Shown here in pieces: positions 1-64,000 of a stretch of 64,000 nt of DNA (positions are counted from its first letter, which is position 1; each line of letters opens with the position of its first letter). Below the pieces are notes generated by a model, which was given only the letters and a program-made list of their open reading frames with translations, did not search any database and was not told where the DNA came from. A program made the translations under genes and the position numbers. The stretch is from positions 48 through 64,047 of the forward strand of contig CARMXJ010000002.1 in NCBI GenBank assembly GCA_949025205.1. Direction: 5' to 3'. This stretch comes from an uncultured Bacilli bacterium. Its GTDB lineage: Bacteria > Bacillota_I > Bacilli_A > RF39 > UBA660.

Positions 1-1
1 G

Positions 2-514
2 TCTAATAAACCAAGAGGGGTAATTAGTGCTTCTTCAGATGATAAAAATAGAGTTACGGTTGTTTCTTTAATAGATACAGAGGAACGTATTTATCCGGTT
101 GGCAGGCTTGATTATGATACAACGGGTCTTCTTTTGTTAACAAATGATGGCGAACTTGCCAATCGTCTAATGCATCCAAGAAATGAAGTGGAAAAAATAT
201 ATATTGCTAAAATTGAAGGTGTTCTTTCACCAAGTGAATTTTATGAATTAAAAAAAGGAATTACGGTAGAAGGAAGAAAAGTAATTCCTACTCATTTGAA
301 GATACGTAAGACAACAGAAGATAGTCAAATTGTAGAAATAGGAATAGTAGAAGGTAGAAATCACATTGTTAAAAAAATTTTTGAAGAATTAAAACATCCG
401 GTTAGTAAATTAAAAAGAGAGCGTTATGCATTTTTAACTCTTGGTAACTTGAAATCAGGAGAGTATCGCGAACTTTCTTTAAAAGAAGTAAAAAAATTAT
501 ATAGTTTAAAATAA
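2..514 (+). CDS. RluB/RsuA-family pseudouridine synthase, 5'-truncated at the window edge
   Basis: The frame is open from nt 2. The translation ...GRLDYDTTGLLLLTNDGELANRLMHPRNEVEKIY matches the conserved catalytic-Asp motif region of RsuA/RluB pseudouridine synthases. The listed ORF 134-514 is only the part downstream of an internal Met. Confidence 0.8.
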   Translation, partial: SNKPRGVISASSDDKNRVTVVSLIDTEERIYPVGRLDYDTTGLLLLTNDGELANRLMHPRNEVEKIYIAKIEGVLSPSEFYELKKGITVEGRKVIPTHLKIRKTTEDSQIVEIGIVEGRNHIVKKIFEELKHPVSKLKRERYAFLTLGNLKSGEYRELSLKEVKKLYSLK

Positions 515-516
515 AA

Positions 517-545
517 AGGACACCGTTTTTGGTGTTCTCGTTTTC
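517..545. terminator. putative bidirectional stem-loop between convergent rluB-like and ferredoxin genes
   Basis: An 8-bp stem (aggacacc/ggtgttct including one G-U) with a 6-nt loop at 517-538, flanked by T-rich stretches on both strands. Confidence 0.35.
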
Positions 546-548
546 GCT

Positions 549-866
549 TTAAGCGGCTTCTTCCCCGTGGTGATGACATTCACATCCATCACATTCACAT
601 GCATCACAATTGCATTCATCGCAATCACAATTTTCTTCTTCAGTACTTTTCGTTGTTTTTTCATTTAGTTCTTCTTCTGTTTCTATTATTTCAATAGCAC
701 AAGTTGGACAAGATTCTATTGCATTTATTAGATTTTTGTTTTCGATATTCTCATTTGTAATAACACTTGACTTTCCTTCTTCATCAAATTCAAAATGTTC
801 TGGGTCAATAGCAACACAAGCGCCACAACCAATGCAGTTTTCTTTTTTTACGTTAATTTGTTTCAT
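549..866 (-). CDS. 4Fe-4S ferredoxin with Cys/His-rich acidic C-terminal extension
   Basis: CIGCGAC...CPTC cluster-binding motifs. The likely start is the ATG at 866, preceded by AGGAGATGA; the track ORF runs to 914. The C-terminal 45 aa are EEENCDCDECNCDACECDGCECHHHGEEAA. Confidence 0.8.
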   Translation of the reverse strand: MKQINVKKENCIGCGACVAIDPEHFEFDEEGKSSVITNENIENKNLINAIESCPTCAIEIIETEEELNEKTTKSTEEENCDCDECNCDACECDGCECHHHGEEAA

Positions 867-975
867 TTTTTCATCTCCTATATAGATTATACGTATAAGA
901 GTTTTAAAAATCAATTAAGATATTTGAAAAATGTAAAATCTATGATATCATGATAATGATAAGGTAGGTGATAAT

Positions 976-1860
976 ATGAGTTCTAGAATGGATAAGTATA
1001 AAGACAATCCAGAATTTCTTGGTTCAAGAGCTAGAAAAAATGAAGAGCTTTATCAAGAAATTATTTATGATGACTTGGATGATATCAATCTAGCTAGTAA
1101 TGCTCATGTTATCGGTGAAAATGACAAAAATATTGATATAGAAAAAATAAAAGAATTACTAGAAAAAACATATCCTTCTGAGCAAAAAAAAGCCCGTACC
1201 CCTAGACCTTTAAGTAGAGATTTGGAGCCTTTAGAAGTGGAAGAAGAGAATTATAATGAGGAAGAAGAAACAAAGGAATATGATATTAATGCTATTATCG
1301 AAAAAGCAAAACTAGATAAAGATATTGATTATGAAAGAGAGCGTTTAAAGAAAATTAGAGATACCCAATATGATATTTTAAAGGGACTAGATTTAGGAGA
1401 TGCAAAGGAAGAAGAACGTCCAAGTGTTGTTACGAGTCATAAAGACGATTTAATGAGTTTAATTAATACAATTACAGAAAAAGAATTGACAAGGGAAATG
1501 AATCCTTTGGATATTTTAACCGATTTAAAGGGGAGTGAAAATACAGTTGTTTTGGATGGTGTAAAAGAAGGGTTAGAAAAAGCAGATGCAAAAACTGACA
1601 TACAAAATTCTGTAAAAAATACAGTTAAAGATGCGGTTAAAGATACAGTAAAAGAAGAAGTAAAAAGAGAGATTGATAAAACATTTTATACAAATTCTAT
1701 GTCTTTTACCAAAAGCGATTTTGATGATTTTAATGATCTAAAAGAAGATATGGAATCGAATAAAATGCTAGTGCGTATTCTGCTTGTGATTGTTGCTATT
1801 GCTTTCATTGTAGGAATTGTTTTTTTAGCAAATCATATTTTTGATTTAAATTGGTTTTAA
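976..1860 (+). CDS. hypothetical acidic protein with C-terminal transmembrane anchor
   Basis: 294-aa ORF rich in E/K/D with a single hydrophobic segment at the extreme C-terminus (LVRILLVIVAIAFIVGIVFLANHIF). No recognisable catalytic motif. Confidence 0.5.
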   Translation: MSSRMDKYKDNPEFLGSRARKNEELYQEIIYDDLDDINLASNAHVIGENDKNIDIEKIKELLEKTYPSEQKKARTPRPLSRDLEPLEVEEENYNEEEETKEYDINAIIEKAKLDKDIDYERERLKKIRDTQYDILKGLDLGDAKEEERPSVVTSHKDDLMSLINTITEKELTREMNPLDILTDLKGSENTVVLDGVKEGLEKADAKTDIQNSVKNTVKDAVKDTVKEEVKREIDKTFYTNSMSFTKSDFDDFNDLKEDMESNKMLVRILLVIVAIAFIVGIVFLANHIFDLNWF

Positions 1861-1905
1861 AGCTAGAAAACTTCTTTTTTTTCTTTAAATTTATATATTT
1901 ATAAT

Positions 1906-2637
1906 ATGAGAACAAAAAAGAATAAAATACATTTAACAAACTATCAATTTTTTGGAATATGTTTATTTATTATTCTTTTTTTTAGTGGTTTCTTATTTGT
2001 AAAATTTAATAAAAAAGTGTCTCCTAATCTTTTAAGAGTAGCAGAAGCGAGCATTAATAAGCTAAACGAAACGATTTTAACGAATTACCGAGTAAAGGAT
2101 ATATATCCACAAGTGAATTTGGAAGAAGCTATTCGTATTACCAAAAATAACAAAGGAGAAATTATTAGTGTTGATTTTGCACTCGATAAAGTATATGAAG
2201 CGCTTTCAATTATTACTCAGTATCTCGAACAAAATTTAGAAGATGTAAATGTTCGCAAAAATATACTTGAGTATTATAACCAAGATTTGAGTTCTGGTTT
2301 AGAAAGTATTATTTTATCCATACCTATAGGCATTTCTAGTGATATGATTTATCTTGCTAATTTAGGCCCTAAAATTCCAGTAAAAGTAAGTTATATGGGA
2401 TATGTTGCTAGTTCAGTACGTATCAAAATAGAAGATTATGGAATTAATAATGCGCTTGTGTCTATTTTTATTGATGTTTCCATAACAAACGAATTTATTC
2501 TACCTGTTAAGAGCGAGAAAATTAACCATGAATATAGTATTTTAATCGCTTCTAAAATTATTCAAGGAATAGTACCTTCTTATTATGGTGGAGCAATTGA
2601 AACAAAAAGTAACATATTAAATGTTCCTATAAATTAA
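1906..2637 (+). CDS. YunB-like sporulation protein (putative)
   Basis: N-terminal TM helix followed by a domain resembling B. subtilis YunB. The neighbouring YutD- and NifU-like genes reproduce B. subtilis yun/yut synteny. Confidence 0.5.
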   Translation: MRTKKNKIHLTNYQFFGICLFIILFFSGFLFVKFNKKVSPNLLRVAEASINKLNETILTNYRVKDIYPQVNLEEAIRITKNNKGEIISVDFALDKVYEALSIITQYLEQNLEDVNVRKNILEYYNQDLSSGLESIILSIPIGISSDMIYLANLGPKIPVKVSYMGYVASSVRIKIEDYGINNALVSIFIDVSITNEFILPVKSEKINHEYSILIASKIIQGIVPSYYGGAIETKSNILNVPIN

Positions 2638-2674
2638 ATTTTGTGTTATACTTTAGTTACAGTAGGTGAGGAAT

Positions 2675-3502
2675 ATGGAAGGTACAATATTTATAAATGA
2701 AGCATTGCATACAGCAATAACGAATTATTTGAAGTTTAAAAATTATCCAAGTCGAGCTGAGTTTCATTCTTTTTTTGTTATCGTGGTACGAGCATTAAAT
2801 GCAATATACGGAGAGTTAGATATTGAAAATCCTTATCGAACCAATAATGAGAGAGGGTTTGATACAAATCTAAAAAAATTTGGCTTTTCTGATGCAAAAT
2901 TACAAGATTTTAAGAACCAAATGCAATTGTATTTTCAAAATGGAAACGATATTTCCATTTGTAAAGATGCATTTTTAAATATTCAAAAGCTTTTAATTGA
3001 AATGTTCGCCTTACGTAAAAGTCAAGTCGCCGTAACAGAAGAAGAAATTGCACAATTTAAAAGTTTGCTTTATACAAGATATGATACAATACCTGCTAAA
3101 GCCTCTCTTTATAATAAATTGACTCCTAATTCTGATGAAGTTCTGCATTATTTTAATAGTAAGTTATTTGAAGTACAACATAAATTTGTATTTACAGAAT
3201 ATAAAGATATTGCTCTTAGTTCAGAAGCTTATCAACTGGCTGGTTTTAATGCAGTGGAAGTTATGAATATGAAAGATGAAGAAATTGAAAATATTAACAA
3301 TAAAGTTTATCATTTTTTTCGAATTAAAGATACAGATTTAAATAAAAGAAATCGTTTGCAAGATGCTATCAATTATTATAAAAAGTATGGAAATACGATT
3401 ACGACTGGAAATGGATATGTAGATTTACTTCTTTTATTAAGCTTTATTGCAACAGGGCTTATGCTTGTTGTACTTATTGCTATTCAATTTATGAGGTTTT
3501 AA
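2675..3502 (+). CDS. hypothetical protein with C-terminal TM segment
   Basis: ORF with a GGTGA RBS before the ATG at 2675; the track starts at the GTG at 2666. C-terminal hydrophobic helix; no recognised domain. Confidence 0.45.
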   Translation: MEGTIFINEALHTAITNYLKFKNYPSRAEFHSFFVIVVRALNAIYGELDIENPYRTNNERGFDTNLKKFGFSDAKLQDFKNQMQLYFQNGNDISICKDAFLNIQKLLIEMFALRKSQVAVTEEEIAQFKSLLYTRYDTIPAKASLYNKLTPNSDEVLHYFNSKLFEVQHKFVFTEYKDIALSSEAYQLAGFNAVEVMNMKDEEIENINNKVYHFFRIKDTDLNKRNRLQDAINYYKKYGNTITTGNGYVDLLLLLSFIATGLMLVVLIAIQFMRF

Positions 3503-3503
3503 A

Positions 3504-3788
3504 ATGGAAGTTGTTATAAACGATATTAAATATAATGTCGATAGAAATGTAAAGGATGCTTTAAATACTACAGAACTTGAAGAAAAGTTGACAGACTATT
3601 TTGAAGGATTTGATTATATTTTGGGAGACTATGCTTATGGGAAATTGCGCTTAAAAGGGTTTAATGATAAAGAAAATAAAAATTTTAAACCTATAAATGA
3701 TATAAAAACACTAGATGATTACATTTCAAATTACTGTGCGTTTGAATGTCGTTATTTTGTTATTTCTAAAGTCAAAGGCTTGAAATAA
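3504..3788 (+). CDS. YutD-like (DUF1027) small protein
   Basis: 94 aa with GDYAYGKLRLKGF and CAFECRYFVI motifs, which are typical of the YutD family. Confidence 0.55.
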   Translation: MEVVINDIKYNVDRNVKDALNTTELEEKLTDYFEGFDYILGDYAYGKLRLKGFNDKENKNFKPINDIKTLDDYISNYCAFECRYFVISKVKGLK

Positions 3789-3835
3789 CTTTTTTTATTT
3801 GTTATAATATTTATTAGAATAGCGAGGAATGTTTT

Positions 3836-4951
3836 ATGGCAAAAATAATTGATATTAATCGTCCTAGTGGTCAAGTAAAAGGAGAATTGATTACCGCTTA
3901 TCAAAGAACAGGAACAGATGGCTCTTCCATTGTAGTCCTTAATACTGGTAGAAAAGAAGGAGAAAATACAGTTGTGGGTGTAAGTCGCAAGAAAATGGGA
4001 GAAGATACTTTTCAAAATATTGTAGATATGGAAGAGTGGAAAAACGCAAAAAAAGATTTAGTGACTCTTTTAAAAGGGAAAGAAGTAGAAGAAGGTCTTT
4101 CTTATTTAAATATTGAAGTCCCCATTCAAATGACAGAAGATGGGCAACATGAGATAGCTTTGAGAAAAGATAATTATGATGCTTTAGCTACAAATTACGA
4201 AAAAGCATTTAATTCATTGAGAGAAGTGCAAAACGTTTCTGTTGTTCCAGAAAGTGAACAAATAAAAGTTAGCCCGGAAGTTTCTTCTATAATGGATGCT
4301 CCAAGTGTTGCACCAGTGTCTATTCAACCAGAGGCAAATCCATTTGAAAATGTTATTCAACCGATGCCAAAAGTTTCTCCTTTAAATGAACAAGTTGCTT
4401 TTCAAGATATTGTTCCACCAAGCGATTTAAATGTTCAAATGACTAGTGAAACTCCTAGTATGGAACCAGTACAAATGGTATCTCCTATGCCAGAGGTAAA
4501 TCCAATAGTACAAGACATTGTCCAAGTGCCTAATATGGAAAATAATGAAGAGTTAGCAGCTAATATAACTAGTGCGCAAGACACAAGCAATACCAATTCT
4601 GCCGTTGTCAATTCTTATTTAGAAAAATCCAATCATTTAATGAATCGTTTAGATGGGAAAAAAGAAGAGATTGATAACACTATTGTTTTATTCAACGAAC
4701 AAATTAAAGAGATTAATAACACTATTGTTTTATTAAGCAAACAAATTAAAGAAACTCATGAAATTTATGATGATTTTTGTCCAGTTGTAAAAGAGGGCTG
4801 TGAATATCATAATTTAGCAGGTGAAACTTTGAATAAAGTACAAGAATTTCAAGCTATGACTTCAATGCCAGGCTTTATACCTCAAGATAATAATATTGTA
4901 AATCTTCCCAGTAGCAAAGAAGAATCTATTTCACAAGGAAGAGCAGCTTAA
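3836..4951 (+). CDS. hypothetical protein
   Basis: 371-aa ORF with an RBS. It contains an internal 14-aa tandem repeat (IDNTIVLFNEQIKE/INNTIVLLSKQIKE) encoded by a 42-nt direct repeat near 4670-4760. Confidence 0.55.
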   Translation: MAKIIDINRPSGQVKGELITAYQRTGTDGSSIVVLNTGRKEGENTVVGVSRKKMGEDTFQNIVDMEEWKNAKKDLVTLLKGKEVEEGLSYLNIEVPIQMTEDGQHEIALRKDNYDALATNYEKAFNSLREVQNVSVVPESEQIKVSPEVSSIMDAPSVAPVSIQPEANPFENVIQPMPKVSPLNEQVAFQDIVPPSDLNVQMTSETPSMEPVQMVSPMPEVNPIVQDIVQVPNMENNEELAANITSAQDTSNTNSAVVNSYLEKSNHLMNRLDGKKEEIDNTIVLFNEQIKEINNTIVLLSKQIKETHEIYDDFCPVVKEGCEYHNLAGETLNKVQEFQAMTSMPGFIPQDNNIVNLPSSKEESISQGRAA

Positions 4952-4994
4952 GCATAATGCTTAGGCTTTTTTAATACAATTTAGTAGTGATAAT

Positions 4995-5933
4995 ATGATA
5001 GAGCTACTAAATTTTTTTTATAATATGAATGATATAAAAGTAATGGAGGAAAAAAAGTGCCAAACCTTTTTTCTTTTTCAGGAACGAAAATATTTACTAA
5101 CAGAATATGGCAGAAGTGATAGCGAATTTGAAGAACTACTTTCCTTAAATCAAGAACTTATTCAAAAAAATCTTCCTACTTCAAGGTTTGTTTTAAATAA
5201 TCAAAATTCTTTTCTTTCTTTATATAAAGATAAAAAATATGTTTTGTTAGAGCTTGTAAACCCTATAGATAAAGAATACAATGTTCTTGATATGGTAAGT
5301 TTTGCAGATAGGATAGTCGTAAGTAGTAAAAAAAGTATATTAATTCGTAACCGATGGGCAGAACTTTGGAGTTCTAAAGTTGATTATTTTGAATACCAAA
5401 TAAGGCAGCTTGGAAAAGACAAACCCATTATTTTAAATAGTTTTAGTTATTATATAGGCCTTGCAGAGAATGCTATTTGCTATGTTAATAATACGACAAA
5501 GAACTATCAACCTAATATCAATGAACGAATTACTTTACAGAGGAAGAGAGTCGCATTTCCAAATATGCAAATGGATTATTTTAATCCTTTAAATTATGTC
5601 ATTGATATAGAAGTTAGGGATGTTGCTTCCTATTTTAAATCTTTGTTTTTCAATTCTTATGAAGATTTGTTTATTGAAGTAAATGCTTATTTGAAAAGAA
5701 AACGTTTAGGAATTTATGGTTATCAACTTTTGTATGCAAGACTTCTTTATCCTAGTTTTTATTTTGATATATATGAAAAAGTGATGGAAGGGGAGGAAGA
5801 AGAAAGTGCTTTGCTTCCTATTATTAACAAAGTAAATGATTATGAATACTTTTTAAAGGATATGTACTATCTTTTGTCTAAATATGCTCCAATTGAGAAA
5901 GTAGATTGGATTGTCAATAAAAAAGAATTATAA
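4995..5933 (+). CDS. CotS/YutH-like spore-coat-kinase-fold protein (putative, catalytic motif degenerate)
   Basis: Aminoglycoside-phosphotransferase/CotS-like N-terminal region and a D-x-x-x-x-D-containing C-terminal region (YVIDIEVRDVA). Its position between yutD-like and nifU-like genes mirrors B. subtilis yutH. Confidence 0.4.
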   Translation: MIELLNFFYNMNDIKVMEEKKCQTFFLFQERKYLLTEYGRSDSEFEELLSLNQELIQKNLPTSRFVLNNQNSFLSLYKDKKYVLLELVNPIDKEYNVLDMVSFADRIVVSSKKSILIRNRWAELWSSKVDYFEYQIRQLGKDKPIILNSFSYYIGLAENAICYVNNTTKNYQPNINERITLQRKRVAFPNMQMDYFNPLNYVIDIEVRDVASYFKSLFFNSYEDLFIEVNAYLKRKRLGIYGYQLLYARLLYPSFYFDIYEKVMEGEEEESALLPIINKVNDYEYFLKDMYYLLSKYAPIEKVDWIVNKKEL

Positions 5934-6152
5934 TTCTACGTTTATAATTCCTTCAATTTCTTCTACTTCTTCTTGCAACATGGCTAGTATATAATTTTTA
6001 AGTGTAAAGTCTTGTCCAGCACATTCTAGACAATGTCCTTTTAACTTTACGTAAACATATTTGTCTTCGTATTTTACAAATTCAATGTCTCCACCGTCCA
6101 TATTGAGATAGGGTCTCATTTCTTCAATTAATTCTTTTATTTTTTCTTCCAT
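5928..6152 (-). CDS. NifU-like (Nfu C-terminal domain) Fe-S assembly protein
   Basis: MRPYLNMDGGDIEFV...GHCLECAGQDFTLK is the classic Nfu/NifU C-terminal CxxC domain. The start was chosen at the ATG preceded by GGTGA; the track ORF extends to 6170. Confidence 0.7.
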   Translation of the reverse strand: MEEKIKELIEEMRPYLNMDGGDIEFVKYEDKYVYVKLKGHCLECAGQDFTLKNYILAMLQEEVEEIEGIINVEL

Positions 6153-6236
6153 AAGAATCACCATGTTCATTATAGCAAATCTTTAAAATAAAAGGAAAGA
6201 AATGTGTTATAATGAAAATGGTTAGGTAGTGATGTC

Positions 6237-6596
6237 ATGTCTAGTTTTCAAATTGGGGATATTATTGAAGGCTCTGTTACGGGCATTTCTAGTTATGGAA
6301 TTTTTATTCGTGTCAATGAAATTTATACTGGACTTATACACATTTCAGAGATTTCTAATTATTTTGTTAAAAGTATTTTAGATTATGTATCGATTGGAGA
6401 AGAAATATTATGTGAAGTTATGGATGTGGATGAAGAGGAAAAACACCTAAAATTATCGATAAAAAATATTAATTATAAATTGGTTCCTAGATATGGCAAG
6501 ATAAAAGATACTAAAACAGGGTTTAAACCTTTACAAATGAAATTGCCAGTTTGGATTCGAGAAAAGTTAGAAGAAATAGAAGAAACATCTGATTAA
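6237..6596 (+). CDS. S1 RNA-binding domain protein (YugI/GSP13-like)
   Basis: IGDIIEGSVTGISSYGIFIRV...GLIHISEIS is a canonical S1 domain. Confidence 0.7.
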   Translation: MSSFQIGDIIEGSVTGISSYGIFIRVNEIYTGLIHISEISNYFVKSILDYVSIGEEILCEVMDVDEEEKHLKLSIKNINYKLVPRYGKIKDTKTGFKPLQMKLPVWIREKLEEIEETSD

Positions 6597-6677
6597 GATG
6601 TTTTTGTAAACTATTTTTTATTTTTATTTTTAAGTGGTTTTTATTTGTGTATAATATTTATAGAGGAGTGCATTTTT

Positions 6678-7556
6678 ATGAAGAAAAGGAAATTGAAGAA
6701 AATTGTTTATTTGCTATTATTTCTATTTTGCTTCGTTTTAGTTTTTTTGTTTTTTAAATTGGGAAGGAAAGTAGAGGTAAAAGAAGACAGTCCAAACGAA
6801 GAGACTAAAACACAAGAGGTGGTAAATCCACAAGAGGACCCATTTGTTACAGCTTTAAAAAAAGAAAAATATTATATTGAAGATTATTTGGAACGTTATT
6901 TAAGTTATTCACAAGATAAAGATATTTCTGCAAGTGTTGCGATTCGAAATGTGAATTCTAATTTAGATAGAGAAATGTATACCGATACTGAACAAACCGA
7001 TATAAGTGTGGGAAATTTAATGTTAGTAAATAAGTATTATTATTTAACAGAAGATTTTGAGCCAGATGATTTGGTTACTTTAAATGCAAAATATAATAGT
7101 GGTGCTAATAGTAAGATGCGCAAAGAAGCAGCGGAACATTTTATGGAAATGTCTGATGCAGCTCTTTTGGATAATATTTCTATTAAAAATGCATCAGGAT
7201 ATCGTAGTTATACTTACCAAGTTGGTTTGTATAATCGTTATGTACAAAGGGATGGAAAAGAAGCGGCAGATACGTATTCAGCAAGACCAGGGTATTCGGA
7301 ACATCAAACGGGGTTAGTTTCTGATATTAATATTGTGGATGATAGTTTTGAAAAGACTCCTGCTTTTCGTTGGTTACAAGAAAATGCCTATAAGTATGGT
7401 TTTATTTTAAGGTTTCCTAAAGATAAGGAATACATTACGGGATATAAGTACGAGTCTTGGCATTATCGATATGTGGGAGTAGAAGTTGCTAAACAAATGC
7501 ATGAGGAGGATCTAACTTTAGAAGAGTATTATGCCTATTATGTACGAAATAAATAA
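6678..7556 (+). CDS. VanY/M15B-family D-alanyl-D-alanine carboxypeptidase, membrane-anchored
   Basis: N-terminal TM. SEHQTGLVSDI and ESWHYRYVG motifs match zinc D,D-carboxypeptidase M15B. An AGGAG RBS precedes the ATG at 6678. Confidence 0.75.
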   Translation: MKKRKLKKIVYLLLFLFCFVLVFLFFKLGRKVEVKEDSPNEETKTQEVVNPQEDPFVTALKKEKYYIEDYLERYLSYSQDKDISASVAIRNVNSNLDREMYTDTEQTDISVGNLMLVNKYYYLTEDFEPDDLVTLNAKYNSGANSKMRKEAAEHFMEMSDAALLDNISIKNASGYRSYTYQVGLYNRYVQRDGKEAADTYSARPGYSEHQTGLVSDINIVDDSFEKTPAFRWLQENAYKYGFILRFPKDKEYITGYKYESWHYRYVGVEVAKQMHEEDLTLEEYYAYYVRNK

Positions 7557-7563
7557 AAAAATG

Positions 7564-7589
7564 GAGTGTTAAAAACACTCTATTTATAT
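7564..7589 (+). terminator. putative rho-independent terminator after the VanY-like gene
   Basis: gagtgtt/aacactc 7-bp stem followed by a T-rich tract. Confidence 0.35.
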
Positions 7590-7817
7590 AAAATTTTAAT
7601 TATTATTTTTGGAACTTTAATATAAAAGAAATCCACCTAACTCATTCACATTGATTTAGGTGGTAACTAATTAAATGGCAACACTCAACAGGGCATATTG
7701 AATGTTCCTTTTTTATTTTATGCAAGTTTCCTTGACATATTCATAGTAACATAAAAACGACTTTTTGACAAGTCGCTATACTATTTCAACTCAAAAAGTT
7801 CGAGTTTCCTTTTAATC

Positions 7818-7893
<76 letters not shown>

Positions 7894-7898
7894 ATAAA

Positions 7899-7975
7899 TG
7901 GCGGTCCCGAAGGGATTTGAACCCTCGATCTTCTGCGTGACAGGCAGACGTGATAGACCGCTACACTACGGGACC
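7899..7975 (-). tRNA. tRNA-Asp (GTC)
   Basis: Anticodon stem-loop TCTGC-CTGTCAC-GCAGA; acceptor GGTCCCG...CGGGACC-G-CCA. Confidence 0.85.
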
Positions 7976-7979
7976 AATT

Positions 7980-8056
<77 letters not shown>

Positions 8057-8072
8057 ATAACTAAAAAATTAA

Positions 8073-8165
8073 TGGCGGAGGAAAAGGGATTCGAACCCCT
8101 GCGCCGCTTGCGCGACCTATCGGTTTTCAAGACCGGTCCCTTCAGCCAGACTTGGGTATTCCTCC
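8073..8165 (-). tRNA. tRNA-Ser (TGA)
   Basis: 93 nt with a long variable arm, anticodon loop CTTGAAA, acceptor GGAGGAA/TTCCTCC-G-CCA. Confidence 0.8.
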
Positions 8166-8308
8166 AGCGACAAACTGATTATATCATAGGACTTTTTTAT
8201 GTGTCAACCGAAAAAATTGGCATTTTATCGTTTTTAGCAAAAAAAGCTTGATTATTTTATTTTTTAATATTATACTTAAAGAGTCTTATATATTTAAGAC
8301 AGTGCCAT

Positions 8309-8397
8309 GCCCAAGTGGCGGAATAGGTAGACGCACAGGACTTAAAATCCTGCGGGTGTTAAAACCCGTGCCGGTTCAAGTCCGGCCTTGGGCACCA
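8309..8397 (+). tRNA. tRNA-Leu (TAA)
   Basis: 89 nt, anticodon stem-loop CAGGA-CTTAAAA-TCCTG, long variable arm, T-arm GCCGG...CCGGC, CCA encoded. The track ORFs 8248-8445 and 8359-8568 overlap it and are spurious. Confidence 0.85.
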
Positions 8398-8457
8398 ATT
8401 TGTTATAATCCTCGTTTTGGCGAGGTTTTCTTTTGGAAATTTTAGAGGAGTGAAAAA

Positions 8458-9867
8458 ATGAAAAAAACAAAAATTATATGTAGTATAGGGCCATCTACCC
8501 AAAATTGGGAAAATTTTAAAGGACTCGTAGAAGCGGGTATGAATGTTGCTCGTATCAATTTTTCTCATGCTACTTTAGAAGAAAGAGCGATAGATGAAGA
8601 TTTGGTAAAAAGAGCAAATGAGGAATTAGGAGCTAATATTGCAATACTTTATGATACAAAAGGACCAGATTTAAGAACCTGTAGTTTTGAAGGAGATACG
8701 ATTGAATTAGTTGCTGGAGAAAAAATTCGAATTGTTGAAGAAGATATTGTTGGCAATAAAGAAGCAATTTGTTTTAATTACCGGGGTGTGGTAAAAGATT
8801 TAAAAGAAGGCATGACTGTCTTACTGGATGATGGATTTTATAAGCTAGTTGTTGAAAGTGAAGATAGCGATGGTGGTGTTACTTGTAAGATTATGAACAG
8901 TGGTGTAATTAAAAGTCGTCGTGGAGTATGTATTCCAGGCATAAAATTAAATGTTCCTTATGTAAGTGAACAAGATAAAGAAGATATCAAATATGCCTGT
9001 TGCAAAGATGGAGATTTCTTAGCCATTTCTTTTGTAAATAGTGCAGAAAATATTCGAGAAGTTAGAGCTTTATGCAAAGAATATGGAAAACCTAATATGC
9101 CCATTATTTCAAAAGTGGAAACACAATATGCGATGGATAATTTAGATGAAATTGTAGAAGAAACAGATTATGTAATGATAGCTCGTGGTGATTTGGGAAT
9201 TGAAACAGGTGTTGAAAATTTACCACTTTACCAACAAATGATGATTTCAAAATGCCGTGAAAAAGGGAAAGGCGTTATTATGGCTACTCAAATGATGTCT
9301 AGTATGAAAACCAATATTAGACCTACGAATGCTGAGGTTACAGATGTTGCCAATGCGGTCTTAGCTGGTTGTGATGCTGTTATGACTAGTGATGAAACAA
9401 CCATGGGAAAATATCCTGTAGAAACGATAAGAAGTATGGCAGAAATTTGTGAAAGCGTTGAAAGTTATTATCAATATGATTATCGTTATGATAAAAAAGA
9501 AGTTAAAGATATAACCACCATTATCGCAAGAAGTGTTGTAGCTGCAAGTAATGAAATCGAATCAAAAGTAATTGTTACGGCTTCTATGTCTGGATATACT
9601 GCAAAACAAATTAGTAATTTAAGACCAAATGCTTTTGTTTTGGCTATGGTACCTGATGTGAAAGTTTCTAAATCTTTAAACTTAAGATATGGCGTTTGTC
9701 CAGTTGTAACTCAAAAATATAATTCAACAGACGAATTAATAAATGATGCTAAAGTGCATGCTAAAAAATTTATAGGGGAAGCAGAAAATCATAATATTTT
9801 AATTGCTGGAGGATTTCCAAATACGGGTGTTCATATGACAAACTTTATGAAAATAGAAGAAATTTAA
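8458..9867 (+). CDS. pyk: pyruvate kinase
   Basis: MKKTKIICSIGPST...ARINFSHA and full-length similarity to the pyruvate kinase barrel and C-terminal domain. Confidence 0.95.
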   Translation: MKKTKIICSIGPSTQNWENFKGLVEAGMNVARINFSHATLEERAIDEDLVKRANEELGANIAILYDTKGPDLRTCSFEGDTIELVAGEKIRIVEEDIVGNKEAICFNYRGVVKDLKEGMTVLLDDGFYKLVVESEDSDGGVTCKIMNSGVIKSRRGVCIPGIKLNVPYVSEQDKEDIKYACCKDGDFLAISFVNSAENIREVRALCKEYGKPNMPIISKVETQYAMDNLDEIVEETDYVMIARGDLGIETGVENLPLYQQMMISKCREKGKGVIMATQMMSSMKTNIRPTNAEVTDVANAVLAGCDAVMTSDETTMGKYPVETIRSMAEICESVESYYQYDYRYDKKEVKDITTIIARSVVAASNEIESKVIVTASMSGYTAKQISNLRPNAFVLAMVPDVKVSKSLNLRYGVCPVVTQKYNSTDELINDAKVHAKKFIGEAENHNILIAGGFPNTGVHMTNFMKIEEI

Positions 9868-9890
9868 ACGGAGTAACTCCGTTTTTTTTA
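9868..9890. terminator. bidirectional rho-independent terminator (pyk / convergent minus-strand gene)
   Basis: cggagt-aa-ctccg hairpin followed by T8, with an A-run on the other strand. Confidence 0.7.
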
Positions 9891-9915
9891 TAAAAAAATA
9901 AAACTTGAAAAAGTT

Positions 9916-10314
9916 TTATAAGATTTTGGAATCTTCTTGGTTATCATCAAGATATTCTTTTATTTGGACCATCCGTTCTTTGCTTTGGTTAATCATAGTC
10001 AACATTTTTTCTTTTTGTTCTCGTTCTTTATCAGTAGAAGGATTTGTCAAAATATGAAGTATTTCAGTTGCTTTTTCATTAGGCAAAGTAGAAATGTTTA
10101 AAGCAAGATTAAAAGCAATGTTTTCATCCCCTAAATAATCAAAAGTATGAGCGTATTCTTTTATTTTTTGGTAATATTCTTCCATTTTTTGATTATACTC
10201 TATTTTATTTGATGCAAATACATTGTTGTTTTTTAAATCTTGTAAATTGTTTGCCAGTTTACGTAATTCTTCTAAAGAGACTTCTTGTGAATATTCATTA
10301 TTTGTTAGTTCCAT
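9916..10314 (-). CDS. hypothetical protein
   Basis: 132-aa ORF, acidic and coiled-coil-like, immediately downstream of the helicase gene. Confidence 0.5.
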   Translation of the reverse strand: MELTNNEYSQEVSLEELRKLANNLQDLKNNNVFASNKIEYNQKMEEYYQKIKEYAHTFDYLGDENIAFNLALNISTLPNEKATEILHILTNPSTDKEREQKEKMLTMINQSKERMVQIKEYLDDNQEDSKIL

Positions 10315-10372
10315 ATATATTTTCTCCTCTTATATTGTATCTATAACTTATTATATATTATATGCATGTTTT

Positions 10373-11851
10373 TTAGAGATTTTCAATATATATTTTGTAT
10401 TTTTTTATTTCTTTTATAAAGATAGAAGGATTGAAATAGGGGATAAGTAAAAAACAGTAATTTTTTGTTCTCGTTAAGGCAACATAAAAAAGTCTACGTT
10501 CTTCTTCGTATAGAAAATCTTCTTTTGGTTGAATTAAATAGGTAAGAGCATGATTTTTTCTTTGGCAAGGAAGTCCTAGTTCTGTATTTTCTAAATTGAT
10601 TAGAATGACATTCTCGCTTTCTAAACCTTTGGATTTATGAATTGTCAGATATCTTAATGTATAATCTTTGTTTTTTAATGTAAAATAGCCATTTTCTTGC
10701 CACGCTATTTTGTCTTTTGGAATAAACTTAAAAATATCAAAGTTATTTCTTCCAAGAATTAATATTTCTCCTTTGCCAATATATTCTATTATTTTTAAAA
10801 GTGCTTTTTCTCTGTTTAGGTATTTTACTATTTTAATAGGTTTATTTAGTGATTTTTTTGATTTTAAATCTTTATGAATTTGTTTTTTATTTTTCATGAT
10901 AAAATCACCTGCTACTTTAATTAGTTCTTGGCTGTTTCGATAGGTATTTTCAATTTTAAATGTTTTTGCACCAGGAAAATATTCTTGAAAATTTAGAAAA
11001 ATATTTAAGTCACATCCAGAAAATTTATAAATGGATTGAAAATCATCTCCTACCACGGTTAAGTTTGCATTGGCATTTTTTACGACATAACTAATAAACT
11101 CTAAACGAAGTTTTGATGTATCTTGAAATTCATCAATGATAATTTCTTGATAGTGACATATCTTTTTATCTTTGCAGAGGGTAGTTGCTTTTTTAATTAA
11201 ATCATCAAAATCGTAATAGAAGTTTTGCTCTTTTTCTTTTTCATAGAAATTTAAAATGGCGTAAATAATATAAAGAAAAGGTTTATTTTTGTTTTTGGCA
11301 AAAAGATTTTTAAAATCTGTTTTCTTTAAATTGTTTGTGCTATAAAGATAAATAAAAGTTGTGATTGTCTTTTTTAAGTTTTGATAATTTGTACTTTGTA
11401 AATATTTTTGGTACATTTTTTTAGTGATAAAATTTTTTTTATTTAGTATTTCTAATTGTTTTTTTAAAAGGGCATTTTTCCATAATAGGCTATTAAAAAA
11501 GATATCGATTGTTTTTTCTAAGTAATTTTCTGGAGCAATTTCGTATTCTTCGTTTTCAAGTTCTAAAATATGGATGGCCAATTTGTGAAATGTGTAGACA
11601 TTTACTTTTGGATTGTCTATTTTTTCTTTTAAACTTTTGGTAGATTCGTTTGTAAAAGAAATACATAAAATACTTTCTGGTTTTATCTTTTTTATTTGGG
11701 TTAAATATTTTATTTTACCTACTAAAGTTAGTGTTTTTCCACTTCCGGCTCCTGCAACAATTAAAGAATATTTCTTTGCTTTTAAAATTGCTGCTTTTTG
11801 TTGTTCATCTAAAGCGTATCCGTTAATATTATCAAAAAAGTTTTCCTTCAT
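10373..11851 (-). CDS. UvrD/Rep-family ATP-dependent DNA helicase (short form)
   Basis: Walker A GAGSGKT near the N-terminus, VGDDFQSIY motif, and a LTIHKSKGLE-type motif. Confidence 0.7.
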   Translation of the reverse strand: MKENFFDNINGYALDEQQKAAILKAKKYSLIVAGAGSGKTLTLVGKIKYLTQIKKIKPESILCISFTNESTKSLKEKIDNPKVNVYTFHKLAIHILELENEEYEIAPENYLEKTIDIFFNSLLWKNALLKKQLEILNKKNFITKKMYQKYLQSTNYQNLKKTITTFIYLYSTNNLKKTDFKNLFAKNKNKPFLYIIYAILNFYEKEKEQNFYYDFDDLIKKATTLCKDKKICHYQEIIIDEFQDTSKLRLEFISYVVKNANANLTVVGDDFQSIYKFSGCDLNIFLNFQEYFPGAKTFKIENTYRNSQELIKVAGDFIMKNKKQIHKDLKSKKSLNKPIKIVKYLNREKALLKIIEYIGKGEILILGRNNFDIFKFIPKDKIAWQENGYFTLKNKDYTLRYLTIHKSKGLESENVILINLENTELGLPCQRKNHALTYLIQPKEDFLYEEERRLFYVALTRTKNYCFLLIPYFNPSIFIKEIKKYKIYIENL

Positions 11852-12040
11852 GAAAGCATTTTATTTCTAAATATAGGAAATGTCAAAAACTAGATTTTCT
11901 TCTTTTTGTAGAAAAAAATTAGAAAAGCTTTCAAAAATAGAAAGGATAGGGAGTCAATATAAAAAAATGGAAGGAATTTAGAATAAATAGACAAAAATAA
12001 AAAAAAGGTGCTACAATGTTTATCATAGGAGGCTAGTTTT

Positions 12041-13705
12041 ATGGATAAAGAAAAAGAGAAAAAAAAGACCACAACTTCTTCCCGACAAAATAATACCAAG
12101 AAAAATAATACTAGCAAGAATCAAAATCTGAACCAGAAAAAAACAAATAATAATGTTAAGAAACAGAATGGCAATCAAAAAAACAATGCTGTAAGTAAAA
12201 ATGTCTCTGTTCCTTCTAAAAAGAGTAGTAATAAACAAAGTGAAAGTGCGAAAAAAAATACGGTTGGGGACAGTAACCCTAAAAAGTCCAATGTAGTTCA
12301 AAGAAATGCAAATATACAGGGAAAAAAGACGAATAAGGTAAGTTCTAGTCATTCAGATGTAAAAAAAAATGCAAGCAAAAGTCAAGCGGTGACAAATAAA
12401 AGTCCAAAGAAAAAAACGAATTCTTCTCCAAAATTATCCAATCAAAATGTAGAAAAGAAGAATATTACGCAAAAGAAAACCAAGAAGGTTTTGGAAAATA
12501 AAAATGTAAAAACAGCGATAAAAAAAGAAGCAGAAAATAGAAAACCAAATGTTTCTACTAATTTGCAAAAAGAAATCAAAGAGAAAAAGCCTTTAGAAAA
12601 AGTAAAATTAAAAGAACAAGAGACAACTAACCAAAATATTATTACAACTAAAAGTTTGGATATTGTCAAAAATACAGAAAAAGTATCAAAAGCAAAAAAG
12701 AAAACGATTTCTATTGTAGAAGAACCAAAAGAAGAGATTAAAAAAAAGAAAAAAATATATAAGAAAAAAGTAAATTTTGATACAGCTCAACCGAAAAATA
12801 AAAAAGATGTTAAAGAAGTTTTTGCAAGTAAAAAGAAAGAACAAGAAAAGCAATTAAAGAGTGTTGCAAAGAAACATGTTAATACAAAATTGGTTTGGCT
12901 ATTATTTATTATTACATTTACGGGAGCTTTTGCTTTTTCTACTATCAATATTGTAAATAAGTCGATTGATAAGACAGTTACTTTAAAAGAACAGGAAGAA
13001 ATTGAAGAGATGACAGTAATGGAAGAACTTCCAGAGGATGAGACAAAACAAGAAATTGTAAATGCACCTAAGGAAAATGTGATAAGTGATTATTGGAAAT
13101 ATGTGCGTCTTCCTTTAATGAAAGTTGATTTTAATGAGTTACTAGCAAAAAATGAAGAAACAGTGGCTTTTTTGAAAGTAAATGGAACCAATATCAATTA
13201 TCCAGTTGTGCAAACAAAGGACAATACCTTTTATTTAGACCATTCGTACGATAAAACAAGCAATGATGCAGGATGGGTATTTATGGATTATCGAAATAAG
13301 ATATCTGATTTTGATGACAATACCATTATTTATGCTCATGGAATGACTAGTTTTTCGAGTGAAAATACCACGATGTTTGGTTCTTTACGAAAAATTTTAA
13401 AAAGTGATTGGTACGAAAATACGGATAATTACGTTATTTACTTATCAACACCAACTATTAGCACTTTGTGGCAAGTTTTTTCGGTTTATAGTATTCCTAC
13501 CGAAACCTATTATTTAACCACGAACTTTGGTACAAAAAAATCTTATAAAGAATTTATTAACACATTAGTTGGTCGCAGTGTTTTTGATTTTAATGCCGAG
13601 GTAAATGCAGAAGATAAAATTCTTACTTTGTCTACTTGTTATGATAGTGAAACAAAAGTTGTCATGCATGCCAAATTAATTAAAAAACAGAATTTAGGAG
13701 AGTAG
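12041..13705 (+). CDS. class B sortase with long Lys/Asn-rich N-terminal cytoplasmic extension
   Basis: The C-terminal domain has NTIIYAHG and LTLSTC (TLxTC catalytic Cys) motifs of SrtB. It is preceded by one TM helix (VWLLFIITFTGAFAFS) and about 280 aa of low-complexity K/N/S-rich sequence. Confidence 0.75.
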   Translation: MDKEKEKKKTTTSSRQNNTKKNNTSKNQNLNQKKTNNNVKKQNGNQKNNAVSKNVSVPSKKSSNKQSESAKKNTVGDSNPKKSNVVQRNANIQGKKTNKVSSSHSDVKKNASKSQAVTNKSPKKKTNSSPKLSNQNVEKKNITQKKTKKVLENKNVKTAIKKEAENRKPNVSTNLQKEIKEKKPLEKVKLKEQETTNQNIITTKSLDIVKNTEKVSKAKKKTISIVEEPKEEIKKKKKIYKKKVNFDTAQPKNKKDVKEVFASKKKEQEKQLKSVAKKHVNTKLVWLLFIITFTGAFAFSTINIVNKSIDKTVTLKEQEEIEEMTVMEELPEDETKQEIVNAPKENVISDYWKYVRLPLMKVDFNELLAKNEETVAFLKVNGTNINYPVVQTKDNTFYLDHSYDKTSNDAGWVFMDYRNKISDFDDNTIIYAHGMTSFSSENTTMFGSLRKILKSDWYENTDNYVIYLSTPTISTLWQVFSVYSIPTETYYLTTNFGTKKSYKEFINTLVGRSVFDFNAEVNAEDKILTLSTCYDSETKVVMHAKLIKKQNLGE

Positions 13706-13808
13706 TCTTCTTTTTTTGAAAGGAGCAAAAGGTAAGCTATGTTAAGAATTTATCGTAAATGTCAATAAAAAAATGAATATTTATTGTTAAAAAGTGTCAA
13801 AAAAATAA

Positions 13809-13836
13809 TTGACAATCTTGACAATCCGTCGTATTA
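13809..13836 (+). promoter_or_regulatory. sigma-A-like promoter (TTGACA-16-TATTAT)
   Basis: TTGACA at 13809-13814 and TATTAT at 13831-13836, about 30 nt upstream of the RBS/ATG at 13865. Confidence 0.5.
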
Positions 13837-13864
13837 TAAATGCAGAATAGGAGATAGGAAAAAT

Positions 13865-15169
13865 ATGTTAAATTGGAAAAAAATGCTAGGCTTAACAATT
13901 GCAACTGCTGCTTCATTCAGCATGTATACAAACGTTTTCGCTGCATCAGAACCTATATTACTTGAAGATAATACTACTTTAGGAATTGCTGCAAGTGATA
14001 CTCGTGAAATCGTATTTGCTAATGGAACACCAATTACAATTGAAGCTAGAACAAATGAAGCTGGAGAAGAAGTACCTGGAGCTGTCATTAAATATTATTG
14101 GGGAGGGCAACAAGAAAAAATAACTGTTTCAGAAGATGCTACCATTTTTGGTGGAAGTCATAATAATGCTGAAGAAATTAATAGTACTTCTATTACAATG
14201 AATGGTGGTCAAGTTGCTCAAATTTATGGTGGAGGCTTACATACTAGTAACGTAAATTGGGCAAATATATATGTATATGGTGGAGAAGTTGATTTTGTTT
14301 TAGGTGGTGGAGCAGCTTATTGGGCTCGTACACATTGTAGCGATTACGAAAATATAGCGATTACTGCTGAAAATAAAGCTAATTCTAAAAACGTTGTAAA
14401 TAATACCCATGTAAGCATTCAAGGCGGAAAAGTTAAACTTGCTTATGGTGGAGGAGAATCTAGTGCTTATACAAAATATGGTACTTTATCTATTGGAGGT
14501 AGTGCCGAAGTAGTGCAAGCAGTCGCAACTGGTTCTAATGGATTTATGGATAGTGCATCTGTAAACGTTGATGGAGGTACTATTGGTATTCTTTCTTTAG
14601 GAAATCGTGGATTTATAAATGATGCCTCTGCTTACATTTCAGGAAATGCTAATATAGAAACGGCTTATTTAGGGGCAGATGCAGATGATGCTAAAAATAA
14701 TGCAATCATTAATTTGGCTAGTTTGTATGTTTATGGCGGTCATATTGGAACTTTAAAAGATGGAATTAATCAAGCTGCAGATAAGATGACTTTTGTAACA
14801 GCCGTTGAGGGTGCTATTGAAAATATGAGTGTATCTGATACTGTAACAAAACAAAAATTTTATACAGTAACTTTTATTGGGGAAGATGGAGAATGGGAAG
14901 ATGCTCTTATAGAAGGAACTCCTTTAAAAGATTGGTTCTCTGAAGAATTTTTTGAAGAATATGAATTATTAGATGAAGCTGGAAATAAAATTGACCCTGA
15001 AACACTTGTTACAGCAGATATGACTGTTAAGATTGCAAAAATTAGTGCTGAAGATAATAAAGCCCCTGCAGCACCTGAAACTTATGATAATACCTATACA
15101 TTTATAGGACTTGGGGTTTTAAGTCTATGTGGACTTGGAATTGCTACTAAAAAATATTTAACAAAATAA
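13865..15169 (+). CDS. secreted beta-helix-like surface protein with C-terminal sorting-signal-like anchor
   Basis: Signal peptide MLNWKKMLGLTIATAASFSMYTNVFAASEP. Repeated YGG/GGG motifs suggest a parallel beta-helix. C-terminal APETYDNTYTF followed by the hydrophobic IGLGVLSLCGLGIA and a KKYLTK tail. The start is at the ATG with an AGGAGA RBS; the track ORF starts at 13784. Confidence 0.6.
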   Translation: MLNWKKMLGLTIATAASFSMYTNVFAASEPILLEDNTTLGIAASDTREIVFANGTPITIEARTNEAGEEVPGAVIKYYWGGQQEKITVSEDATIFGGSHNNAEEINSTSITMNGGQVAQIYGGGLHTSNVNWANIYVYGGEVDFVLGGGAAYWARTHCSDYENIAITAENKANSKNVVNNTHVSIQGGKVKLAYGGGESSAYTKYGTLSIGGSAEVVQAVATGSNGFMDSASVNVDGGTIGILSLGNRGFINDASAYISGNANIETAYLGADADDAKNNAIINLASLYVYGGHIGTLKDGINQAADKMTFVTAVEGAIENMSVSDTVTKQKFYTVTFIGEDGEWEDALIEGTPLKDWFSEEFFEEYELLDEAGNKIDPETLVTADMTVKIAKISAEDNKAPAAPETYDNTYTFIGLGVLSLCGLGIATKKYLTK

Positions 15170-15189
15170 AAGTGCATTTATAACTAAAA

Positions 15190-15220
15190 ATACTTGTTTT
15201 AAAGAACAGGTATTTTTTTA
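15190..15220 (+). terminator. rho-independent terminator
   Basis: 9-bp stem atacttgtt/aacaggtat (one G-U) followed by T7. Confidence 0.7.
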
Positions 15221-15310
15221 TTCACTTCTTTTTGTTTCTTAAACTTTTAAAATAGTATATAATAAAAGAAGTTATAAAAGAAAAGATATTTAGAAGTAAG
15301 GATTGATGGT

Positions 15311-16492
15311 ATGTATAGAAAAACGTATGCATGTATAGATGGAAAGATTTTAGAAGAAAATACAAAAGAAATAATAAAGAAATATAATCATTATCAATAT
15401 TATTTTGGAGTTGTGAAAAACAATGCGTATCATCATGGTATTCGAGTGGTGCAAAATTTAATTAAGGAAGGTATAAACTACTTAGCGGTTTCCTCTTTAG
15501 AAGAAGCTTTGGAAATTCGTAAATATAATGTGGAGATACCTATTTTGGTTTTAGAACCTATAAACTTAGATTATATAGATGATGCTATAAGCAAAAAAAT
15601 TACGTTAACTGTGGATAGTTTGGATTATCTAAAACAGTTAAATAAAATGGAACTTGCTTATTCTTTGCTTATTCATTTAAAAATAGATTCTGGAATGAAC
15701 CGCTTAGGCATTAAAACTCGAAAAGAGTTAAATGATGTTATGAAGTGGATAAGTAAAAACGATAAGTTGTATTTAGAAGGGATATATTCTCATTTTGCAA
15801 CGACGGGAGTTCATGATATTTATTACGATAAACAACTTTCTACTTTTAAGGAGATTACAATGGATGTTGATTTAACAACGATTCCGATTGTTCATTTAGA
15901 CAGAAGTTTAACCCTTGTTACCCACGAAAAATTGGATTTTGTCAATGGAGTGCGTTTGGGAATTGTTTTATTTGGCTTTAGTGGCAGTCGAAAAAAAAGT
16001 ACGGGCATTAAAAATGCTTTACGAGAAATGAAGAGAAATTGGTATTTAAAAAGACACTCTGTTAGTAAAACGATTTTGGAAAATGATTTAAACTTGCGTA
16101 CAGCTTTTTCTTTGTATTCAGAGGTGATTTCGGTACGAAAAGTTTTAAAAGGCGAAGTGGTTGGTTATAATGCTACTTATAAAGTAAAAAATAGTGGGTA
16201 TATCGCAACACTTCCTGTTGGATATGCCGATGGGGTTACAAAAGAATTTGGGTGTGTTGTGATTCATAAAAAAAGATTTCCGATTGTAGCGGATTCTATG
16301 GATATGATTATGGTACTTGTAGATAAATCTGTAAAATGCAAAGATAAAGTAGAGATTTTTGGAGATACTATAAGTATTAGAGAAGTAACGAGTAAATTAG
16401 GAATAAATGCATATCATTTGTTTAACCAAATCAGTAATCGAGTACCAAGAGTGCATATGGAAAGTGATGAGGAGTTTGAAGTCAAATACTAG
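15311..16492 (+). CDS. alr: alanine racemase-family PLP enzyme
   Basis: VVKNNAYHHG (PLP-Lys motif), HLKIDSGMNRLG and PVGYADG motifs. A roughly 30-aa insertion between the YG and the second domain is unusual. Confidence 0.8.
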   Translation: MYRKTYACIDGKILEENTKEIIKKYNHYQYYFGVVKNNAYHHGIRVVQNLIKEGINYLAVSSLEEALEIRKYNVEIPILVLEPINLDYIDDAISKKITLTVDSLDYLKQLNKMELAYSLLIHLKIDSGMNRLGIKTRKELNDVMKWISKNDKLYLEGIYSHFATTGVHDIYYDKQLSTFKEITMDVDLTTIPIVHLDRSLTLVTHEKLDFVNGVRLGIVLFGFSGSRKKSTGIKNALREMKRNWYLKRHSVSKTILENDLNLRTAFSLYSEVISVRKVLKGEVVGYNATYKVKNSGYIATLPVGYADGVTKEFGCVVIHKKRFPIVADSMDMIMVLVDKSVKCKDKVEIFGDTISIREVTSKLGINAYHLFNQISNRVPRVHMESDEEFEVKY

Positions 16493-16503
16493 GAGGTGAG
16501 TTC

Positions 16504-17712
16504 ATGGATTTTGAAGTTTTAATTTTAGGGACTGATGCCAATGCTTATTATATGGCGAGGTGTTGTTATGAGGCGTATCATAAAAAAGCGTATTTGATAG
16601 GACAAAATCGTCTGGCATTTACGAAGTTTTCAAATATTTTGCATGTAGAGTATCAAAACATTTGGGATAAAGAAGTTTTTTTTGAAACACTTAATGCTTT
16701 TGCAAAAGAGCATGCGGGGAAAAAAATAGTGTTAATCAGTACGAATGAAACGTATGCTGAGTTTATTTCTGGAAACAAAGAGAGAGTATGCGAACAATAT
16801 GTGTATAACTATCCAACACTTGAGGTTATCAAAAGTTTAACCAACAAAGAAAATTTTTATAAAACGTATCAAAATTCGTGTTTGTGTTTTCCAAAAACAA
16901 TTTACTACGATTGTAAAGAAGATAGAAAGAACTTTACAGATTTGATGTATCCTATTGTTGTAAAGCCTTCTAATGTAGTTTCTTATAATCATTTAAGTTT
17001 TCTTGGAAAACATAAAATTTATAAAGTAAAGGATGAAGAAGAACTTTTACATACTTTAGATACTATAAAAAAGGGTGGTTATGAAGATACTTTGATTTTG
17101 CAAGAATTTATTCCAGGAGATGATTCCAATCTGTTTGATGCAGTTGTTTATGCCAACCAAAAAGGAAAAGTAGAATTTATGAGTTTTGCGCAAATAGGAC
17201 TTCAAGAAAGAACCAAATCGATGGTAGGAAATGCTGCAGTTCTTATCAATGGATTTAATACGACAAAGGGAAATGTAAATAAGGCGGCTAAAGAGATTAA
17301 AAAATTTATGGAAAGTATTCATTACCAAGGTTTTGCTGAGGTGGATATGAAGTATGATGAACGGGATAATACATTTAAAGTTTTGGAAATCAATGCAAGA
17401 CAAGGAAGATGCAGTTATTATGTAGCAGCACTTGGAAAGAATTTAGTTCGCGTTTTGGTTGAGGATTTGCTATATCATATCGAAAATGATTACGAATTTT
17501 TAGATAAAAAAGTGTTGTTGTCTTTTGTACCAAAAGGGATTGTCAAAAAATACATTCAAAATAAAGCCTTTAAAAAAGAAGCACTTCGTTTATGGAAGAA
17601 AGTGGTTAAACCAATGGATGCTCCGCAAGATAAGAATTTCAAACGTTTTTTAATGCTTCGAAAAAGATGGCTTCATTATTATAAAGAATACAAAAATAGT
17701 TATTGGAGGTAA
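16504..17712 (+). CDS. ATP-grasp carboxylate-amine ligase (D-amino-acid ligase-like)
   Basis: PIVVKP, ILQEFIPG and EINARQGR motifs of the ATP-grasp fold. Overall architecture resembles AslA-type D-aspartate ligases. It begins 12 nt after the alr stop. Confidence 0.6.
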   Translation: MDFEVLILGTDANAYYMARCCYEAYHKKAYLIGQNRLAFTKFSNILHVEYQNIWDKEVFFETLNAFAKEHAGKKIVLISTNETYAEFISGNKERVCEQYVYNYPTLEVIKSLTNKENFYKTYQNSCLCFPKTIYYDCKEDRKNFTDLMYPIVVKPSNVVSYNHLSFLGKHKIYKVKDEEELLHTLDTIKKGGYEDTLILQEFIPGDDSNLFDAVVYANQKGKVEFMSFAQIGLQERTKSMVGNAAVLINGFNTTKGNVNKAAKEIKKFMESIHYQGFAEVDMKYDERDNTFKVLEINARQGRCSYYVAALGKNLVRVLVEDLLYHIENDYEFLDKKVLLSFVPKGIVKKYIQNKAFKKEALRLWKKVVKPMDAPQDKNFKRFLMLRKRWLHYYKEYKNSYWR

Positions 17713-17718
17713 TAAACT

Positions 17719-19554
17719 ATGTGTGGAATTGTTGGATTTGTAGATGCAAGAAAACCAAAAGAGAAAAAAGAAATTATAAAGAAAATGGCAGATAGAATTA
17801 TACATCGTGGTCCAGATGCCGAGGGGTATTTTACGGATGCTATCGTAGCTTTAGGACATCGAAGACTTTCTATTTTGGATTTGTCTAGTGGAGCGCAACC
17901 TATCTATAACGAAGATAAAAGCCGTATGATTATCTTTAATGGAGAAATCTATAATTATGCTAGTTTAAAAGAAGAATTAGAAAAAAAAGGGCATAAATTT
18001 AAAACAAAAACAGATACAGAAGTTATATTACACGGATATGAAGAGTATAAAGAAAAGTTATTCATGCGTCTTCGTGGAATGTTTGCTTTTGTGATTTACG
18101 ATAAAAATACCAAAGAGTTGGTAGGAGTTCGAGACCATTTTGGGATTAAGCCTTTTTATTATTATAAAAATAAAAATGTGTTTTTGTTTGGTTCGGAGAT
18201 TAAATCTTTTTTAGAACATCCTGATTTTTCTAAAGCCGTCAATACAAGGGCTTTAAAGATGTTTTTGATTTTTCAATATTCTGTGCATGAAGAAACTTTT
18301 TTTAAAAATGTGTATAAGTTAAAGCCAGGGCATTATTTTAAATATAAAAATGGAAAGATGACAGTAAAAGAGTATTTTCAGGTGGATTATGAAAAGAGCG
18401 ATAAACCGTATGATGTTTATAAGAAGGAATTACAAGGCGTTTTAGAAGAATCTATCAAGTATCACCAAATGACAAGTGATGTAGAGGTCGGTTCTTATTT
18501 GTCTGGAGGAGTGGATTCTTCTTATGTTGTTAGTGTTGCAAAACCTGATAAGACTTTTTCGGTGGGATTTGATATGCCAGGGTTTGATGAAACGAATCTT
18601 GCTCATGATTTATCAAAAATGTTGCATATAAAAAATTACCAAAAGAAAATTACAAGTGATGAATTTTTTAACATTTTACCAACCATTATGTATCATACGG
18701 ATGAACCGCATGCGAATCTTTCGACTGTACCTTTGTATTTTTTATCTGGTCTTGCTCATGAACAAGTAAAGGTTGTGTTATCGGGAGAGGGTAGCGATGA
18801 GATGTTTGCAGGGTATAACGAGTATTATGAACCTTTGAGTTTACGTTTGTATACGAAGTTACCTCTTGGTTTACGTAAATGTATTGCTAAGCTTGTAAAG
18901 CCTCTTCCACATTTTCCAGGACAAAATACGTTGAAATTGTATGGCAAACCATTTTATGAACGTTATATTGGACACGGAACGTATATGTCTGAAGAGGAAG
19001 CAAATGAAATCCTTACCCCTGATTTACGAAATGATGAGACAATTGCAGATGTGATAAAACCTTATTACGACAAAGTAAAGAACTGTGATGAAGTTACCAA
19101 AAAGATGTATATCGACATGCATTTTTGGTTACCACAAGATATTTTATTGAAGGCAGATAAAATGACGATGGCTAATTCTATTGAACTGCGTGTTCCCCTT
19201 TTGGATAGTGTCCTATATTCTTATGCCAAAGGGATTCCTACGAAACATTTGGTGCGCGATAAACAAACAAAATATCTGTTTCGAGATATTGCAAGGGAAA
19301 AGATTCCAGAAGAATGGTCAAAAAGAAGAAAACTTGGTTTTCCTGTTCCTTTTTCAAAATGGATAAGAGAAGAAAAGTATTATGAAATGGTTAAAGAAGT
19401 GTTTGAAAGAGACTATGTAGAAATGTTTTTTGATAAAACCTTGATTCAAAATTTATTAACAGAACATTATCATAATATTAAAAATAATGGCCGAAAAATT
19501 TATAATATTTATGTATTTTTGCTTTGGTACGACATATATTTTATAAAAAATTAA
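17719..19554 (+). CDS. asnB: asparagine synthetase (glutamine-hydrolysing) family amidotransferase
   Basis: MCGIVGF Ntn-Cys start, SGGVDSS PP-loop, 611 aa. Confidence 0.85.
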   Translation: MCGIVGFVDARKPKEKKEIIKKMADRIIHRGPDAEGYFTDAIVALGHRRLSILDLSSGAQPIYNEDKSRMIIFNGEIYNYASLKEELEKKGHKFKTKTDTEVILHGYEEYKEKLFMRLRGMFAFVIYDKNTKELVGVRDHFGIKPFYYYKNKNVFLFGSEIKSFLEHPDFSKAVNTRALKMFLIFQYSVHEETFFKNVYKLKPGHYFKYKNGKMTVKEYFQVDYEKSDKPYDVYKKELQGVLEESIKYHQMTSDVEVGSYLSGGVDSSYVVSVAKPDKTFSVGFDMPGFDETNLAHDLSKMLHIKNYQKKITSDEFFNILPTIMYHTDEPHANLSTVPLYFLSGLAHEQVKVVLSGEGSDEMFAGYNEYYEPLSLRLYTKLPLGLRKCIAKLVKPLPHFPGQNTLKLYGKPFYERYIGHGTYMSEEEANEILTPDLRNDETIADVIKPYYDKVKNCDEVTKKMYIDMHFWLPQDILLKADKMTMANSIELRVPLLDSVLYSYAKGIPTKHLVRDKQTKYLFRDIAREKIPEEWSKRRKLGFPVPFSKWIREEKYYEMVKEVFERDYVEMFFDKTLIQNLLTEHYHNIKNNGRKIYNIYVFLLWYDIYFIKN

Positions 19555-19572
19555 ATTTTTTTTATGAAATTA

Positions 19573-19601
19573 TTGACATAATTTAACTATTTTGTTATAG
19601 T
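19573..19601 (+). promoter_or_regulatory. sigma-A promoter of tRNA operon (TTGACA-17-TATAGT)
   Basis: TTGACA at 19573-19578 and TATAGT at 19596-19601, 19 nt upstream of tRNA-Val. Confidence 0.6.
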
Positions 19602-19619
19602 TGATTATGTCCAGTACAT

Positions 19620-19696
19620 GGGCGCTTAGCTCAGTTGGTTAGAGCACCTGCCTTACAAGCAGGGGGTCATAGGTTCGAGTCCTATAGCGCCCACCA
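19620..19696 (+). tRNA. tRNA-Val (TAC)
   Basis: Anticodon stem-loop CCTGC-CTTACAA-GCAGG; acceptor GGGCGCT...AGCGCCC-A-CCA. Confidence 0.85.
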
Positions 19697-19708
19697 TTTA
19701 TTTTTTTT

Positions 19709-19784
19709 GCCGACATAGCGTAATTGGTAGCGCAACTGACTTGTAATCAGTAGGTTGGGGGTTCGATTCCCTCTGTCGGCACCA
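19709..19784 (+). tRNA. tRNA-Thr (TGT)
   Basis: Anticodon stem-loop ACTGA-CTTGTAA-TCAGT; acceptor GCCGACA...TGTCGGC-A-CCA. Confidence 0.85.
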
Positions 19785-19792
19785 TTCATTTT

Positions 19793-19876
19793 GGAGGGAT
19801 AGCGAAGTGGTCAAACGCGGCAGACTGTAAATCTGTTCCTTCGGGTTCCATGGTTCAAATCCATGTCCCTCCACCA
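19793..19876 (+). tRNA. tRNA-Tyr (GTA)
   Basis: 84 nt with a long variable arm; anticodon loop CTGTAAA; acceptor GGAGGGA...TCCCTCC-A-CCA. Confidence 0.85.
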
Positions 19877-19889
19877 TTTCTTAATTTAT

Positions 19890-19965
19890 TGCCTCGTAGC
19901 CAAGTGGTAAGGCATCAGACTTTGACTCTGACATTCCGGTGGTTCGAACCCACCCGAGGCAGCCA
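19890..19965 (+). tRNA. tRNA-Gln (TTG)
   Basis: U1-A72 start (TGCCTCG...CGAGGCA-G-CCA); anticodon stem-loop TCAGA-CTTTGAC-TCTGA. Confidence 0.8.
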
Positions 19966-19977
19966 TTTTTAATTTTT

Positions 19978-20053
19978 GATCCGCTAGCTCAGTTGGTAGA
20001 GCATTTGACTTTTAATCAAAGGGTCTTGGGTTCGAATCCCAAGCGGGTCACCA
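19978..20053 (+). tRNA. tRNA-Lys (TTT)
   Basis: Anticodon stem-loop TTTGA-CTTTTAA-TCAAA; acceptor GATCCGC...GCGGGTC-A-CCA. Confidence 0.85.
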
Positions 20054-20124
20054 AATTGGTTTATTAACTCGAGTTTTAAAAATTCGAGTTTTATTTTAAC
20101 TAAATGTTTAAGAAGAGGTTATTT

Positions 20125-20997
20125 ATGGAAGAGATAAAGGAATTATTAGAAAATGATAGTTATTTTCAAGGAAAAGAATACCTTGTTTTTCCTATTCAAA
20201 AATGGAATAAAAGTCACAAATTTTTACTTGAAATGCAGAATACAAAGTATCTTTTAATAATAGGTGAAAAGAATATTCAAAAATATAAACTTCGTTTTCT
20301 TGCATTAGGAAATTATTTTAAACAGTTAGTTGGTTTCAAATATATAAATGATAAAGATAATATACTTTTATTAGATTATTATGGAAATGGAGAAGGTAAA
20401 ACTTTATCTCAATGCAATTTTAATACAGAAGAAAACGAATTAATTGCTGATAAGCTAAAAATACTATTAGATAGTATACATCAACATAAAAGTCCTTTTA
20501 TTAATTTTTCCACTCGTTTTGAAAATAATACTTGGTATGAATTTATTAAATCTTATATGAAGTTATATGCAGATTATGCCTTAGAACAAAAAGATTTAAC
20601 AGAAGAGGATTATTATTTTATTTTTCAAATAATAGAAAAAAATAAACCTTATTTTGATACAGTTCCTTTGCATTATTTACATGGAGGTGTTAATGAAGAT
20701 AATGTTTGTTTTAATGAAAATACAAAAGAATTGTATTTAATTGATTATGATGATTTTTTAGTAGGAGATATTTTGTATGAATATGCTAGAATATTTCAAT
20801 ACGAGAATATTCCGGCATTTCAGATTTTAAAGAATAGGTACTACGAAGATATAGAGAACAATGAAATATTTTTAATTTATACTTTAAGAAATTGGTTACT
20901 TTGCTATTGTTTTGAGAGTAGTAATCAGTTTGAATATAAAAATTCATCAGTTATGTATCATAATATTTTAAAAAAATTGAAGAAAATTAATAATTAA
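20125..20997 (+). CDS. phosphotransferase (APH/choline-kinase-like) family protein
   Basis: HGGVNEDNVCF...LIDYDDFLVGDILYEYARI matches the HxDxxxxN...D Brenner/DFG-like motifs of the APH family. The ATG at 20125 follows an AAGAGG RBS; the track starts at 20104. Confidence 0.5.
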   Translation: MEEIKELLENDSYFQGKEYLVFPIQKWNKSHKFLLEMQNTKYLLIIGEKNIQKYKLRFLALGNYFKQLVGFKYINDKDNILLLDYYGNGEGKTLSQCNFNTEENELIADKLKILLDSIHQHKSPFINFSTRFENNTWYEFIKSYMKLYADYALEQKDLTEEDYYFIFQIIEKNKPYFDTVPLHYLHGGVNEDNVCFNENTKELYLIDYDDFLVGDILYEYARIFQYENIPAFQILKNRYYEDIENNEIFLIYTLRNWLLCYCFESSNQFEYKNSSVMYHNILKKLKKINN

Positions 20998-21147
20998 CAA
21001 AATAACTTATTAAAGTTAATGATAGGAGGCAAGAATATGCTTAAATACCCGAGGAGAATGCATGGTGGCGTTTTATGGGCAAAAATAGAAATTCTTGAGC
21101 AAGATTAAACTCCTTTATTTAAAAAATTAGAATGAAGGAGATAAAAT

Positions 21148-21576
21148 ATGAAATATGAAGATAAGAAAATTGTTGGAATTATAGCATCCAATGTTTCTGC
21201 ACCCGTTGCATTAAATGTTATTGGACATCTTTCGGTTGCTATAGGAAAATATGCAGAAGCAGACATTATGGGAAAACCTGTATTAATGGATAAATCGGGT
21301 GTTCCTCATTTAGGAATTAGTCAATTTTTTTTTATTGTGACTAAGGTAAAGACAAGTAAGTTAAAAGAAACGATTCATAAAGCAAAAAGTAATCCAAATT
21401 TATTAGTTGCTGATTATCCAAAAGAAATGTTAGAAACACGTACGGATGCTGAACTTGTAGATGCTATAGCGCAAAAAGAAAATGATGCGTTAGAATATTT
21501 GGGAGCTATCATTTATGGGAATACAGAAGATGTCAATGAAATTACAGGAAGATTTCAACTTTGGAAAATAGATTAA
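21148..21576 (+). CDS. DUF2000-like small protein
   Basis: 142 aa. The pattern VGIIASNVSAPVALNVIGHLSVAIG...GISQFF is reminiscent of DUF2000 (Pth2-like fold). Low certainty. Confidence 0.4.
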   Translation: MKYEDKKIVGIIASNVSAPVALNVIGHLSVAIGKYAEADIMGKPVLMDKSGVPHLGISQFFFIVTKVKTSKLKETIHKAKSNPNLLVADYPKEMLETRTDAELVDAIAQKENDALEYLGAIIYGNTEDVNEITGRFQLWKID

Positions 21577-21584
21577 TTTTTGTT

Positions 21585-21626
21585 AAAACACATAATTGCC
21601 AAAAATTGGTAAAATGTGTTTTTTCT
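21585..21626 (+). terminator. rho-independent terminator
   Basis: 9-bp stem aaaacacat (21585-93) / atgtgtttt (21614-22) with an 18-nt loop, then a T-rich run. Confidence 0.6.
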
Positions 21627-21799
21627 TGTTTTAATAGTTTGTAAAAAAAGTTGTAAATATATAAGGATACAACTTTTTTAATGCTTAAAAATGGGGAAAA
21701 AATAAATAAAATTCCCTTATTCGACATTTTAATAAGAATTAGTTTTATATACTGTGAGTAAACAAATTATTGTGTATTCCGCTATATATAAGTCATTTT

Positions 21800-21813
21800 A
21801 ACGATGTGTCGTT
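21800..21813. promoter_or_regulatory. palindromic operator-like site AACGATGTGTCGTT upstream of the XRE regulator gene
   Basis: Inverted repeat AACGAT/ATCGTT. A near-identical 20-nt block (ATTTTAACGATGTrTCGTTA) recurs at 26013-26035. Confidence 0.5.
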
Positions 21814-21862
21814 AATAAGTTTTGCATTTTAGTTGGTATACTTGAAACGTAAGGTGGTTAAT

Positions 21863-22102
21863 ATGAAATTATCTAGCGCAGTGTCAAAAAAAATTTTAAA
21901 GATATGTCAAGAAAAAGATATATCGATCAATATGCTTGCTTCCTTATGTTGCGTTACCCAAAGTACAGCACAGAGTTTAATAGATGGTAAATCAAAAAAT
22001 CCAAAACTATTAACCATTATTCGTGTTTGTCAAGGTTTGGATATTCCGTTAAAGGAATTTTTTAACGATAGTTTGTTTGATAATATAGAAAGGGAAGATT
22101 AA
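21863..22102 (+). CDS. XRE-family helix-turn-helix transcriptional regulator
   Basis: HTH_3-like segment (ISINMLASLCCVTQSTAQSLIDGKSKNPKLLTIIRVCQGLDIPL). AAGGTGG RBS before the ATG at 21863. Confidence 0.7.
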   Translation: MKLSSAVSKKILKICQEKDISINMLASLCCVTQSTAQSLIDGKSKNPKLLTIIRVCQGLDIPLKEFFNDSLFDNIERED

Positions 22103-22330
22103 ATGAAACAAATGAAAGAAACAGATAAAATAACTACAATTGTTTTAGATGATGGTGATGTATTAGAAATCATCTCTTTAAGAAAAGGCAATAATAGAGT
22201 TGTGGTTAAATGTTTAGATTCTGTATTACATATTGATGAACTATCTTTAGAGGAGATAGAACAAATGCAAAAGGAAAAAGAGGAAATTAATAAAATGGAT
22301 AAGTATTTAGAGGAACACGGTGAAGAGTAA
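22103..22330 (+). CDS. small acidic hypothetical protein, translationally coupled to the XRE gene
   Basis: Its start overlaps the upstream stop (TAAATG). 75 aa with no recognisable domain. Confidence 0.45.
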   Translation: MKQMKETDKITTIVLDDGDVLEIISLRKGNNRVVVKCLDSVLHIDELSLEEIEQMQKEKEEINKMDKYLEEHGEE

Positions 22331-22414
22331 TTTTTGTTCCTTTCTTAAGAAATTCTTGGAAATGTCTTGCAATTTTAAAATGTCTATACTATAATGGTAT
22401 TGCATTTTTAGTTT

Positions 22415-22491
22415 GCACCCATAGCTCAATTGGATAGAGCGCTAGACTACGGATCTAGAGGTTAGGGGTTCGACTCCCTTTGGGTGCACCA
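22415..22491 (+). tRNA. tRNA-Arg (ACG)
   Basis: Anticodon stem-loop CTAGA-CTACGGA-TCTAG; acceptor GCACCCA...TGGGTGC-A-CCA. Confidence 0.85.
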
Positions 22492-22543
22492 TTTAAATTT
22501 TTTGTAGCATTTTTTTAAAATGATGCTATAATATAGTATGTAT

Positions 22544-22620
22544 CGGGAAGTGGCTCAACTTGGTAGAGCACTTGGTTTGGGACCAAGGGGTTGCAGGTTC
22601 AAATCCTGTCTTCCCGACCA
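22544..22620 (+). tRNA. tRNA-Pro (TGG)
   Basis: Anticodon stem-loop CTTGG-TTTGGGA-CCAAG; acceptor CGGGAAG...CTTCCCG-A-CCA. Confidence 0.85.
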
Positions 22621-22945
22621 TTTAGGAATATTAAAAGGATATCTTATTGGGATATCTTTTTTATTGCAACTCCTTGGCCTTAATAACAAGAAGTAATATA
22701 AATTTAAATTTTTATTTTACAAAATAATTTTTGCATCTCTATTTCTTGTATCTCAAACCTAGTGCCTTGGTCATGAATTTTGCCAGGTCTAGCCCCCTTC
22801 CCGAGAAATACCTATTTTAAAAGTTATTCTAATTTTACCTTGTTCCATTCATTTTAAAAATTCTTCAAAACTTTTTGTGTTAAAAAGGTTGTAATCTTGT
22901 CTTGTTTGTTTTATTATAGTTTGCAAAACAAAGGAGATGGAAGAA

Positions 22946-23329
22946 ATGTTAAAAACAGATATAGGTTATTGGAACAATTCCAAGGATAGAGAAAATAATT
23001 TAGTTCCTAGTTTAGACACAGGATTATTAGCAATGAATTATTATGATATGAATGGTGGAGTATTTGAAAATGGAAATTATGCTGTATTGCCTTTGTCACC
23101 TATTGATACTTTAATTTGCTCTTATAAAGCAGAAAAAATAGATAATAAAAGAATAGCACACCAATTAAATAAAGATTTGCAAAAGTTAAGCATTAATTTA
23201 GGGTATGTTATAGATGAAGAATTTGTGAAGTCTAGAATTGTAAATATATATGAAATGTATGATTCTTTTTGTAAGAGCTATGTAAGTAGTGTTTCTTATA
23301 GACAATCACATCCTTATAGAAGAGGCTAG
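22946..23329 (+). CDS. hypothetical protein
   Basis: ORF with a GGAG RBS. The second ATG was preferred because the first abuts the RBS. No domain recognised. Confidence 0.4.
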   Translation: MLKTDIGYWNNSKDRENNLVPSLDTGLLAMNYYDMNGGVFENGNYAVLPLSPIDTLICSYKAEKIDNKRIAHQLNKDLQKLSINLGYVIDEEFVKSRIVNIYEMYDSFCKSYVSSVSYRQSHPYRRG

Positions 23330-23455
23330 TCCTTTTTAACTTCTTAAGAAAACAATATTTTCTCGTTTTACGAGAATTTTTTCTTTTGTTCTCCGCATCT
23401 ATAAATACCATTTTTTTTCTTTTTCATAAGGTATGATAGAGGGAGGATTGGTTTT

Positions 23456-24244
23456 TTGAGTAGGGTATTAAAGAATGCAAGGAATCAAATTGTCCGTAAA
23501 TATAATTTTTTTATTCATAAAGGAGTAGATGTGGTAAAAGAGAAAAATAAAATTTCGGAAATTCTTTCTCATAGTGATGGTGTTGTATTTTTTGTTGGAA
23601 AAGAAGAGAATACTTTTAATAAAAAAGAAAGTTATGGAAATTTTGTTATTTTGGAGCATGAAAATGGTTATTTTACTTTGTATGCACATTTAGAAGAAAT
23701 TTTTGTAACAGTAGGGGAAAAAGTAATGCAGGGAGATATTATTGGAGTTATGGGAGCAAGTGGAACAAAACATAGTCATTTACATTTTGAAGTTCGAAAT
23801 GTAAAAAATAAACATATTAATCCTACAAAGTATTTAGATGCGGATTTACCAAAAAATAAAGATAGAACAACGATTCGTTATCAAGCATATGATAATATAG
23901 AAAAAAAATGGCTACCTCTTGTAAGTGGTAAAGAAAGTTATGCTGGTGTATTTGGGAATCCTATTGGGGCTATATTATTGTATTGTAATAAAAATATAAA
24001 GTATTTCGTTTATCAAAAAGGGCAATGGGTTTTGTATGAAACAAATAAGAATGAAAATCAAGAGATTCATTATACGAATATTTCAGGTTTTAAAATAGAA
24101 AGCGATAGTGAAGTATTGAAATATCGTGTGCATTTTTTGAATTCTTCTTGGAGTTCATGGGTGTGTTCAAATAATAAAGAGAGTATTTTTAGTAAAGGAA
24201 AAGTAATAGATGCCATACAAATAAAGTTGATGGAGGAGGACTAG
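23456..24244 (+). CDS. M23 (LytM-type) peptidase domain protein with C-terminal extension
   Basis: HENGYFTLYAHL...GASGTKHSHLHFEVR contains the HxxxD/HxH zinc-ligand motifs of M23 peptidases. Confidence 0.6.
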   Translation: MSRVLKNARNQIVRKYNFFIHKGVDVVKEKNKISEILSHSDGVVFFVGKEENTFNKKESYGNFVILEHENGYFTLYAHLEEIFVTVGEKVMQGDIIGVMGASGTKHSHLHFEVRNVKNKHINPTKYLDADLPKNKDRTTIRYQAYDNIEKKWLPLVSGKESYAGVFGNPIGAILLYCNKNIKYFVYQKGQWVLYETNKNENQEIHYTNISGFKIESDSEVLKYRVHFLNSSWSSWVCSNNKESIFSKGKVIDAIQIKLMEED

Positions 24245-24672
24245 TTTCCTTTTTTTGATTGATACTAAATTTTTGATTAAATTAAAATGAAAAGTCCCGT
24301 TTTGAATAAAGTAAGAATTTGTGGAAGTAAAATCTCACTAAAATGAAAAAGAGAATAAAAAAATGACCAAAGTAGACTTATTAATCCGTGATAAAAAGGC
24401 AATAGTACAATCATTTTCAAGACTAAACTCCCATTGCTTAAATAATAAGTAAAATAAAAATTTAAAAGTATATTAAATTATAAAAAGGAAAAAAGCAATA
24501 TAAATAACCAATAAAGATGAACTTTATTGGTGAAAATATTCTACCTATATATATTAGTCAAGGGTCAAGATAAACTCATTTCAATCGCCCTTGACTAAAA
24601 TTTCAAAGGCTTATCCCTCGTTCATATAAAATCGGGAGTTTTGAATTTTAATTAATCTTTGTTAACTTTTGC

Positions 24673-24701
24673 TTGACATTTTATTTGAATTTTGGTATTA
24701 T
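24673..24701 (+). promoter_or_regulatory. promoter TTGACA-17-TATTAT embedded in a 23-nt motif shared with locus 45952
   Basis: TTGACA at 24673-78 and TATTAT at 24696-701. The surrounding TTGTTAACTTTTGCTTGACATTT is identical to 45952-45974. Confidence 0.55.
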
Positions 24702-24732
24702 ACATTGCAATTAAAAAAGGGGGAAAAAGATT

Positions 24733-25611
24733 ATGGTAAATAATCAAGAAATAGCAGAAAAATTAGAACAAATTAAATCAGAAGTTACGAGTTATATTTA
24801 TGAGAATATGAATGAAGATTTTCAAGGGAAAATGAATAGTCCAGAAGGTGCAGAAGCAACATTTACTACTGAAAATGGTTCAGAAGTTCAATTTACATCT
24901 TTTCAAGATTTTATAGAAAGGTTTGTAGTTGTAGAAACTACAGGAAAAGTATTGGATAAACCATTTGAATTTAATTTTCGTAGTTCTATGATGGATTATG
25001 GATGTGGTACTATTTTTAGTGGTAAATATGGTATTGCATTTTGGAATGTAGGAAATGATGAAATGAAACCTACTATTAAACCTTTTAAAAAATTTTTAGG
25101 AAGAAAGAGTTTTCATTTTGCTGATAAAGCCTTTTCAGAAATACTTCCTTTGCTTGAGGAATTTACTAGAGATATAAAAACAATTCAACCAATGGAAGGA
25201 ACAAAGCAATTTTTAATAAAACAAGAAGATGTTTTAAAGAAGGATGAAGTAACAGAAATATCTTTAAGGAAAGAAGCGTCTCAATCTGATGTTCAAATTC
25301 ATCAAGAACAAGTAGCATGTATAGCAGGGACAGAAACATATACAGAAATGGTAGATGGAGTAGAATATGAATACGAATTATGTGGTGAGTGCGGAAATAA
25401 AATGAATTATTGTACAAAAGAGCAAGAACATATCCACAATTATATTGGAGAAAATGATAATCAATCCTATGAAGGAATAAATACAAGGGAAGGATTAGAA
25501 ACAATAAAAGATACATTAGTCTATTGTCAAATGTGTTCAAGTTATTCTGATGTTGATTTAAGTTTAAATAGTGAAGAAGTGGATACGCCATCTTCTGGAA
25601 TAAAAATGTAG
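24733..25611 (+). CDS. hypothetical protein with C-terminal CxxC...CxxC zinc-ribbon-like motifs
   Basis: 292 aa with CGECGNKMNYC...CQMCS near the C-terminus and a GGGG RBS. No other recognised domain. Confidence 0.5.
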   Translation: MVNNQEIAEKLEQIKSEVTSYIYENMNEDFQGKMNSPEGAEATFTTENGSEVQFTSFQDFIERFVVVETTGKVLDKPFEFNFRSSMMDYGCGTIFSGKYGIAFWNVGNDEMKPTIKPFKKFLGRKSFHFADKAFSEILPLLEEFTRDIKTIQPMEGTKQFLIKQEDVLKKDEVTEISLRKEASQSDVQIHQEQVACIAGTETYTEMVDGVEYEYELCGECGNKMNYCTKEQEHIHNYIGENDNQSYEGINTREGLETIKDTLVYCQMCSSYSDVDLSLNSEEVDTPSSGIKM

Positions 25612-26019
25612 ATTGAAATAGTTTGGAAAGAATTTAAATGATAAATATTCTTTCTTTTTTAATGTCAATCCTTTATAAACTAAACTTGCTAAAAAACTAT
25701 TTTTATAATACTATGGATGTGTTAAGACAACTTGCATAAAATAAAAAAGGGAATACTTAACTCGCAAATGTTGAGTACTTGCTGCAAATTGGGTTAGCAC
25801 TTAATCTACAGTGTAAATTGAGTGCTTTTTCTTATTATAGATTACTATTTTACTAGAGCAAAAAGTAAGACTATGAGTAAGAAATAATTAAAATAAGAAA
25901 TAGAATCAAAAAATCTTTTTTATGCACATCATCAGCCTGCTCTCTTACGAAGGTTGGCAAGCACTCGAACAACTAAGTTTCCCTAATAGCATTATACTAT
26001 TAATGTGTTAAATATTTTT

Positions 26020-26033
26020 AACGATGTATCGTT
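26020..26033. promoter_or_regulatory. second copy of the palindromic operator-like site AACGATGTATCGTT
   Basis: Same inverted repeat as 21800-21813 with conserved flanks, lying within the putative promoter region of the 26074 gene. Confidence 0.5.
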
Positions 26034-26073
26034 ATGTTTATAAAAAAATTCAAGTTGAAAGGAGTCTAAAAAT

Positions 26074-26749
26074 ATGAAATTAATAACTTTTCAAACTATG
26101 GATGCTTTTAAAGAATTAGTTAATAAAAGTTACTTAGAATGTAATGCAAATTTTATTAATATGAAAAAGGCGGGTCCCACTTATCAATGGGTTTTAAAAA
26201 AAATGAATCAACAAATGGGAAATGAAGAAAATCCTAAGTATCCTTTGTGGTGTTGGGTAAAATTTAAAAATGGAATATGTCCTCCTAAACATAAAGGAGA
26301 ACCAGTGGAAAGTTTTCAGGTTAAAAATTACATTTCATAAAGAACAAAAAGATATATTTATAACAGATTATAGAAGATATTCTTTTTTATTAAATAACAT
26401 GTATATTCCTGATAATAAAAAAGATAAAATAGCTTTTGATAATACTTTACAAAAACTCAATATTACAAAAGAGGAATTAAAAGCCTATGTAAGACCAGAT
26501 AAATACGAAATACATCGTAATGATAAAGAATTTTTGGAAATTTGTGAAAAGATAAGAAAAAGCTTTGAAAAATGCATTACAACAGATAGTGATGTTTTAC
26601 GAGGATGTGTAAGTAGAATTAATCTTTTAGAAGTGGAAAAAATTGAATTGTTGTCTGATACAACTTATCGATATGGTTCTTTTAATTACAAAAGAAGTAA
26701 TGGCAAATCTTTTAATTGGATAAACGATTTTTATAAAAGGTTGAAATAA
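26074..26749 (+). pseudogene. hypothetical gene interrupted by a +1 frameshift at an A5 tract (about 26322-26326)
   Basis: ORF 26074-26340 (frame 1) and ORF 26270-26749 (frame 2) join into one continuous ~225-aa reading frame if a single A is removed from GTTAAAAATTAC (...FQVK|ITFHKEQK...). Confidence 0.55.
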
Positions 26750-26857
26750 TTTTAGATATCCTATTCAATAAATAGTAAAATTAGAAAATTGTCTTTTTCT
26801 TTGTTTTGCTATTTTCTTTTTCCTATAGTATACTAAATAAAGAATAGGGTTGATAGT

Positions 26858-29236
26858 ATGCAAGGGAAAACACTAACAAATACCATGTTACAAAAAATGG
26901 ATGCTTATTTTAGAGCAGCAAATTATTTAAGTGTTGCTCAGCTTTATTTGAAAGATAATCCTCTTTTACAAAGAAAGCTTTCTTTTGATGATATTAAGTC
27001 TAAGTTGGTTGGGCACTGGGGAACAGTACCAGGTCAAAATTTTTGTTATGTGCATTTAAATCGAGTGATTAAAAAATACAATTTAAATATGATTTATATT
27101 TGTGGACCAGGACATGGAGGACAAGCTGTTGTTTCCAATACTTACTTAGAAGGAAGTTATACTGAATTTTATCCTAGTGTGACAGAGGATGTAAAGGGAC
27201 TTACTAAACTATGTAAACAATTTAGTTTTCCTGGAGGAATTGGTTCTCATGCTACTCCCGAAACACCTGGTTCTATTAACGAAGGTGGAGAACTTGGCTA
27301 TAGTTTACTTCATGCCTTTGGAGCAGTCTTTGATAATCCAAGTTTAATTGCCTCTTGTGTGATTGGGGATGGAGAAGCAGAGACAGGACCTCTTGCCACT
27401 AGTTGGCATTCTAATAAATTTTTAAATCCGATTACAGATGGGGCCGTTTTACCGATACTCCATTTAAATGGATATAAAATTGCTAATCCAACTGTACTTT
27501 CAAGAATTAGTGATACGGAGTTAGATGCTTACCTGCGTGGATGTGGTTGGGAGCCTTTCTATGTAAGTGGGGATAATCCTTTAAAAATGCATGAAGATAT
27601 GGCAACAGTAATGGATTTATGTATTGAAAAGATAAAAGAAATACAAAATCATGCCAGAAAGAAAAATGATGCTACCAGACCTATCTGGCCGATGATTGTG
27701 TTACGTACTCCAAAGGGATGGACTGGTCCAAAAGAAATTGATGGCAAAAAAATAGAAGGAAGCTTTAGAGCTCACCAAATTCCAATTGAGGTAACAAAAG
27801 AGCATCCAGAGAGTTTAGAGCGTTTAGAAGAATGGTTAAAAAGTTATCATCCAGAAGAATTGTTTACAAAAGAAGGTAGTTTAAAAAAAGAGTTAAAAGT
27901 TTTAGCTCCGGTTGGGTTTCAAAGGATGGGAGCAAACCCAAATGCGAATGGAGGTTCTTTGTTAATTCCACTTGCATTACCTGATTTTAAAAAATATGGT
28001 GTAAGTGTAGGTAAACCAGGAAGTGTTTTAGCACAAGATATGAAAGAACTTGGAACTTATATTAAAGATGTTATTGAATTAAATCGTGAAAAACATAATT
28101 TTCGTATTTTTGGACCGGATGAAGCATTATCTAATCGTTTGCATTCTGTTTTTGAGGTAACGGACCGAAAGTGGAATGAACGAGTGTTAAACCAAGATGA
28201 ATTTTTAGCAGAAGAAGGCGTTGTACTGGATTCTTATTTGTCGGAGCATGCTTGTGAAGGGTGGTTAGAAGGTTATTTATTAACAGGAAGACATGGCTTT
28301 ATTCATAGTTATGAAGCTTTTATTCGAGTAGTGGATTCTATGGTGAGTCAACATGCAAAATGGTTGAAAATGGCTAGTGATGTTTCATGGCGACGTGATA
28401 TTGCTTCTTTAAATATTATCTTGACTAGCCATGTATGGCAACAAGACCACAATGGTTATACCCACCAAGACCCCGGTTTTTTAAATCATATTATGACAAA
28501 AAAAGCAAGTATTGTAAGAGCGTATTTGCCACCAGATGCCAATACTTTAATTTCTTGTTTTGACCATGTATTACAGACAAAAAATTATGTAAATGTGATT
28601 ATTGCAAGTAAGCATCCAACACCGCAGTGGTTAACGCAAGAAGAAGCGGAAATTCACTGTACAAAAGGGATTGGTATTTGGGGATTTGCTAGTAATGATA
28701 GAGGAGTGGAACCAGATATTGTAATGGCTACGTGTGGAAATATGCCAACTCTTGAAGGACTTGCTGCTGTGAGTATTTTAAGAGAGTATATACCACAGTT
28801 AAAAGTACGTTTTGTAAACGTAGTGGATTTAATGAAATTACAATCTAATTCTTTGCATTCGCATGGATTGAGTGATTTAGATTACGATAGAATCTTTACA
28901 AAAGATAAACCCATTATTTTTGCTTTTCATGGATATGCTAATTTGATTCATGAACTTACGTATCGTAGAACCAATAAGAATTTACATGTTCGAGGATATA
29001 ATGAGGAAGGAAGCATTACTACCCCTTTTGATATGCGTGTTTTAAATGAAGTCGACCGGTTTCATTTGGTGTTACTAGCCCTTAATTATTTAAAAGCATT
29101 TGAAAGTAGTACTGCTTATTGTGCAGAGTATTGTAAGGAAATGCTGATAAAGCACAGAGAATACATAAAAGAATATGGCGTTGATATGCCAGAAGTAGAA
29201 AATTGGGCTTGGGGAAATTTTTCTAAAAAGAAATAA
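26858..29236 (+). CDS. xfp: xylulose-5-phosphate/fructose-6-phosphate phosphoketolase
   Basis: 792 aa; GHWGTVPG and [11 protein letters not shown]-binding motifs; full-length Xfp architecture. Confidence 0.95.
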
Positions 29237-29262
29237 AGTGCAAGAATGTACTTTATTTTTTT
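29236..29262 (+). terminator. rho-independent terminator after xfp
   Basis: aagtgca/tgtactt 7-bp stem (one G-U), 4-nt loop, T8 run. Confidence 0.65.
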
Positions 29263-29339
29263 GTGTAAAAAAAGGAAATGAAGGATTTATGTTGTAAATA
29301 TATAGTAGAGGGAGGTAAGTATTTGCATATCAAAAAGTT

Positions 29340-29954
29340 TTATACTTGTAAATGAGATAGACCATTTAAAAAAGTATTGTTAAAAGAAGAAAATCGAGAT
29401 ATTTTACAAAAAATATTAGAAACAACATTAAAAGTTAAAGTGTATGAGATAAAAGAATTAAATGTAGAAAAAAGAGTAGGAAATCTAAAGGTAAAAGGAA
29501 AAAGAGTAGATATTTTACTTTTCACAGAAATAGGGTATATTGGAATTGAATTAAATGCAAGATATCAAGAATATTACATGTAAGAAATCTAGCTTATCAC
29601 TGTGATAACTATGCCCATTACACATTGAGAGGAGAAGAATACAAATGCCTAATTATGCTCGATTTAGGATTAGAAGAATTAGAAAAGATAGCAAAGAAAG
29701 ATAAGATGGTGGAGAAGTATATGGAAGAGATAGAAAAGTTAAATGAAAGTCCAGAATTTCATATTTATATGACGGAAGAAGAAGATAGAAGAAAGTGTTT
29801 TAATACGGAGGTATCTTTAGCAAAAAAAGAAGCGAATATAGAAACAGCTAAAAATTTACTTGGGATGAATGTAACTACAATAGACCAAATAGCAAAGGCG
29901 ACGAATCTGTCAATAACAGAAATAGAAAATTTAAAGAAAAAAGTAGAAAGCTAA
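29340..29954 (+). pseudogene. degenerate Rpn/YhgA-like PD-(D/E)XK nuclease (transposase_31 family) remnant
   Basis: Fragment 29377-29583 carries KRVDILLFTEIGYIGIELN, a D...E-L-N/K PD-(D/E)XK core. Fragment 29625-29954 carries the family's characteristic C-terminal AKNLLGMNVTTIDQIAKATNLSITEIENLKK. The fragments are separated by stops and the total is shorter than an intact ~300-aa Rpn protein. Confidence 0.5.
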
Positions 29955-30098
29955 ATTGATACAAAAATATAGGAAAATTGCCGAAAAATTAAGTAAAATT
30001 TTTGGCAATCACATCTATATGATAGAGAAGAACCATAAATCTGTGTAAATAAGAAATCTTTCCATGATAAAATAAAAAAATAGAACAGCCGTTTTTTG

Positions 30099-30305
30099 TT
30101 ATTGTTGTTCTATTTTTCTTGTATTTATTGCTTGGTATCCTTTAGCGGTTTCGATTAAATCAAATTCAACTTCATCATCCTTTTTTAGTGTCTTATATCC
30201 ATCTTGGATAATAGAAGAGTAGTGTACAAAGACGTCTTCTTTGTCAGTATATTTAATGAATCCATAGCCTTTTTCATCTTTAAACCATTTAACTCTACTG
30301 CGCAA
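30099..30305 (-). CDS. cold-shock protein (CspA family)
   Basis: VKWFKDEKGYGFI...DVFVHYSSI RNP motifs. The likely start is the TTG at 30305, preceded by GTGAGGTG; the track ORF extends to 30344. Confidence 0.8.
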   Translation of the reverse strand: MRSRVKWFKDEKGYGFIKYTDKEDVFVHYSSIIQDGYKTLKKDDEVEFDLIETAKGYQAINTRKIEQQ

Positions 30306-30402
30306 CCCCAAACACCTCACTTTCGCTAGTTTACATGATAACATAAAAGAAGAAAGATTCCATGTCTTAGAAGAGATTATGTCAAAATGAGGGGATAATT
30401 TG

Positions 30403-31683
30403 CTATTTGCATTTTTTGATGATTATTTTTTGGACAAAAAAGTTATCATAAATGCTTGTATCTTTGGAAAAAGTATCACTGTGTTTAATAATTTGTTGAA
30501 ATAAATATAAACCGATTCCACGATTTTTTCCTTTGCTGCTAAATCCCTTCTCTTCCAAACGGTCAATGGAAATATGCTTAAACGTATTGGCAAGAACGAT
30601 TACAATATTTTCATCTTCTTGGTAAAGATGCAAGCTTATCATTTTTTCTTTGCTTTCTATACTGGCTTCTATAGCGTTATCTAAAATAATTCCTAAAAGG
30701 GTATACAAATCATTTTTTTCTTGAGTATTTAAGAAGTCTTCTTTTAGTTTTGAAATATCTTCTGAAATATAGACTTCTACCTCAATATTTAACTCTTTCA
30801 TTTTTAATAATTTAAAATTAATCAATCCTTTTACTCCTGCAATAGGAATGTTTTTTATATCGGTTAGCCAGCGATAATGGTTTACTGCTTTTTCTTCTAA
30901 AATAGAATCAATATACTCTTGTAATTCTTTTTGATTTTCGTTTGCCATTCCTTTGATAATAATTAGTTTATTTTTGTATTCGTGAATGAAACTTTTGTAC
31001 TCTGTTAAAAGACCTTCTGTAAATTCAGAATATTCTAAAATTTTTTGGTAATTTTTATTTAAAATGTTGTTTTTATCTTTTTCTTGAAATAGGAAAAAAA
31101 TAAGATTAAAAATAATAAAAAATAAAAATAAATTTAAAATATTTTGCATACAAAAATAAGAGGAATACGTAGGAATACGTATCATAATAATAAACAAAAG
31201 CCCTAGATTGTTAAAAATACTTTTGGTAAGTGTCTTGGGGGTTTTATAGACATGAGGGTTAGTAATATATTCTTTTAAAGATTGTGCAAATGTAAAAATA
31301 AAAATACTAGACAAAATAGAAGTAAAGATAATCATCGTATAATTAGAAGGAATGGTAATATTTAAAAAATATAAAATTGCTTTTAAAATCACTTCAAAAG
31401 AAAAACGAATCATGTATAAGATGACAAGTAGAGTAATGAGGGTTTGGGTACTTTCAGTGCATTTTAAAAAGAGAAATAAAATGGTAAGTAAAATATAAAA
31501 GGTAAAAGCAATGAGTGGCTCTGTATAAATAGCATTAATCGCATATAAAAGAGCAAATAAAAAAATATTAGCTATAGTAAGAAGTTTTTTTCTTTTTTTT
31601 GACGGAAATAAAAAGTGAGTAATAAAAAAAAGATAGGTAAAGAGCCATAGTCCTAAACCAAATTCATACCATATCATATTCAT
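30403..31683 (-). CDS. AgrC/ComD-like membrane sensor histidine kinase (HATPase_c_5)
   Basis: About six N-terminal TM helices, then a GHKL ATPase domain (NAIEA...GKNRGIGL). It overlaps the upstream LytTR regulator by 20 nt. Confidence 0.75.
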   Translation of the reverse strand: MNMIWYEFGLGLWLFTYLFFITHFLFPSKKRKKLLTIANIFLFALLYAINAIYTEPLIAFTFYILLTILFLFLKCTESTQTLITLLVILYMIRFSFEVILKAILYFLNITIPSNYTMIIFTSILSSIFIFTFAQSLKEYITNPHVYKTPKTLTKSIFNNLGLLFIIMIRIPTYSSYFCMQNILNLFLFFIIFNLIFFLFQEKDKNNILNKNYQKILEYSEFTEGLLTEYKSFIHEYKNKLIIIKGMANENQKELQEYIDSILEEKAVNHYRWLTDIKNIPIAGVKGLINFKLLKMKELNIEVEVYISEDISKLKEDFLNTQEKNDLYTLLGIILDNAIEASIESKEKMISLHLYQEDENIVIVLANTFKHISIDRLEEKGFSSKGKNRGIGLYLFQQIIKHSDTFSKDTSIYDNFFVQKIIIKKCK

Positions 31684-32410
31684 CCCCCTTTGTTATTTTT
31701 TCTTTTAAGATTTTCTTTTTGTTTCTAGAAAGCAAATCGGTAGAGCCATTGTTTATAAAATAAATTCGATTGTTTGTAAAATCGATTCTTTCAATATTTT
31801 TTAAGTTTACGATACAGCTTTGATGGGTTTTGAAAAAATAAGGTACACTTAAAAGTTCCGTTTCAATTTTGGTAATGCTTTGTTTTAATTTAAAAGTATC
31901 GTGTTTGGTAATAATCGAAGTATAGTTGTGATTTAAATCTTTTTCAAAATACAAAATATCCTGATAGGAAATTTGATAGAGTTCATTGTTATAAGTAAAT
32001 TTGAAAGATTTATGGCGAGAGTGAATACGAAGGGCTACTACGATTGCTTCTTCAATCTTATCATCAATGCATTCCTTTTTTGTTATAAAATCTAACATCA
32101 GTATTTTGCTTGTATACCCTTCTTCTTTAAAACATTCATGAGAGGTAATCATAATCATTTGGCTTTCCCAGTCTCCCGTGTTTCTTATTTCTCTAGCTAA
32201 ATCAAGGCCAGATTTTCCTGGAACTTCCATATCCAAAAGATAAATATTTTTTCCAAGTAAATCGTCTAATTTTTTCTTGGCTTCTTTGGTGTATTTATCG
32301 ATAACTAAAATTTGGTAATGGTCTTTTTTATGCCCTATCACTCTTAATATGGCTTTTCTGTAATTTTCTTGCCATTTTTTACTGTCTTCGTAAATTATAA
32401 AGTTAATCAT
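31664..32410 (-). CDS. LytTR-family response regulator
   Basis: Receiver domain (LLDMEVPGKSGLDLAREI) plus a C-terminal LytTR DNA-binding domain. The start is the ATG at 32410, preceded by GGTGAAAAG; the track ORF extends to 32590. Confidence 0.8.
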   Translation of the reverse strand: MINFIIYEDSKKWQENYRKAILRVIGHKKDHYQILVIDKYTKEAKKKLDDLLGKNIYLLDMEVPGKSGLDLAREIRNTGDWESQMIMITSHECFKEEGYTSKILMLDFITKKECIDDKIEEAIVVALRIHSRHKSFKFTYNNELYQISYQDILYFEKDLNHNYTSIITKHDTFKLKQSITKIETELLSVPYFFKTHQSCIVNLKNIERIDFTNNRIYFINNGSTDLLSRNKKKILKEKITKGDEYDMV

Positions 32411-32614
32411 ATTCTTTTCACCTGATTTTATTCGTACTTTGCTAGTGTAGCATAAAACAAAATTTGCTCTTTTTTTTCGTTTTTCTAAAAATATACTTTT
32501 TTGTCTAAATAGGTCTTTTTTAAATTTAAAATATTTTCCTTTTTTCTTTAGGCGGGCTAAAAAAATGAGTTGAAGTGGGATTCTTTTCAAGGTAAAATAA
32601 AGGTAGGTGATACG

Positions 32615-32896
32615 ATGATTTGTAAAAGATGTGGAGCGGCTTTACCAAGTACTGGCTTTTTATGTACGAATTGTGGATTTATGATGGATGCAGAACAAAT
32701 TAAAAAGCAAAAAGAACTTATGCAGGCAAATAAACGGCAAAATAATGTAGAAATGATTAGTGAGCGATATGGCAAAAATAAAGTTTTGTATCAAAGACGA
32801 GAAAAAGAAAGACATTCTATATTTAAACCTATTCTTTTTCTTTTCCTTCTTCTTTTGTTCCTCTTTGGTATTTTAATTTTCGTTTTATTTTCTTAA
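32615..32896 (+). CDS. zinc-ribbon protein with C-terminal TM segment
   Basis: CKRCGAAL...CTNCGF double CxxC motif and a C-terminal hydrophobic helix. AGGTAGGTGA RBS. Confidence 0.5.
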   Translation: MICKRCGAALPSTGFLCTNCGFMMDAEQIKKQKELMQANKRQNNVEMISERYGKNKVLYQRREKERHSIFKPILFLFLLLLFLFGILIFVLFS

Positions 32897-32927
32897 AATT
32901 AGGGAAGAATAGTTCTAGGTGGTAAAC

Positions 32928-33443
32928 ATGGAACTATTCTTTTTATGTATTAAAATTTTTTTTGCTCGTATTTTAGATGTATCGATTGGAACTGTTAGAA
33001 CTATGCTTATGGTAAAAGGGCGTACTGTGATTATGGTTATCCTTGCATTCTTAGAAGTGTTTATTTGGTTTTTGGTGGCAAGAGAGGCATTGGTTACAGA
33101 TGTAGAAAGTATATTGATTCCGATTTCTTATTCTTTGGGATATGCAACAGGTACTTTTATAGGTTCTTTTATATCCAATACATTTATAAAAGGAATTGTT
33201 GGGGTACAAGTGGTTATTGAAAAAGGAAATAAAGCGCTTTTGGGAGCAGTAAGAAAACATGGATATGCCGTGTCTATTATGGATTTAAAAGATGATTATG
33301 CTGGGAATCAAAGAGATATGTTGTTTTTTCAAATTAACAATCGAAATTTAAAGCGTTTAATCTCTTTAATTAAAAAATACGATGAAAAAGCATTTATTGT
33401 AGTTAGTGATACAAAAGCTGTTCAAAATGGTTTTATTAAATAA
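32928..33443 (+). CDS. UPF0316/DUF2179 family membrane protein
   Basis: About 170 aa with three N-terminal TM helices and a C-terminal DUF2179-like soluble domain. AGGTGG RBS. Confidence 0.5.
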   Translation: MELFFLCIKIFFARILDVSIGTVRTMLMVKGRTVIMVILAFLEVFIWFLVAREALVTDVESILIPISYSLGYATGTFIGSFISNTFIKGIVGVQVVIEKGNKALLGAVRKHGYAVSIMDLKDDYAGNQRDMLFFQINNRNLKRLISLIKKYDEKAFIVVSDTKAVQNGFIK

Positions 33444-33458
33444 GTGTTTTATTTCATG

Positions 33459-33487
33459 TAAACTCTCTGGATTTGAGAGTTTTTTGT
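33459..33487 (+). terminator. rho-independent terminator
   Basis: Perfect 8-bp stem aaactctc/gagagttt, 7-nt loop, T6. Confidence 0.75.
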
Positions 33488-33569
33488 GGTATTTTGTGCT
33501 ATAATTTTAATTGCAAATTGTTAGTTATATTTTGTTCTTTTATGGCAATTTTTACTAATGAAAAACCAT

Positions 33570-33597
33570 TTGACTTTTTTATTTGCTTGTGTTAGTA
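33570..33597 (+). promoter_or_regulatory. candidate promoter of the surface-protein cluster (TTGACT-16-TGtTAGTAT extended -10)
   Basis: TTGACT at 33570-75 and an extended -10 TGnTAGTAT at 33589-97, about 115 nt upstream of the 33714 ATG. Confidence 0.4.
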
Positions 33598-33713
33598 TAA
33601 ATGCCAATTTAAAGAGAGACAGCATGCGATTAAGGAAAAAAATATTGGAAGAAATATAAAATTGGCTTAATGTAATTAACAATTTTATACAAAAAGAAAG
33701 AAAGGTTTAAAAA

Positions 33714-35894
33714 ATGAAAAAAGAAGAAACTCCAAAAAATGTATTTGAAAAAAAGAATGCTATTAAAAAGGCATTTGCTGGTATAGGTGTTGCAGCTCTT
33801 TTATCTTTAGGAGTAATAGCTTGTAATAAATATAATGAAAAAAGAGCAGAAAATATTTATACTCCAAGTTTAGAAGACTTAATTGGTGATGTAGAAGATG
33901 AAGAACAAATTGTAGTTGTAGATGAACAACCAGTTGAAGAAGAAATAGAAGAATTTGCTGAAGAAAAAGAAGAACTAGAAGAAGAAATCGAAAGTGACCA
34001 TCCATTTGATGCTATTGATTTATCTAATTATGAAGGATATAGTCTTGATGAAGCTTTAAAATCTATTGGATTAGAACCTACCCCAGAACTTAAAGCAGAA
34101 CTAGCAGCGTATCTTGAAATAGATCCATATCTTAAAACTGCAGAACAAAATATCCGTATTTTACAAAGTCTAGGTGCTACAATAAAAGTTGGTGGCGTTG
34201 AAAAAGAAGCTATTAAAAATGAAAATGGAGAATTTGTAGTTGTTCCTATTGATGAAGAAAAAAAGAAACAAGAGGGAAATGGAGTTGACTCTGATAATAG
34301 GCAAAATGAAGGAGCTTCTAACGAAACTACAACTCCAGAAAATCAAGGACCAGAAAATAATTCGGAAACTGCCAATAGAGATTCTAATTCATCTAGTGAT
34401 AGTAGTGATTCATCTTCTAATAATGGCAGTGATGATGAATTTGATAATAATAACGGTAATACCAATACTGGTAATAATCAAGGAACTGATAATCCCGGAA
34501 ATAACAATAACGACAATAATAATGGAAATACCAATACCGATAATAATCAAGGAACTGATAATCCAGGAAATAATGATAATAATGACAATACAGAAGAAGA
34601 AATTAAGACTTATGTTGAGTTATATCATAAATGGGTTGATAACCAAGATGGTACATGTTCTTTAGAATCTATTCAACAATGTAACGAAGATGGAAGTATC
34701 AAAACAGTTATTATAAAAACACAAGCTCATGCAATGGGAGAATGGATAACAAATGAAGCTGGTACAGAAAAAACAAGAAAATGTGAAAATGATTGTGGAT
34801 ATAAAGAAATAGAAGAAATAAAGAAACCAGAACCAGTGCAACATGAGCATAATTATGTATCAGTTCCAGGGTCACAAAGATATGTAAACAACGGAGATGG
34901 AACACATTCCTTAGTAGAGAATCAAGAATGTAATGTAGAGGGATGTCCTGAAGACGAAAAGATAAAAACAGATGTTGAATTATCAAGAGAGAACCATACA
35001 ATGGGAGAATGGGTAACAAATGAAGCTGGAACAGAGAAAGAAAGAAAATGTACAGCAGAAGGTTGTGGATATAAAGAAACAGAAGAAATAAAGAAACCAG
35101 AACCAGTGCAACATGAGCATAATTATGTATCAGTTCCAGGGTCACAAAGATATGTAAACAACGGAGATGGAACACATTCCTTAGTAGAGAATCAAGAATG
35201 TAATGTAGAGGGATGTCCTGAAGACGAAAAGATAAAAACAGATGTTGAATTATCAAGAGAGAACCATACAATGGGAGAATGGGTAACAAATGAAGCTGGA
35301 ACAGAGAAAGAAAGAAAATGTACAGCAGAAGGTTGTGGATATAAAGAAACAGAAGAAATAAAGAAACCAGAACATTCTCACATATATGTTGATGTTGAAG
35401 GAACAGGACATTATGTAGATAATGGCGATGGAACACATTCTTGGGTGGTAGATCAAGTATGTAATGAAGCAGGATGTCCAGAAGATGAAAAATCTAAGAA
35501 AGACGTAGTAGTTTCTACTGATGCTCATACACCTACTGATATTAATCAAGCAAATGGTAAATATAAAGATGTATGGTGTCCTACTTGTGGAACTTATTTA
35601 GAATATGATGTACCTGTTAGTTCAGTTACAGCAACAGTTCATGAAGAAGGACATGTTGATCCGGTTCAAGAATCTAAATTTAATGATGCATATTTAGAGG
35701 CAATTATAGAAGAAAATAATGTAGCAGAAGATAATTATGATTACCCAGTTTCAGAGGATATGATGCATTATGATTCAGAAGAACAACCTTTGAATAATGA
35801 TTATCCTGTATCTGGCGATGGAGATACTCCAGAAAACGAAGAAGAATTAATTCTAGGACGTAGATTAACACCAAAATCTTATTATAGAGCTTAA
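33714..35894 (+). CDS. lipoprotein with low-complexity N/G/T region and tandem 90-aa four-cysteine repeat modules
   Basis: Signal peptide with lipobox VIAC. Acidic region, NNNGNTNT low-complexity region, then about 4 modules (2 identical) containing CNVEGC and CTAEGCGY pairs. Confidence 0.75.
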   Translation: MKKEETPKNVFEKKNAIKKAFAGIGVAALLSLGVIACNKYNEKRAENIYTPSLEDLIGDVEDEEQIVVVDEQPVEEEIEEFAEEKEELEEEIESDHPFDAIDLSNYEGYSLDEALKSIGLEPTPELKAELAAYLEIDPYLKTAEQNIRILQSLGATIKVGGVEKEAIKNENGEFVVVPIDEEKKKQEGNGVDSDNRQNEGASNETTTPENQGPENNSETANRDSNSSSDSSDSSSNNGSDDEFDNNNGNTNTGNNQGTDNPGNNNNDNNNGNTNTDNNQGTDNPGNNDNNDNTEEEIKTYVELYHKWVDNQDGTCSLESIQQCNEDGSIKTVIIKTQAHAMGEWITNEAGTEKTRKCENDCGYKEIEEIKKPEPVQHEHNYVSVPGSQRYVNNGDGTHSLVENQECNVEGCPEDEKIKTDVELSRENHTMGEWVTNEAGTEKERKCTAEGCGYKETEEIKKPEPVQHEHNYVSVPGSQRYVNNGDGTHSLVENQECNVEGCPEDEKIKTDVELSRENHTMGEWVTNEAGTEKERKCTAEGCGYKETEEIKKPEHSHIYVDVEGTGHYVDNGDGTHSWVVDQVCNEAGCPEDEKSKKDVVVSTDAHTPTDINQANGKYKDVWCPTCGTYLEYDVPVSSVTATVHEEGHVDPVQESKFNDAYLEAIIEENNVAEDNYDYPVSEDMMHYDSEEQPLNNDYPVSGDGDTPENEEELILGRRLTPKSYYRA
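34821..35374 (+). repeat. perfect 270-bp tandem direct repeat (2.05 copies) inside the lipoprotein CDS
   Basis: 34821-35090 and 35091-35360 are identical nucleotide-for-nucleotide by direct comparison. Diverged partial copies flank on both sides. Confidence 0.9.
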
Positions 35895-35943
35895 TTTCTT
35901 CAATAGAATTTATAATTCTTAAAATGAAAGATGGTGAAAAGAA

Positions 35944-36558
35944 ATGAAAAAGGGCAAAAAATGGTATAAGTCATTTAGTAACTGGCTAATCATTGTGGCT
36001 TGTGTCATACTAATACCTGTATTGGTAATGAATATAAGTATTATGTTTCAAGCAAAAAAGAATGAAAGTGCTGTCCCAAGTATATTCGGATTTAAGCCAT
36101 TCATTGTTCTATCTGGCTCAATGGAAACAGAAATACATAAAGGTGATATGATTATAACCAAAATAGTAGACCCTGCATCACTAGGAGTAGATGATGTCAT
36201 CGCTTTTAGAGATGCAGAGGATACTGTTACTACACATAGGATTATCGATGTTGTGGTAGAGGAAGGCCAAACTTACTTTATTACAAAGGGAGATAACAAT
36301 AGTACCCAAGATAGAAACTTGGTAGAACTAAGTGATGTAGAAGGTTTATATATAGGAAGAATTCCTGGGATTGGTTCGATGATGAATAGTTTATCAGAAC
36401 CAACAACAATTATTATTGTTGTGCTTGGAATTACGATAATATTTGTAATCGGCTTTACAATTTCTAGTAAGAAACAAAGAGAAGCCGAAAGAAAAGAATT
36501 CTTAGAATACAAAAGAATGAAGGAACAACAAGAAAATTCTAAGGAAAATAAAAAATAA
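35944..36558 (+). CDS. SipW-type (S26B, ER/archaeal-type) signal peptidase I, paralog 1
   Basis: SGSMETEIHKGD (catalytic Ser), THRI (His) and KGDNN motifs. C-terminal TM plus a K/E-rich tail. Confidence 0.8.
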   Translation: MKKGKKWYKSFSNWLIIVACVILIPVLVMNISIMFQAKKNESAVPSIFGFKPFIVLSGSMETEIHKGDMIITKIVDPASLGVDDVIAFRDAEDTVTTHRIIDVVVEEGQTYFITKGDNNSTQDRNLVELSDVEGLYIGRIPGIGSMMNSLSEPTTIIIVVLGITIIFVIGFTISSKKQREAERKEFLEYKRMKEQQENSKENKK

Positions 36559-36695
36559 GTCCTAAAGACTTAAGTAAATTCGGTAAATGGCCTTATAGGC
36601 ATTTACATAGATGTGGAAGTAACATAACTTCCTGTCGCATAACAGATAAGTTATGCAATATAAAAAGAATTACTTAGGAGGGGAGGTGAAAAAGA

Positions 36696-37730
36696 ATGAA
36701 AAAGAGAACAATGGTACTAGGTGGTTTATTAATGGCAGTTGCTATTACTGGTTATTCAGTAAGTGGAACTTATGCTAAATACATTTCTGGTATTGATGAA
36801 ACTGATGAAGCAAGAGTTGCTAAATGGTCTTTCGGAGAAGGATTAAATGAAGCGGGTGTTGCAGATTTATTCAAATCATCTTATACACTTAAGAAAGATG
36901 GATGTACTGGAACTAAATGTGATTACACTTATGTTGTATCAAGCGATACTTCTGATGTTATTGCTCCAGGAACAAATGGTGAATATACATTCGAAATTAA
37001 TGGTGAAATGGAAACAAATTACATTTTAAATATTGCTATTGATGGTGATAATACTTATAATACTGTAACATTAACAAATGGTGAAATACTTTCAGCTAGT
37101 GATTTAGGTTCTTTAAATGCTAGCGACATTGCTTATAATCCATTACGTTTTAGATTATATAAACATAATATTGATTCAACAACTGGTACAGATAATACTA
37201 CTGATACTGATAAAGGTTATTGGTTAACTTATGATGAGTTTATCGCTGCTTTCAAGAAAATGTTCAATCCAGGAACAACTACTACATCATCTAAGAAAGT
37301 TAACAATCCATTATATGTACAAGCGGCCAATAATAATATTGATTTAGGAACTTATACTATTGAATGGGCATGGTCATTTGATTATGCTGATTTAGCAGCT
37401 AACTATAATGCATCAACATCAACTAAAACTCAAGATGCAGTTATAGCTAATGCACATGCAGCTCAAATAGGAATTGGTTCATTAACTACTTCAAAGAAAG
37501 TAGAAGCTTATACTGCAACTATTAATAAATATGATACTTTATTAGGTAACTCAATTATTGATGGTGTAAAAACATACAATGGTATGTCAGATGCTACTAC
37601 TACAGCTGCAAAGAAGAAAGAAGAATATAAGAAGTCTGGTGCATATAAAAACGTTAGCTTAAATGTTAACATTAGTGCTACACAAACTACTTGTGAAGCA
37701 GGTACATTAGTTAGTGATTGTACTAAATAA
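36696..37730 (+). CDS. secreted TasA/camelysin-like protein with SipW-cognate signal peptide
   Basis: N-terminus MKKRTMVLGGLLMAVAITGYSVSGTYAKYISGIDETDEARVAKWSF resembles the TasA/CalY N-terminal region (GGGTWAAFND... / GGGTFAYFSDKE...). T/S/N-rich mature region. Confidence 0.6.
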   Translation: MKKRTMVLGGLLMAVAITGYSVSGTYAKYISGIDETDEARVAKWSFGEGLNEAGVADLFKSSYTLKKDGCTGTKCDYTYVVSSDTSDVIAPGTNGEYTFEINGEMETNYILNIAIDGDNTYNTVTLTNGEILSASDLGSLNASDIAYNPLRFRLYKHNIDSTTGTDNTTDTDKGYWLTYDEFIAAFKKMFNPGTTTTSSKKVNNPLYVQAANNNIDLGTYTIEWAWSFDYADLAANYNASTSTKTQDAVIANAHAAQIGIGSLTTSKKVEAYTATINKYDTLLGNSIIDGVKTYNGMSDATTTAAKKKEEYKKSGAYKNVSLNVNISATQTTCEAGTLVSDCTK

Positions 37731-37835
37731 TGAATGTAAATTAACTAGGAAGTTTAATTTAACTTCCAAATAAGCCTATGATAGTTCGTAGGTTTATTTG
37801 AAAATTAAATTGTATGGCAAAGGAGGGGTACAGAT

Positions 37836-47031: not shown

Positions 47032-48149
47032 TGAATGCACAAGAATTTTTAAAAGCACTTGACCACATAGTAGAAGAAAAAAATATAAGCCGCGATGTTG
47101 TATTAGAAGCTATGGAATTGGCTCTTGCAACAGCATACAAAAAGAACTTTGATTCTAAGACGAATGTACGAGTAGATATAAACCCAGAAACGGGAGAGAT
47201 AAAAGTTATTTCTTATTTGGTTGTAGTAGATGATTATGATGATGGCCGTGAGGAAGTAGATGAAGATGGCAATGTAACCAGAATTCCTCCTGAAATTAAT
47301 GAAGATGCCCAAATTTTACTTGAGGACGCTAGAGAACTTGTTCCAGGTATAAAGGTTGGAGAAACGATCGAAAAAGAAGTTACACCAAAAGATTTTGGAC
47401 GTGTTGCTACTTCGACAGCTAAACAAGTCATAAATCAAAAAATAAGAGAAGCCGAAAGAAATAGCATCATTGAAGAGTTCGCTGACAAAGAAGGCGAAAT
47501 GATGGTTGGAATGCTTGCCATGGAAGATAGCAAAAACTATTATGTTGATTTAGGTAGAACACGTGGAATTTTACCAAAGAGTGAAATGATACCAGACGAA
47601 GTCGTAACAATGGGTTCAAGCATAAAAGTATATATAAGCAAAGTAGAAGCAACTACAAAAGGCCCTCTTATTTTATTAAGTCGAAAACATTATGGTTTTG
47701 TTAGAAGATTATTTGAAACAGAAATACCAGAACTTGTAGATGGAAGTATTATGTTATATGCTTGTGTAAGAGAAGCTGGTATCCGTAGTAAAGTAGCGGT
47801 TTATTCTACAAATGAAAAAATAGACCCAATTGGAGCTTGTATCGGAGAGCGAGGAAGCCGTATTGGAAGTATTTTAAAAGAGTTAAATGGTGAACGTGTC
47901 GATTTGGTTTTATATAGTGAAGACCCAGCAGAATTTATAAAAAACGCTTTATCTCCTGCTAAAGACGTTATTGTAAATATCCTAGACCCAATGAAAAAAG
48001 AGGCACTTGCGATTGTTAATGATGAAAACTTAAGTTTAGCTATTGGGAAAAAAGGAAGCAATGTAAAACTTGCAAGTCGTTTAACAAAATATAAAATTGA
48101 AGTAAAAACATTATCTCAAATTAATGCAGAAGGAAATAAGGCAGAATAA
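47031..48149 (+). CDS. nusA: transcription termination/antitermination factor NusA
   Basis: N-terminal NusA domain, S1, and KH1/KH2 (GACIGERGSRIGSI, LAIGKKGSNVKLA); 372 aa. Confidence 0.95.
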   Translation: MNAQEFLKALDHIVEEKNISRDVVLEAMELALATAYKKNFDSKTNVRVDINPETGEIKVISYLVVVDDYDDGREEVDEDGNVTRIPPEINEDAQILLEDARELVPGIKVGETIEKEVTPKDFGRVATSTAKQVINQKIREAERNSIIEEFADKEGEMMVGMLAMEDSKNYYVDLGRTRGILPKSEMIPDEVVTMGSSIKVYISKVEATTKGPLILLSRKHYGFVRRLFETEIPELVDGSIMLYACVREAGIRSKVAVYSTNEKIDPIGACIGERGSRIGSILKELNGERVDLVLYSEDPAEFIKNALSPAKDVIVNILDPMKKEALAIVNDENLSLAIGKKGSNVKLASRLTKYKIEVKTLSQINAEGNKAE

Positions 48150-48166
48150 TTCTATAGGAGGCTTCT

Positions 48167-49093
48167 ATGCAAGTAAAAATATTTTCTCATAAAAGTGACC
48201 CAGATGGACTTGGAAGTGTAGTTCTTGCCTCTTTTGCTTACGGAGGGGGGGTTAGTATAACCCTTTGTAAAGGAATAGAAGAGTTAGATGAACAATTAAG
48301 CCGTTTTATAGAAGAAAAAGAATATGCACCATTTGAACAAATTTTTGTTACAGATTTATGTCCAAGTAATTTCATTTTGGATTCAATAGATAGTAATGAG
48401 GCATTAAAAAATAAAGTTTTTATTTTTGACCATCATAAATCAAGTATGGATAGAATAACAAAAGAATATTCCTTTTTAACAGAAACAGAAATGAAAGAGG
48501 AACAAAAGTGTTGTGGTACAAGTTTGTTTTATGAATATTTGGTAAAGCAAAGTAAGCTTTTAGATAAAGAAGCGACAAAAACATTTGTAGAGCTTACAAG
48601 ACTTCATGATACCTATGAATGGAAAAACGAAAATAATGCAGATGCTTATTATTTGCAAATCCTGTTTCAATTCTTAGGACCTTGGGGATATTTCTATCAT
48701 TTTAGTAAAAAGTTAGAAAATGAAAATTCGTTTGTCTATACTTTAGAAGAACAAATATGGATAAAAGAACAAATCAGAATAAATCAACAAAAGATAGAAG
48801 AAATTGCACATAATATTGTTGTAATAGAAAAAGAAAAAACAAGATATGGAGTATCCATTGCAGACTATGAGTATCGTAATTTACTTGCAGATTATTTTAA
48901 AAGTAATGAAAAAAATATAGATGTTTTACTCTTGATTGCTGGAGATGAAAATCGATTTTCCTTCCGTTCTATCAAATCAGAAATAGATGTAAATAAAATA
49001 GCTGAGCTTTGTGGCGGAGGAGGTCACCCACAAGCGGCTGGAGGAGAGTTAAACCAAGAAACTTTACGACAAATATTAAAGTTTTTAAACTAA
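48167..49093 (+). CDS. DHH/DHHA1-family phosphoesterase (NrnA-like)
   Basis: DHH motif FDHHKS and a GGGH motif (CGGGGHPQAAG) of DHHA1. Inserted between nusA and ylxR. Confidence 0.7.
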   Translation: MQVKIFSHKSDPDGLGSVVLASFAYGGGVSITLCKGIEELDEQLSRFIEEKEYAPFEQIFVTDLCPSNFILDSIDSNEALKNKVFIFDHHKSSMDRITKEYSFLTETEMKEEQKCCGTSLFYEYLVKQSKLLDKEATKTFVELTRLHDTYEWKNENNADAYYLQILFQFLGPWGYFYHFSKKLENENSFVYTLEEQIWIKEQIRINQQKIEEIAHNIVVIEKEKTRYGVSIADYEYRNLLADYFKSNEKNIDVLLLIAGDENRFSFRSIKSEIDVNKIAELCGGGGHPQAAGGELNQETLRQILKFLN

Positions 49094-49109
49094 GAAAGGA
49101 GTGATTTTT

Positions 49110-49388
49110 TTGAAACAAAAAAAAATACCTTTACGAATGTGTGTAGTAACACGAGAAAGATTTGAAAAAAGAGAATTATTACGAGTTGTAAGAACGCCCG
49201 AGGGAGAAATAAAAATAGATGAATCTGGGAAGATGAATGGCAAAGGAGCTTATTTAAAAAAGACAGAAGAAGTCATAAATAAAGCACGTAAAAATAAAAT
49301 ATTAGATAGAACTTTAGAAGTCGTTGTACCAGATAGTTTGTATGAAGAAATGCTAAGTAGTTTAGAAAAGGAAGGTGAAGCGTTATGA
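49110..49388 (+). CDS. ylxR: YlxR/RnpM-family (DUF448) protein
   Basis: KKIPLRMCVVTRERF is the conserved YlxR N-terminus. The TTG start at 49110 sits 8 nt after AAGGAG; the track starts at the GTG at 49101. Confidence 0.75.
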   Translation: MKQKKIPLRMCVVTRERFEKRELLRVVRTPEGEIKIDESGKMNGKGAYLKKTEEVINKARKNKILDRTLEVVVPDSLYEEMLSSLEKEGEAL

Positions 49389-51496
49389 TGAGCGTTAGTG
49401 AATATGCACAAAGTGTTGATTTATCCGTAGCAGAGGTGCTAAAAAAGGCCCAAGAATTAGGAATAGAAGTAAAGAATTCTAGTGATGAACTCTCAGATGA
49501 AGATGTTATTATTTTAGATAATGCTATTAGTTTAATTAGTACCGATACGGAAGCGACTTTAGAAGATAATGATGATATTGATGAAGTAGTGGAAGATATT
49601 ATGGCTAGTAGTCATATTGCAGCTATAAATGATACAGAGAAAAAACAAAAATTAAAGAAGAAGAGTCAAATTGCAAGTAGTAAAGAAGAATACATGAACA
49701 AACGTAAAGAAATGTATAAACATAAAGAAAAGTTAATGACAAATAGTGCGGATGAAAATGTCGTTCTTTACAAAGAAAATATGAGTGTCAAAGAACTTGC
49801 AGATGCCTTAGATGTAAATGCCAATGATATTATTAAAAAGCTTATGGGACTTGGTTTAATGGTCAGTTTAAATCAAGCAATTGATTATGAAAATGCTTCT
49901 TTAATTGCTATGGATTATAATAAAACACTTAAAAAGGAAGAAACGCAAAATGTAGCTAATTTTGAAGAATATGAAATAACCGATAATGAAAGTGATTTAG
50001 TAAGCAGACCTCCTGTTGTTACGATTATGGGACATGTTGACCATGGAAAGACAAGCTTACTCGATTATATAAGACATTCTAAAGTAACGGAATCAGAATT
50101 TGGAGGAATTACGCAACATATTGGTGCTTATCAAGTAGAACATAATAATAGCTTAATTACGTTTATTGACACACCTGGACATGCGGCATTTACAGAAATG
50201 CGAGCAAGAGGGGCAAGTGTTACGGATATCGTTATTATTATTGTTGCGGCAGATGATGGGGTAATGCCTCAAACAAAAGAAGCAATTGACCATGCGAAAG
50301 CTGCAAATGTTCCAATTGTTGTTGCTGTTAATAAAATTGATAAACCAGAAGCGAATAAAGAACGTATTCGCCAAGAGATGAGTGAAGCAGGTATCACTCC
50401 AGAGGAATGGGGTGGAGAGTATCCATTTGTTGATATTTCTGCCGTAACAGGAGAAGGAATTGATTTACTTTTAGAAACGATTCAAACCATTAGTGAAGTA
50501 GAAAATTTTAAAGCAAATCCAAACCGCTATGCTGTTGGTTCTGTTATTGAAAGCCGTGTGGATAAAAACATTGGAGGAGTTGCATCTCTTTTAATTCAAA
50601 ATGGTACACTTCGTTTAGGAGACCCTGTGGTTGTTGGAACTTGCTTTGGTAAAGTACGTACAATGAAAAATGATTTAGGAGAATCAATTGTAAGTGCTGG
50701 ACCTTCTACGCCAGTTGAAATTACAGGTTTATCCGATAACCCAAGTGCTGGAGATAAATTCATGGCCTTTGAAACGGAGAGTGAGGCAAAAAGCGTTGCT
50801 AGTAAAAGAGCTTCTTTAGCAAGGGAAGCAAAATTAACAAGTACAACCATGTCTTTAGATGATTTGTTTAGCAAAATTAGTGCTGGCCAAAAAGAAATTA
50901 ATGTTGTTTTAAAAACAGATGTCCGTGGAAGTGAAGAAGCGGTTCGTAATGCTTTAGAAAAAATTGATGTAGAAGGTGTTAAAGTAAAAGTAATTCGTAG
51001 TGGTATTGGAACGATTACGGAAAGTGACGTGGTTTTAGCGCAAGCCAGCAATGCTATTATCATTGGATTTAATGTTAGTCCTTCTAGTATTACTAAAGAA
51101 GTAGCAAAAGAGTATAATGTAGAAATTAGACTTTATACGATTATTTATAAAGTAGTAGAAGAAATGGAACTTGCTATGAAGGGTATGTTAGACCCAGAAT
51201 TTGAAGAAAGTGCACTTGGAACTGCTACTATTCGTAAGATATTTAAATTTTCAAAAGTTGGAAATATTGCAGGTTCTTATGTAACAGAAGGTGTTATTAA
51301 AAATGGAGCACAAGCAAGACTTATTCGTGATGGCATTGTTCTATACGATGGTAAAATTGCAAGTGTTCAAAGAGAAAAAGATGTAGCAAAAGAAGTGAAA
51401 AAAGGATTTGAATGTGGTATTACTTTAGAGAATTTTATTGATATTAAAGAAGGAGACGTTATCGAAGCGTATGAAATGGTTGAGGTGAAGAGGTAG
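49385..51496 (+). CDS. infB: translation initiation factor IF-2
   Basis: G-domain motifs [17 protein letters not shown] and NKID; 703 aa. Confidence 0.95.
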
Positions 51497-51837
51497 TGAG
51501 TGTAAAAACAAAACGCATCGCATCGGAACTTGTGAAAACCATTAGTGAAATTCTAATGGAAGAAGCAAGGGATTCTCTTTTAAAAACCATCACCATTACA
51601 GCAGCTGATGTAGCGCCAGATTTGTCTTTTGCAAAAGTGTATTTTACCAGTTTAACGGATAGGGACCATAAAAGTTTGGAACATGAAATGGAAGAGGCTT
51701 CTTCTTTTATACGAACACAAGTAGCAGAAAAAATGGATATGCGCAATACGCCAAAGTTAAAGTTTGTGTACGATGAATCGATTGCCTATGGAGAAAAGAT
51801 AGAGAAAATTTTAAAAGAAATAAATGAGAATGAATAA
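51496..51837 (+). CDS. rbfA: ribosome-binding factor A
   Basis: 113 aa with the RbfA KH-like pattern (RIASELVKTISEIL...). The GTG start overlaps the infB stop. Confidence 0.85.
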   Translation: MSVKTKRIASELVKTISEILMEEARDSLLKTITITAADVAPDLSFAKVYFTSLTDRDHKSLEHEMEEASSFIRTQVAEKMDMRNTPKLKFVYDESIAYGEKIEKILKEINENE

Positions 51838-51855
51838 AAAGAAATTAGGAAAGGA

Positions 51856-52290
51856 ATGAATAGTAAGATGAATAATAATGTAAATGAAAATACACCCATT
51901 GAAAATCTAGGGTTATCAACCGCTATAGTTGTAGATCTTAAAGGTTATGGTCCTATTAACACTTTAGGTGAATTATTGCATTTAAGTACCATGGAATTGT
52001 TATCCATTGATGGACTTTCTTTAATCAGTATTTTAAAAATAAATGAAGTATTAAATGGCTATGGATATCATTTACAAGAGGAAGAAGTTATTGATACATC
52101 AGACTTACATGATGCAACTCGATTATCAAAAATTACGCAATGTCGTAATCTATTAAGTGAAAGAAATAAGATAAAAGGAAAACCGGGATTTGAATATGAT
52201 GAAATAGCTTTAAATTATCAAATCGAAAAAATCATTGCAGAAATTAAAGATTTAAGAGATAAAGCAGAAACTTCTATTAATAAAAGATAA
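51856..52290 (+). CDS. standalone RNA polymerase alpha-subunit C-terminal-domain-like (HhH) protein
   Basis: IENLGLSTAIVVDLKGYGPINTLGELLHLSTMELLSIDGLSLISILKINEVL follows the alphaCTD helix-hairpin-helix pattern (LEELELSVRS.N.L...I.TLGDL....E.L.....G.KS..EI...L). Confidence 0.5.
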   Translation: MNSKMNNNVNENTPIENLGLSTAIVVDLKGYGPINTLGELLHLSTMELLSIDGLSLISILKINEVLNGYGYHLQEEEVIDTSDLHDATRLSKITQCRNLLSERNKIKGKPGFEYDEIALNYQIEKIIAEIKDLRDKAETSINKR

Positions 52291-52293
52291 ATT

Positions 52294-53133
52294 ATGAATG
52301 GCATTTTAGTTATAAACAAAGAAAACGGCTTTACTAGTCGCGATGTTATTAACATTTTAAATAAGAAATTTAATACAAAAAAAATAGGGCATACGGGTAC
52401 ACTTGATCCAATGGCAACAGGTGTTTTAGTAGTATGTGTGGGAAGATATACAAAATTAGTAGATAAAATTACAAGTTATGATAAAGAGTATATTGCCTCT
52501 ATCAAATTTGGTATAAAAACAGATACATTGGATATTACTGGAAAAGTATTGGAAAAAAAAGAAAATGTAGTTGTGGATAAATGTCAACTTATTAACACTT
52601 TAAATTCGTTTTTAGGGACAAGTATGCAAGAAGTTCCTAAATATGCAGCTGTTAAAATAAATGGTAAAAAGTTATACGAATATGCTCGAAATAACGAAGA
52701 AATCGAGCTTCCAAAAAGAGAGATTGAAGTAAAAGAAATCGAGTTACTCTCTATGGTAAATGATGAAGCAACATTTCGAGTTGTCGTTTCGAAAGGTACC
52801 TATATTCGTAGTTTAATTCGAGATATATGTAATTGTTTAAAAGTTATTGGAACTATGTCTTCTTTGGAGAGAACAAGACAAGGAGAGTTTACAATAAATG
52901 AATCCTTTACTTTACAAGATGTTAACGCGAATGATTACAAGCTATTAACAGTAGAAGATATATTCTCTTATAAACATTATGTTTTAAATGAAGAAGAATA
53001 TAAAAAAGTAATGAATGGAGCTTCTTTACAAATAGAGAATAGTGAATCCTTTTTGTTTATGGAATATGAGCATAAAATAATAGCTATTTATCAACAAAAA
53101 GAAGATTATTATAAACCTTATTTTATGTTATAA
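52294..53133 (+). CDS. truB: tRNA pseudouridine-55 synthase TruB
   Basis: GILVINKENGFTS and GHTGTLDPMATGVLVVC catalytic-Asp motifs; 279 aa. Confidence 0.9.
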   Translation: MNGILVINKENGFTSRDVINILNKKFNTKKIGHTGTLDPMATGVLVVCVGRYTKLVDKITSYDKEYIASIKFGIKTDTLDITGKVLEKKENVVVDKCQLINTLNSFLGTSMQEVPKYAAVKINGKKLYEYARNNEEIELPKREIEVKEIELLSMVNDEATFRVVVSKGTYIRSLIRDICNCLKVIGTMSSLERTRQGEFTINESFTLQDVNANDYKLLTVEDIFSYKHYVLNEEEYKKVMNGASLQIENSESFLFMEYEHKIIAIYQQKEDYYKPYFML

Positions 53134-53392
53134 ACCGGGATTTATTGTTAAAAATAGGTAAAGAAAAATAAGGGGAATGCCAATTAGGTATTAACCTTTT
53201 TACATGTTTTAAATTTGTGATACAAACAAAAATTAAAATAATTCGTTTAAGAGTGTTGAGTTTATTTTTTTTGGAATGTAATTTATAATAAACTAACACT
53301 TTTTATTTTGCCATATTTTAAGTACAAGTCCCATAGACTTTGCGTAAGCAATTTGATACAATAATGTGTAACAAATTATTTAGGTGAAGAAA

Positions 53393-54349
53393 ATGAAAAA
53401 TAAAAATATTTTATATATTGTAATTCCATGTTACAACGAAGAAGCAGTTTTAAAAGAAACTACCAAAAGATTAAAAAAGAAAATGAAAAGTTTGATTGAA
53501 CAAAAAGTCATTTCAAAGAAAAGTAAAGTCATGTATGTAAACGATGGCAGCAAAGATAAAACTTGGGATTTAATAGAGGAAATTCATAACAAAGAAGAAT
53601 ATTTTACAGGAATTACTTTATCTTGTAATAAAGGACACCAAAATGCACTTTTAGCAGGTTTAATGACGGCCAAGAACTATGCGGATATCATTATCAGTAT
53701 GGATGCGGATTTACAAGATGATATTGAAGTAATAGATGAAATGTTAGAAAAACATAAAGAAGGAGCAGAAGTAGTGTATGGTGTACGCTCTTCAAGAAAA
53801 AAAGACACATTCTTTAAAAAATTTACAGCAGAAGGATTCTATAAATTTATGAAATTAATGGGCGTTAATATTGTTTACAACCACGCCGATTATCGTCTTG
53901 CGAGTAAAAAAGTATTAGAAGAATTAGAAAATTACCAAGAAGTAAATTTATTTTTACGTGGCATTTTTCCTCTAATTGGCTTTCCATCTGAAATCGTGTA
54001 TTACGAACGCCATGAAAGATTTGCTGGAGCCTCAAAATATCCGTTAAAGAAAATGCTTAATTTTGCTTGGGACGGTATTACTTCTTTTAGTATTAAACCA
54101 TTGCGTTTTATTACCTGTTTAGGTTTTATCATTACTATTTTAAGTGTTTTGGTTCTTTTCTATTCTCTTATCGTAAAAATAATGGGAAATGCAGTTTCTG
54201 GCTGGACTTTTATTGTTTGTTCCATATGGCTTGTTGGTGGAATAGAAATGCTTTCTCTTGGAATCATTGGAGAATACATTGGTAAAATTTATAATGAAAC
54301 CAAAAGAAGACCTCGGTATATTATTGCAAAAAATTTAGAAGAAGAATGA
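53393..54349 (+). CDS. GT2-family polyprenyl-phosphate glycosyltransferase (GtrB/CsbB/YkcC-like)
   Basis: IVIPCYNEE, YVNDGSKD and DADLQDD (DxD) motifs, two C-terminal TM helices. The ATG at 53393 follows a GGTGA RBS. Confidence 0.8.
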   Translation: MKNKNILYIVIPCYNEEAVLKETTKRLKKKMKSLIEQKVISKKSKVMYVNDGSKDKTWDLIEEIHNKEEYFTGITLSCNKGHQNALLAGLMTAKNYADIIISMDADLQDDIEVIDEMLEKHKEGAEVVYGVRSSRKKDTFFKKFTAEGFYKFMKLMGVNIVYNHADYRLASKKVLEELENYQEVNLFLRGIFPLIGFPSEIVYYERHERFAGASKYPLKKMLNFAWDGITSFSIKPLRFITCLGFIITILSVLVLFYSLIVKIMGNAVSGWTFIVCSIWLVGGIEMLSLGIIGEYIGKIYNETKRRPRYIIAKNLEEE

Positions 54350-54393
54350 TTTATGTGGCGACATAAATTTTTCTTTGTAGAAAAGGTGATTGT

Positions 54394-56025
54394 ATGAAAA
54401 CAAAAATAGAAAAAATAAAAAAGGAAATAGAAAAACACAATCGAATTCTTATTTTGTTTCTTTTTGTCGCTTGCTACTTATTTGGCTTATCCTTTTTGGG
54501 AAGTGTAGGGGTAAACTACGATGAAAAAGCAGAACAAAATATCTTAAAAATGAATATTCTCGAGTACGCACAAGTTTTTGCGGGTGATAGCGACTTAGTT
54601 TCCTTTTATAAAGAACAAGGAATTGTACCTATTTACCAAAGTGTAGAAAAAGACCATGGAATTTCACCCTATTACTTATTTACCCCTTTCCTTGCTTTAG
54701 ATAAAATAAGTGAACATACCCTAAGTTTTGCTTGGCATTTTTATACCTATACTTTATTTTTTATCGGAATCGTTTTTTGTTATTTAGCGGTATTGGAATT
54801 ATGGGGTTCTAAAAAAGTGGCTATTCTTTCTTCCTTAATTCTCTTTCTAACGCCTAGAATTTTTGCTGATGGATTATACAACAACAAAGACTGTGTCCTA
54901 TTATCTTTAAGCATCCTATGTTTATACTTTGGTATTCGTTTTATAAAAAAGAAATCTATAAAAAGTGCCTTATCTTTTGGAGCTATTTCCGCTGTTATTT
55001 GCAATGTAAAAGTAAGTGGAGGTTTTATCTTTGCGGTTGTAGGAATATTTTATTTAATCGATGTGACCAAAAATAAAAACTGGTCTAAAAAAACATTTGG
55101 AGTAGGAGTTACTGCCTTACTATCTTGTATACTTCTTTATCTATTACTAACACCAGCAATATGGGCAGAGGGATTCCACTTACTAGATTTCTTTAAATGG
55201 TCTTTGCAAAATAGTGTAAGCTTTTCTAGAAATTATGGATACGTATGGTTTGAAAATACTTTATATGAACATTGGACAAATCCACTTCCTTGGTACTACT
55301 TGCCAAAAATTATGTTTTTAACCCTTCCTTTATTTATTTCAATGTTATTTATACTTGGCTTATCTTTTTCGATACAAAACATCTTAAATAAACAAAACCA
55401 AAAAGAAAATTTCTTTTGTTTGCTATGTGCTAGTATCATTTTAATTCCTCTTTTTATAGCATTAGTATCCAATCCTAATATCTATAACGGATGGAGACAT
55501 TTCTACTTTTTATACGGACCTCTAATTATTCTAGTAAGTTATGCCATATTTGTTCTATTCAAAAATAAAAGATTAAAGAAAATGGCATATGTCTTTATTA
55601 TTTTATGTCTTTTGGTAAATTTCCTTGGCATTATAAAAAATGGGGCCTCTTCTTCTTTGTATTATAACGTGCTAGCAAATAACCCAAGCAAGAACTACGA
55701 AATGGATTATTACGGCGTATCTGCAACAAAGGTTCTACAAGATTTAACAACAAAAGAAAAAGAACCAATTTATTTATATGCTTTTGAAAGTTGGGCTGTA
55801 AATTGTAACTATGAAGCTCTAAAAAATACTTACAAGGAAAAAATAGTATTATTAAAAACAGAAGAAGAGTTAGAAAATAGTATAAAGAAAGGAATTAAGC
55901 CTTACTACTATTATGCCCATGATTATGATAGTAAAGAAAATAAAGCCCATGAATTTGTTAAGGACAAAGAACTAGTAAAAGAATACAAATCATTTCATAA
56001 TACCTATGCAACCATTTATAAGTAA
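54394..56025 (+). CDS. GT-C-fold integral membrane glycosyltransferase (ArnT/PMT/YkcB-like)
   Basis: 543 aa with more than 10 TM helices and a C-terminal soluble domain. Paired with the GT2 gene as in csbB-yfhO / ykcC-ykcB. Confidence 0.6.
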   Translation: MKTKIEKIKKEIEKHNRILILFLFVACYLFGLSFLGSVGVNYDEKAEQNILKMNILEYAQVFAGDSDLVSFYKEQGIVPIYQSVEKDHGISPYYLFTPFLALDKISEHTLSFAWHFYTYTLFFIGIVFCYLAVLELWGSKKVAILSSLILFLTPRIFADGLYNNKDCVLLSLSILCLYFGIRFIKKKSIKSALSFGAISAVICNVKVSGGFIFAVVGIFYLIDVTKNKNWSKKTFGVGVTALLSCILLYLLLTPAIWAEGFHLLDFFKWSLQNSVSFSRNYGYVWFENTLYEHWTNPLPWYYLPKIMFLTLPLFISMLFILGLSFSIQNILNKQNQKENFFCLLCASIILIPLFIALVSNPNIYNGWRHFYFLYGPLIILVSYAIFVLFKNKRLKKMAYVFIILCLLVNFLGIIKNGASSSLYYNVLANNPSKNYEMDYYGVSATKVLQDLTTKEKEPIYLYAFESWAVNCNYEALKNTYKEKIVLLKTEEELENSIKKGIKPYYYYAHDYDSKENKAHEFVKDKELVKEYKSFHNTYATIYK

Positions 56026-56035
56026 GGAGTAAAAA

Positions 56036-56899
56036 ATGACAGAACGATTTAAAAAAATAAAAATTGCCAGTATCCTAGGAATAGTTGGCAATATTTTTCT
56101 TATGTTTTTAAAAGGAACCATTGGCATGATGACAAAAAGCCAAGCCATGCTAGCAGATGCATTTAATTCTACGAGCGATGTCTTTTCTTCCTTTATGACA
56201 TTTATCGGCAATAAGATTGCATCCAAACCAAAAGATGAAGACCACAACTTAGGACATGGAAAAGCAGAGTATATTTATTCCATGCTTATTAGTATAGCAA
56301 TGTTTATTTTAGCCATTGAATCTTTTTCTTCTTCCTTACAATCCTTGATTTTTAAAAAAGAATTTTTATTTTCTAAATGGTTAATTATAGTTTGTATCAT
56401 CACCATTTCTGTAAAACTTTTCTTATATTTTTATACCCATAAATTATCGAAAAAATACAAAAACATATTGCTTGATGCAAATGCCAAAGACCATAGAAAC
56501 GATTGTGTAATAACCCTTGCCAATTTAATTTCTTGTATTTTAAGCCTATACAATATTTATATTGTGGATGGTATAGTGGGAATCCTCATTTCCATTTGGA
56601 TACTTTATACAGCTATCGAAATATTTAAAGAAAGTTATCATGTACTTATGGATGCTTCTATGGACGAAGAAACTAAAGAAAAAATACTTGCGATTATAAA
56701 AAATTATCCCGAGATTAAGAAAATAAATCATTTTAATGCAACACCAGTAGGATACAAATACCAAATTACCCTTACGATTTTTGTAGATGGAAACTTATCC
56801 ACTTTTGAAAGTCATAAAATTGCAGATAAGTTAGAAGATGAAATAGAAGAAAAAGTAGAGGAAATTTATTTATCTGTAATTCACGTAAATCCAATATAA
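56036..56899 (+). CDS. cation diffusion facilitator (CDF) family metal efflux transporter
   Basis: Six TM helices with a D...H...D motif in TM2 and TM5, plus a C-terminal cytoplasmic domain. Confidence 0.8.
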   Translation: MTERFKKIKIASILGIVGNIFLMFLKGTIGMMTKSQAMLADAFNSTSDVFSSFMTFIGNKIASKPKDEDHNLGHGKAEYIYSMLISIAMFILAIESFSSSLQSLIFKKEFLFSKWLIIVCIITISVKLFLYFYTHKLSKKYKNILLDANAKDHRNDCVITLANLISCILSLYNIYIVDGIVGILISIWILYTAIEIFKESYHVLMDASMDEETKEKILAIIKNYPEIKKINHFNATPVGYKYQITLTIFVDGNLSTFESHKIADKLEDEIEEKVEEIYLSVIHVNPI

Positions 56900-56931
56900 A
56901 AAGTTCTAAAGTTTAAAACCTTAGAACTTTT

Positions 56932-57339
56932 TTATCTGCCTCTTGGCGTATAATCTTCATTTTCTTTTGGTAGGTCTTGAAGCGGAGCTTCAAAATAATT
57001 ACGAATTTCCTCAGCTTCTTCTATAGATTCAATTTCATAATTAGAAGACACAGAACTCTCCGCCAATTTTTGAAGTATTGCTTCTTCTTCAGGTGTATAA
57101 CTTGTTTTCTCGTTAGTAACTAAAGAAAAATGATAAGTTGCTATATCCATTTGTGCTTTTATTGCTTGCATATTGTCTTGTAACTTATGAATAAGATCCT
57201 TTGTCTTCGCTAATTCTTCCATTTCTGTTGGAGATAAGCTTCCAAGCTTTGCATTTAAAACGTTTAAAGTTTGTTTAAGAGCAATTAAGTTTCTGTTTAA
57301 ATGAACGATTTGATTTTCAAGCATATTTTCTAAATTCAT
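56932..57339 (-). CDS. hypothetical coiled-coil protein
   Basis: 135 aa that are Q/E/L-rich; no domain recognised. Confidence 0.5.
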   Translation of the reverse strand: MNLENMLENQIVHLNRNLIALKQTLNVLNAKLGSLSPTEMEELAKTKDLIHKLQDNMQAIKAQMDIATYHFSLVTNEKTSYTPEEEAILQKLAESSVSSNYEIESIEEAEEIRNYFEAPLQDLPKENEDYTPRGR

Positions 57340-57450
57340 ACATTTCCTCCTTTATTCTATTCTGGTTTTATTATAGAAAATAAAAGCCTCATTTTGCAAT
57401 TGTATGTCAATTTATTTGACATGATTTTACTGTGTAAGAATAAAAAAGTA

Positions 57451-57459
57451 TGCTATAAT
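57451..57459 (+). promoter_or_regulatory. extended -10 element (TGcTATAAT) upstream of the PFOR gene
   Basis: TGnTATAAT at 57451-59, about 25 nt before the RBS AAGGAG. Confidence 0.4.
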
Positions 57460-57485
57460 GAAAAAAATACAAGGAGTGAATGTTT

Positions 57486-60400
57486 ATGAAAAAAGTAATG
57501 GATGCAAATAAAATGTGTTCCAATATCGCGTATTTATTTAGTGAAGTCGCTGCAATATATCCAATAACACCATCAAGTCCTATGGCATCTAATATTGATT
57601 ATTTAAATCATACTGAAAAAAGAAATTTATATAACCAACATGTAAAGTTAATTGAGATGCAAAGTGAAGCAGGAGCATCGGGTGCCATGCATGGGGCCTT
57701 AATTACAGGTTCGCTAGCGACAACATTTACAGCAAGCCAAGGTCTTTTATTGATGCTTCCTAATATGTATAAAATGGCTGGGGAAATGCTTCCTGGAGTC
57801 ATTCATGTTGCAAGCAGGAGTATTGCTACCCATGCTTTATCCATTTTTGGAGACCATAGTGATATCTATGCCGCACGAGCAACTGGTTTTTGTATGCTTG
57901 CTTCAACAAATATAGAGGATGTAAGAGTACTTACCGCTGTAGCTCACCTTGCGGGAGTAAAGGGAAGGCTTCCTTTCTTACACTTTTTTGATGGGTTTAG
58001 AACGAGTCATGAACTTCATACCATAGAAGATATTCCCGATACCGAATTTTTACGTTTAATTAATTACGAAGAAATAAACGACTACAAAAAAAGTATGCTA
58101 AATGTAGACAAACAAATTCAAAAAGGATTGGCTTCCAATGAAGATATTTATTTTCAAACCGTAGAAGCAAGAAATCAAAATTATAACAATATGCCTTCTA
58201 TTGTGGCAGATTTAATGGAAAAAGTAAACCAAATCACGAAAACCAACATAAAACCATTCAATTATTATGGAGATGCGAATGCAGAGAATATTATCGTGGC
58301 TATGGGAAGTGTAGTGGATACCATAAAATTAGTAGTAGAAGAAGAAAACAAAAAAGGAAAAAAACTTGGAGTGATAGAAGTCCATTTATATCGTCCATTT
58401 AGTAAAGACTATTTACTAAAAGTACTTCCAAAAACAATAAAAAGAATCGCTGTACTAGACCGTACCAAAGAAGCAGGTAGCATTGGAGAACCATTATATT
58501 TAGATGTAGTAGCTGCTTTAAAAAATACCGATATACAAATTGTGGGAGGTAGATTCGGACTTTCTAGCAAAAATACAACACCAAGTGATATTTACAGTGT
58601 CTTTAAAATGTTAGCAGGCACTTTACAAGAAAACTTTACAATTGGCATTACAGATGATGTGACAAATTTAAGCCTACCTTCTGTCGATTACAAAATAGAT
58701 TTAGAAACACAAGAAATCCTAATCTATGGATTTGGTAGTGATGGTATGGTAAGTGCTAGCAAAGAAATACTAAAAATTGCTTCTGAAAAATTAGACAAAG
58801 CAGTCGATGGTTATTTTGAATATGACTCTAAAAAAAGTGGTGGAGTTACCGTTAGCAATCTTCGTTTAAAAAAGAAAGAATTTAACGCTCCCTTTTATGT
58901 AACAAATCCAGATTTAGTCATTGTAACCAAAGATGAATACTTTAAAAAGTTTTCAATGCTTGATACGATAAAACCAAACGGTATTCTTCTTATAAATACA
59001 ACAGATGAAAGAGAACTCGATAAGAAAATAAGTTTACACGACAAACAAATTATTAAAGAAAGAAATATTAATCTTTACATTATAAATGCTACAAAATTAG
59101 CAGAGGAAAACCATATCAAAGGAAAAATTAACAAAATTATGGAAGTGTTAATACTAAGTATGTTAAACATAAAAGATGCTGTAAGCCTTGTAGAAGAATC
59201 GATAGACAAAACATTCAAAAATAAAGGAGAAGAAGTAATAGAGAACAACAAAAAGGCATTGCAAAGTGCTTTAAAAAATTTGTATCACCTAAACATAACA
59301 GAGAATGGTTATGAACAAAAAGAAAATAAAACTTTATTTGAAAAAATAAACAGTCGAGAAGGTGGAAACATTCCTGTAAGTGAATTACTATGTGTAAAAG
59401 AAGGTACTTTTGCAGGAGGAACTTCAAAGCTTGAAAAAAGGAAGATTGCAACCTCTGTTGCTAAATGGATTCCAGAAAATTGTATCGAGTGTGGTCGCTG
59501 TAGTTTTGTCTGCCCTCATAGTGTAATTCGTTCCTTTAAAACGGAAGATAAAAGCGTTGGAAAACCTATGCTTGGAAACGATAAATATAATTATTTAGTA
59601 ATCATTAGTGAAGCAGATTGTACAAGTTGTGGTCTGTGTATCAATGTATGTCCTGGAATGAAGGGCAAAAAAGCATTGGAATTTGGTCCATTTGAAGAAG
59701 AAAAACAAAAGGTAAGTGACTATTACTTTAATGAATACCAAAATCCTGAAAGTGAAAAGAAAGATACCGTAAAAGACTTAAGCTTTATTAAACCTTATTT
59801 TGAATTTAGTGGAGCTTGTGCAGGTTGTGGAGAAACTTCTTATATTCGTCTCCTTACCCAACTTTTTGGAAAAAAATTAGTAATAGCCAATGCAACGGGT
59901 TGTTCCAGTATCTATGGAGGAAGCATTCCGTCGACTCCTTACACAATTCCTTGGGCAAACTCTCTATTTGAAGATAACGCCGAATTTGCCTTTGGTATGC
60001 TTACTTCTTACAAACAAAAAAGAGAGCAAATTAAAAACATTATGGAGTCATCTTTAAATGCTGTAAATGAGTCAGTACAAGAAAAATTTAAAACTTGGTT
60101 AGAAAATAAAGAAGATTTTAAAACGACTTATGCACTAAAAGAGAAATTACAAAAGGCAGAAATACCAAAAGACTTACAAGATTTAATCGACTATATTCCT
60201 GCAAGAAGTATATGGGCAATCGGCGGAGATGGCTGGGCTTATGATATTGGTTTTGGAGGTATCGACCATGTGTTATCGAGTGGAGAAAATATTAAAATTT
60301 TGGTTTTGGATACAGAGGTATATTCGAATACTGGTGGTCAAATGTCTAAATCATCTAAAGTAGGGCAAGTAGCAGAATTTGCAGATTTTGGAAAACGAAA

Positions 60401-60842
60401 TGCAAAAAAAGATTTGTTTAAAATTGCCATGAGCTATCCTAATTGTTATGCTGCAAGTATTTGTCTGGGTGGAGATTTTAACCAAACTATAAAAGCATTA
60501 AAAGAAGCAGAAGCACATAATGGTCCTGCTATCGTTATTGCTTATGCGCCATGTGTAGAGCATGGAATAAAAGGAGGAATGTCTTGCACTACCGAAGAGC
60601 AAAAACTAGCATTAGAAGTAGGATATCAACTTTTAATGCGTTATAATCCTTTAGAAGAAAAATTATATTTAGATAGCAAAGAACCAGATTTTGAGCATTA
60701 TGAAGATTTCTTAAATAATGAAACAAGATACCATGCACTAAAAATTAAAGATGAATCTTTAGCTATAGAACTTTTAAAAATAAATAAAGAAAATGCGATG
60801 AAAAGATATCAAGAATATAAAGAAAAAAGTACCAACAATTAG
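57486..60842 (+). CDS. por: pyruvate:ferredoxin (flavodoxin) oxidoreductase, single-polypeptide type
   Basis: 1120 aa with two CxxCxxCxxxCP ferredoxin-like motifs mid-protein and a TPP-binding GDG...N motif near the C-terminus. Confidence 0.95.
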   Translation: MKKVMDANKMCSNIAYLFSEVAAIYPITPSSPMASNIDYLNHTEKRNLYNQHVKLIEMQSEAGASGAMHGALITGSLATTFTASQGLLLMLPNMYKMAGEMLPGVIHVASRSIATHALSIFGDHSDIYAARATGFCMLASTNIEDVRVLTAVAHLAGVKGRLPFLHFFDGFRTSHELHTIEDIPDTEFLRLINYEEINDYKKSMLNVDKQIQKGLASNEDIYFQTVEARNQNYNNMPSIVADLMEKVNQITKTNIKPFNYYGDANAENIIVAMGSVVDTIKLVVEEENKKGKKLGVIEVHLYRPFSKDYLLKVLPKTIKRIAVLDRTKEAGSIGEPLYLDVVAALKNTDIQIVGGRFGLSSKNTTPSDIYSVFKMLAGTLQENFTIGITDDVTNLSLPSVDYKIDLETQEILIYGFGSDGMVSASKEILKIASEKLDKAVDGYFEYDSKKSGGVTVSNLRLKKKEFNAPFYVTNPDLVIVTKDEYFKKFSMLDTIKPNGILLINTTDERELDKKISLHDKQIIKERNINLYIINATKLAEENHIKGKINKIMEVLILSMLNIKDAVSLVEESIDKTFKNKGEEVIENNKKALQSALKNLYHLNITENGYEQKENKTLFEKINSREGGNIPVSELLCVKEGTFAGGTSKLEKRKIATSVAKWIPENCIECGRCSFVCPHSVIRSFKTEDKSVGKPMLGNDKYNYLVIISEADCTSCGLCINVCPGMKGKKALEFGPFEEEKQKVSDYYFNEYQNPESEKKDTVKDLSFIKPYFEFSGACAGCGETSYIRLLTQLFGKKLVIANATGCSSIYGGSIPSTPYTIPWANSLFEDNAEFAFGMLTSYKQKREQIKNIMESSLNAVNESVQEKFKTWLENKEDFKTTYALKEKLQKAEIPKDLQDLIDYIPARSIWAIGGDGWAYDIGFGGIDHVLSSGENIKILVLDTEVYSNTGGQMSKSSKVGQVAEFADFGKRNAKKDLFKIAMSYPNCYAASICLGGDFNQTIKALKEAEAHNGPAIVIAYAPCVEHGIKGGMSCTTEEQKLALEVGYQLLMRYNPLEEKLYLDSKEPDFEHYEDFLNNETRYHALKIKDESLAIELLKINKENAMKRYQEYKEKSTNN

Positions 60843-61149
60843 AGTGTTAGTACTTTTTAAATTCCACAAATTTGAAGCTGCCCCCTGAAGACAGCTTCTA
60901 AAAGAATAAAAAGGGGTTGACTAGTGTGATACTAGCACCAATTCGCCTTCTCAAGTGAATTGGTGATTTATATCCTAATGGAAAAGGTCATTTTTGTCAA
61001 CACTTTTTTAACAAAAAATTAAAATTTTTTTTATTTGCTATTTTTTGCAGAGTTAAAGTTTAAATTTATAGACTTTGCTATCTACAAAACTATACATACG
61101 TTCTCCTATTTGCTATAATAAAATTACATAGAGGATAAAGGAGAATAGT

Positions 61150-63132
61150 ATGGAACTAAAAGACATAAAAGGTTTAGGACCCAAAAGTATAGAGTTATTA
61201 AACAAATTAAATATCTATAAGGTAGAAGATTTAGTTACTTATTATCCTTATCGTTACAATATTTATAAACCAATGAATTTAAAGGATTGCAAAACAGATG
61301 ACACCATAACCATTAATGCCGTTATTGAATCTACTCCCAAGCTTTCTTATATCAGAAGAAATTTTAATCGACTTTCTTTTAAAGCACTTGCAAGTAACTT
61401 ACTTATCAACGTTACGATTTTTAATCGTGCTTTTCTTTATAAAAATTTGGATGTAGGAAAAAAGATTTTGTTAATTGGAAAATACAACAACCAAAAAAAT
61501 GCTTTCGTTGCAAGTGACATGAAATTAACACCTCTTTATGAAACAAAAGTAGAGCCCGTTTATCACATTATAAAAGGACTGAAAAATAATAATATAACTT
61601 CGTATATAAGAAGTGCTTTGGAGCTACAAAAAGATTGCATCGATTATATTCCTGAAGAGTTTTTAGAAAAATATAAATTTTTAGACAAACAAAAAGCAAT
61701 AGAAATTATCCACAATCCAAAAGATATGCAACTTCTAAAACAAGCAAAATTACGCCTTATTTATGAAGAGTTTTTTATCTTTATGTTAAAAATAAACTTT
61801 TTAAAAATGAAAAACGATAAAGTATTAGGGTTAAAAAAAGAGTTTAAAGAAGAGCAAGTGGATGCATTTATTAAAAGTCTACCATTTGCATTAACGCTTG
61901 ACCAACAAACAGCGGTTGAAGACTCTTTAAATGATTTAAAAAGCAACAAGAGAATGAATCGTTTGATACAAGGAGATGTAGGAAGTGGGAAAACCATAGT
62001 AGCCACCATTGTTATGTATGCCAATACGCTAAGCGGTTACCAAAGTGCTTTAATGGCTCCAACAGAAATATTAGCAACCCAACACTACGAAACCATAAAA
62101 AATGTAATGCAGAACTTTTTCATTTCAGTTGCTTTACTAGTAGGAAGTGTGAAAAAGAAAGAACGTGAACAAATTCTTGACAGATTAAAACAAGGAGAGA
62201 TTGACATTATAATCGGGACACATGCATTAATTAGTGAGAATGTTACTTTTAAAAACCTAGGTTTGGTCATAACAGATGAACAACACCGTTTTGGCGTAAG
62301 CCAACGTGGTAATTTACAAAATAAAGGTGTAAAACCAGATATTATTTACATGAGTGCAACCCCTATTCCCAGAACCTATGCTCTAACCATTTACCAAGAC
62401 ATGGCAACAAGTATTATCAAAACCAAACCAAATGGTCGAAAAGAAATTAAGACTTATGTGAAAAATGAAAGCGAATTAAAAGAAGTATTAAAAAACGTAC
62501 TAGAAGAAATAAAAAAAGGACACCAAGTGTATGTAGTAGCTCCTTCTATAACAGAAAGAGAAGAGCAAAATATTCACGATGTCGAAAATTTAAAGAAAAG
62601 TTTTGACAAAGCTTATCTTGGAAAAATTCCAACTGCCATTTTACATGGCAAGATAAAACAAAAAGAAAAAGAAGAAATTATGAACAAATTTAAAGAAGGG
62701 GAAATTAAGATTTTAATAGCGACCACCGTTATAGAAGTAGGAGTAGATGTTAAAAATGCTACCACAATGGTTATCTTTAATGCAGAATTTTTTGGATTAG
62801 CAACCCTTCATCAATTAAGGGGAAGAGTCGGAAGAAATGATTTAGATTCTTATTGTTACTTAATCAGCAACCATGATACAGAAAGATTAAAAGTATTAGA
62901 AGAAAGCAACGATGGTTTTTATATTAGTGAACAAGACTTTTTAATGCGTCATGCCGGAGACATATTTGGCACTAAACAAAGTGGAGATATGGTCTTTAAA
63001 ATTGCAGACTTAAAAAAAGATTTTAAAATACTACTTCAAACAAAAAAAGACAGTGAAGAGTTTTTAAAATCAAAAGCTTTGAAACAAGAAAAGTATTTGC
63101 ATATCTTAAAAGAAATAACAAATATTGATTAA
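61150..63132 (+). CDS. recG: ATP-dependent DNA helicase RecG
   Basis: Wedge/OB N-terminal domain, Walker A GDVGSGKT, DEQHRFG, and helicase motifs; 660 aa. Confidence 0.9.
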   Translation: MELKDIKGLGPKSIELLNKLNIYKVEDLVTYYPYRYNIYKPMNLKDCKTDDTITINAVIESTPKLSYIRRNFNRLSFKALASNLLINVTIFNRAFLYKNLDVGKKILLIGKYNNQKNAFVASDMKLTPLYETKVEPVYHIIKGLKNNNITSYIRSALELQKDCIDYIPEEFLEKYKFLDKQKAIEIIHNPKDMQLLKQAKLRLIYEEFFIFMLKINFLKMKNDKVLGLKKEFKEEQVDAFIKSLPFALTLDQQTAVEDSLNDLKSNKRMNRLIQGDVGSGKTIVATIVMYANTLSGYQSALMAPTEILATQHYETIKNVMQNFFISVALLVGSVKKKEREQILDRLKQGEIDIIIGTHALISENVTFKNLGLVITDEQHRFGVSQRGNLQNKGVKPDIIYMSATPIPRTYALTIYQDMATSIIKTKPNGRKEIKTYVKNESELKEVLKNVLEEIKKGHQVYVVAPSITEREEQNIHDVENLKKSFDKAYLGKIPTAILHGKIKQKEKEEIMNKFKEGEIKILIATTVIEVGVDVKNATTMVIFNAEFFGLATLHQLRGRVGRNDLDSYCYLISNHDTERLKVLEESNDGFYISEQDFLMRHAGDIFGTKQSGDMVFKIADLKKDFKILLQTKKDSEEFLKSKALKQEKYLHILKEITNID

Positions 63133-63170
63133 AAAAGAAATATTCCATATAATGAAAATAGGAGGAGTAT

Positions 63171-63788
63171 ATGAACAGAATAGAAATAAAGGAAAAAGCA
63201 AAAGAAATAGTAAAAGAAAAATGGAAAAGTTTTTGGGGTGGCTATCTTGTTATTTTAGCTATATCATTACTATGTGGAGTAGCAATAGAAATTTTATTTA
63301 ACAAAAACTCTATTATGTATAGTGTCCTTACCCTAGTTGTTTCCTTTTTTACGATGACATTAACAGTAGGATTTTACTCGTTTGTCTTAAAAATGGTTCG
63401 TGGAGAAGAATACAGTAGAGAAGATATTTTTAAATACATTGGAGCTGTTTTACCTATTGCAACTATTAGTATTTTAGTATTCTTATTTACCTTTTTATGG
63501 AGCATCTTACTTATTATTCCTGGAATCATTGCAGCTCTTGGGTATACAATGGCTTATTTGATTTATGTGGACAGTGAAGAAATGCTTCCAATGGAATACT
63601 TAAACAAAAGCAAAGAAATGATGCGAGGCTATAAATGGAATTACTTTGTATTTAATTTAAGTTTCATTGGTTGGATTATATTTTCAGTTATTACTCTTGG
63701 ATTAGGTCTTATTTTTGTAATTCCTTATGTCACAGTAGCAAACACATTGTATTATGATGAATTAAAAAAATTAAGAGAAAAAGAATAA
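63171..63788 (+). CDS. DUF975-family integral membrane protein
   Basis: 205 aa with about 5 TM helices and the typical DUF975 size and topology. Confidence 0.5.
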   Translation: MNRIEIKEKAKEIVKEKWKSFWGGYLVILAISLLCGVAIEILFNKNSIMYSVLTLVVSFFTMTLTVGFYSFVLKMVRGEEYSREDIFKYIGAVLPIATISILVFLFTFLWSILLIIPGIIAALGYTMAYLIYVDSEEMLPMEYLNKSKEMMRGYKWNYFVFNLSFIGWIIFSVITLGLGLIFVIPYVTVANTLYYDELKKLREKE

Positions 63789-63849
63789 TTGTCTAAATTT
63801 AAAAAATTAAGTTGATTTTGTTTGACCATAATGGAAATAGGTTCAGGCC

Positions 63850-63865
63850 ACGTACTTCAGTACGT
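63850..63865 (+). repeat. perfect palindrome ACGTACTTCAGTACGT, candidate IS200/IS605 left-end subterminal hairpin
   Basis: 6-bp stem acgtac/gtacgt with loop ttca, located about 80 nt upstream of the tnpA-like start. Confidence 0.45.
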
Positions 63866-63945
63866 AAATTCTTAAAGAATTTAGAGACAATTTATTGTCG
63901 TCTTCCAAAAAAGGATATATAATAAACAGCCAAGAAGGCGATAAA

Positions 63946-64000
63946 AATGAGGAAATTAAGTCATGTACAATACGATATAGAGTATCATGTGGTATGGACA
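63946..64000 (+). CDS. tnpA: IS200/IS605-family Y1 transposase TnpA, 3'-truncated by the window end
   Basis: The translation MRKLSHVQYDIEYHVVWT contains the HuH/YH-V-W-T N-terminal signature of IS200 TnpA. Confidence 0.55.

Follow-up and report, generated by a model that had tools for sequence, protein, structure and literature searches.

A conserved gene cluster with two SipW-type signal peptidases in uncultured gut bacteria is a candidate system for an anchored surface fibre

Within a window of 64,000 nucleotides, the whole stretch of DNA that was analysed, we found a seven-gene cluster that is conserved and unnamed in uncultured gut bacteria. Reasoning by analogy with known fibres, we lean towards the view that it encodes a surface fibre that is anchored in the cell membrane and independent of sortase, and whose assembly would be gated by two dedicated signal peptidases. 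Its logic most likely resembles that of the TasA and BsaA biofilm fibres, carried out by protein families without curated assignment. A check of the open reading frames showed that p1 to p7 follow one another on the + strand between two terminators. The gaps between successive frames measure 49, 137, 105, 12, 10, and 28 nt, and a purine-rich, Shine-Dalgarno-like stretch lies ahead of every start, that of p1 being the weakest. The terminator-bounded run of closely spaced, co-directional genes described in the earlier note was thus recovered, with its coordinates and both hairpins. The features of the locus are the following:

33460..33482, + strand: upstream boundary, terminator-like hairpin of the preceding gene (DUF5698/DUF2179 by Pfam)
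33570..33598, + strand: candidate operon promoter ahead of p1, TTGACT-17-TAGTAT with TG extension (consensus match only)
33714..35894, + strand: p1, 726-aa putative lipoprotein with Cys/His-rich repeats of ~90 aa
34728..35373, + strand: 270-nt tandem repeat within p1, 2.4 copies, 96% identity
35944..36558, + strand: p2, peptidase-A, archaeal/ER-type (SipW-like) signal peptidase I with two TM helices and a charged C-tail
36696..37730, + strand: p3, proposed major (shaft) subunit, Sec signal peptide and beta-sandwich core
36768..36782, + strand: predicted peptidase-A cleavage site of p3, codons T25-Y26-A27|K28-Y29
37748..37799, + strand: two stable hairpins directly after the p3 stop, the second U-rich at its end (-24.8 kcal/mol, z -6.9)
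37836..41672, + strand: p4, 1278-aa proposed anchor/stalk subunit
38673..40130, + strand: approximate span of the five Cadherin-like (PF12733, Pfam) repeats of p4, residues ~280-765
41085..41582, + strand: p4 C-terminal domain, residues 1084-1249, p3-core homologue, proposed to be acceptor-only
41685..42512, + strand: p5, peptidase-B, second SipW-type signal peptidase with a long Lys-rich C-tail
42523..43137, + strand: p6, proposed minor (initiator or tip) subunit, pilin-like beta-sandwich
42619..42633, + strand: predicted peptidase-B cleavage site of p6, codons T33-Y34-S35|R36-Y37
43166..45769, + strand: p7, 867-aa orphan-family protein with TM/signal, conserved core ~1-650, and a lineage-specific acidic tail
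43280..43294, + strand: predicted cleavage site of p7, codons S39-H40-S41|K42-Y43
45913..45931, + strand: downstream boundary, terminator-like hairpin (bidirectional) with a T-run behind it

The core order of peptidase-A, p3, p4, peptidase-B, and p6 recurs in gut MAGs of ~60 species and is invariant in every sufficiently long locus. Of 78 loci, 76 have an open reading frame at the p7 position. In an independent metagenome sample, in whose contigs simpler two-peptidase versions predominate, 50 of 52 loci have a peptidase gene directly ahead of p3, and in 34 of 40 a second one was found downstream. The pairing of peptidases with motif-bearing proteins, first noticed in this one stretch, is therefore kept across species and samples. 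It had been read as a local duplication of the type sipW-x-sipW; the layout is instead ancestral and widespread in the family. The literature searched contains no description of it, including under the terms GTYAKY, ARVAKW, SipW with gut or pilin, and RF39/Tenericutes adhesins, in agreement with the earlier remark that the architecture matches no described system.

The outer parts of the locus are less telling. Promoter-like sites were not enriched in the region compared to shuffled sequences. The p1 protein is a repeat lipoprotein as previously described, with the lipobox VIAC (Cys37) and the 270-nt tandem repeat, and it is poorly conserved. Of 61 related loci, 45 have a large open reading frame where p1 lies here, and whether p1 belongs to the system is uncertain. 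An upstream GHKL kinase and a LytTR protein were considered as dedicated regulators and left out of the system because both are missing from the same position in the related loci L001-L004. The window also encodes an alanine racemase, VanY, an M23 peptidase, a sortase-domain protein, and YunB, for which reason a wall-less host, as the 'Tenericutes' labels of related MAGs would imply, was rejected.

Both peptidases passed the cutoff of TIGR02228 (archaeal-type signal peptidase I, 51.85 bits), with 90.0 bits for p2 and 71.3 bits for p5, and both missed the 190-bit cutoff of the SipW equivalog NF046067, with 107.8 and 71.2 bits, respectively. We take TIGR02228 to be the class to which SipW belongs. 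The two had been called SipW peptidases; the class assignment holds, whereas membership of SipW proper does not, and judged by these scores p2 and p5 are SipW-like proteins and not SipW orthologues. They share 31% identity and identical catalytic residues, which in p2 are S59 (SGSME), H98 (THR), and D117/D123, and Ser, His, and Asp are kept in at least 95% of 138 peptidase sequences of both lineages. Tjalsma et al. reportedly noted in 2000 that the ER-type class uses a catalytic Ser and His (plus Asp) instead of a Ser-Lys dyad. By these residues, both peptidases are catalytically intact and of SipW type. Hydropathy windows place one TM helix at the N-terminus and a second behind the catalytic domain, at residues 8-26 and 149-167 of p2 and at residues 1-19 and 131-149 of p5. 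The long charged C-terminal tails pointed out before are present on both, although they vary in length across orthologues and are of low complexity.

In p3, p6, and p7, the signal/TM segment ends in a hyper-conserved (S/T)-x-(A/S)|(K/R)-(Y/F) site. The motif region of p3 reads TYAKYISGIDETDEARVAKW, and its predicted mature N-terminus, beginning at K28, reads KYISGIDETDEAR. The conserved post-cleavage segment is KYIS..D.ARVAKW, and the core carries the motifs DLF, APG.G.Y, WxW, DT.LG, and ATQ. The site T-Y-A|K-Y was found in 64/64 p3 orthologues (T-Y-A 100%, K 98%, Y 98%; n=64), and in an unbiased HMMER search T, A, and the +2 Tyr were invariant in 40 distant members. The broad p3 family has 14 invariant columns, five of them in the post-cleavage segment, which is the best conserved part of proteins that are only ~27-35% identical in the rest. 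In the p3 monomer model, residues 1-54 have pLDDT values below 50 and the post-cleavage segment is unplaced. The superfamily comprises ~5,400 clusters at 50% identity and corresponds to no curated family.

The p6 protein consists of a hyper-conserved N-region and TM helix followed by a p3-like post-cleavage segment, its motif region reading TYSRYISGLQEKDDARSAKF. T-Y-S|K/R-Y was present in 79/79 p6 orthologues, a count raised in part by the search itself, as TYS was contained in one of the two peptide patterns with which these loci were found. Profile-profile comparison aligns the p3 and p6 families over ~75 residues at the N-terminus (93-95% probability, E 2e-8 to 3e-7). The motif that the two had been said to share, TY(A/S)|(K/R)YIS...AR.AK(W/F), is real, and the counts in the orthologues put it far beyond chance. 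Since the signal peptide is better conserved than any other part of p6, a simple cut-and-discard model falls short for this protein.

The cleavage motif was also found in 75 of 77 proteins at the p7 position. As this signature is of the p3/p6 kind, p7 is a third candidate substrate; that it donates a strand is doubtful because its post-cleavage segment is unlike those of p3 and p6. Outside the signal and cleavage region, no relationship of p7 to p3 or p6 was detected, and Pfam gave nothing consistent on 24 p7 orthologues. The acidic tail that had been noted for this 867-aa protein spans residues 661-867 and is variable among orthologues. The P1 residue is Ala in 64/64 p3, Ser in 79/79 p6, and Ser in 74% of p7 proteins, and slot 3 of the metagenome sample contained 9 Ser and 4 Ala. 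P1 thus appears to follow the preceding peptidase, with Ala behind peptidase-A and Ser behind peptidase-B, in a pattern that is partly circular: GT[YF]AKY was part of the pattern by which the metagenome loci were picked, and TYS stood in half of the patterns used to scan the genomes, so that the slot-1 and p6 statistics partly reflect the selection. In some lineages, the second peptidase is nearer to the first type than to the second, and a strict A/B specificity may therefore not be general.

We found that p4 joins features of an adhesin and of a fibre subunit. Its N-terminus has a charged region, a TM helix (18-36), and a conserved lipobox-like LLITSC(SC)TS. Pfam placed PF12733 in five stretches (best 576-665, E 4.6e-58; the boundaries of the whole span were read off the sequence) and also in p4 orthologues of related loci. 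Of the earlier description as a TM-anchored Big_2/cadherin-repeat protein, the TM helix and the cadherin-like repeats were confirmed, whereas Big_2 had no Pfam match at E<=0.1. The C-terminal domain of p4 matches p3 in hhalign with 94.7% probability (E 5.7e-8), and with 96% (E 3.8e-9) when taken as a family. It is without the TYAKY and ARVAKW segments (hmm_from >=50), and the conserved N-terminal segment of p4 is unrelated to the p3 N-terminus. Slot-2 proteins likewise match the p3 profile, in 40/40 cases, only from position 40 or later, behind a charged segment and a TM helix. By these comparisons, p4 is an integral subunit, a p3 paralogue with a putative N-terminal membrane or lipid anchor, and the short slot-2 proteins elsewhere share its design. 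Giant adhesins had been described as interleaved with two modules, but p4 is better described as a subunit paralogue and p7 as a candidate third substrate.

Additionally, structured mRNA spacers on both sides of the p3 gene are conserved across 62 related loci, and the hairpins after p3 are kept in these loci with a median z of -6.2 against mononucleotide shuffles. They are a candidate partial terminator or mRNA stabiliser, through which p3 would be made in excess over the downstream proteins.

The relationship of p3 and p6 to TasA and camelysin, which the earlier note had assumed, did not find support. Peptidase_M73 (PF12389) had no match in p3 or p6 at E<=0.1, and Pfam detected neither TasA nor camelysin among 10 distant p3 relatives at E<=1. 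Pfam and NCBIfam searches with the seven proteins, N-terminal fragments, and distant p3 relatives gave no TasA, camelysin, or SipW-cognate model; for the SipW-cognate signal models, whose presence in the library was assumed, this covers full proteins at E<=0.1 and N-terminal fragments at E<=10. These models are presumably represented by TIGR04088 and the related TIGR04089/04090. The p3, p6, and p7 family profiles found nothing among PDB sequences, and hhalign against the TasA family profile yielded 0.5% for the p3 family (E 0.13), 0.1% for p6, and 0.1% for the p4 C-terminal domain. The matches of the TasA search all carry PF12389. As to the jelly-roll fold of TasA (5of1, 8aur), a top hit in Foldseek was to TasA and lay below threshold; other TasA matches in fold searches were non-specific, and there was no significant match of the p3 fold to fibre subunits. 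Because all profile tests were negative, p3 and p6 have no significant TasA/camelysin similarity at the level of sequence models, formally an outcome that the earlier note had named as refuting its reading. The cleavage site of the TasA family is G-T-W-A|A-F, and PDB 8aur confirms the mature TasA N-terminus. Thus, the proposed likeness to the SipW-cognate signal region holds for the pattern G-T-aromatic-A | x-aromatic and not for the signal models, and the TasA-like label, favoured by this pattern and the sub-threshold Foldseek match, is not established. Overall, the earlier interpretation is partly supported.

On the model of TasA, BsaA, and the archaeal bundling pili, each substrate would be exported by Sec and remain tethered by its signal peptide. 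The cut would release a conserved N-terminal segment of ~20 residues, KY(I/T)S..D.ARVAKW, which could then slot as donor strand into the beta-sandwich of the subunit that follows. In our proposal, p3 makes up the shaft, is produced in abundance, and is cut at Ala|Lys by peptidase-A, whose gene lies upstream; p6, possibly also p7, would be cut at Ser|Lys by peptidase-B and act as initiator or tip. As the C-terminal domain of p4 would accept a strand and could not donate one, p4 would end the chain and hold the fibre on the cell, its stalk of ~1000 residues with cadherin-like repeats being long enough to cross the wall. A broader proposal, which we regard as possible though short of probable, is an unrecognised class of Gram-positive gut surface pili. 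It would use neither sortase nor chaperone, and two site-specific SipW-type peptidases (Ala|Lys-Tyr and Ser|Lys-Tyr) would license the donor-strand polymerisation of an initiator (p6/p7), a shaft (p3), and an acceptor-only, membrane-anchored terminator (p4 or its slot-2 homologues). Such a class would span ~5,400 clusters from human, mouse, rabbit, and ruminant gut, and in this clade the anchor would have grown into a cadherin-like stalk of 800-1700 residues.

Alternatively, free p3 fibres might form a released extracellular matrix scaffold, p4 and p7 being independent adhesins that share the operon and its peptidases. The closest functional precedents, tapA-sipW-tasA and sipW-bsaABC, are indeed matrix systems with the same cleavage-site pattern, and no sorting signal links p3 to the wall. 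However, p4 and the 40/40 short slot-2 proteins carry the p3-homologous domain in a donor-less form with an N-terminal TM anchor, which favours a built-in, membrane-tethered subunit over an unrelated adhesin, and BsaA oligomers themselves are reported to be surface-anchored ahead of release. We consider a released matrix unlikely. We hold it equally improbable that no polymer is formed at all and that p3, p6, and p7 are secreted or surface proteins of an ordinary kind, with the conserved N-terminal segment serving as a wall-, membrane-, or partner-binding tag. In that case, the dedicated peptidases would be present because the housekeeping signal peptidase cannot cut sites with Lys at +1 and an aromatic residue at +2. 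Such cleavage by a SipW-type enzyme at an aromatic P2' has precedent: the aromatic P2' makes TasA a poor LepB substrate (PMC10269814). Polymerisation itself is proposed by analogy, and the absence of a significant fibre-subunit match for the p3 fold fits this alternative as well. Nevertheless, a mere tag leaves the conserved segment-less, TM-anchored paralogue in the same slot unexplained, and it sits poorly with a post-cleavage segment that stands out in an otherwise divergent family and with expression signals of the p3 gene that are typical of an abundant structural subunit.

Peptidase-B might also be mainly regulatory or act as a non-catalytic assembly chaperone, which we judge very unlikely. 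Terra et al. reportedly described in 2012 that B. subtilis SipW has a regulatory role through its C-terminal tail, and both peptidases here have charged cytoplasmic tails. S. pyogenes SipA/LepA offers a precedent for a chaperone, SipA being signal-peptidase-like and essential in pilus polymerisation (PMC4049620). However, the tails are variable and of low complexity, the catalytic residues are kept in both lineages, and P1 downstream of the two enzymes differs systematically, which fits two catalytic specificities.

If the anchored, peptidase-gated fibre exists, many uncultured gut Firmicutes, including lineages from human-gut assemblies, display a structure that is overlooked by current annotation, in which all components except the peptidases and the cadherin repeats are labelled "hypothetical". 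It would represent a third logic of surface-fibre assembly in Gram-positive bacteria, alongside sortase pili and type IV pili, and would extend the TasA/BsaA principle beyond matrix scaffolds to polar, anchored, multi-subunit pili. In these, the order of assembly would be controlled by a pair of signal peptidases that are paralogues and differ in the sites they prefer. The motifs VSGTYA|KY and VITYS|KY together with the conserved gene order provide a signature for annotating thousands of loci and for choosing candidates for studies of host adhesion.

Compared with known systems, the cluster differs from chaperone-usher pili in having no chaperone or usher genes and from sortase pili in having no sortase gene or LPXTG subunits. 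An LPXTG C-terminal sorting signal was found in 0/7 cluster proteins and in 0/1347 open reading frames of related loci, and the only sortase-domain gene of the window (12041-13705) lies outside the cluster. The type IV prepilin motif (class III signal peptide, G|F/M-T-L-x-E) is absent from the first 60 residues of all seven proteins. Since LPXTG and prepilin motifs are absent, the readings as a sortase pilus or a type IV pilus were rejected.

In the B. subtilis biofilm fibre operon tapA-sipW-tasA (sipW-tasA-calY in B. cereus), as here, a dedicated ER/archaeal-type signal peptidase adjoins its substrates, the cleavage region has the form G-T-aromatic-A | x-aromatic, and the last strand has a similar motif, '...(F/V)x(F/V)xA(T)Q'. 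Like the proposed fibre, that system has a small beta-sandwich protein as its major subunit, the freed N-terminus serving as donor strand in TasA, and a minor subunit with the common signal type, there TapA, which nucleates assembly. In contrast to that system, PF12389 is absent, hhalign gives 0.5%, both peptidases score under the SipW equivalog cutoff, and two peptidases instead of one face three motif-bearing substrates. To our knowledge, a membrane-anchored, donor-less paralogue has no counterpart in TasA systems. Strand-donating initiators have been described in TapA (PMC10151520) and in AbpB of the archaeal bundling pili (PMC9245690). Like the proposed fibre, AbpA/AbpB form a chaperone-free donor-strand fibre with a jelly-roll subunit and a signal-peptidase-I site, and AbpB is a larger multi-domain partner proposed as initiator or adhesin (PMC9245690). 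No dedicated peptidase gene lies near those genes, and the kinship of AbpA with TasA is recognisable by profile and structure whereas that of p3 is not. The C. perfringens locus sipW-bsaA-bsaB-bsaC also places SipW ahead of paralogous subunits and a large accessory protein (PMC11580942; PMC7395162). It has one peptidase and no described TM-anchored, donor-less paralogue; BsaA has an Asn-Lys isopeptide lock with a catalytic Glu, BsaC has a VWA domain and is secreted in dependence on type IV pilus proteins. BsaA and TasA belong to a set of 2,172 members (PMC11580942), of which p3 would be a divergent branch if it fell within it. In that system, too, a disordered N-terminal segment is the proposed donor strand and SipW cleavage is coupled to assembly at the membrane. 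BsaA subunits exchange donor strands, SipW cutting once the strand has been inserted, and the paralogues share an operon (PMC11580942); heteropolymers of these paralogues have been suggested, and the host is likewise an anaerobic Firmicute.

The seven co-directional + strand open reading frames proposed in the earlier note were confirmed at the following positions:

33714-35894, + strand: p1, repeat lipoprotein
35944-36558, + strand: p2, SipW-type signal peptidase (peptidase-A)
36696-37730, + strand: p3, small secreted protein
37836-41672, + strand: p4, 1278-aa cadherin-like protein
41685-42512, + strand: p5, SipW-type signal peptidase (peptidase-B)
42523-43137, + strand: p6, small secreted protein
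43166-45769, + strand: p7, 867-aa protein

The genes are separated by gaps of 49, 137, 105, 12, 10 and 28 nt, and a purine-rich Shine-Dalgarno-like stretch precedes every start codon, weakest at p1. The bounding terminators that had been proposed were recovered as terminator-like hairpins at 33460-33482 and 45913-45931. p1 has a lipobox and a 270-nt tandem repeat. These near-identical repeat units (34728-35373, 96% matches) encode Cys/His-rich modules of ~90 aa (HxH...CxxEGC...CxxEGCGY); at other loci, the p1-position proteins frequently show lipoboxes and comparable CxxC-rich modules, with otherwise little conservation. For p4, described as a TM-anchored Big_2/cadherin protein, we found five Cadherin-like repeats and an N-terminal TM helix, but Big_2 was not detected. 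The N-terminal motif said to be common to p3 and p6 is indeed shared, and the two families align over ~75 N-terminal residues (hhalign probability 93-95%); neither protein matched any Pfam or NCBIfam model.

The p6 family is present in 79 species-level genomes, all of them MAGs from mouse, rabbit or ruminant guts that carry the label Bacilli, Tenericutes or Mollicutes. The order peptidase-A, p3, p4, peptidase-B, p6 is kept in every locus with enough sequence, and in the genome loci p2 is without exception the best-scoring match for the first peptidase, as is p5 for the second. The cassette occupies at least two chromosomal positions, either adjoining rimP-nusA, as in the window, or between rplQ and parA. 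A 220-aa ORF without Pfam match (46016-46678) lies between the cluster terminator and rimP; four related loci (L001-L004) have an unannotated ORF of 187-249 aa at the matching position. Searched exhaustively by HMMER, the p3 profile returned 5,424 clusters at 50% identity (E<=1e-3; 3,806 at E<=1e-10). Distant members show the signature SVSGT(Y/F)AKY..S...D.ARVAKW...DLF...APGT.G.Y...W.W...DT.LG...ATQ, belong to no curated family and are called 'hypothetical protein' wherever the source gives a name; one is from a Clostridia MAG. A metagenome scan yielded 80 loci, many in human-gut and rumen assemblies, with a SipW-type peptidase directly upstream of the p3 gene in 50/52 and a second one at most 4.5 kb downstream in 34/40. 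Since the peptidases recur at these positions, the two-peptidase layout is the norm for the p3 family, and not the local duplication that had been supposed. Nor is the system confined to low-GC Bacilli, because a Clostridia MAG (GCA_017456665.1, loci L089/L090, GC 0.41) follows the same logic with short subunits and higher GC, in the order peptidase, p3-like (257 aa), p3-like (284 aa), peptidase, p3-like (174 aa), 251-aa protein and >750-aa protein.

The two peptidases are 31% identical. Their designation as a SipW pair held in part: both exceed the curated cutoff of TIGR02228 (archaeal/ER-type signal peptidase I), but score below the equivalog cutoff of B. subtilis SipW. Ser59, His98 and Asp117/123 are kept in at least 95% of 138 peptidase sequences from both lineages, which share a SipW-like topology with two TM segments and have charged C-tails that differ in length. 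On account of these residues and this topology, both lineages are predicted to be active enzymes rather than SipA/LepA-like chaperones.

In 76/78 loci the p6 gene is followed by a large ORF, and the TM segment of its product ends P-x-(T/S)-x-(S/A)↓(K/R)-(Y/F) in 75/77 (ESHS↓KYW in the window; the arrow marks the predicted cut). p7 is thus a candidate third substrate, which the earlier note had missed. Its core (residues 1-650) is conserved and its acidic tail is not; comparison with known families and structures gave no match. The residue before the predicted cut (P1) is Ala in 64/64 p3 orthologues and in 40/40 p3 members from an unbiased HMMER search, and these p3 figures from genome loci and that search are free of pattern selection. 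P1 is Ser in 74% of p7 orthologues and in 79/79 p6 orthologues; the p6 and metagenome slot-1 (p3-position) figures are partly selected, because one of the two genome-scan patterns contained TYS and the metagenome scan pattern GT[YF]AKY. For the gene next downstream of the second peptidase in the metagenome sample, P1 was Ser in 9 and Ala in 4 (Fisher tests were run). At the sequence level, P1 therefore appears to track the preceding peptidase gene, which the earlier note had not seen either.

A likeness of p3 and p6 to TasA, as had been claimed, was not demonstrable. The SipW-cognate signal and PF12389 models gave no match in either protein, even for N-terminal fragments at E<=10, and the profiles of both families had none among PDB sequences. 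The p3, p6 and p4 C-terminal profiles did not match a TasA/camelysin family profile built from a TasA sequence verified against PDB 8aur (0.5%, 0.1% and 0.1%); the last strand alone aligned ('...TATQ' versus '...EATQ'). The test for membership in the TasA/camelysin family was thus negative. What TasA and p3 have in common is the cleavage region, G-T-W-A↓A-F being invariant in the TasA family (the mature N-terminus, A28, is visible in PDB 8aur) and G-T-Y-A↓K-Y its counterpart in p3. According to PMC10269814, the aromatic P2' residue makes TasA incompatible with a LepB-type peptidase.

The C-terminal domain of p4 (residues 1084-1249) is homologous to the p3 core (hhalign 94.7%, E 5.7e-8; 96%, E 3.8e-9 in the family-level comparison). 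It shares the DLF, PG.G.Y, WxW and DT.(L/I)G motifs and lacks the TYAKY and ARVAKW segments, and p4 is, as judged by this homology, a subunit paralogue of p3, which had been overlooked. In simpler clusters, the p4 position holds a p3 homologue of ~218 aa. These proteins open with a charged stretch and a TM helix, carry the cleavage motif in 0/34 cases and match the p3 profile from position 40 at the earliest (median 65), compared with position 1 for slot-1 proteins. The N-terminus conserved among p4 orthologues comprises a charged region, a poly-Ile/Leu helix, a lipobox-like 'LLITSC(SC)TS' and '(F/L)(F/W)G(K/R)IG.LF', so p4 is probably tethered there, with the p3-like domain at the far end.

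In p6, the best conserved part is the presumed signal peptide (residues 1-35, window 42523-42627), which holds 13/16 invariant columns, including those of a 20-residue cytoplasmic N-region (M1 L4 L5 S7 F10 L14 K16 W17 Y21). Such conservation would be unexpected in a discarded segment; the many invariant columns suggest that it stays on the protein, is cleaved late or is a recognition site for the peptidase tail. Precomputed annotation assigns PF28357 to one p6 homologue (P0090), so part of the family may already be covered by a newly added Pfam entry.

A pair of hairpins lies just past the p3 stop codon (37748-37799; -24.8 kcal/mol, z -6.9). Each of the 62 related loci tested has an equivalent structure (median -27.5 kcal/mol over ~86 nt), and the p2-p3 spacer (36559-36695) is structured too, the median z values across related loci, -6.2 and -3.4, being derived from mononucleotide shuffles. 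The structured RNA could act as a partial terminator, stabiliser or processing site, and fits p3 being an abundant structural subunit.

The window also encodes a YunB sporulation-protein homologue (1906-2637), a VanY D-Ala-D-Ala carboxypeptidase (6645-7556), an alanine racemase (15311-16492) and an M23 peptidase (23456-24244). Because of these and a sortase-domain protein, the host appears to be a walled, possibly spore-forming member of the Bacillota, despite the Tenericutes, Mollicutes or Mycoplasma labels on related MAGs. The sortase domain is C-terminal in a 554-aa protein followed by a 461-aa ORF without Pfam match; the pair (12041-15169) might form a distinct module for anchoring surface proteins. 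For the p1-p7 cluster, identity as a sortase or type IV pilus was rejected by a motif check. Upstream of the cluster lies a GHKL-type histidine kinase with a LytTR response regulator (30403-32590, - strand; an agr/com-like two-component pair), absent at this position in L001-L004. Twelve tRNA genes form three clusters (7818-8397, with two divergent arms; 19620-20053; 22415-22620).

The anatomy of the cluster matches, by analogy, that of donor-strand fibres, as it combines a repeating p3 with a conserved freed segment, p6 with the same segment on another core, and an anchored paralogue without the segment. The ~20 residues after the p3 cut are its most conserved part (5 of 14 invariant columns), and the monomer prediction leaves them unplaced. 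The model published for BsaA has each newest subunit stay tethered until it has taken up the strand of the growing oligomer, upon which SipW cleaves it (PMC11580942); TapA (PMC10151520) and AbpB (PMC9245690) are proposed strand-donating initiators. By analogy, peptidase-B would process p6, and perhaps p7, for fibre start, and peptidase-A would process p3 so that the fibre elongates at the membrane; growth would stop once the acceptor-only C-terminal domain of p4 is incorporated, which would also anchor the fibre on the cadherin-like stalk. As the host appears walled, the long stalk would take the fibre base through the wall. This model is weakest on fibre polarity and on what p7 does.

The impression that the layout corresponds to no described system was borne out by a literature search, which found no description of the motifs or the layout among the papers it covered. 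We rate the cluster as a probable SipW-gated fibre system made from protein families without curated assignment, distinguished by two peptidases, three (candidate) substrates and an anchored donor-less subunit. In its way of working, this system is likened to both tapA-sipW-tasA and sipW-bsaABC.

What the first reader, a model, noticed from the sequence alone, without database searches (positions are those of the whole stretch)
34821..35374. 100%-identical 270-bp tandem repeats encoding four-cysteine modules inside the lipoprotein gene
Two complete copies (34821-35090 and 35091-35360) are nucleotide-identical, with diverged partial copies on both sides. Each 90-aa module carries an NGDGTHS segment and two CxxxGC pairs (CNVEGC, CTAEGCGY). 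Perfect identity implies very recent duplication or ongoing concerted evolution. Copy number is likely to vary between strains by slipped-strand or recombinational gain and loss. This could be length or antigenic variation of a surface lipoprotein, or a metal- or disulfide-stabilised stalk. Short-read assemblies often collapse such repeats.
Basis: seen in the sequence. Interest (0 to 1): 0.55.

Follow-up and report, generated by a model that had tools for sequence, protein, structure and literature searches.

The report
Duplicated zinc-type module in surface lipoprotein
A probable surface lipoprotein of an uncultured gut bacterium carries a very recent, perfect duplication of one 90-residue module, rich in histidine and cysteine and probably metal-binding, from a rare uncatalogued family whose arrays are rebuilt independently in each species and often break short-read assemblies.

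Summary
Window 34821-35090 and 35091-35360 are identical, and the exact period-270 identity spans 34811-35373 (chance about 1e-134). The repeat lies in a 726-aa probable lipoprotein gene (33714-35894) with four modules: M0, M1 = M2, and M3.

Each module has eight conserved candidate metal ligands, not just four cysteines. Across 67 related modules, two of these columns swap Cys with His (38/27) or Cys with Asp (40/24). That pattern fits metal binding, probably zinc, and argues against disulfides. AlphaFold2 with a 31-module alignment gives a confident all-beta model (pLDDT 90.4). The model has no significant match in Pfam, NCBIfam, PDB or BFVD.

A 23-nt direct repeat flanks every unit, which gives a simple recombination or slippage route to the duplication. 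The syntenic gene in a sister species has its own 258-bp x 3.5 array that is 97-99% uniform. Its modules are only about 35% identical to those here, while neighbouring genes are 85-91% identical. This indicates lineage-specific turnover or concerted evolution.

The gene heads a conserved cluster with two SipW-type signal peptidases, in the same position as tapA in tapA-sipW-tasA.

Copy-number variation between strains could not be tested, because the available assemblies are nearly clonal. Two copies is a lower bound: one assembly has a 100-N gap in the repeat, and 4 of 13 related genomes break inside this gene.

The parts
33714..35894 (+). Gene for the 726-aa module protein (probable lipoprotein), first gene of the SipW cluster
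   Evidence: ORF. The identical protein is found on 3 other MAG contigs. There is no Pfam or NCBIfam family. A GAAAGG ribosome-binding-like site lies upstream of the ATG.
33570..33598 (+). Promoter-like site (TTGACT, 17 nt with TG, TAGTAT); weak evidence only
   Evidence: Consensus scan. It follows a terminator-like hairpin at 33460-33482, after the DUF2179 gene. No terminator-like site lies between the module gene and the next gene.
33714..33824 (+). Signal peptide with lipobox (L-G-V-I-A-C37)
   Evidence: Read from the sequence. Seven orthologues have a cysteine at the end of the signal peptide in a lipobox-like context: LLTGC, LSGC, LTSC, LVGC, VVGC, IGSC, MSGC.
33996..34283 (+). Conserved N-terminal domain (IDLSNY.G.S..DAL...G......LA...I..Y..TAEQN..LL), function unknown
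   Evidence: 75% identical to the sister species, against 35% for the modules. It is present in L010, L013, L014, L017 and L018. The only family signal is a weak DUF3597 match. There is no PDB hit.
34284..34592 (+). Asn/Asp/Ser-rich low-complexity linker
   Evidence: Translation. TRF reports a 27-bp repeat at 34489-34554.
34593..34841 (+). Module M0 (diverged, 83 aa; has GTC instead of GTH)
   Evidence: Scores 116 bits against the module profile. DNA identity to M1 is 57% in the first half and 88% in the second half.
34842..35111 (+). Module M1 (90 aa, HEH...KKPEPVQ)
   Evidence: AlphaFold2 model has pLDDT 90.4.
35112..35372 (+). Module M2 (identical to M1 over its 87 aa)
35373..35633 (+). Module M3 (diverged, ends in a CPTCG knuckle)
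   Evidence: Scores 118 bits against the module profile. It is 58% identical in DNA to M1.
34811..35373 (+). Full span of the exact period-270 identity (two units plus 23 nt)
34811..34833 (+). 23-nt direct repeat AGAAGAAATAAAGAAACCAGAAC, copy 1 (M0/M1 junction)
35081..35103 (+). 23-nt direct repeat, copy 2 (M1/M2 junction)
35351..35373 (+). 23-nt direct repeat, copy 3 (M2/M3 junction)
35634..35891 (+). Acidic C-terminal region ending in a basic tail (LILGRRLTPKSYYRA)
   Evidence: Orthologues end in similar tails such as RVRTLKK, RTRTFKK, KVLKLEK and KTLSLIP.
35944..36558 (+). SipW-type signal peptidase I (first copy), 50 bp downstream
   Evidence: NF046067 at E 4.9e-31 (107.8 bits, below its equivalog cut-off of 190) and TIGR02228 at 90 bits, above its cut-off. 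It is 85% identical in the sister species and 64% in L006.
36696..37730 (+). 344-aa secreted protein with N-terminal motif TYAKYISGIDETDEARVAKW; candidate SipW substrate
   Evidence: It has no Pfam, NCBIfam or PDB sequence match.
37836..41672 (+). 1278-aa membrane-anchored protein; the collection's precomputed Pfam hits list a Cadherin-like domain
   Evidence: Precomputed PF12733 annotation. Conserved in L004 and L006.
41685..42512 (+). Second SipW-type signal peptidase I
   Evidence: TIGR02228 at 71.3 bits, above its cut-off.
42523..43137 (+). 204-aa protein with the same N-terminal motif (TYSRYISGLQEKDDARSAKF)
   Evidence: BLASTP against the 344-aa protein: 60% identity over 20 aa, E 1e-5.
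43166..45769 (+). 867-aa protein, last conserved gene of the cluster
   Evidence: Synteny with L004 and L006. 29% identical to the L004 orthologue.

Best explanation
Shown: the 563-bp perfect repeat is a very recent in-frame duplication, or a homogenisation, of one 90-residue module inside a four-module array (M0, M1 = M2, M3). The array lies in a cell-surface protein with a lipoprotein-type signal.

Inferred mechanism of duplication: every unit is bounded by the same 23-nt direct repeat, which encodes EEIKKPE. Unequal recombination or replication slippage between two such repeats would add or remove exactly one module while keeping the reading frame.

Inferred from conservation: the module belongs to a rare, uncurated family of all-beta His/Cys units. 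Eight conserved ligand positions (H-x-H, G-T-H, C, C/D, H/C, C-x(1-4)-C-G) are enough for two tetrahedral metal sites, probably zinc. One part of the module resembles a zinc-ribbon knuckle.

Inferred function: strung together after a flexible Asn/Asp-rich linker, the modules most likely form a metal-stiffened stalk. The length of the stalk would be set by module number.

Inferred from gene position only: the gene is the first in a conserved cluster (module protein, SipW-type peptidase, secreted protein, giant Cadherin-like protein, second SipW-type peptidase, second secreted protein, large protein). The protein therefore probably acts as the membrane-anchored accessory or anchor for SipW-processed surface fibres or matrix proteins. 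That is the role TapA plays in tapA-sipW-tasA.

Shown: across species the arrays are rebuilt independently by module birth, death and homogenisation, and the modules evolve far faster than the rest of the locus.
For: - Exact duplication and its odds.
- 23-nt direct repeat at all three junctions.
- Independent arrays. The syntenic orthologue P0002/L004 has a 258-bp x 3.5 array whose full copies differ at 3-5 of 261 nt. Its modules are about 35% identical to those in the window, while XFP is 91%, DUF2179 90% and SipW 85% identical.
- Older arrays occur in L013 (456 bp x 3.2, 87%) and L017 (357 bp x 2, 83%). No DNA-level array is detectable in L012, L014, L018 or L019.
- Ligand columns over 67 distinct modules from 15 proteins: H10 58/67, H29 61/67, C37 65/67, C77 66/67, C82 66/67. 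The column of window D45 holds C in 40 and D in 24. The column of window H59 holds C in 38 and H in 27.
- AlphaFold2 with a 31-module alignment: pLDDT 90.4, pTM 0.65, six beta strands.
- Sub-threshold local Foldseek matches (34-49 aligned positions) to NrdR- and TFIIS-type zinc ribbons. Summed weak Pfam zinc-ribbon hits in relatives.
- Lipobox in the window protein and lipobox-like signal-peptide ends in 7 orthologues.
- Cluster conservation in L004, L006 and 13 GTDB-representative loci. A His/Cys-module protein lies directly upstream of SipW in 11 of the 13.
- No terminator-like site between the module gene and sipW.
- Published analogues: TapA-SipW-TasA (PMC10151520, PMC9674648) and sipW-bsaA (PMC7395162).
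Against: - Metal binding has not been measured. I could not obtain model coordinates, so I could not check ligand geometry or which ligands pair.
- The alignment behind the model is shallow (31 rows, many from the same proteins).
- There is no sequence or fold link to TapA. The 344-aa neighbour has no detectable TasA or camelysin homology.
- Three family members (P0005, P0007, P0024) have an N-terminal anchor without a lipobox cysteine.
- A half-module also occurs in a 292-aa protein without a signal peptide (24733-25611), so the unit is not strictly extracellular.
- There are no data on copy-number polymorphism or expression.
Confidence: 0.6

Rival explanations
1. The copy number in the window is wrong. 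The real array has three or more identical modules, and the assembler walked the loop the minimum number of times.
For: The exact repeat (563 bp) is longer than typical short reads. GCA_949089415.1 has a 100-N gap that replaces window 34866-35048. In 4 of 13 related representative genomes the contig ends inside the orthologous gene. L009 and L010 have N gaps in or near the orthologous gene, though L010's gap lies in the C-terminal acidic repeat rather than in the modules.
Against: The window and three other contigs all give two copies. They are the same strain and probably the same type of pipeline, so this agreement is weak evidence.
Confidence: 0.3
2. The array is a contingency locus. Gain and loss of modules gives length or antigenic variation of an exposed lipoprotein, as with the tandem-repeat Vsa/Vlp lipoproteins of mycoplasmas. 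The selected property would be escape from antibodies or phage, not anchoring of fibres.
For: The protein has a lipoprotein signal, perfect in-frame repeats with flanking direct repeats, and modules that diverge much faster (35%) than neighbouring genes (85-91%). Relatives are labelled uncultured Tenericutes or Bacilli.
Against: No strain-level polymorphism was seen. Units are large folded domains with strictly conserved ligands, not short low-complexity repeats. Several orthologues have only old, diverged modules and no array that could slip. The linkage to SipW is strictly conserved.
Confidence: 0.2
3. The cysteines form disulfides that stabilise an extracellular module, and no metal is involved.
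For: The window module has four cysteines in two C-x4-C pairs. The protein is extracellular.
Against: Two conserved Cys columns are replaced by His (27 of 67) or Asp (24 of 67) in relatives, which keeps metal ligation but not a disulfide. Three or four histidines are conserved as strongly as the cysteines. The hosts are gut anaerobes (my inference from the MAG sources). One cysteine of the first pair (C42) is absent from 63 of 67 modules.
Confidence: 0.1
4. The duplication is a neutral, transient event with no functional consequence, in a protein whose role is unrelated to the SipW genes next to it.
For: There is only one strain, and no expression or phenotype data. The cluster link rests on gene order alone.
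Against: The gene order is conserved across loci with SipW identity from 85% down to 60%. Arrays have arisen repeatedly in different lineages.
Confidence: 0.2

Closest known systems
Zinc-ribbon / zinc-knuckle domains (Pfam clan Zn_Beta_Ribbon; for example the NrdR N-terminal and TFIIB/TFIIS ribbons)
   Same: Both have beta-hairpins that carry C-x(1-4)-C-G knuckles, Cys/His ligand sets and ligand interchange. Foldseek gives local sub-threshold matches. Relatives give summed weak Pfam hits.
   Different: The module is 90 aa with eight ligand positions, including an N-terminal H-x-H and an NGDGTH hairpin. It is tandemly arrayed and extracellular. No curated zinc-ribbon model reaches its cut-off on the window protein. 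No whole-module fold match was found.
TapA (YqxM) of the Bacillus subtilis tapA-sipW-tasA operon
   Same: Both genes lie directly upstream of a SipW-type peptidase that is followed by a secreted protein. TapA is a membrane-associated accessory protein for fibre assembly (PMC10151520).
   Different: No sequence similarity was found. TapA is a 253-aa protein with a V-set Ig fold and an N-terminal donor strand, whereas this is a 726-aa lipoprotein with His/Cys modules. The downstream 344-aa protein shows no TasA homology.
Clostridium perfringens sipW-bsaABCRSD matrix operon
   Same: Both have a SipW-dependent secreted polymer-forming protein, accessory secreted proteins and an adjacent two-component system (PMC7395162). 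In the window a LytTR regulator and a kinase lie just upstream.
   Different: In that operon sipW is the first gene and no His/Cys-module lipoprotein is described. Homology of the substrates was not tested.
Tandem-repeat surface proteins with near-identical repeats: mycoplasma Vsa/Vlp lipoproteins and the staphylococcal Aap/SasG G5-E repeat stalks, including zinc-dependent Aap association (from my own knowledge, not tested here)
   Same: All have in-frame repeats that are identical at the DNA level, a length-variable stalk or shield on the surface, and an assembly-collapse problem. A link to zinc is possible here as well.
   Different: The repeat unit here is a Cys/His-ligand domain of a different, uncatalogued fold. 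Copy-number variation has not been shown.
'IPALGH-x-W-GEW...ATC...C-x2-CG' repeats of gut Firmicutes surface proteins (recalled from my own knowledge; seen here in the L017 orthologue)
   Same: Both share the H...W...C-x-x-C-G skeleton of the second half-module. In L017 these repeats occupy the same gene position upstream of SipW.
   Different: They are shorter (about 38 aa) single-site units with an extra 'ATC' cysteine that the window modules lack. They also have no Pfam model.

Membership tests
Zinc ribbon (Zn_Beta_Ribbon clan) | Match to a curated zinc-ribbon profile above its cut-off | tested here: not met
   The best hit on the window protein is Zn_ribbon_Brz at E 0.035, 15.1 bits against a cut-off of 27.9, on the terminal CPTCG only. 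The relative P0007 reaches 32.4 bits on Zn_Ribbon_TF, but only by summing stretches of which none passes alone.
Zinc ribbon (Zn_Beta_Ribbon clan) | Two knuckles on beta-hairpins supplying four Cys/His ligands | tested here: inconclusive
   The C77-x4-C82-G knuckle lies between predicted strands 72-77 and 85-89. C37 plus C42/D45 follows strand 28-37.
Zinc ribbon (Zn_Beta_Ribbon clan) | Structural superposition on solved zinc ribbons | tested here: not met
   Foldseek against PDB and BFVD gave no hit at E <= 1e-3. There were only 34-49-column matches to NrdR-type ribbons at E 1.2-2.6.
Zinc ribbon (Zn_Beta_Ribbon clan) | Bound Zn2+ | not testable with these tools
   This needs metal analysis of purified protein.
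Bacterial lipoprotein | Signal peptide ending in a lipobox [LVI][ASTVI][GAS]C | tested here: met
   V-I-A-C37 follows a 17-residue hydrophobic stretch. Seven orthologues have a cysteine at the end of the signal peptide in a lipobox-like context. Three distant relatives lack the cysteine.
Bacterial lipoprotein | Lgt/LspA processing and lipid modification | not tested
   The enzymes were not searched for in the genome, and there is no experiment.
TapA / TasA-type fibre system | Gene order: accessory gene, sipW, fibre subunit | tested here: met
   The module gene is followed after 50 bp by SipW, then by the 344-aa secreted protein. The order is conserved in L004, L006 and L007-L019.
TapA / TasA-type fibre system | Sequence homology to TapA or to TasA/camelysin (Peptidase_M73) | tested here: not met
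   There is no Pfam, NCBIfam or PDB sequence hit for the module protein, the 344-aa protein or the 204-aa protein.
TapA / TasA-type fibre system | Donor-strand complementation between accessory protein and subunit | not testable with these tools
The conserved basic C-terminal tail is only a candidate.
Variable tandem-repeat surface lipoproteins (Vsa/Vlp type) | In-frame tandem repeats identical at the DNA level | tested here: met
Variable tandem-repeat surface lipoproteins (Vsa/Vlp type) | Repeat number differs between strains or clones | tested here: inconclusive
   Only strains that are 99.9-100% identical were recovered: the window and three other contigs with two copies, and one with an unresolved 100-N gap. 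The JGI metagenome scan found nothing.
Collagen-flanked surface repeat (PF19079), Filamin and Cadherin-like repeats | Profile match over the domain | tested here: not met
   The window protein has no hit. Hits in relatives and in unrelated Ig-type proteins cover only the 13-23-residue DNGDGT hairpin.

The most novel reading that the evidence does not exclude
The modules define a previously undescribed extracellular beta-fold with two metal sites. Arrays of it would form a rigid stalk of adjustable length on a lipoprotein. That lipoprotein would be the TapA-like anchor or nucleator of a SipW-dependent fibre system in an uncultured, mycoplasma-like lineage of gut Bacilli. Module number would change between strains by recombination at the 23-nt junction repeats, which would tune how far the fibres sit from the membrane.
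Probability: 0.15. Interest if true: 0.65.

Novelty: new variant of a known kind. Interest (0 to 1): 0.42.

Why it matters
Perfect tandem domain repeats in surface proteins are a familiar theme, so the duplication alone is ordinary. What adds value is the module and its setting.

- The module is a confidently modelled unit with eight His/Cys ligand positions and no Pfam, NCBIfam or PDB counterpart. An exhaustive search of 1.84 billion cluster representatives, using a profile built from only two species, recovered six relatives, one of them a fragment of this same gene.
- It always sits at the head of a conserved cluster with two SipW-type peptidases in uncultured gut Bacilli. This offers a candidate accessory or anchor protein for a SipW-dependent surface-fibre system outside Bacillus and Clostridium.
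- It is a clean natural example of lineage-specific array turnover.
- There is a practical warning. This gene is a recurrent break point or gap in MAGs, so its copy number and presence are under-reported.

Tried and rejected
- The search for homologous proteins with the whole protein returned only the protein itself and one orthologue, because candidates were swamped by low-complexity words. With the module alignments A2 and A3 it returned nothing, not even the query protein. I treat that as a tool limitation, not as evidence of absence.
- The genome-contig scan with the protein alignment A1 found nothing. The second scan, with a SipW alignment, succeeded.
- The metagenome-contig scan with the protein found nothing.
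- Single-sequence AlphaFold2 of the whole module region was unusable (pLDDT 38.7).
- A PDB sequence search with the module profile gave only chance-level hits. The filamin 'DNGDGTY' match is a hairpin motif, not homology.
- I rejected the STEEP1 annotation of P0002. It scores exactly at the cut-off of 27.0 bits with no single passing stretch, so it is a Cys/His pattern coincidence.
- I rejected the hits to P0004, P0006, P0008, P0014 and similar proteins. These are Ig, cadherin or PKD proteins that match only the hairpin.
- I rejected the weak Methyltransf_3 and Flg_new hits on the window protein, which are below cut-off.
- I looked for TasA, camelysin or TIGR04088 signals in the 344-aa and 204-aa neighbours and found none.
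- I could not assign which ligands share a metal, because model coordinates are not exposed.
Full report
**1. The observation**

Window 34821-35090 and 35091-35360 are identical base for base. The unbroken identity at lag 270 runs from 34811 to 35103, so the perfect repeat spans 34811-35373 (563 bp). Elsewhere in the gene the match rate at lag 270 is 0.348. The chance of 293 consecutive matches is therefore about 1e-134. Tandem Repeats Finder reports 34728-35373, period 270, 2.4 copies, 96% matches.

The repeat lies in frame in ORF 33714-35894 (+), which encodes 726 aa.

The 'partial copies' on each side are complete diverged modules, so the array is M0 (34593-34841), M1 (34842-35111), M2 (35112-35372) and M3 (35373-35633). 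M0 is 88% identical in DNA to M1 in its second half but only 57% in its first half. M3 is 58% identical overall.

**2. Is the duplication real, and is the count right?**

The three junctions (M0/M1, M1/M2, M2/M3) differ from one another within about 40 nt. An M1/M2 junction therefore requires real reads from an array with at least two copies.

The identical 726-aa gene is present on three further MAG contigs: GCA_948760795.1, GCA_948645185.1 and ERZ17761644. These are 99.99-100% identical to the window over 16-20 kb. They are the same strain and say nothing about polymorphism.

A fifth assembly, GCA_949089415.1 (L005), is 99.94% identical and has a 100-N gap in place of window 34866-35048. The gene caller there produced the truncated protein P0003.

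Two copies is the minimum path through a de Bruijn loop (my inference). The true number could be higher.

**3. The protein**

- The N-terminus has a long charged region, a 17-residue hydrophobic stretch and V-I-A-C37. This is a lipobox.
- Seven orthologues have a cysteine at the end of the signal peptide in a lipobox-like context (LLTGC, LSGC, LTSC, LVGC, VVGC, IGSC, MSGC). Three distant relatives have an anchor without a cysteine.
- A conserved domain follows at residues 95-190. It is 75% identical in the sister species. It gives only a weak DUF3597 signal and has no PDB relative.
- Next come an Asn/Asp/Ser-rich linker, the four modules, and an acidic region ending in a basic tail. The tail recurs in orthologues as RVRTLKK, RTRTFKK, KVLKLEK and similar.
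- No Pfam or NCBIfam model reaches its threshold on the protein.

**4. The module family**

I built a profile from five modules of the window protein and its orthologue and scored it against all 1.84 billion cluster representatives. It gave 24 hits at E <= 1e-3.

- Only P0003 (a fragment of the same gene), P0005, P0007, P0009, P0019 and P0024 match over the whole module.
- The other hits are Ig, cadherin, filamin or PKD proteins that share just the DNGDGT hairpin.
- None of the true relatives has a Pfam family. They show only summed weak zinc-ribbon hits.

I then compared 67 distinct modules from 15 proteins.

| Ligand position (window numbering, 106-residue construct) | Residues across 67 modules |
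|---|---|
| H8 | H in 37, C in 3 |
| H10 | H in 58 |
| H29 | H in 61 |
| C37 | C in 65 |
| D45 column | C in 40, D in 24 |
| H59 column | C in 38, H in 27 |
| C77 | C in 66 |
| C82 | C in 66 |

The Cys-His and Cys-Asp interchange preserves metal ligation but not disulfide bonding. Eight positions are enough for two tetrahedral sites. The window's C42 is a lineage-specific extra, absent from 63 of 67 modules. 'Four-cysteine module' is therefore numerically right here but is not the family signature.

**5. Structure**

Without an alignment the prediction failed (pLDDT 38.7). With the 31-module alignment A3, AlphaFold2 gave pLDDT 90.4 and pTM 0.65 for residues 370-475. The predicted strands are 12-14, 20-23, 28-37, 48-58, 72-77 and 85-89.

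Foldseek found no match at E <= 1e-3 in PDB or BFVD. The only recurring signals are local sub-threshold alignments of 34-49 columns to NrdR- and TFIIS-type zinc ribbons.

In an antiparallel register, H29 and H59 would lie at one end of the 28-37/48-58 hairpin, near H8 and H10. C37 and C42/D45 would lie at the other end, near the C77-C82 knuckle. That would place one metal at each end of an elongated unit. This is my inference from the strand register; I could not obtain coordinates to check it.

**6. How the duplication arose**

The same 23 nt, AGAAGAAATAAAGAAACCAGAAC (encoding EEIKKPE), occurs at 34811-34833, 35081-35103 and 35351-35373. These are the boundaries of each unit. Unequal recombination or slippage between two such repeats duplicates or deletes exactly 270 bp in frame (inference). 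The perfect identity means the event, or a later gene conversion, is very recent.

**7. Turnover across species**

The only close homologue is P0002 (38% identity), and it is the syntenic orthologue. Its gene has a 258-bp x 3.5 array whose three full copies differ at 3-5 of 261 nt. Its modules are only about 35% identical to those in the window. Flanking genes are far more conserved: XFP 91%, DUF2179 90%, SipW 85%.

A scan of GTDB representatives with a SipW alignment returned 13 loci. All are MAGs, most labelled uncultured Tenericutes, Bacilli or Erysipelotrichaceae (one each is labelled Firmicutes or Bacteroides).

- A His/Cys-module protein lies directly upstream of SipW in 11 of the 13, with roughly 4 to 13 modules of very different sequence.
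- L017 carries the 'IPALGH-x-WGEW...C-x2-CG' repeats common in gut Firmicutes. That they are common is my own recollection; the link to them is my inference.
- DNA-level arrays range from 87% (L013, 456 bp x 3.2) and 83% (L017, 357 bp x 2) to undetectable (L012, L014, L018, L019).
- In 4 of the 13 the contig ends inside this gene, and two more have N gaps in or near it.

Arrays are thus born, homogenised and decay independently in each lineage, and they routinely defeat short-read assembly.

**8. Genomic context and likely role**

Fifty base pairs downstream lies a SipW-type signal peptidase (NF046067 at E 4.9e-31, below that model's equivalog cut-off; TIGR02228 above its cut-off). The following genes are:

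- a 344-aa secreted protein;
- a 1278-aa protein whose precomputed Pfam annotation lists a Cadherin-like domain;
- a second SipW-type peptidase;
- a 204-aa protein;
- an 867-aa protein.

This order is conserved in L004 and L006. The 344-aa and 204-aa proteins share the N-terminal motif TY[AS][KR]YISG..E.D.AR.AK[WF]. This suggests two peptidase-substrate pairs (inference). Neither protein shows TasA or camelysin homology.

No terminator-like site separates the module gene from sipW. A terminator-like hairpin and a promoter-like site precede the module gene.

The arrangement copies the order of tapA-sipW-tasA. In that operon TapA is the membrane-associated accessory protein that starts TasA filaments by strand complementation (PMC10151520, PMC9674648). 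SipW-dependent polymers are also known from C. perfringens (PMC7395162).

I therefore propose that the module protein is the lipid-anchored accessory or anchor of this system, and that the module array is a metal-stiffened spacer. This rests on position only. No homology to TapA exists.

**9. Verdict**

Copy-number and antigenic variation remain untested. The phenomenon is a known kind (identical tandem domain repeats in a surface protein). It is built from an uncatalogued His/Cys module in an unstudied SipW cluster of uncultured gut Bacilli. Interest is moderate.

Noticed in passing
window 24733-25611 (+): A 292-aa ORF with no Pfam hit and no signal peptide carries one half-module, VACIAGTETYTEMVDGVEYEYELCGECGNKMNYCTKEQEHIHNY. 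It is 52% identical (E 6e-13) to the second half of the sister species' lipoprotein module. That is closer than the window's own lipoprotein modules are, which suggests that half-modules move between genes.
   Followed up: partly
window 33996-34283 (residues 95-190 of the lipoprotein): A conserved N-terminal domain (IDLSNY.G.S..DAL...G....LA...I..Y..TAEQN..LL) is shared by most orthologues. It is weakly DUF3597-like and has no solved relative. It evolves much more slowly than the modules and may be the functional head of the protein.
   Followed up: partly
window 36696-37730 and 42523-43137: Two secreted proteins, each just downstream of one of the two SipW-type peptidase genes, share the N-terminal motif TY[AS][KR]YISG..E.D.AR.AK[WF] (60% identity over 20 aa). 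This may be a dedicated cleavage or assembly signal. They show no TasA or camelysin homology.
   Followed up: partly
window 35634-35891, and the C-termini of orthologues in L007-L019: Orthologues end with a long acidic low-complexity region followed by a short basic tail with alternating hydrophobic residues (RVRTLKK, RTRTFKK, KVLKLEK, GRRLTPKSYYRA). This may be an interaction or donor strand.
   Followed up: no
window 30403-32590 (-): A LytTR-type response regulator and a HATPase_c_5 histidine kinase lie two genes upstream of the cluster on the opposite strand, with the DUF2179 gene in between. The pair is conserved in L004, and genes of matching sizes sit in the same position in L006. It could regulate the cluster, as BsaR/BsaS regulates sipW-bsaA.
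   Followed up: no
window 7821-8394, 19620-20050 and 22415-22617: Twelve tRNA genes lie in three groups in the first third of the window.
   Followed up: no
L009 8029-8265, L010 9759-9858, and contig ends in L008, L011, L015 and L016: Across GTDB representative MAGs of this lineage, the gene upstream of SipW is a recurrent site of scaffold gaps and contig breaks. Its presence and length are therefore systematically under-recorded in catalogues.
   Followed up: yes
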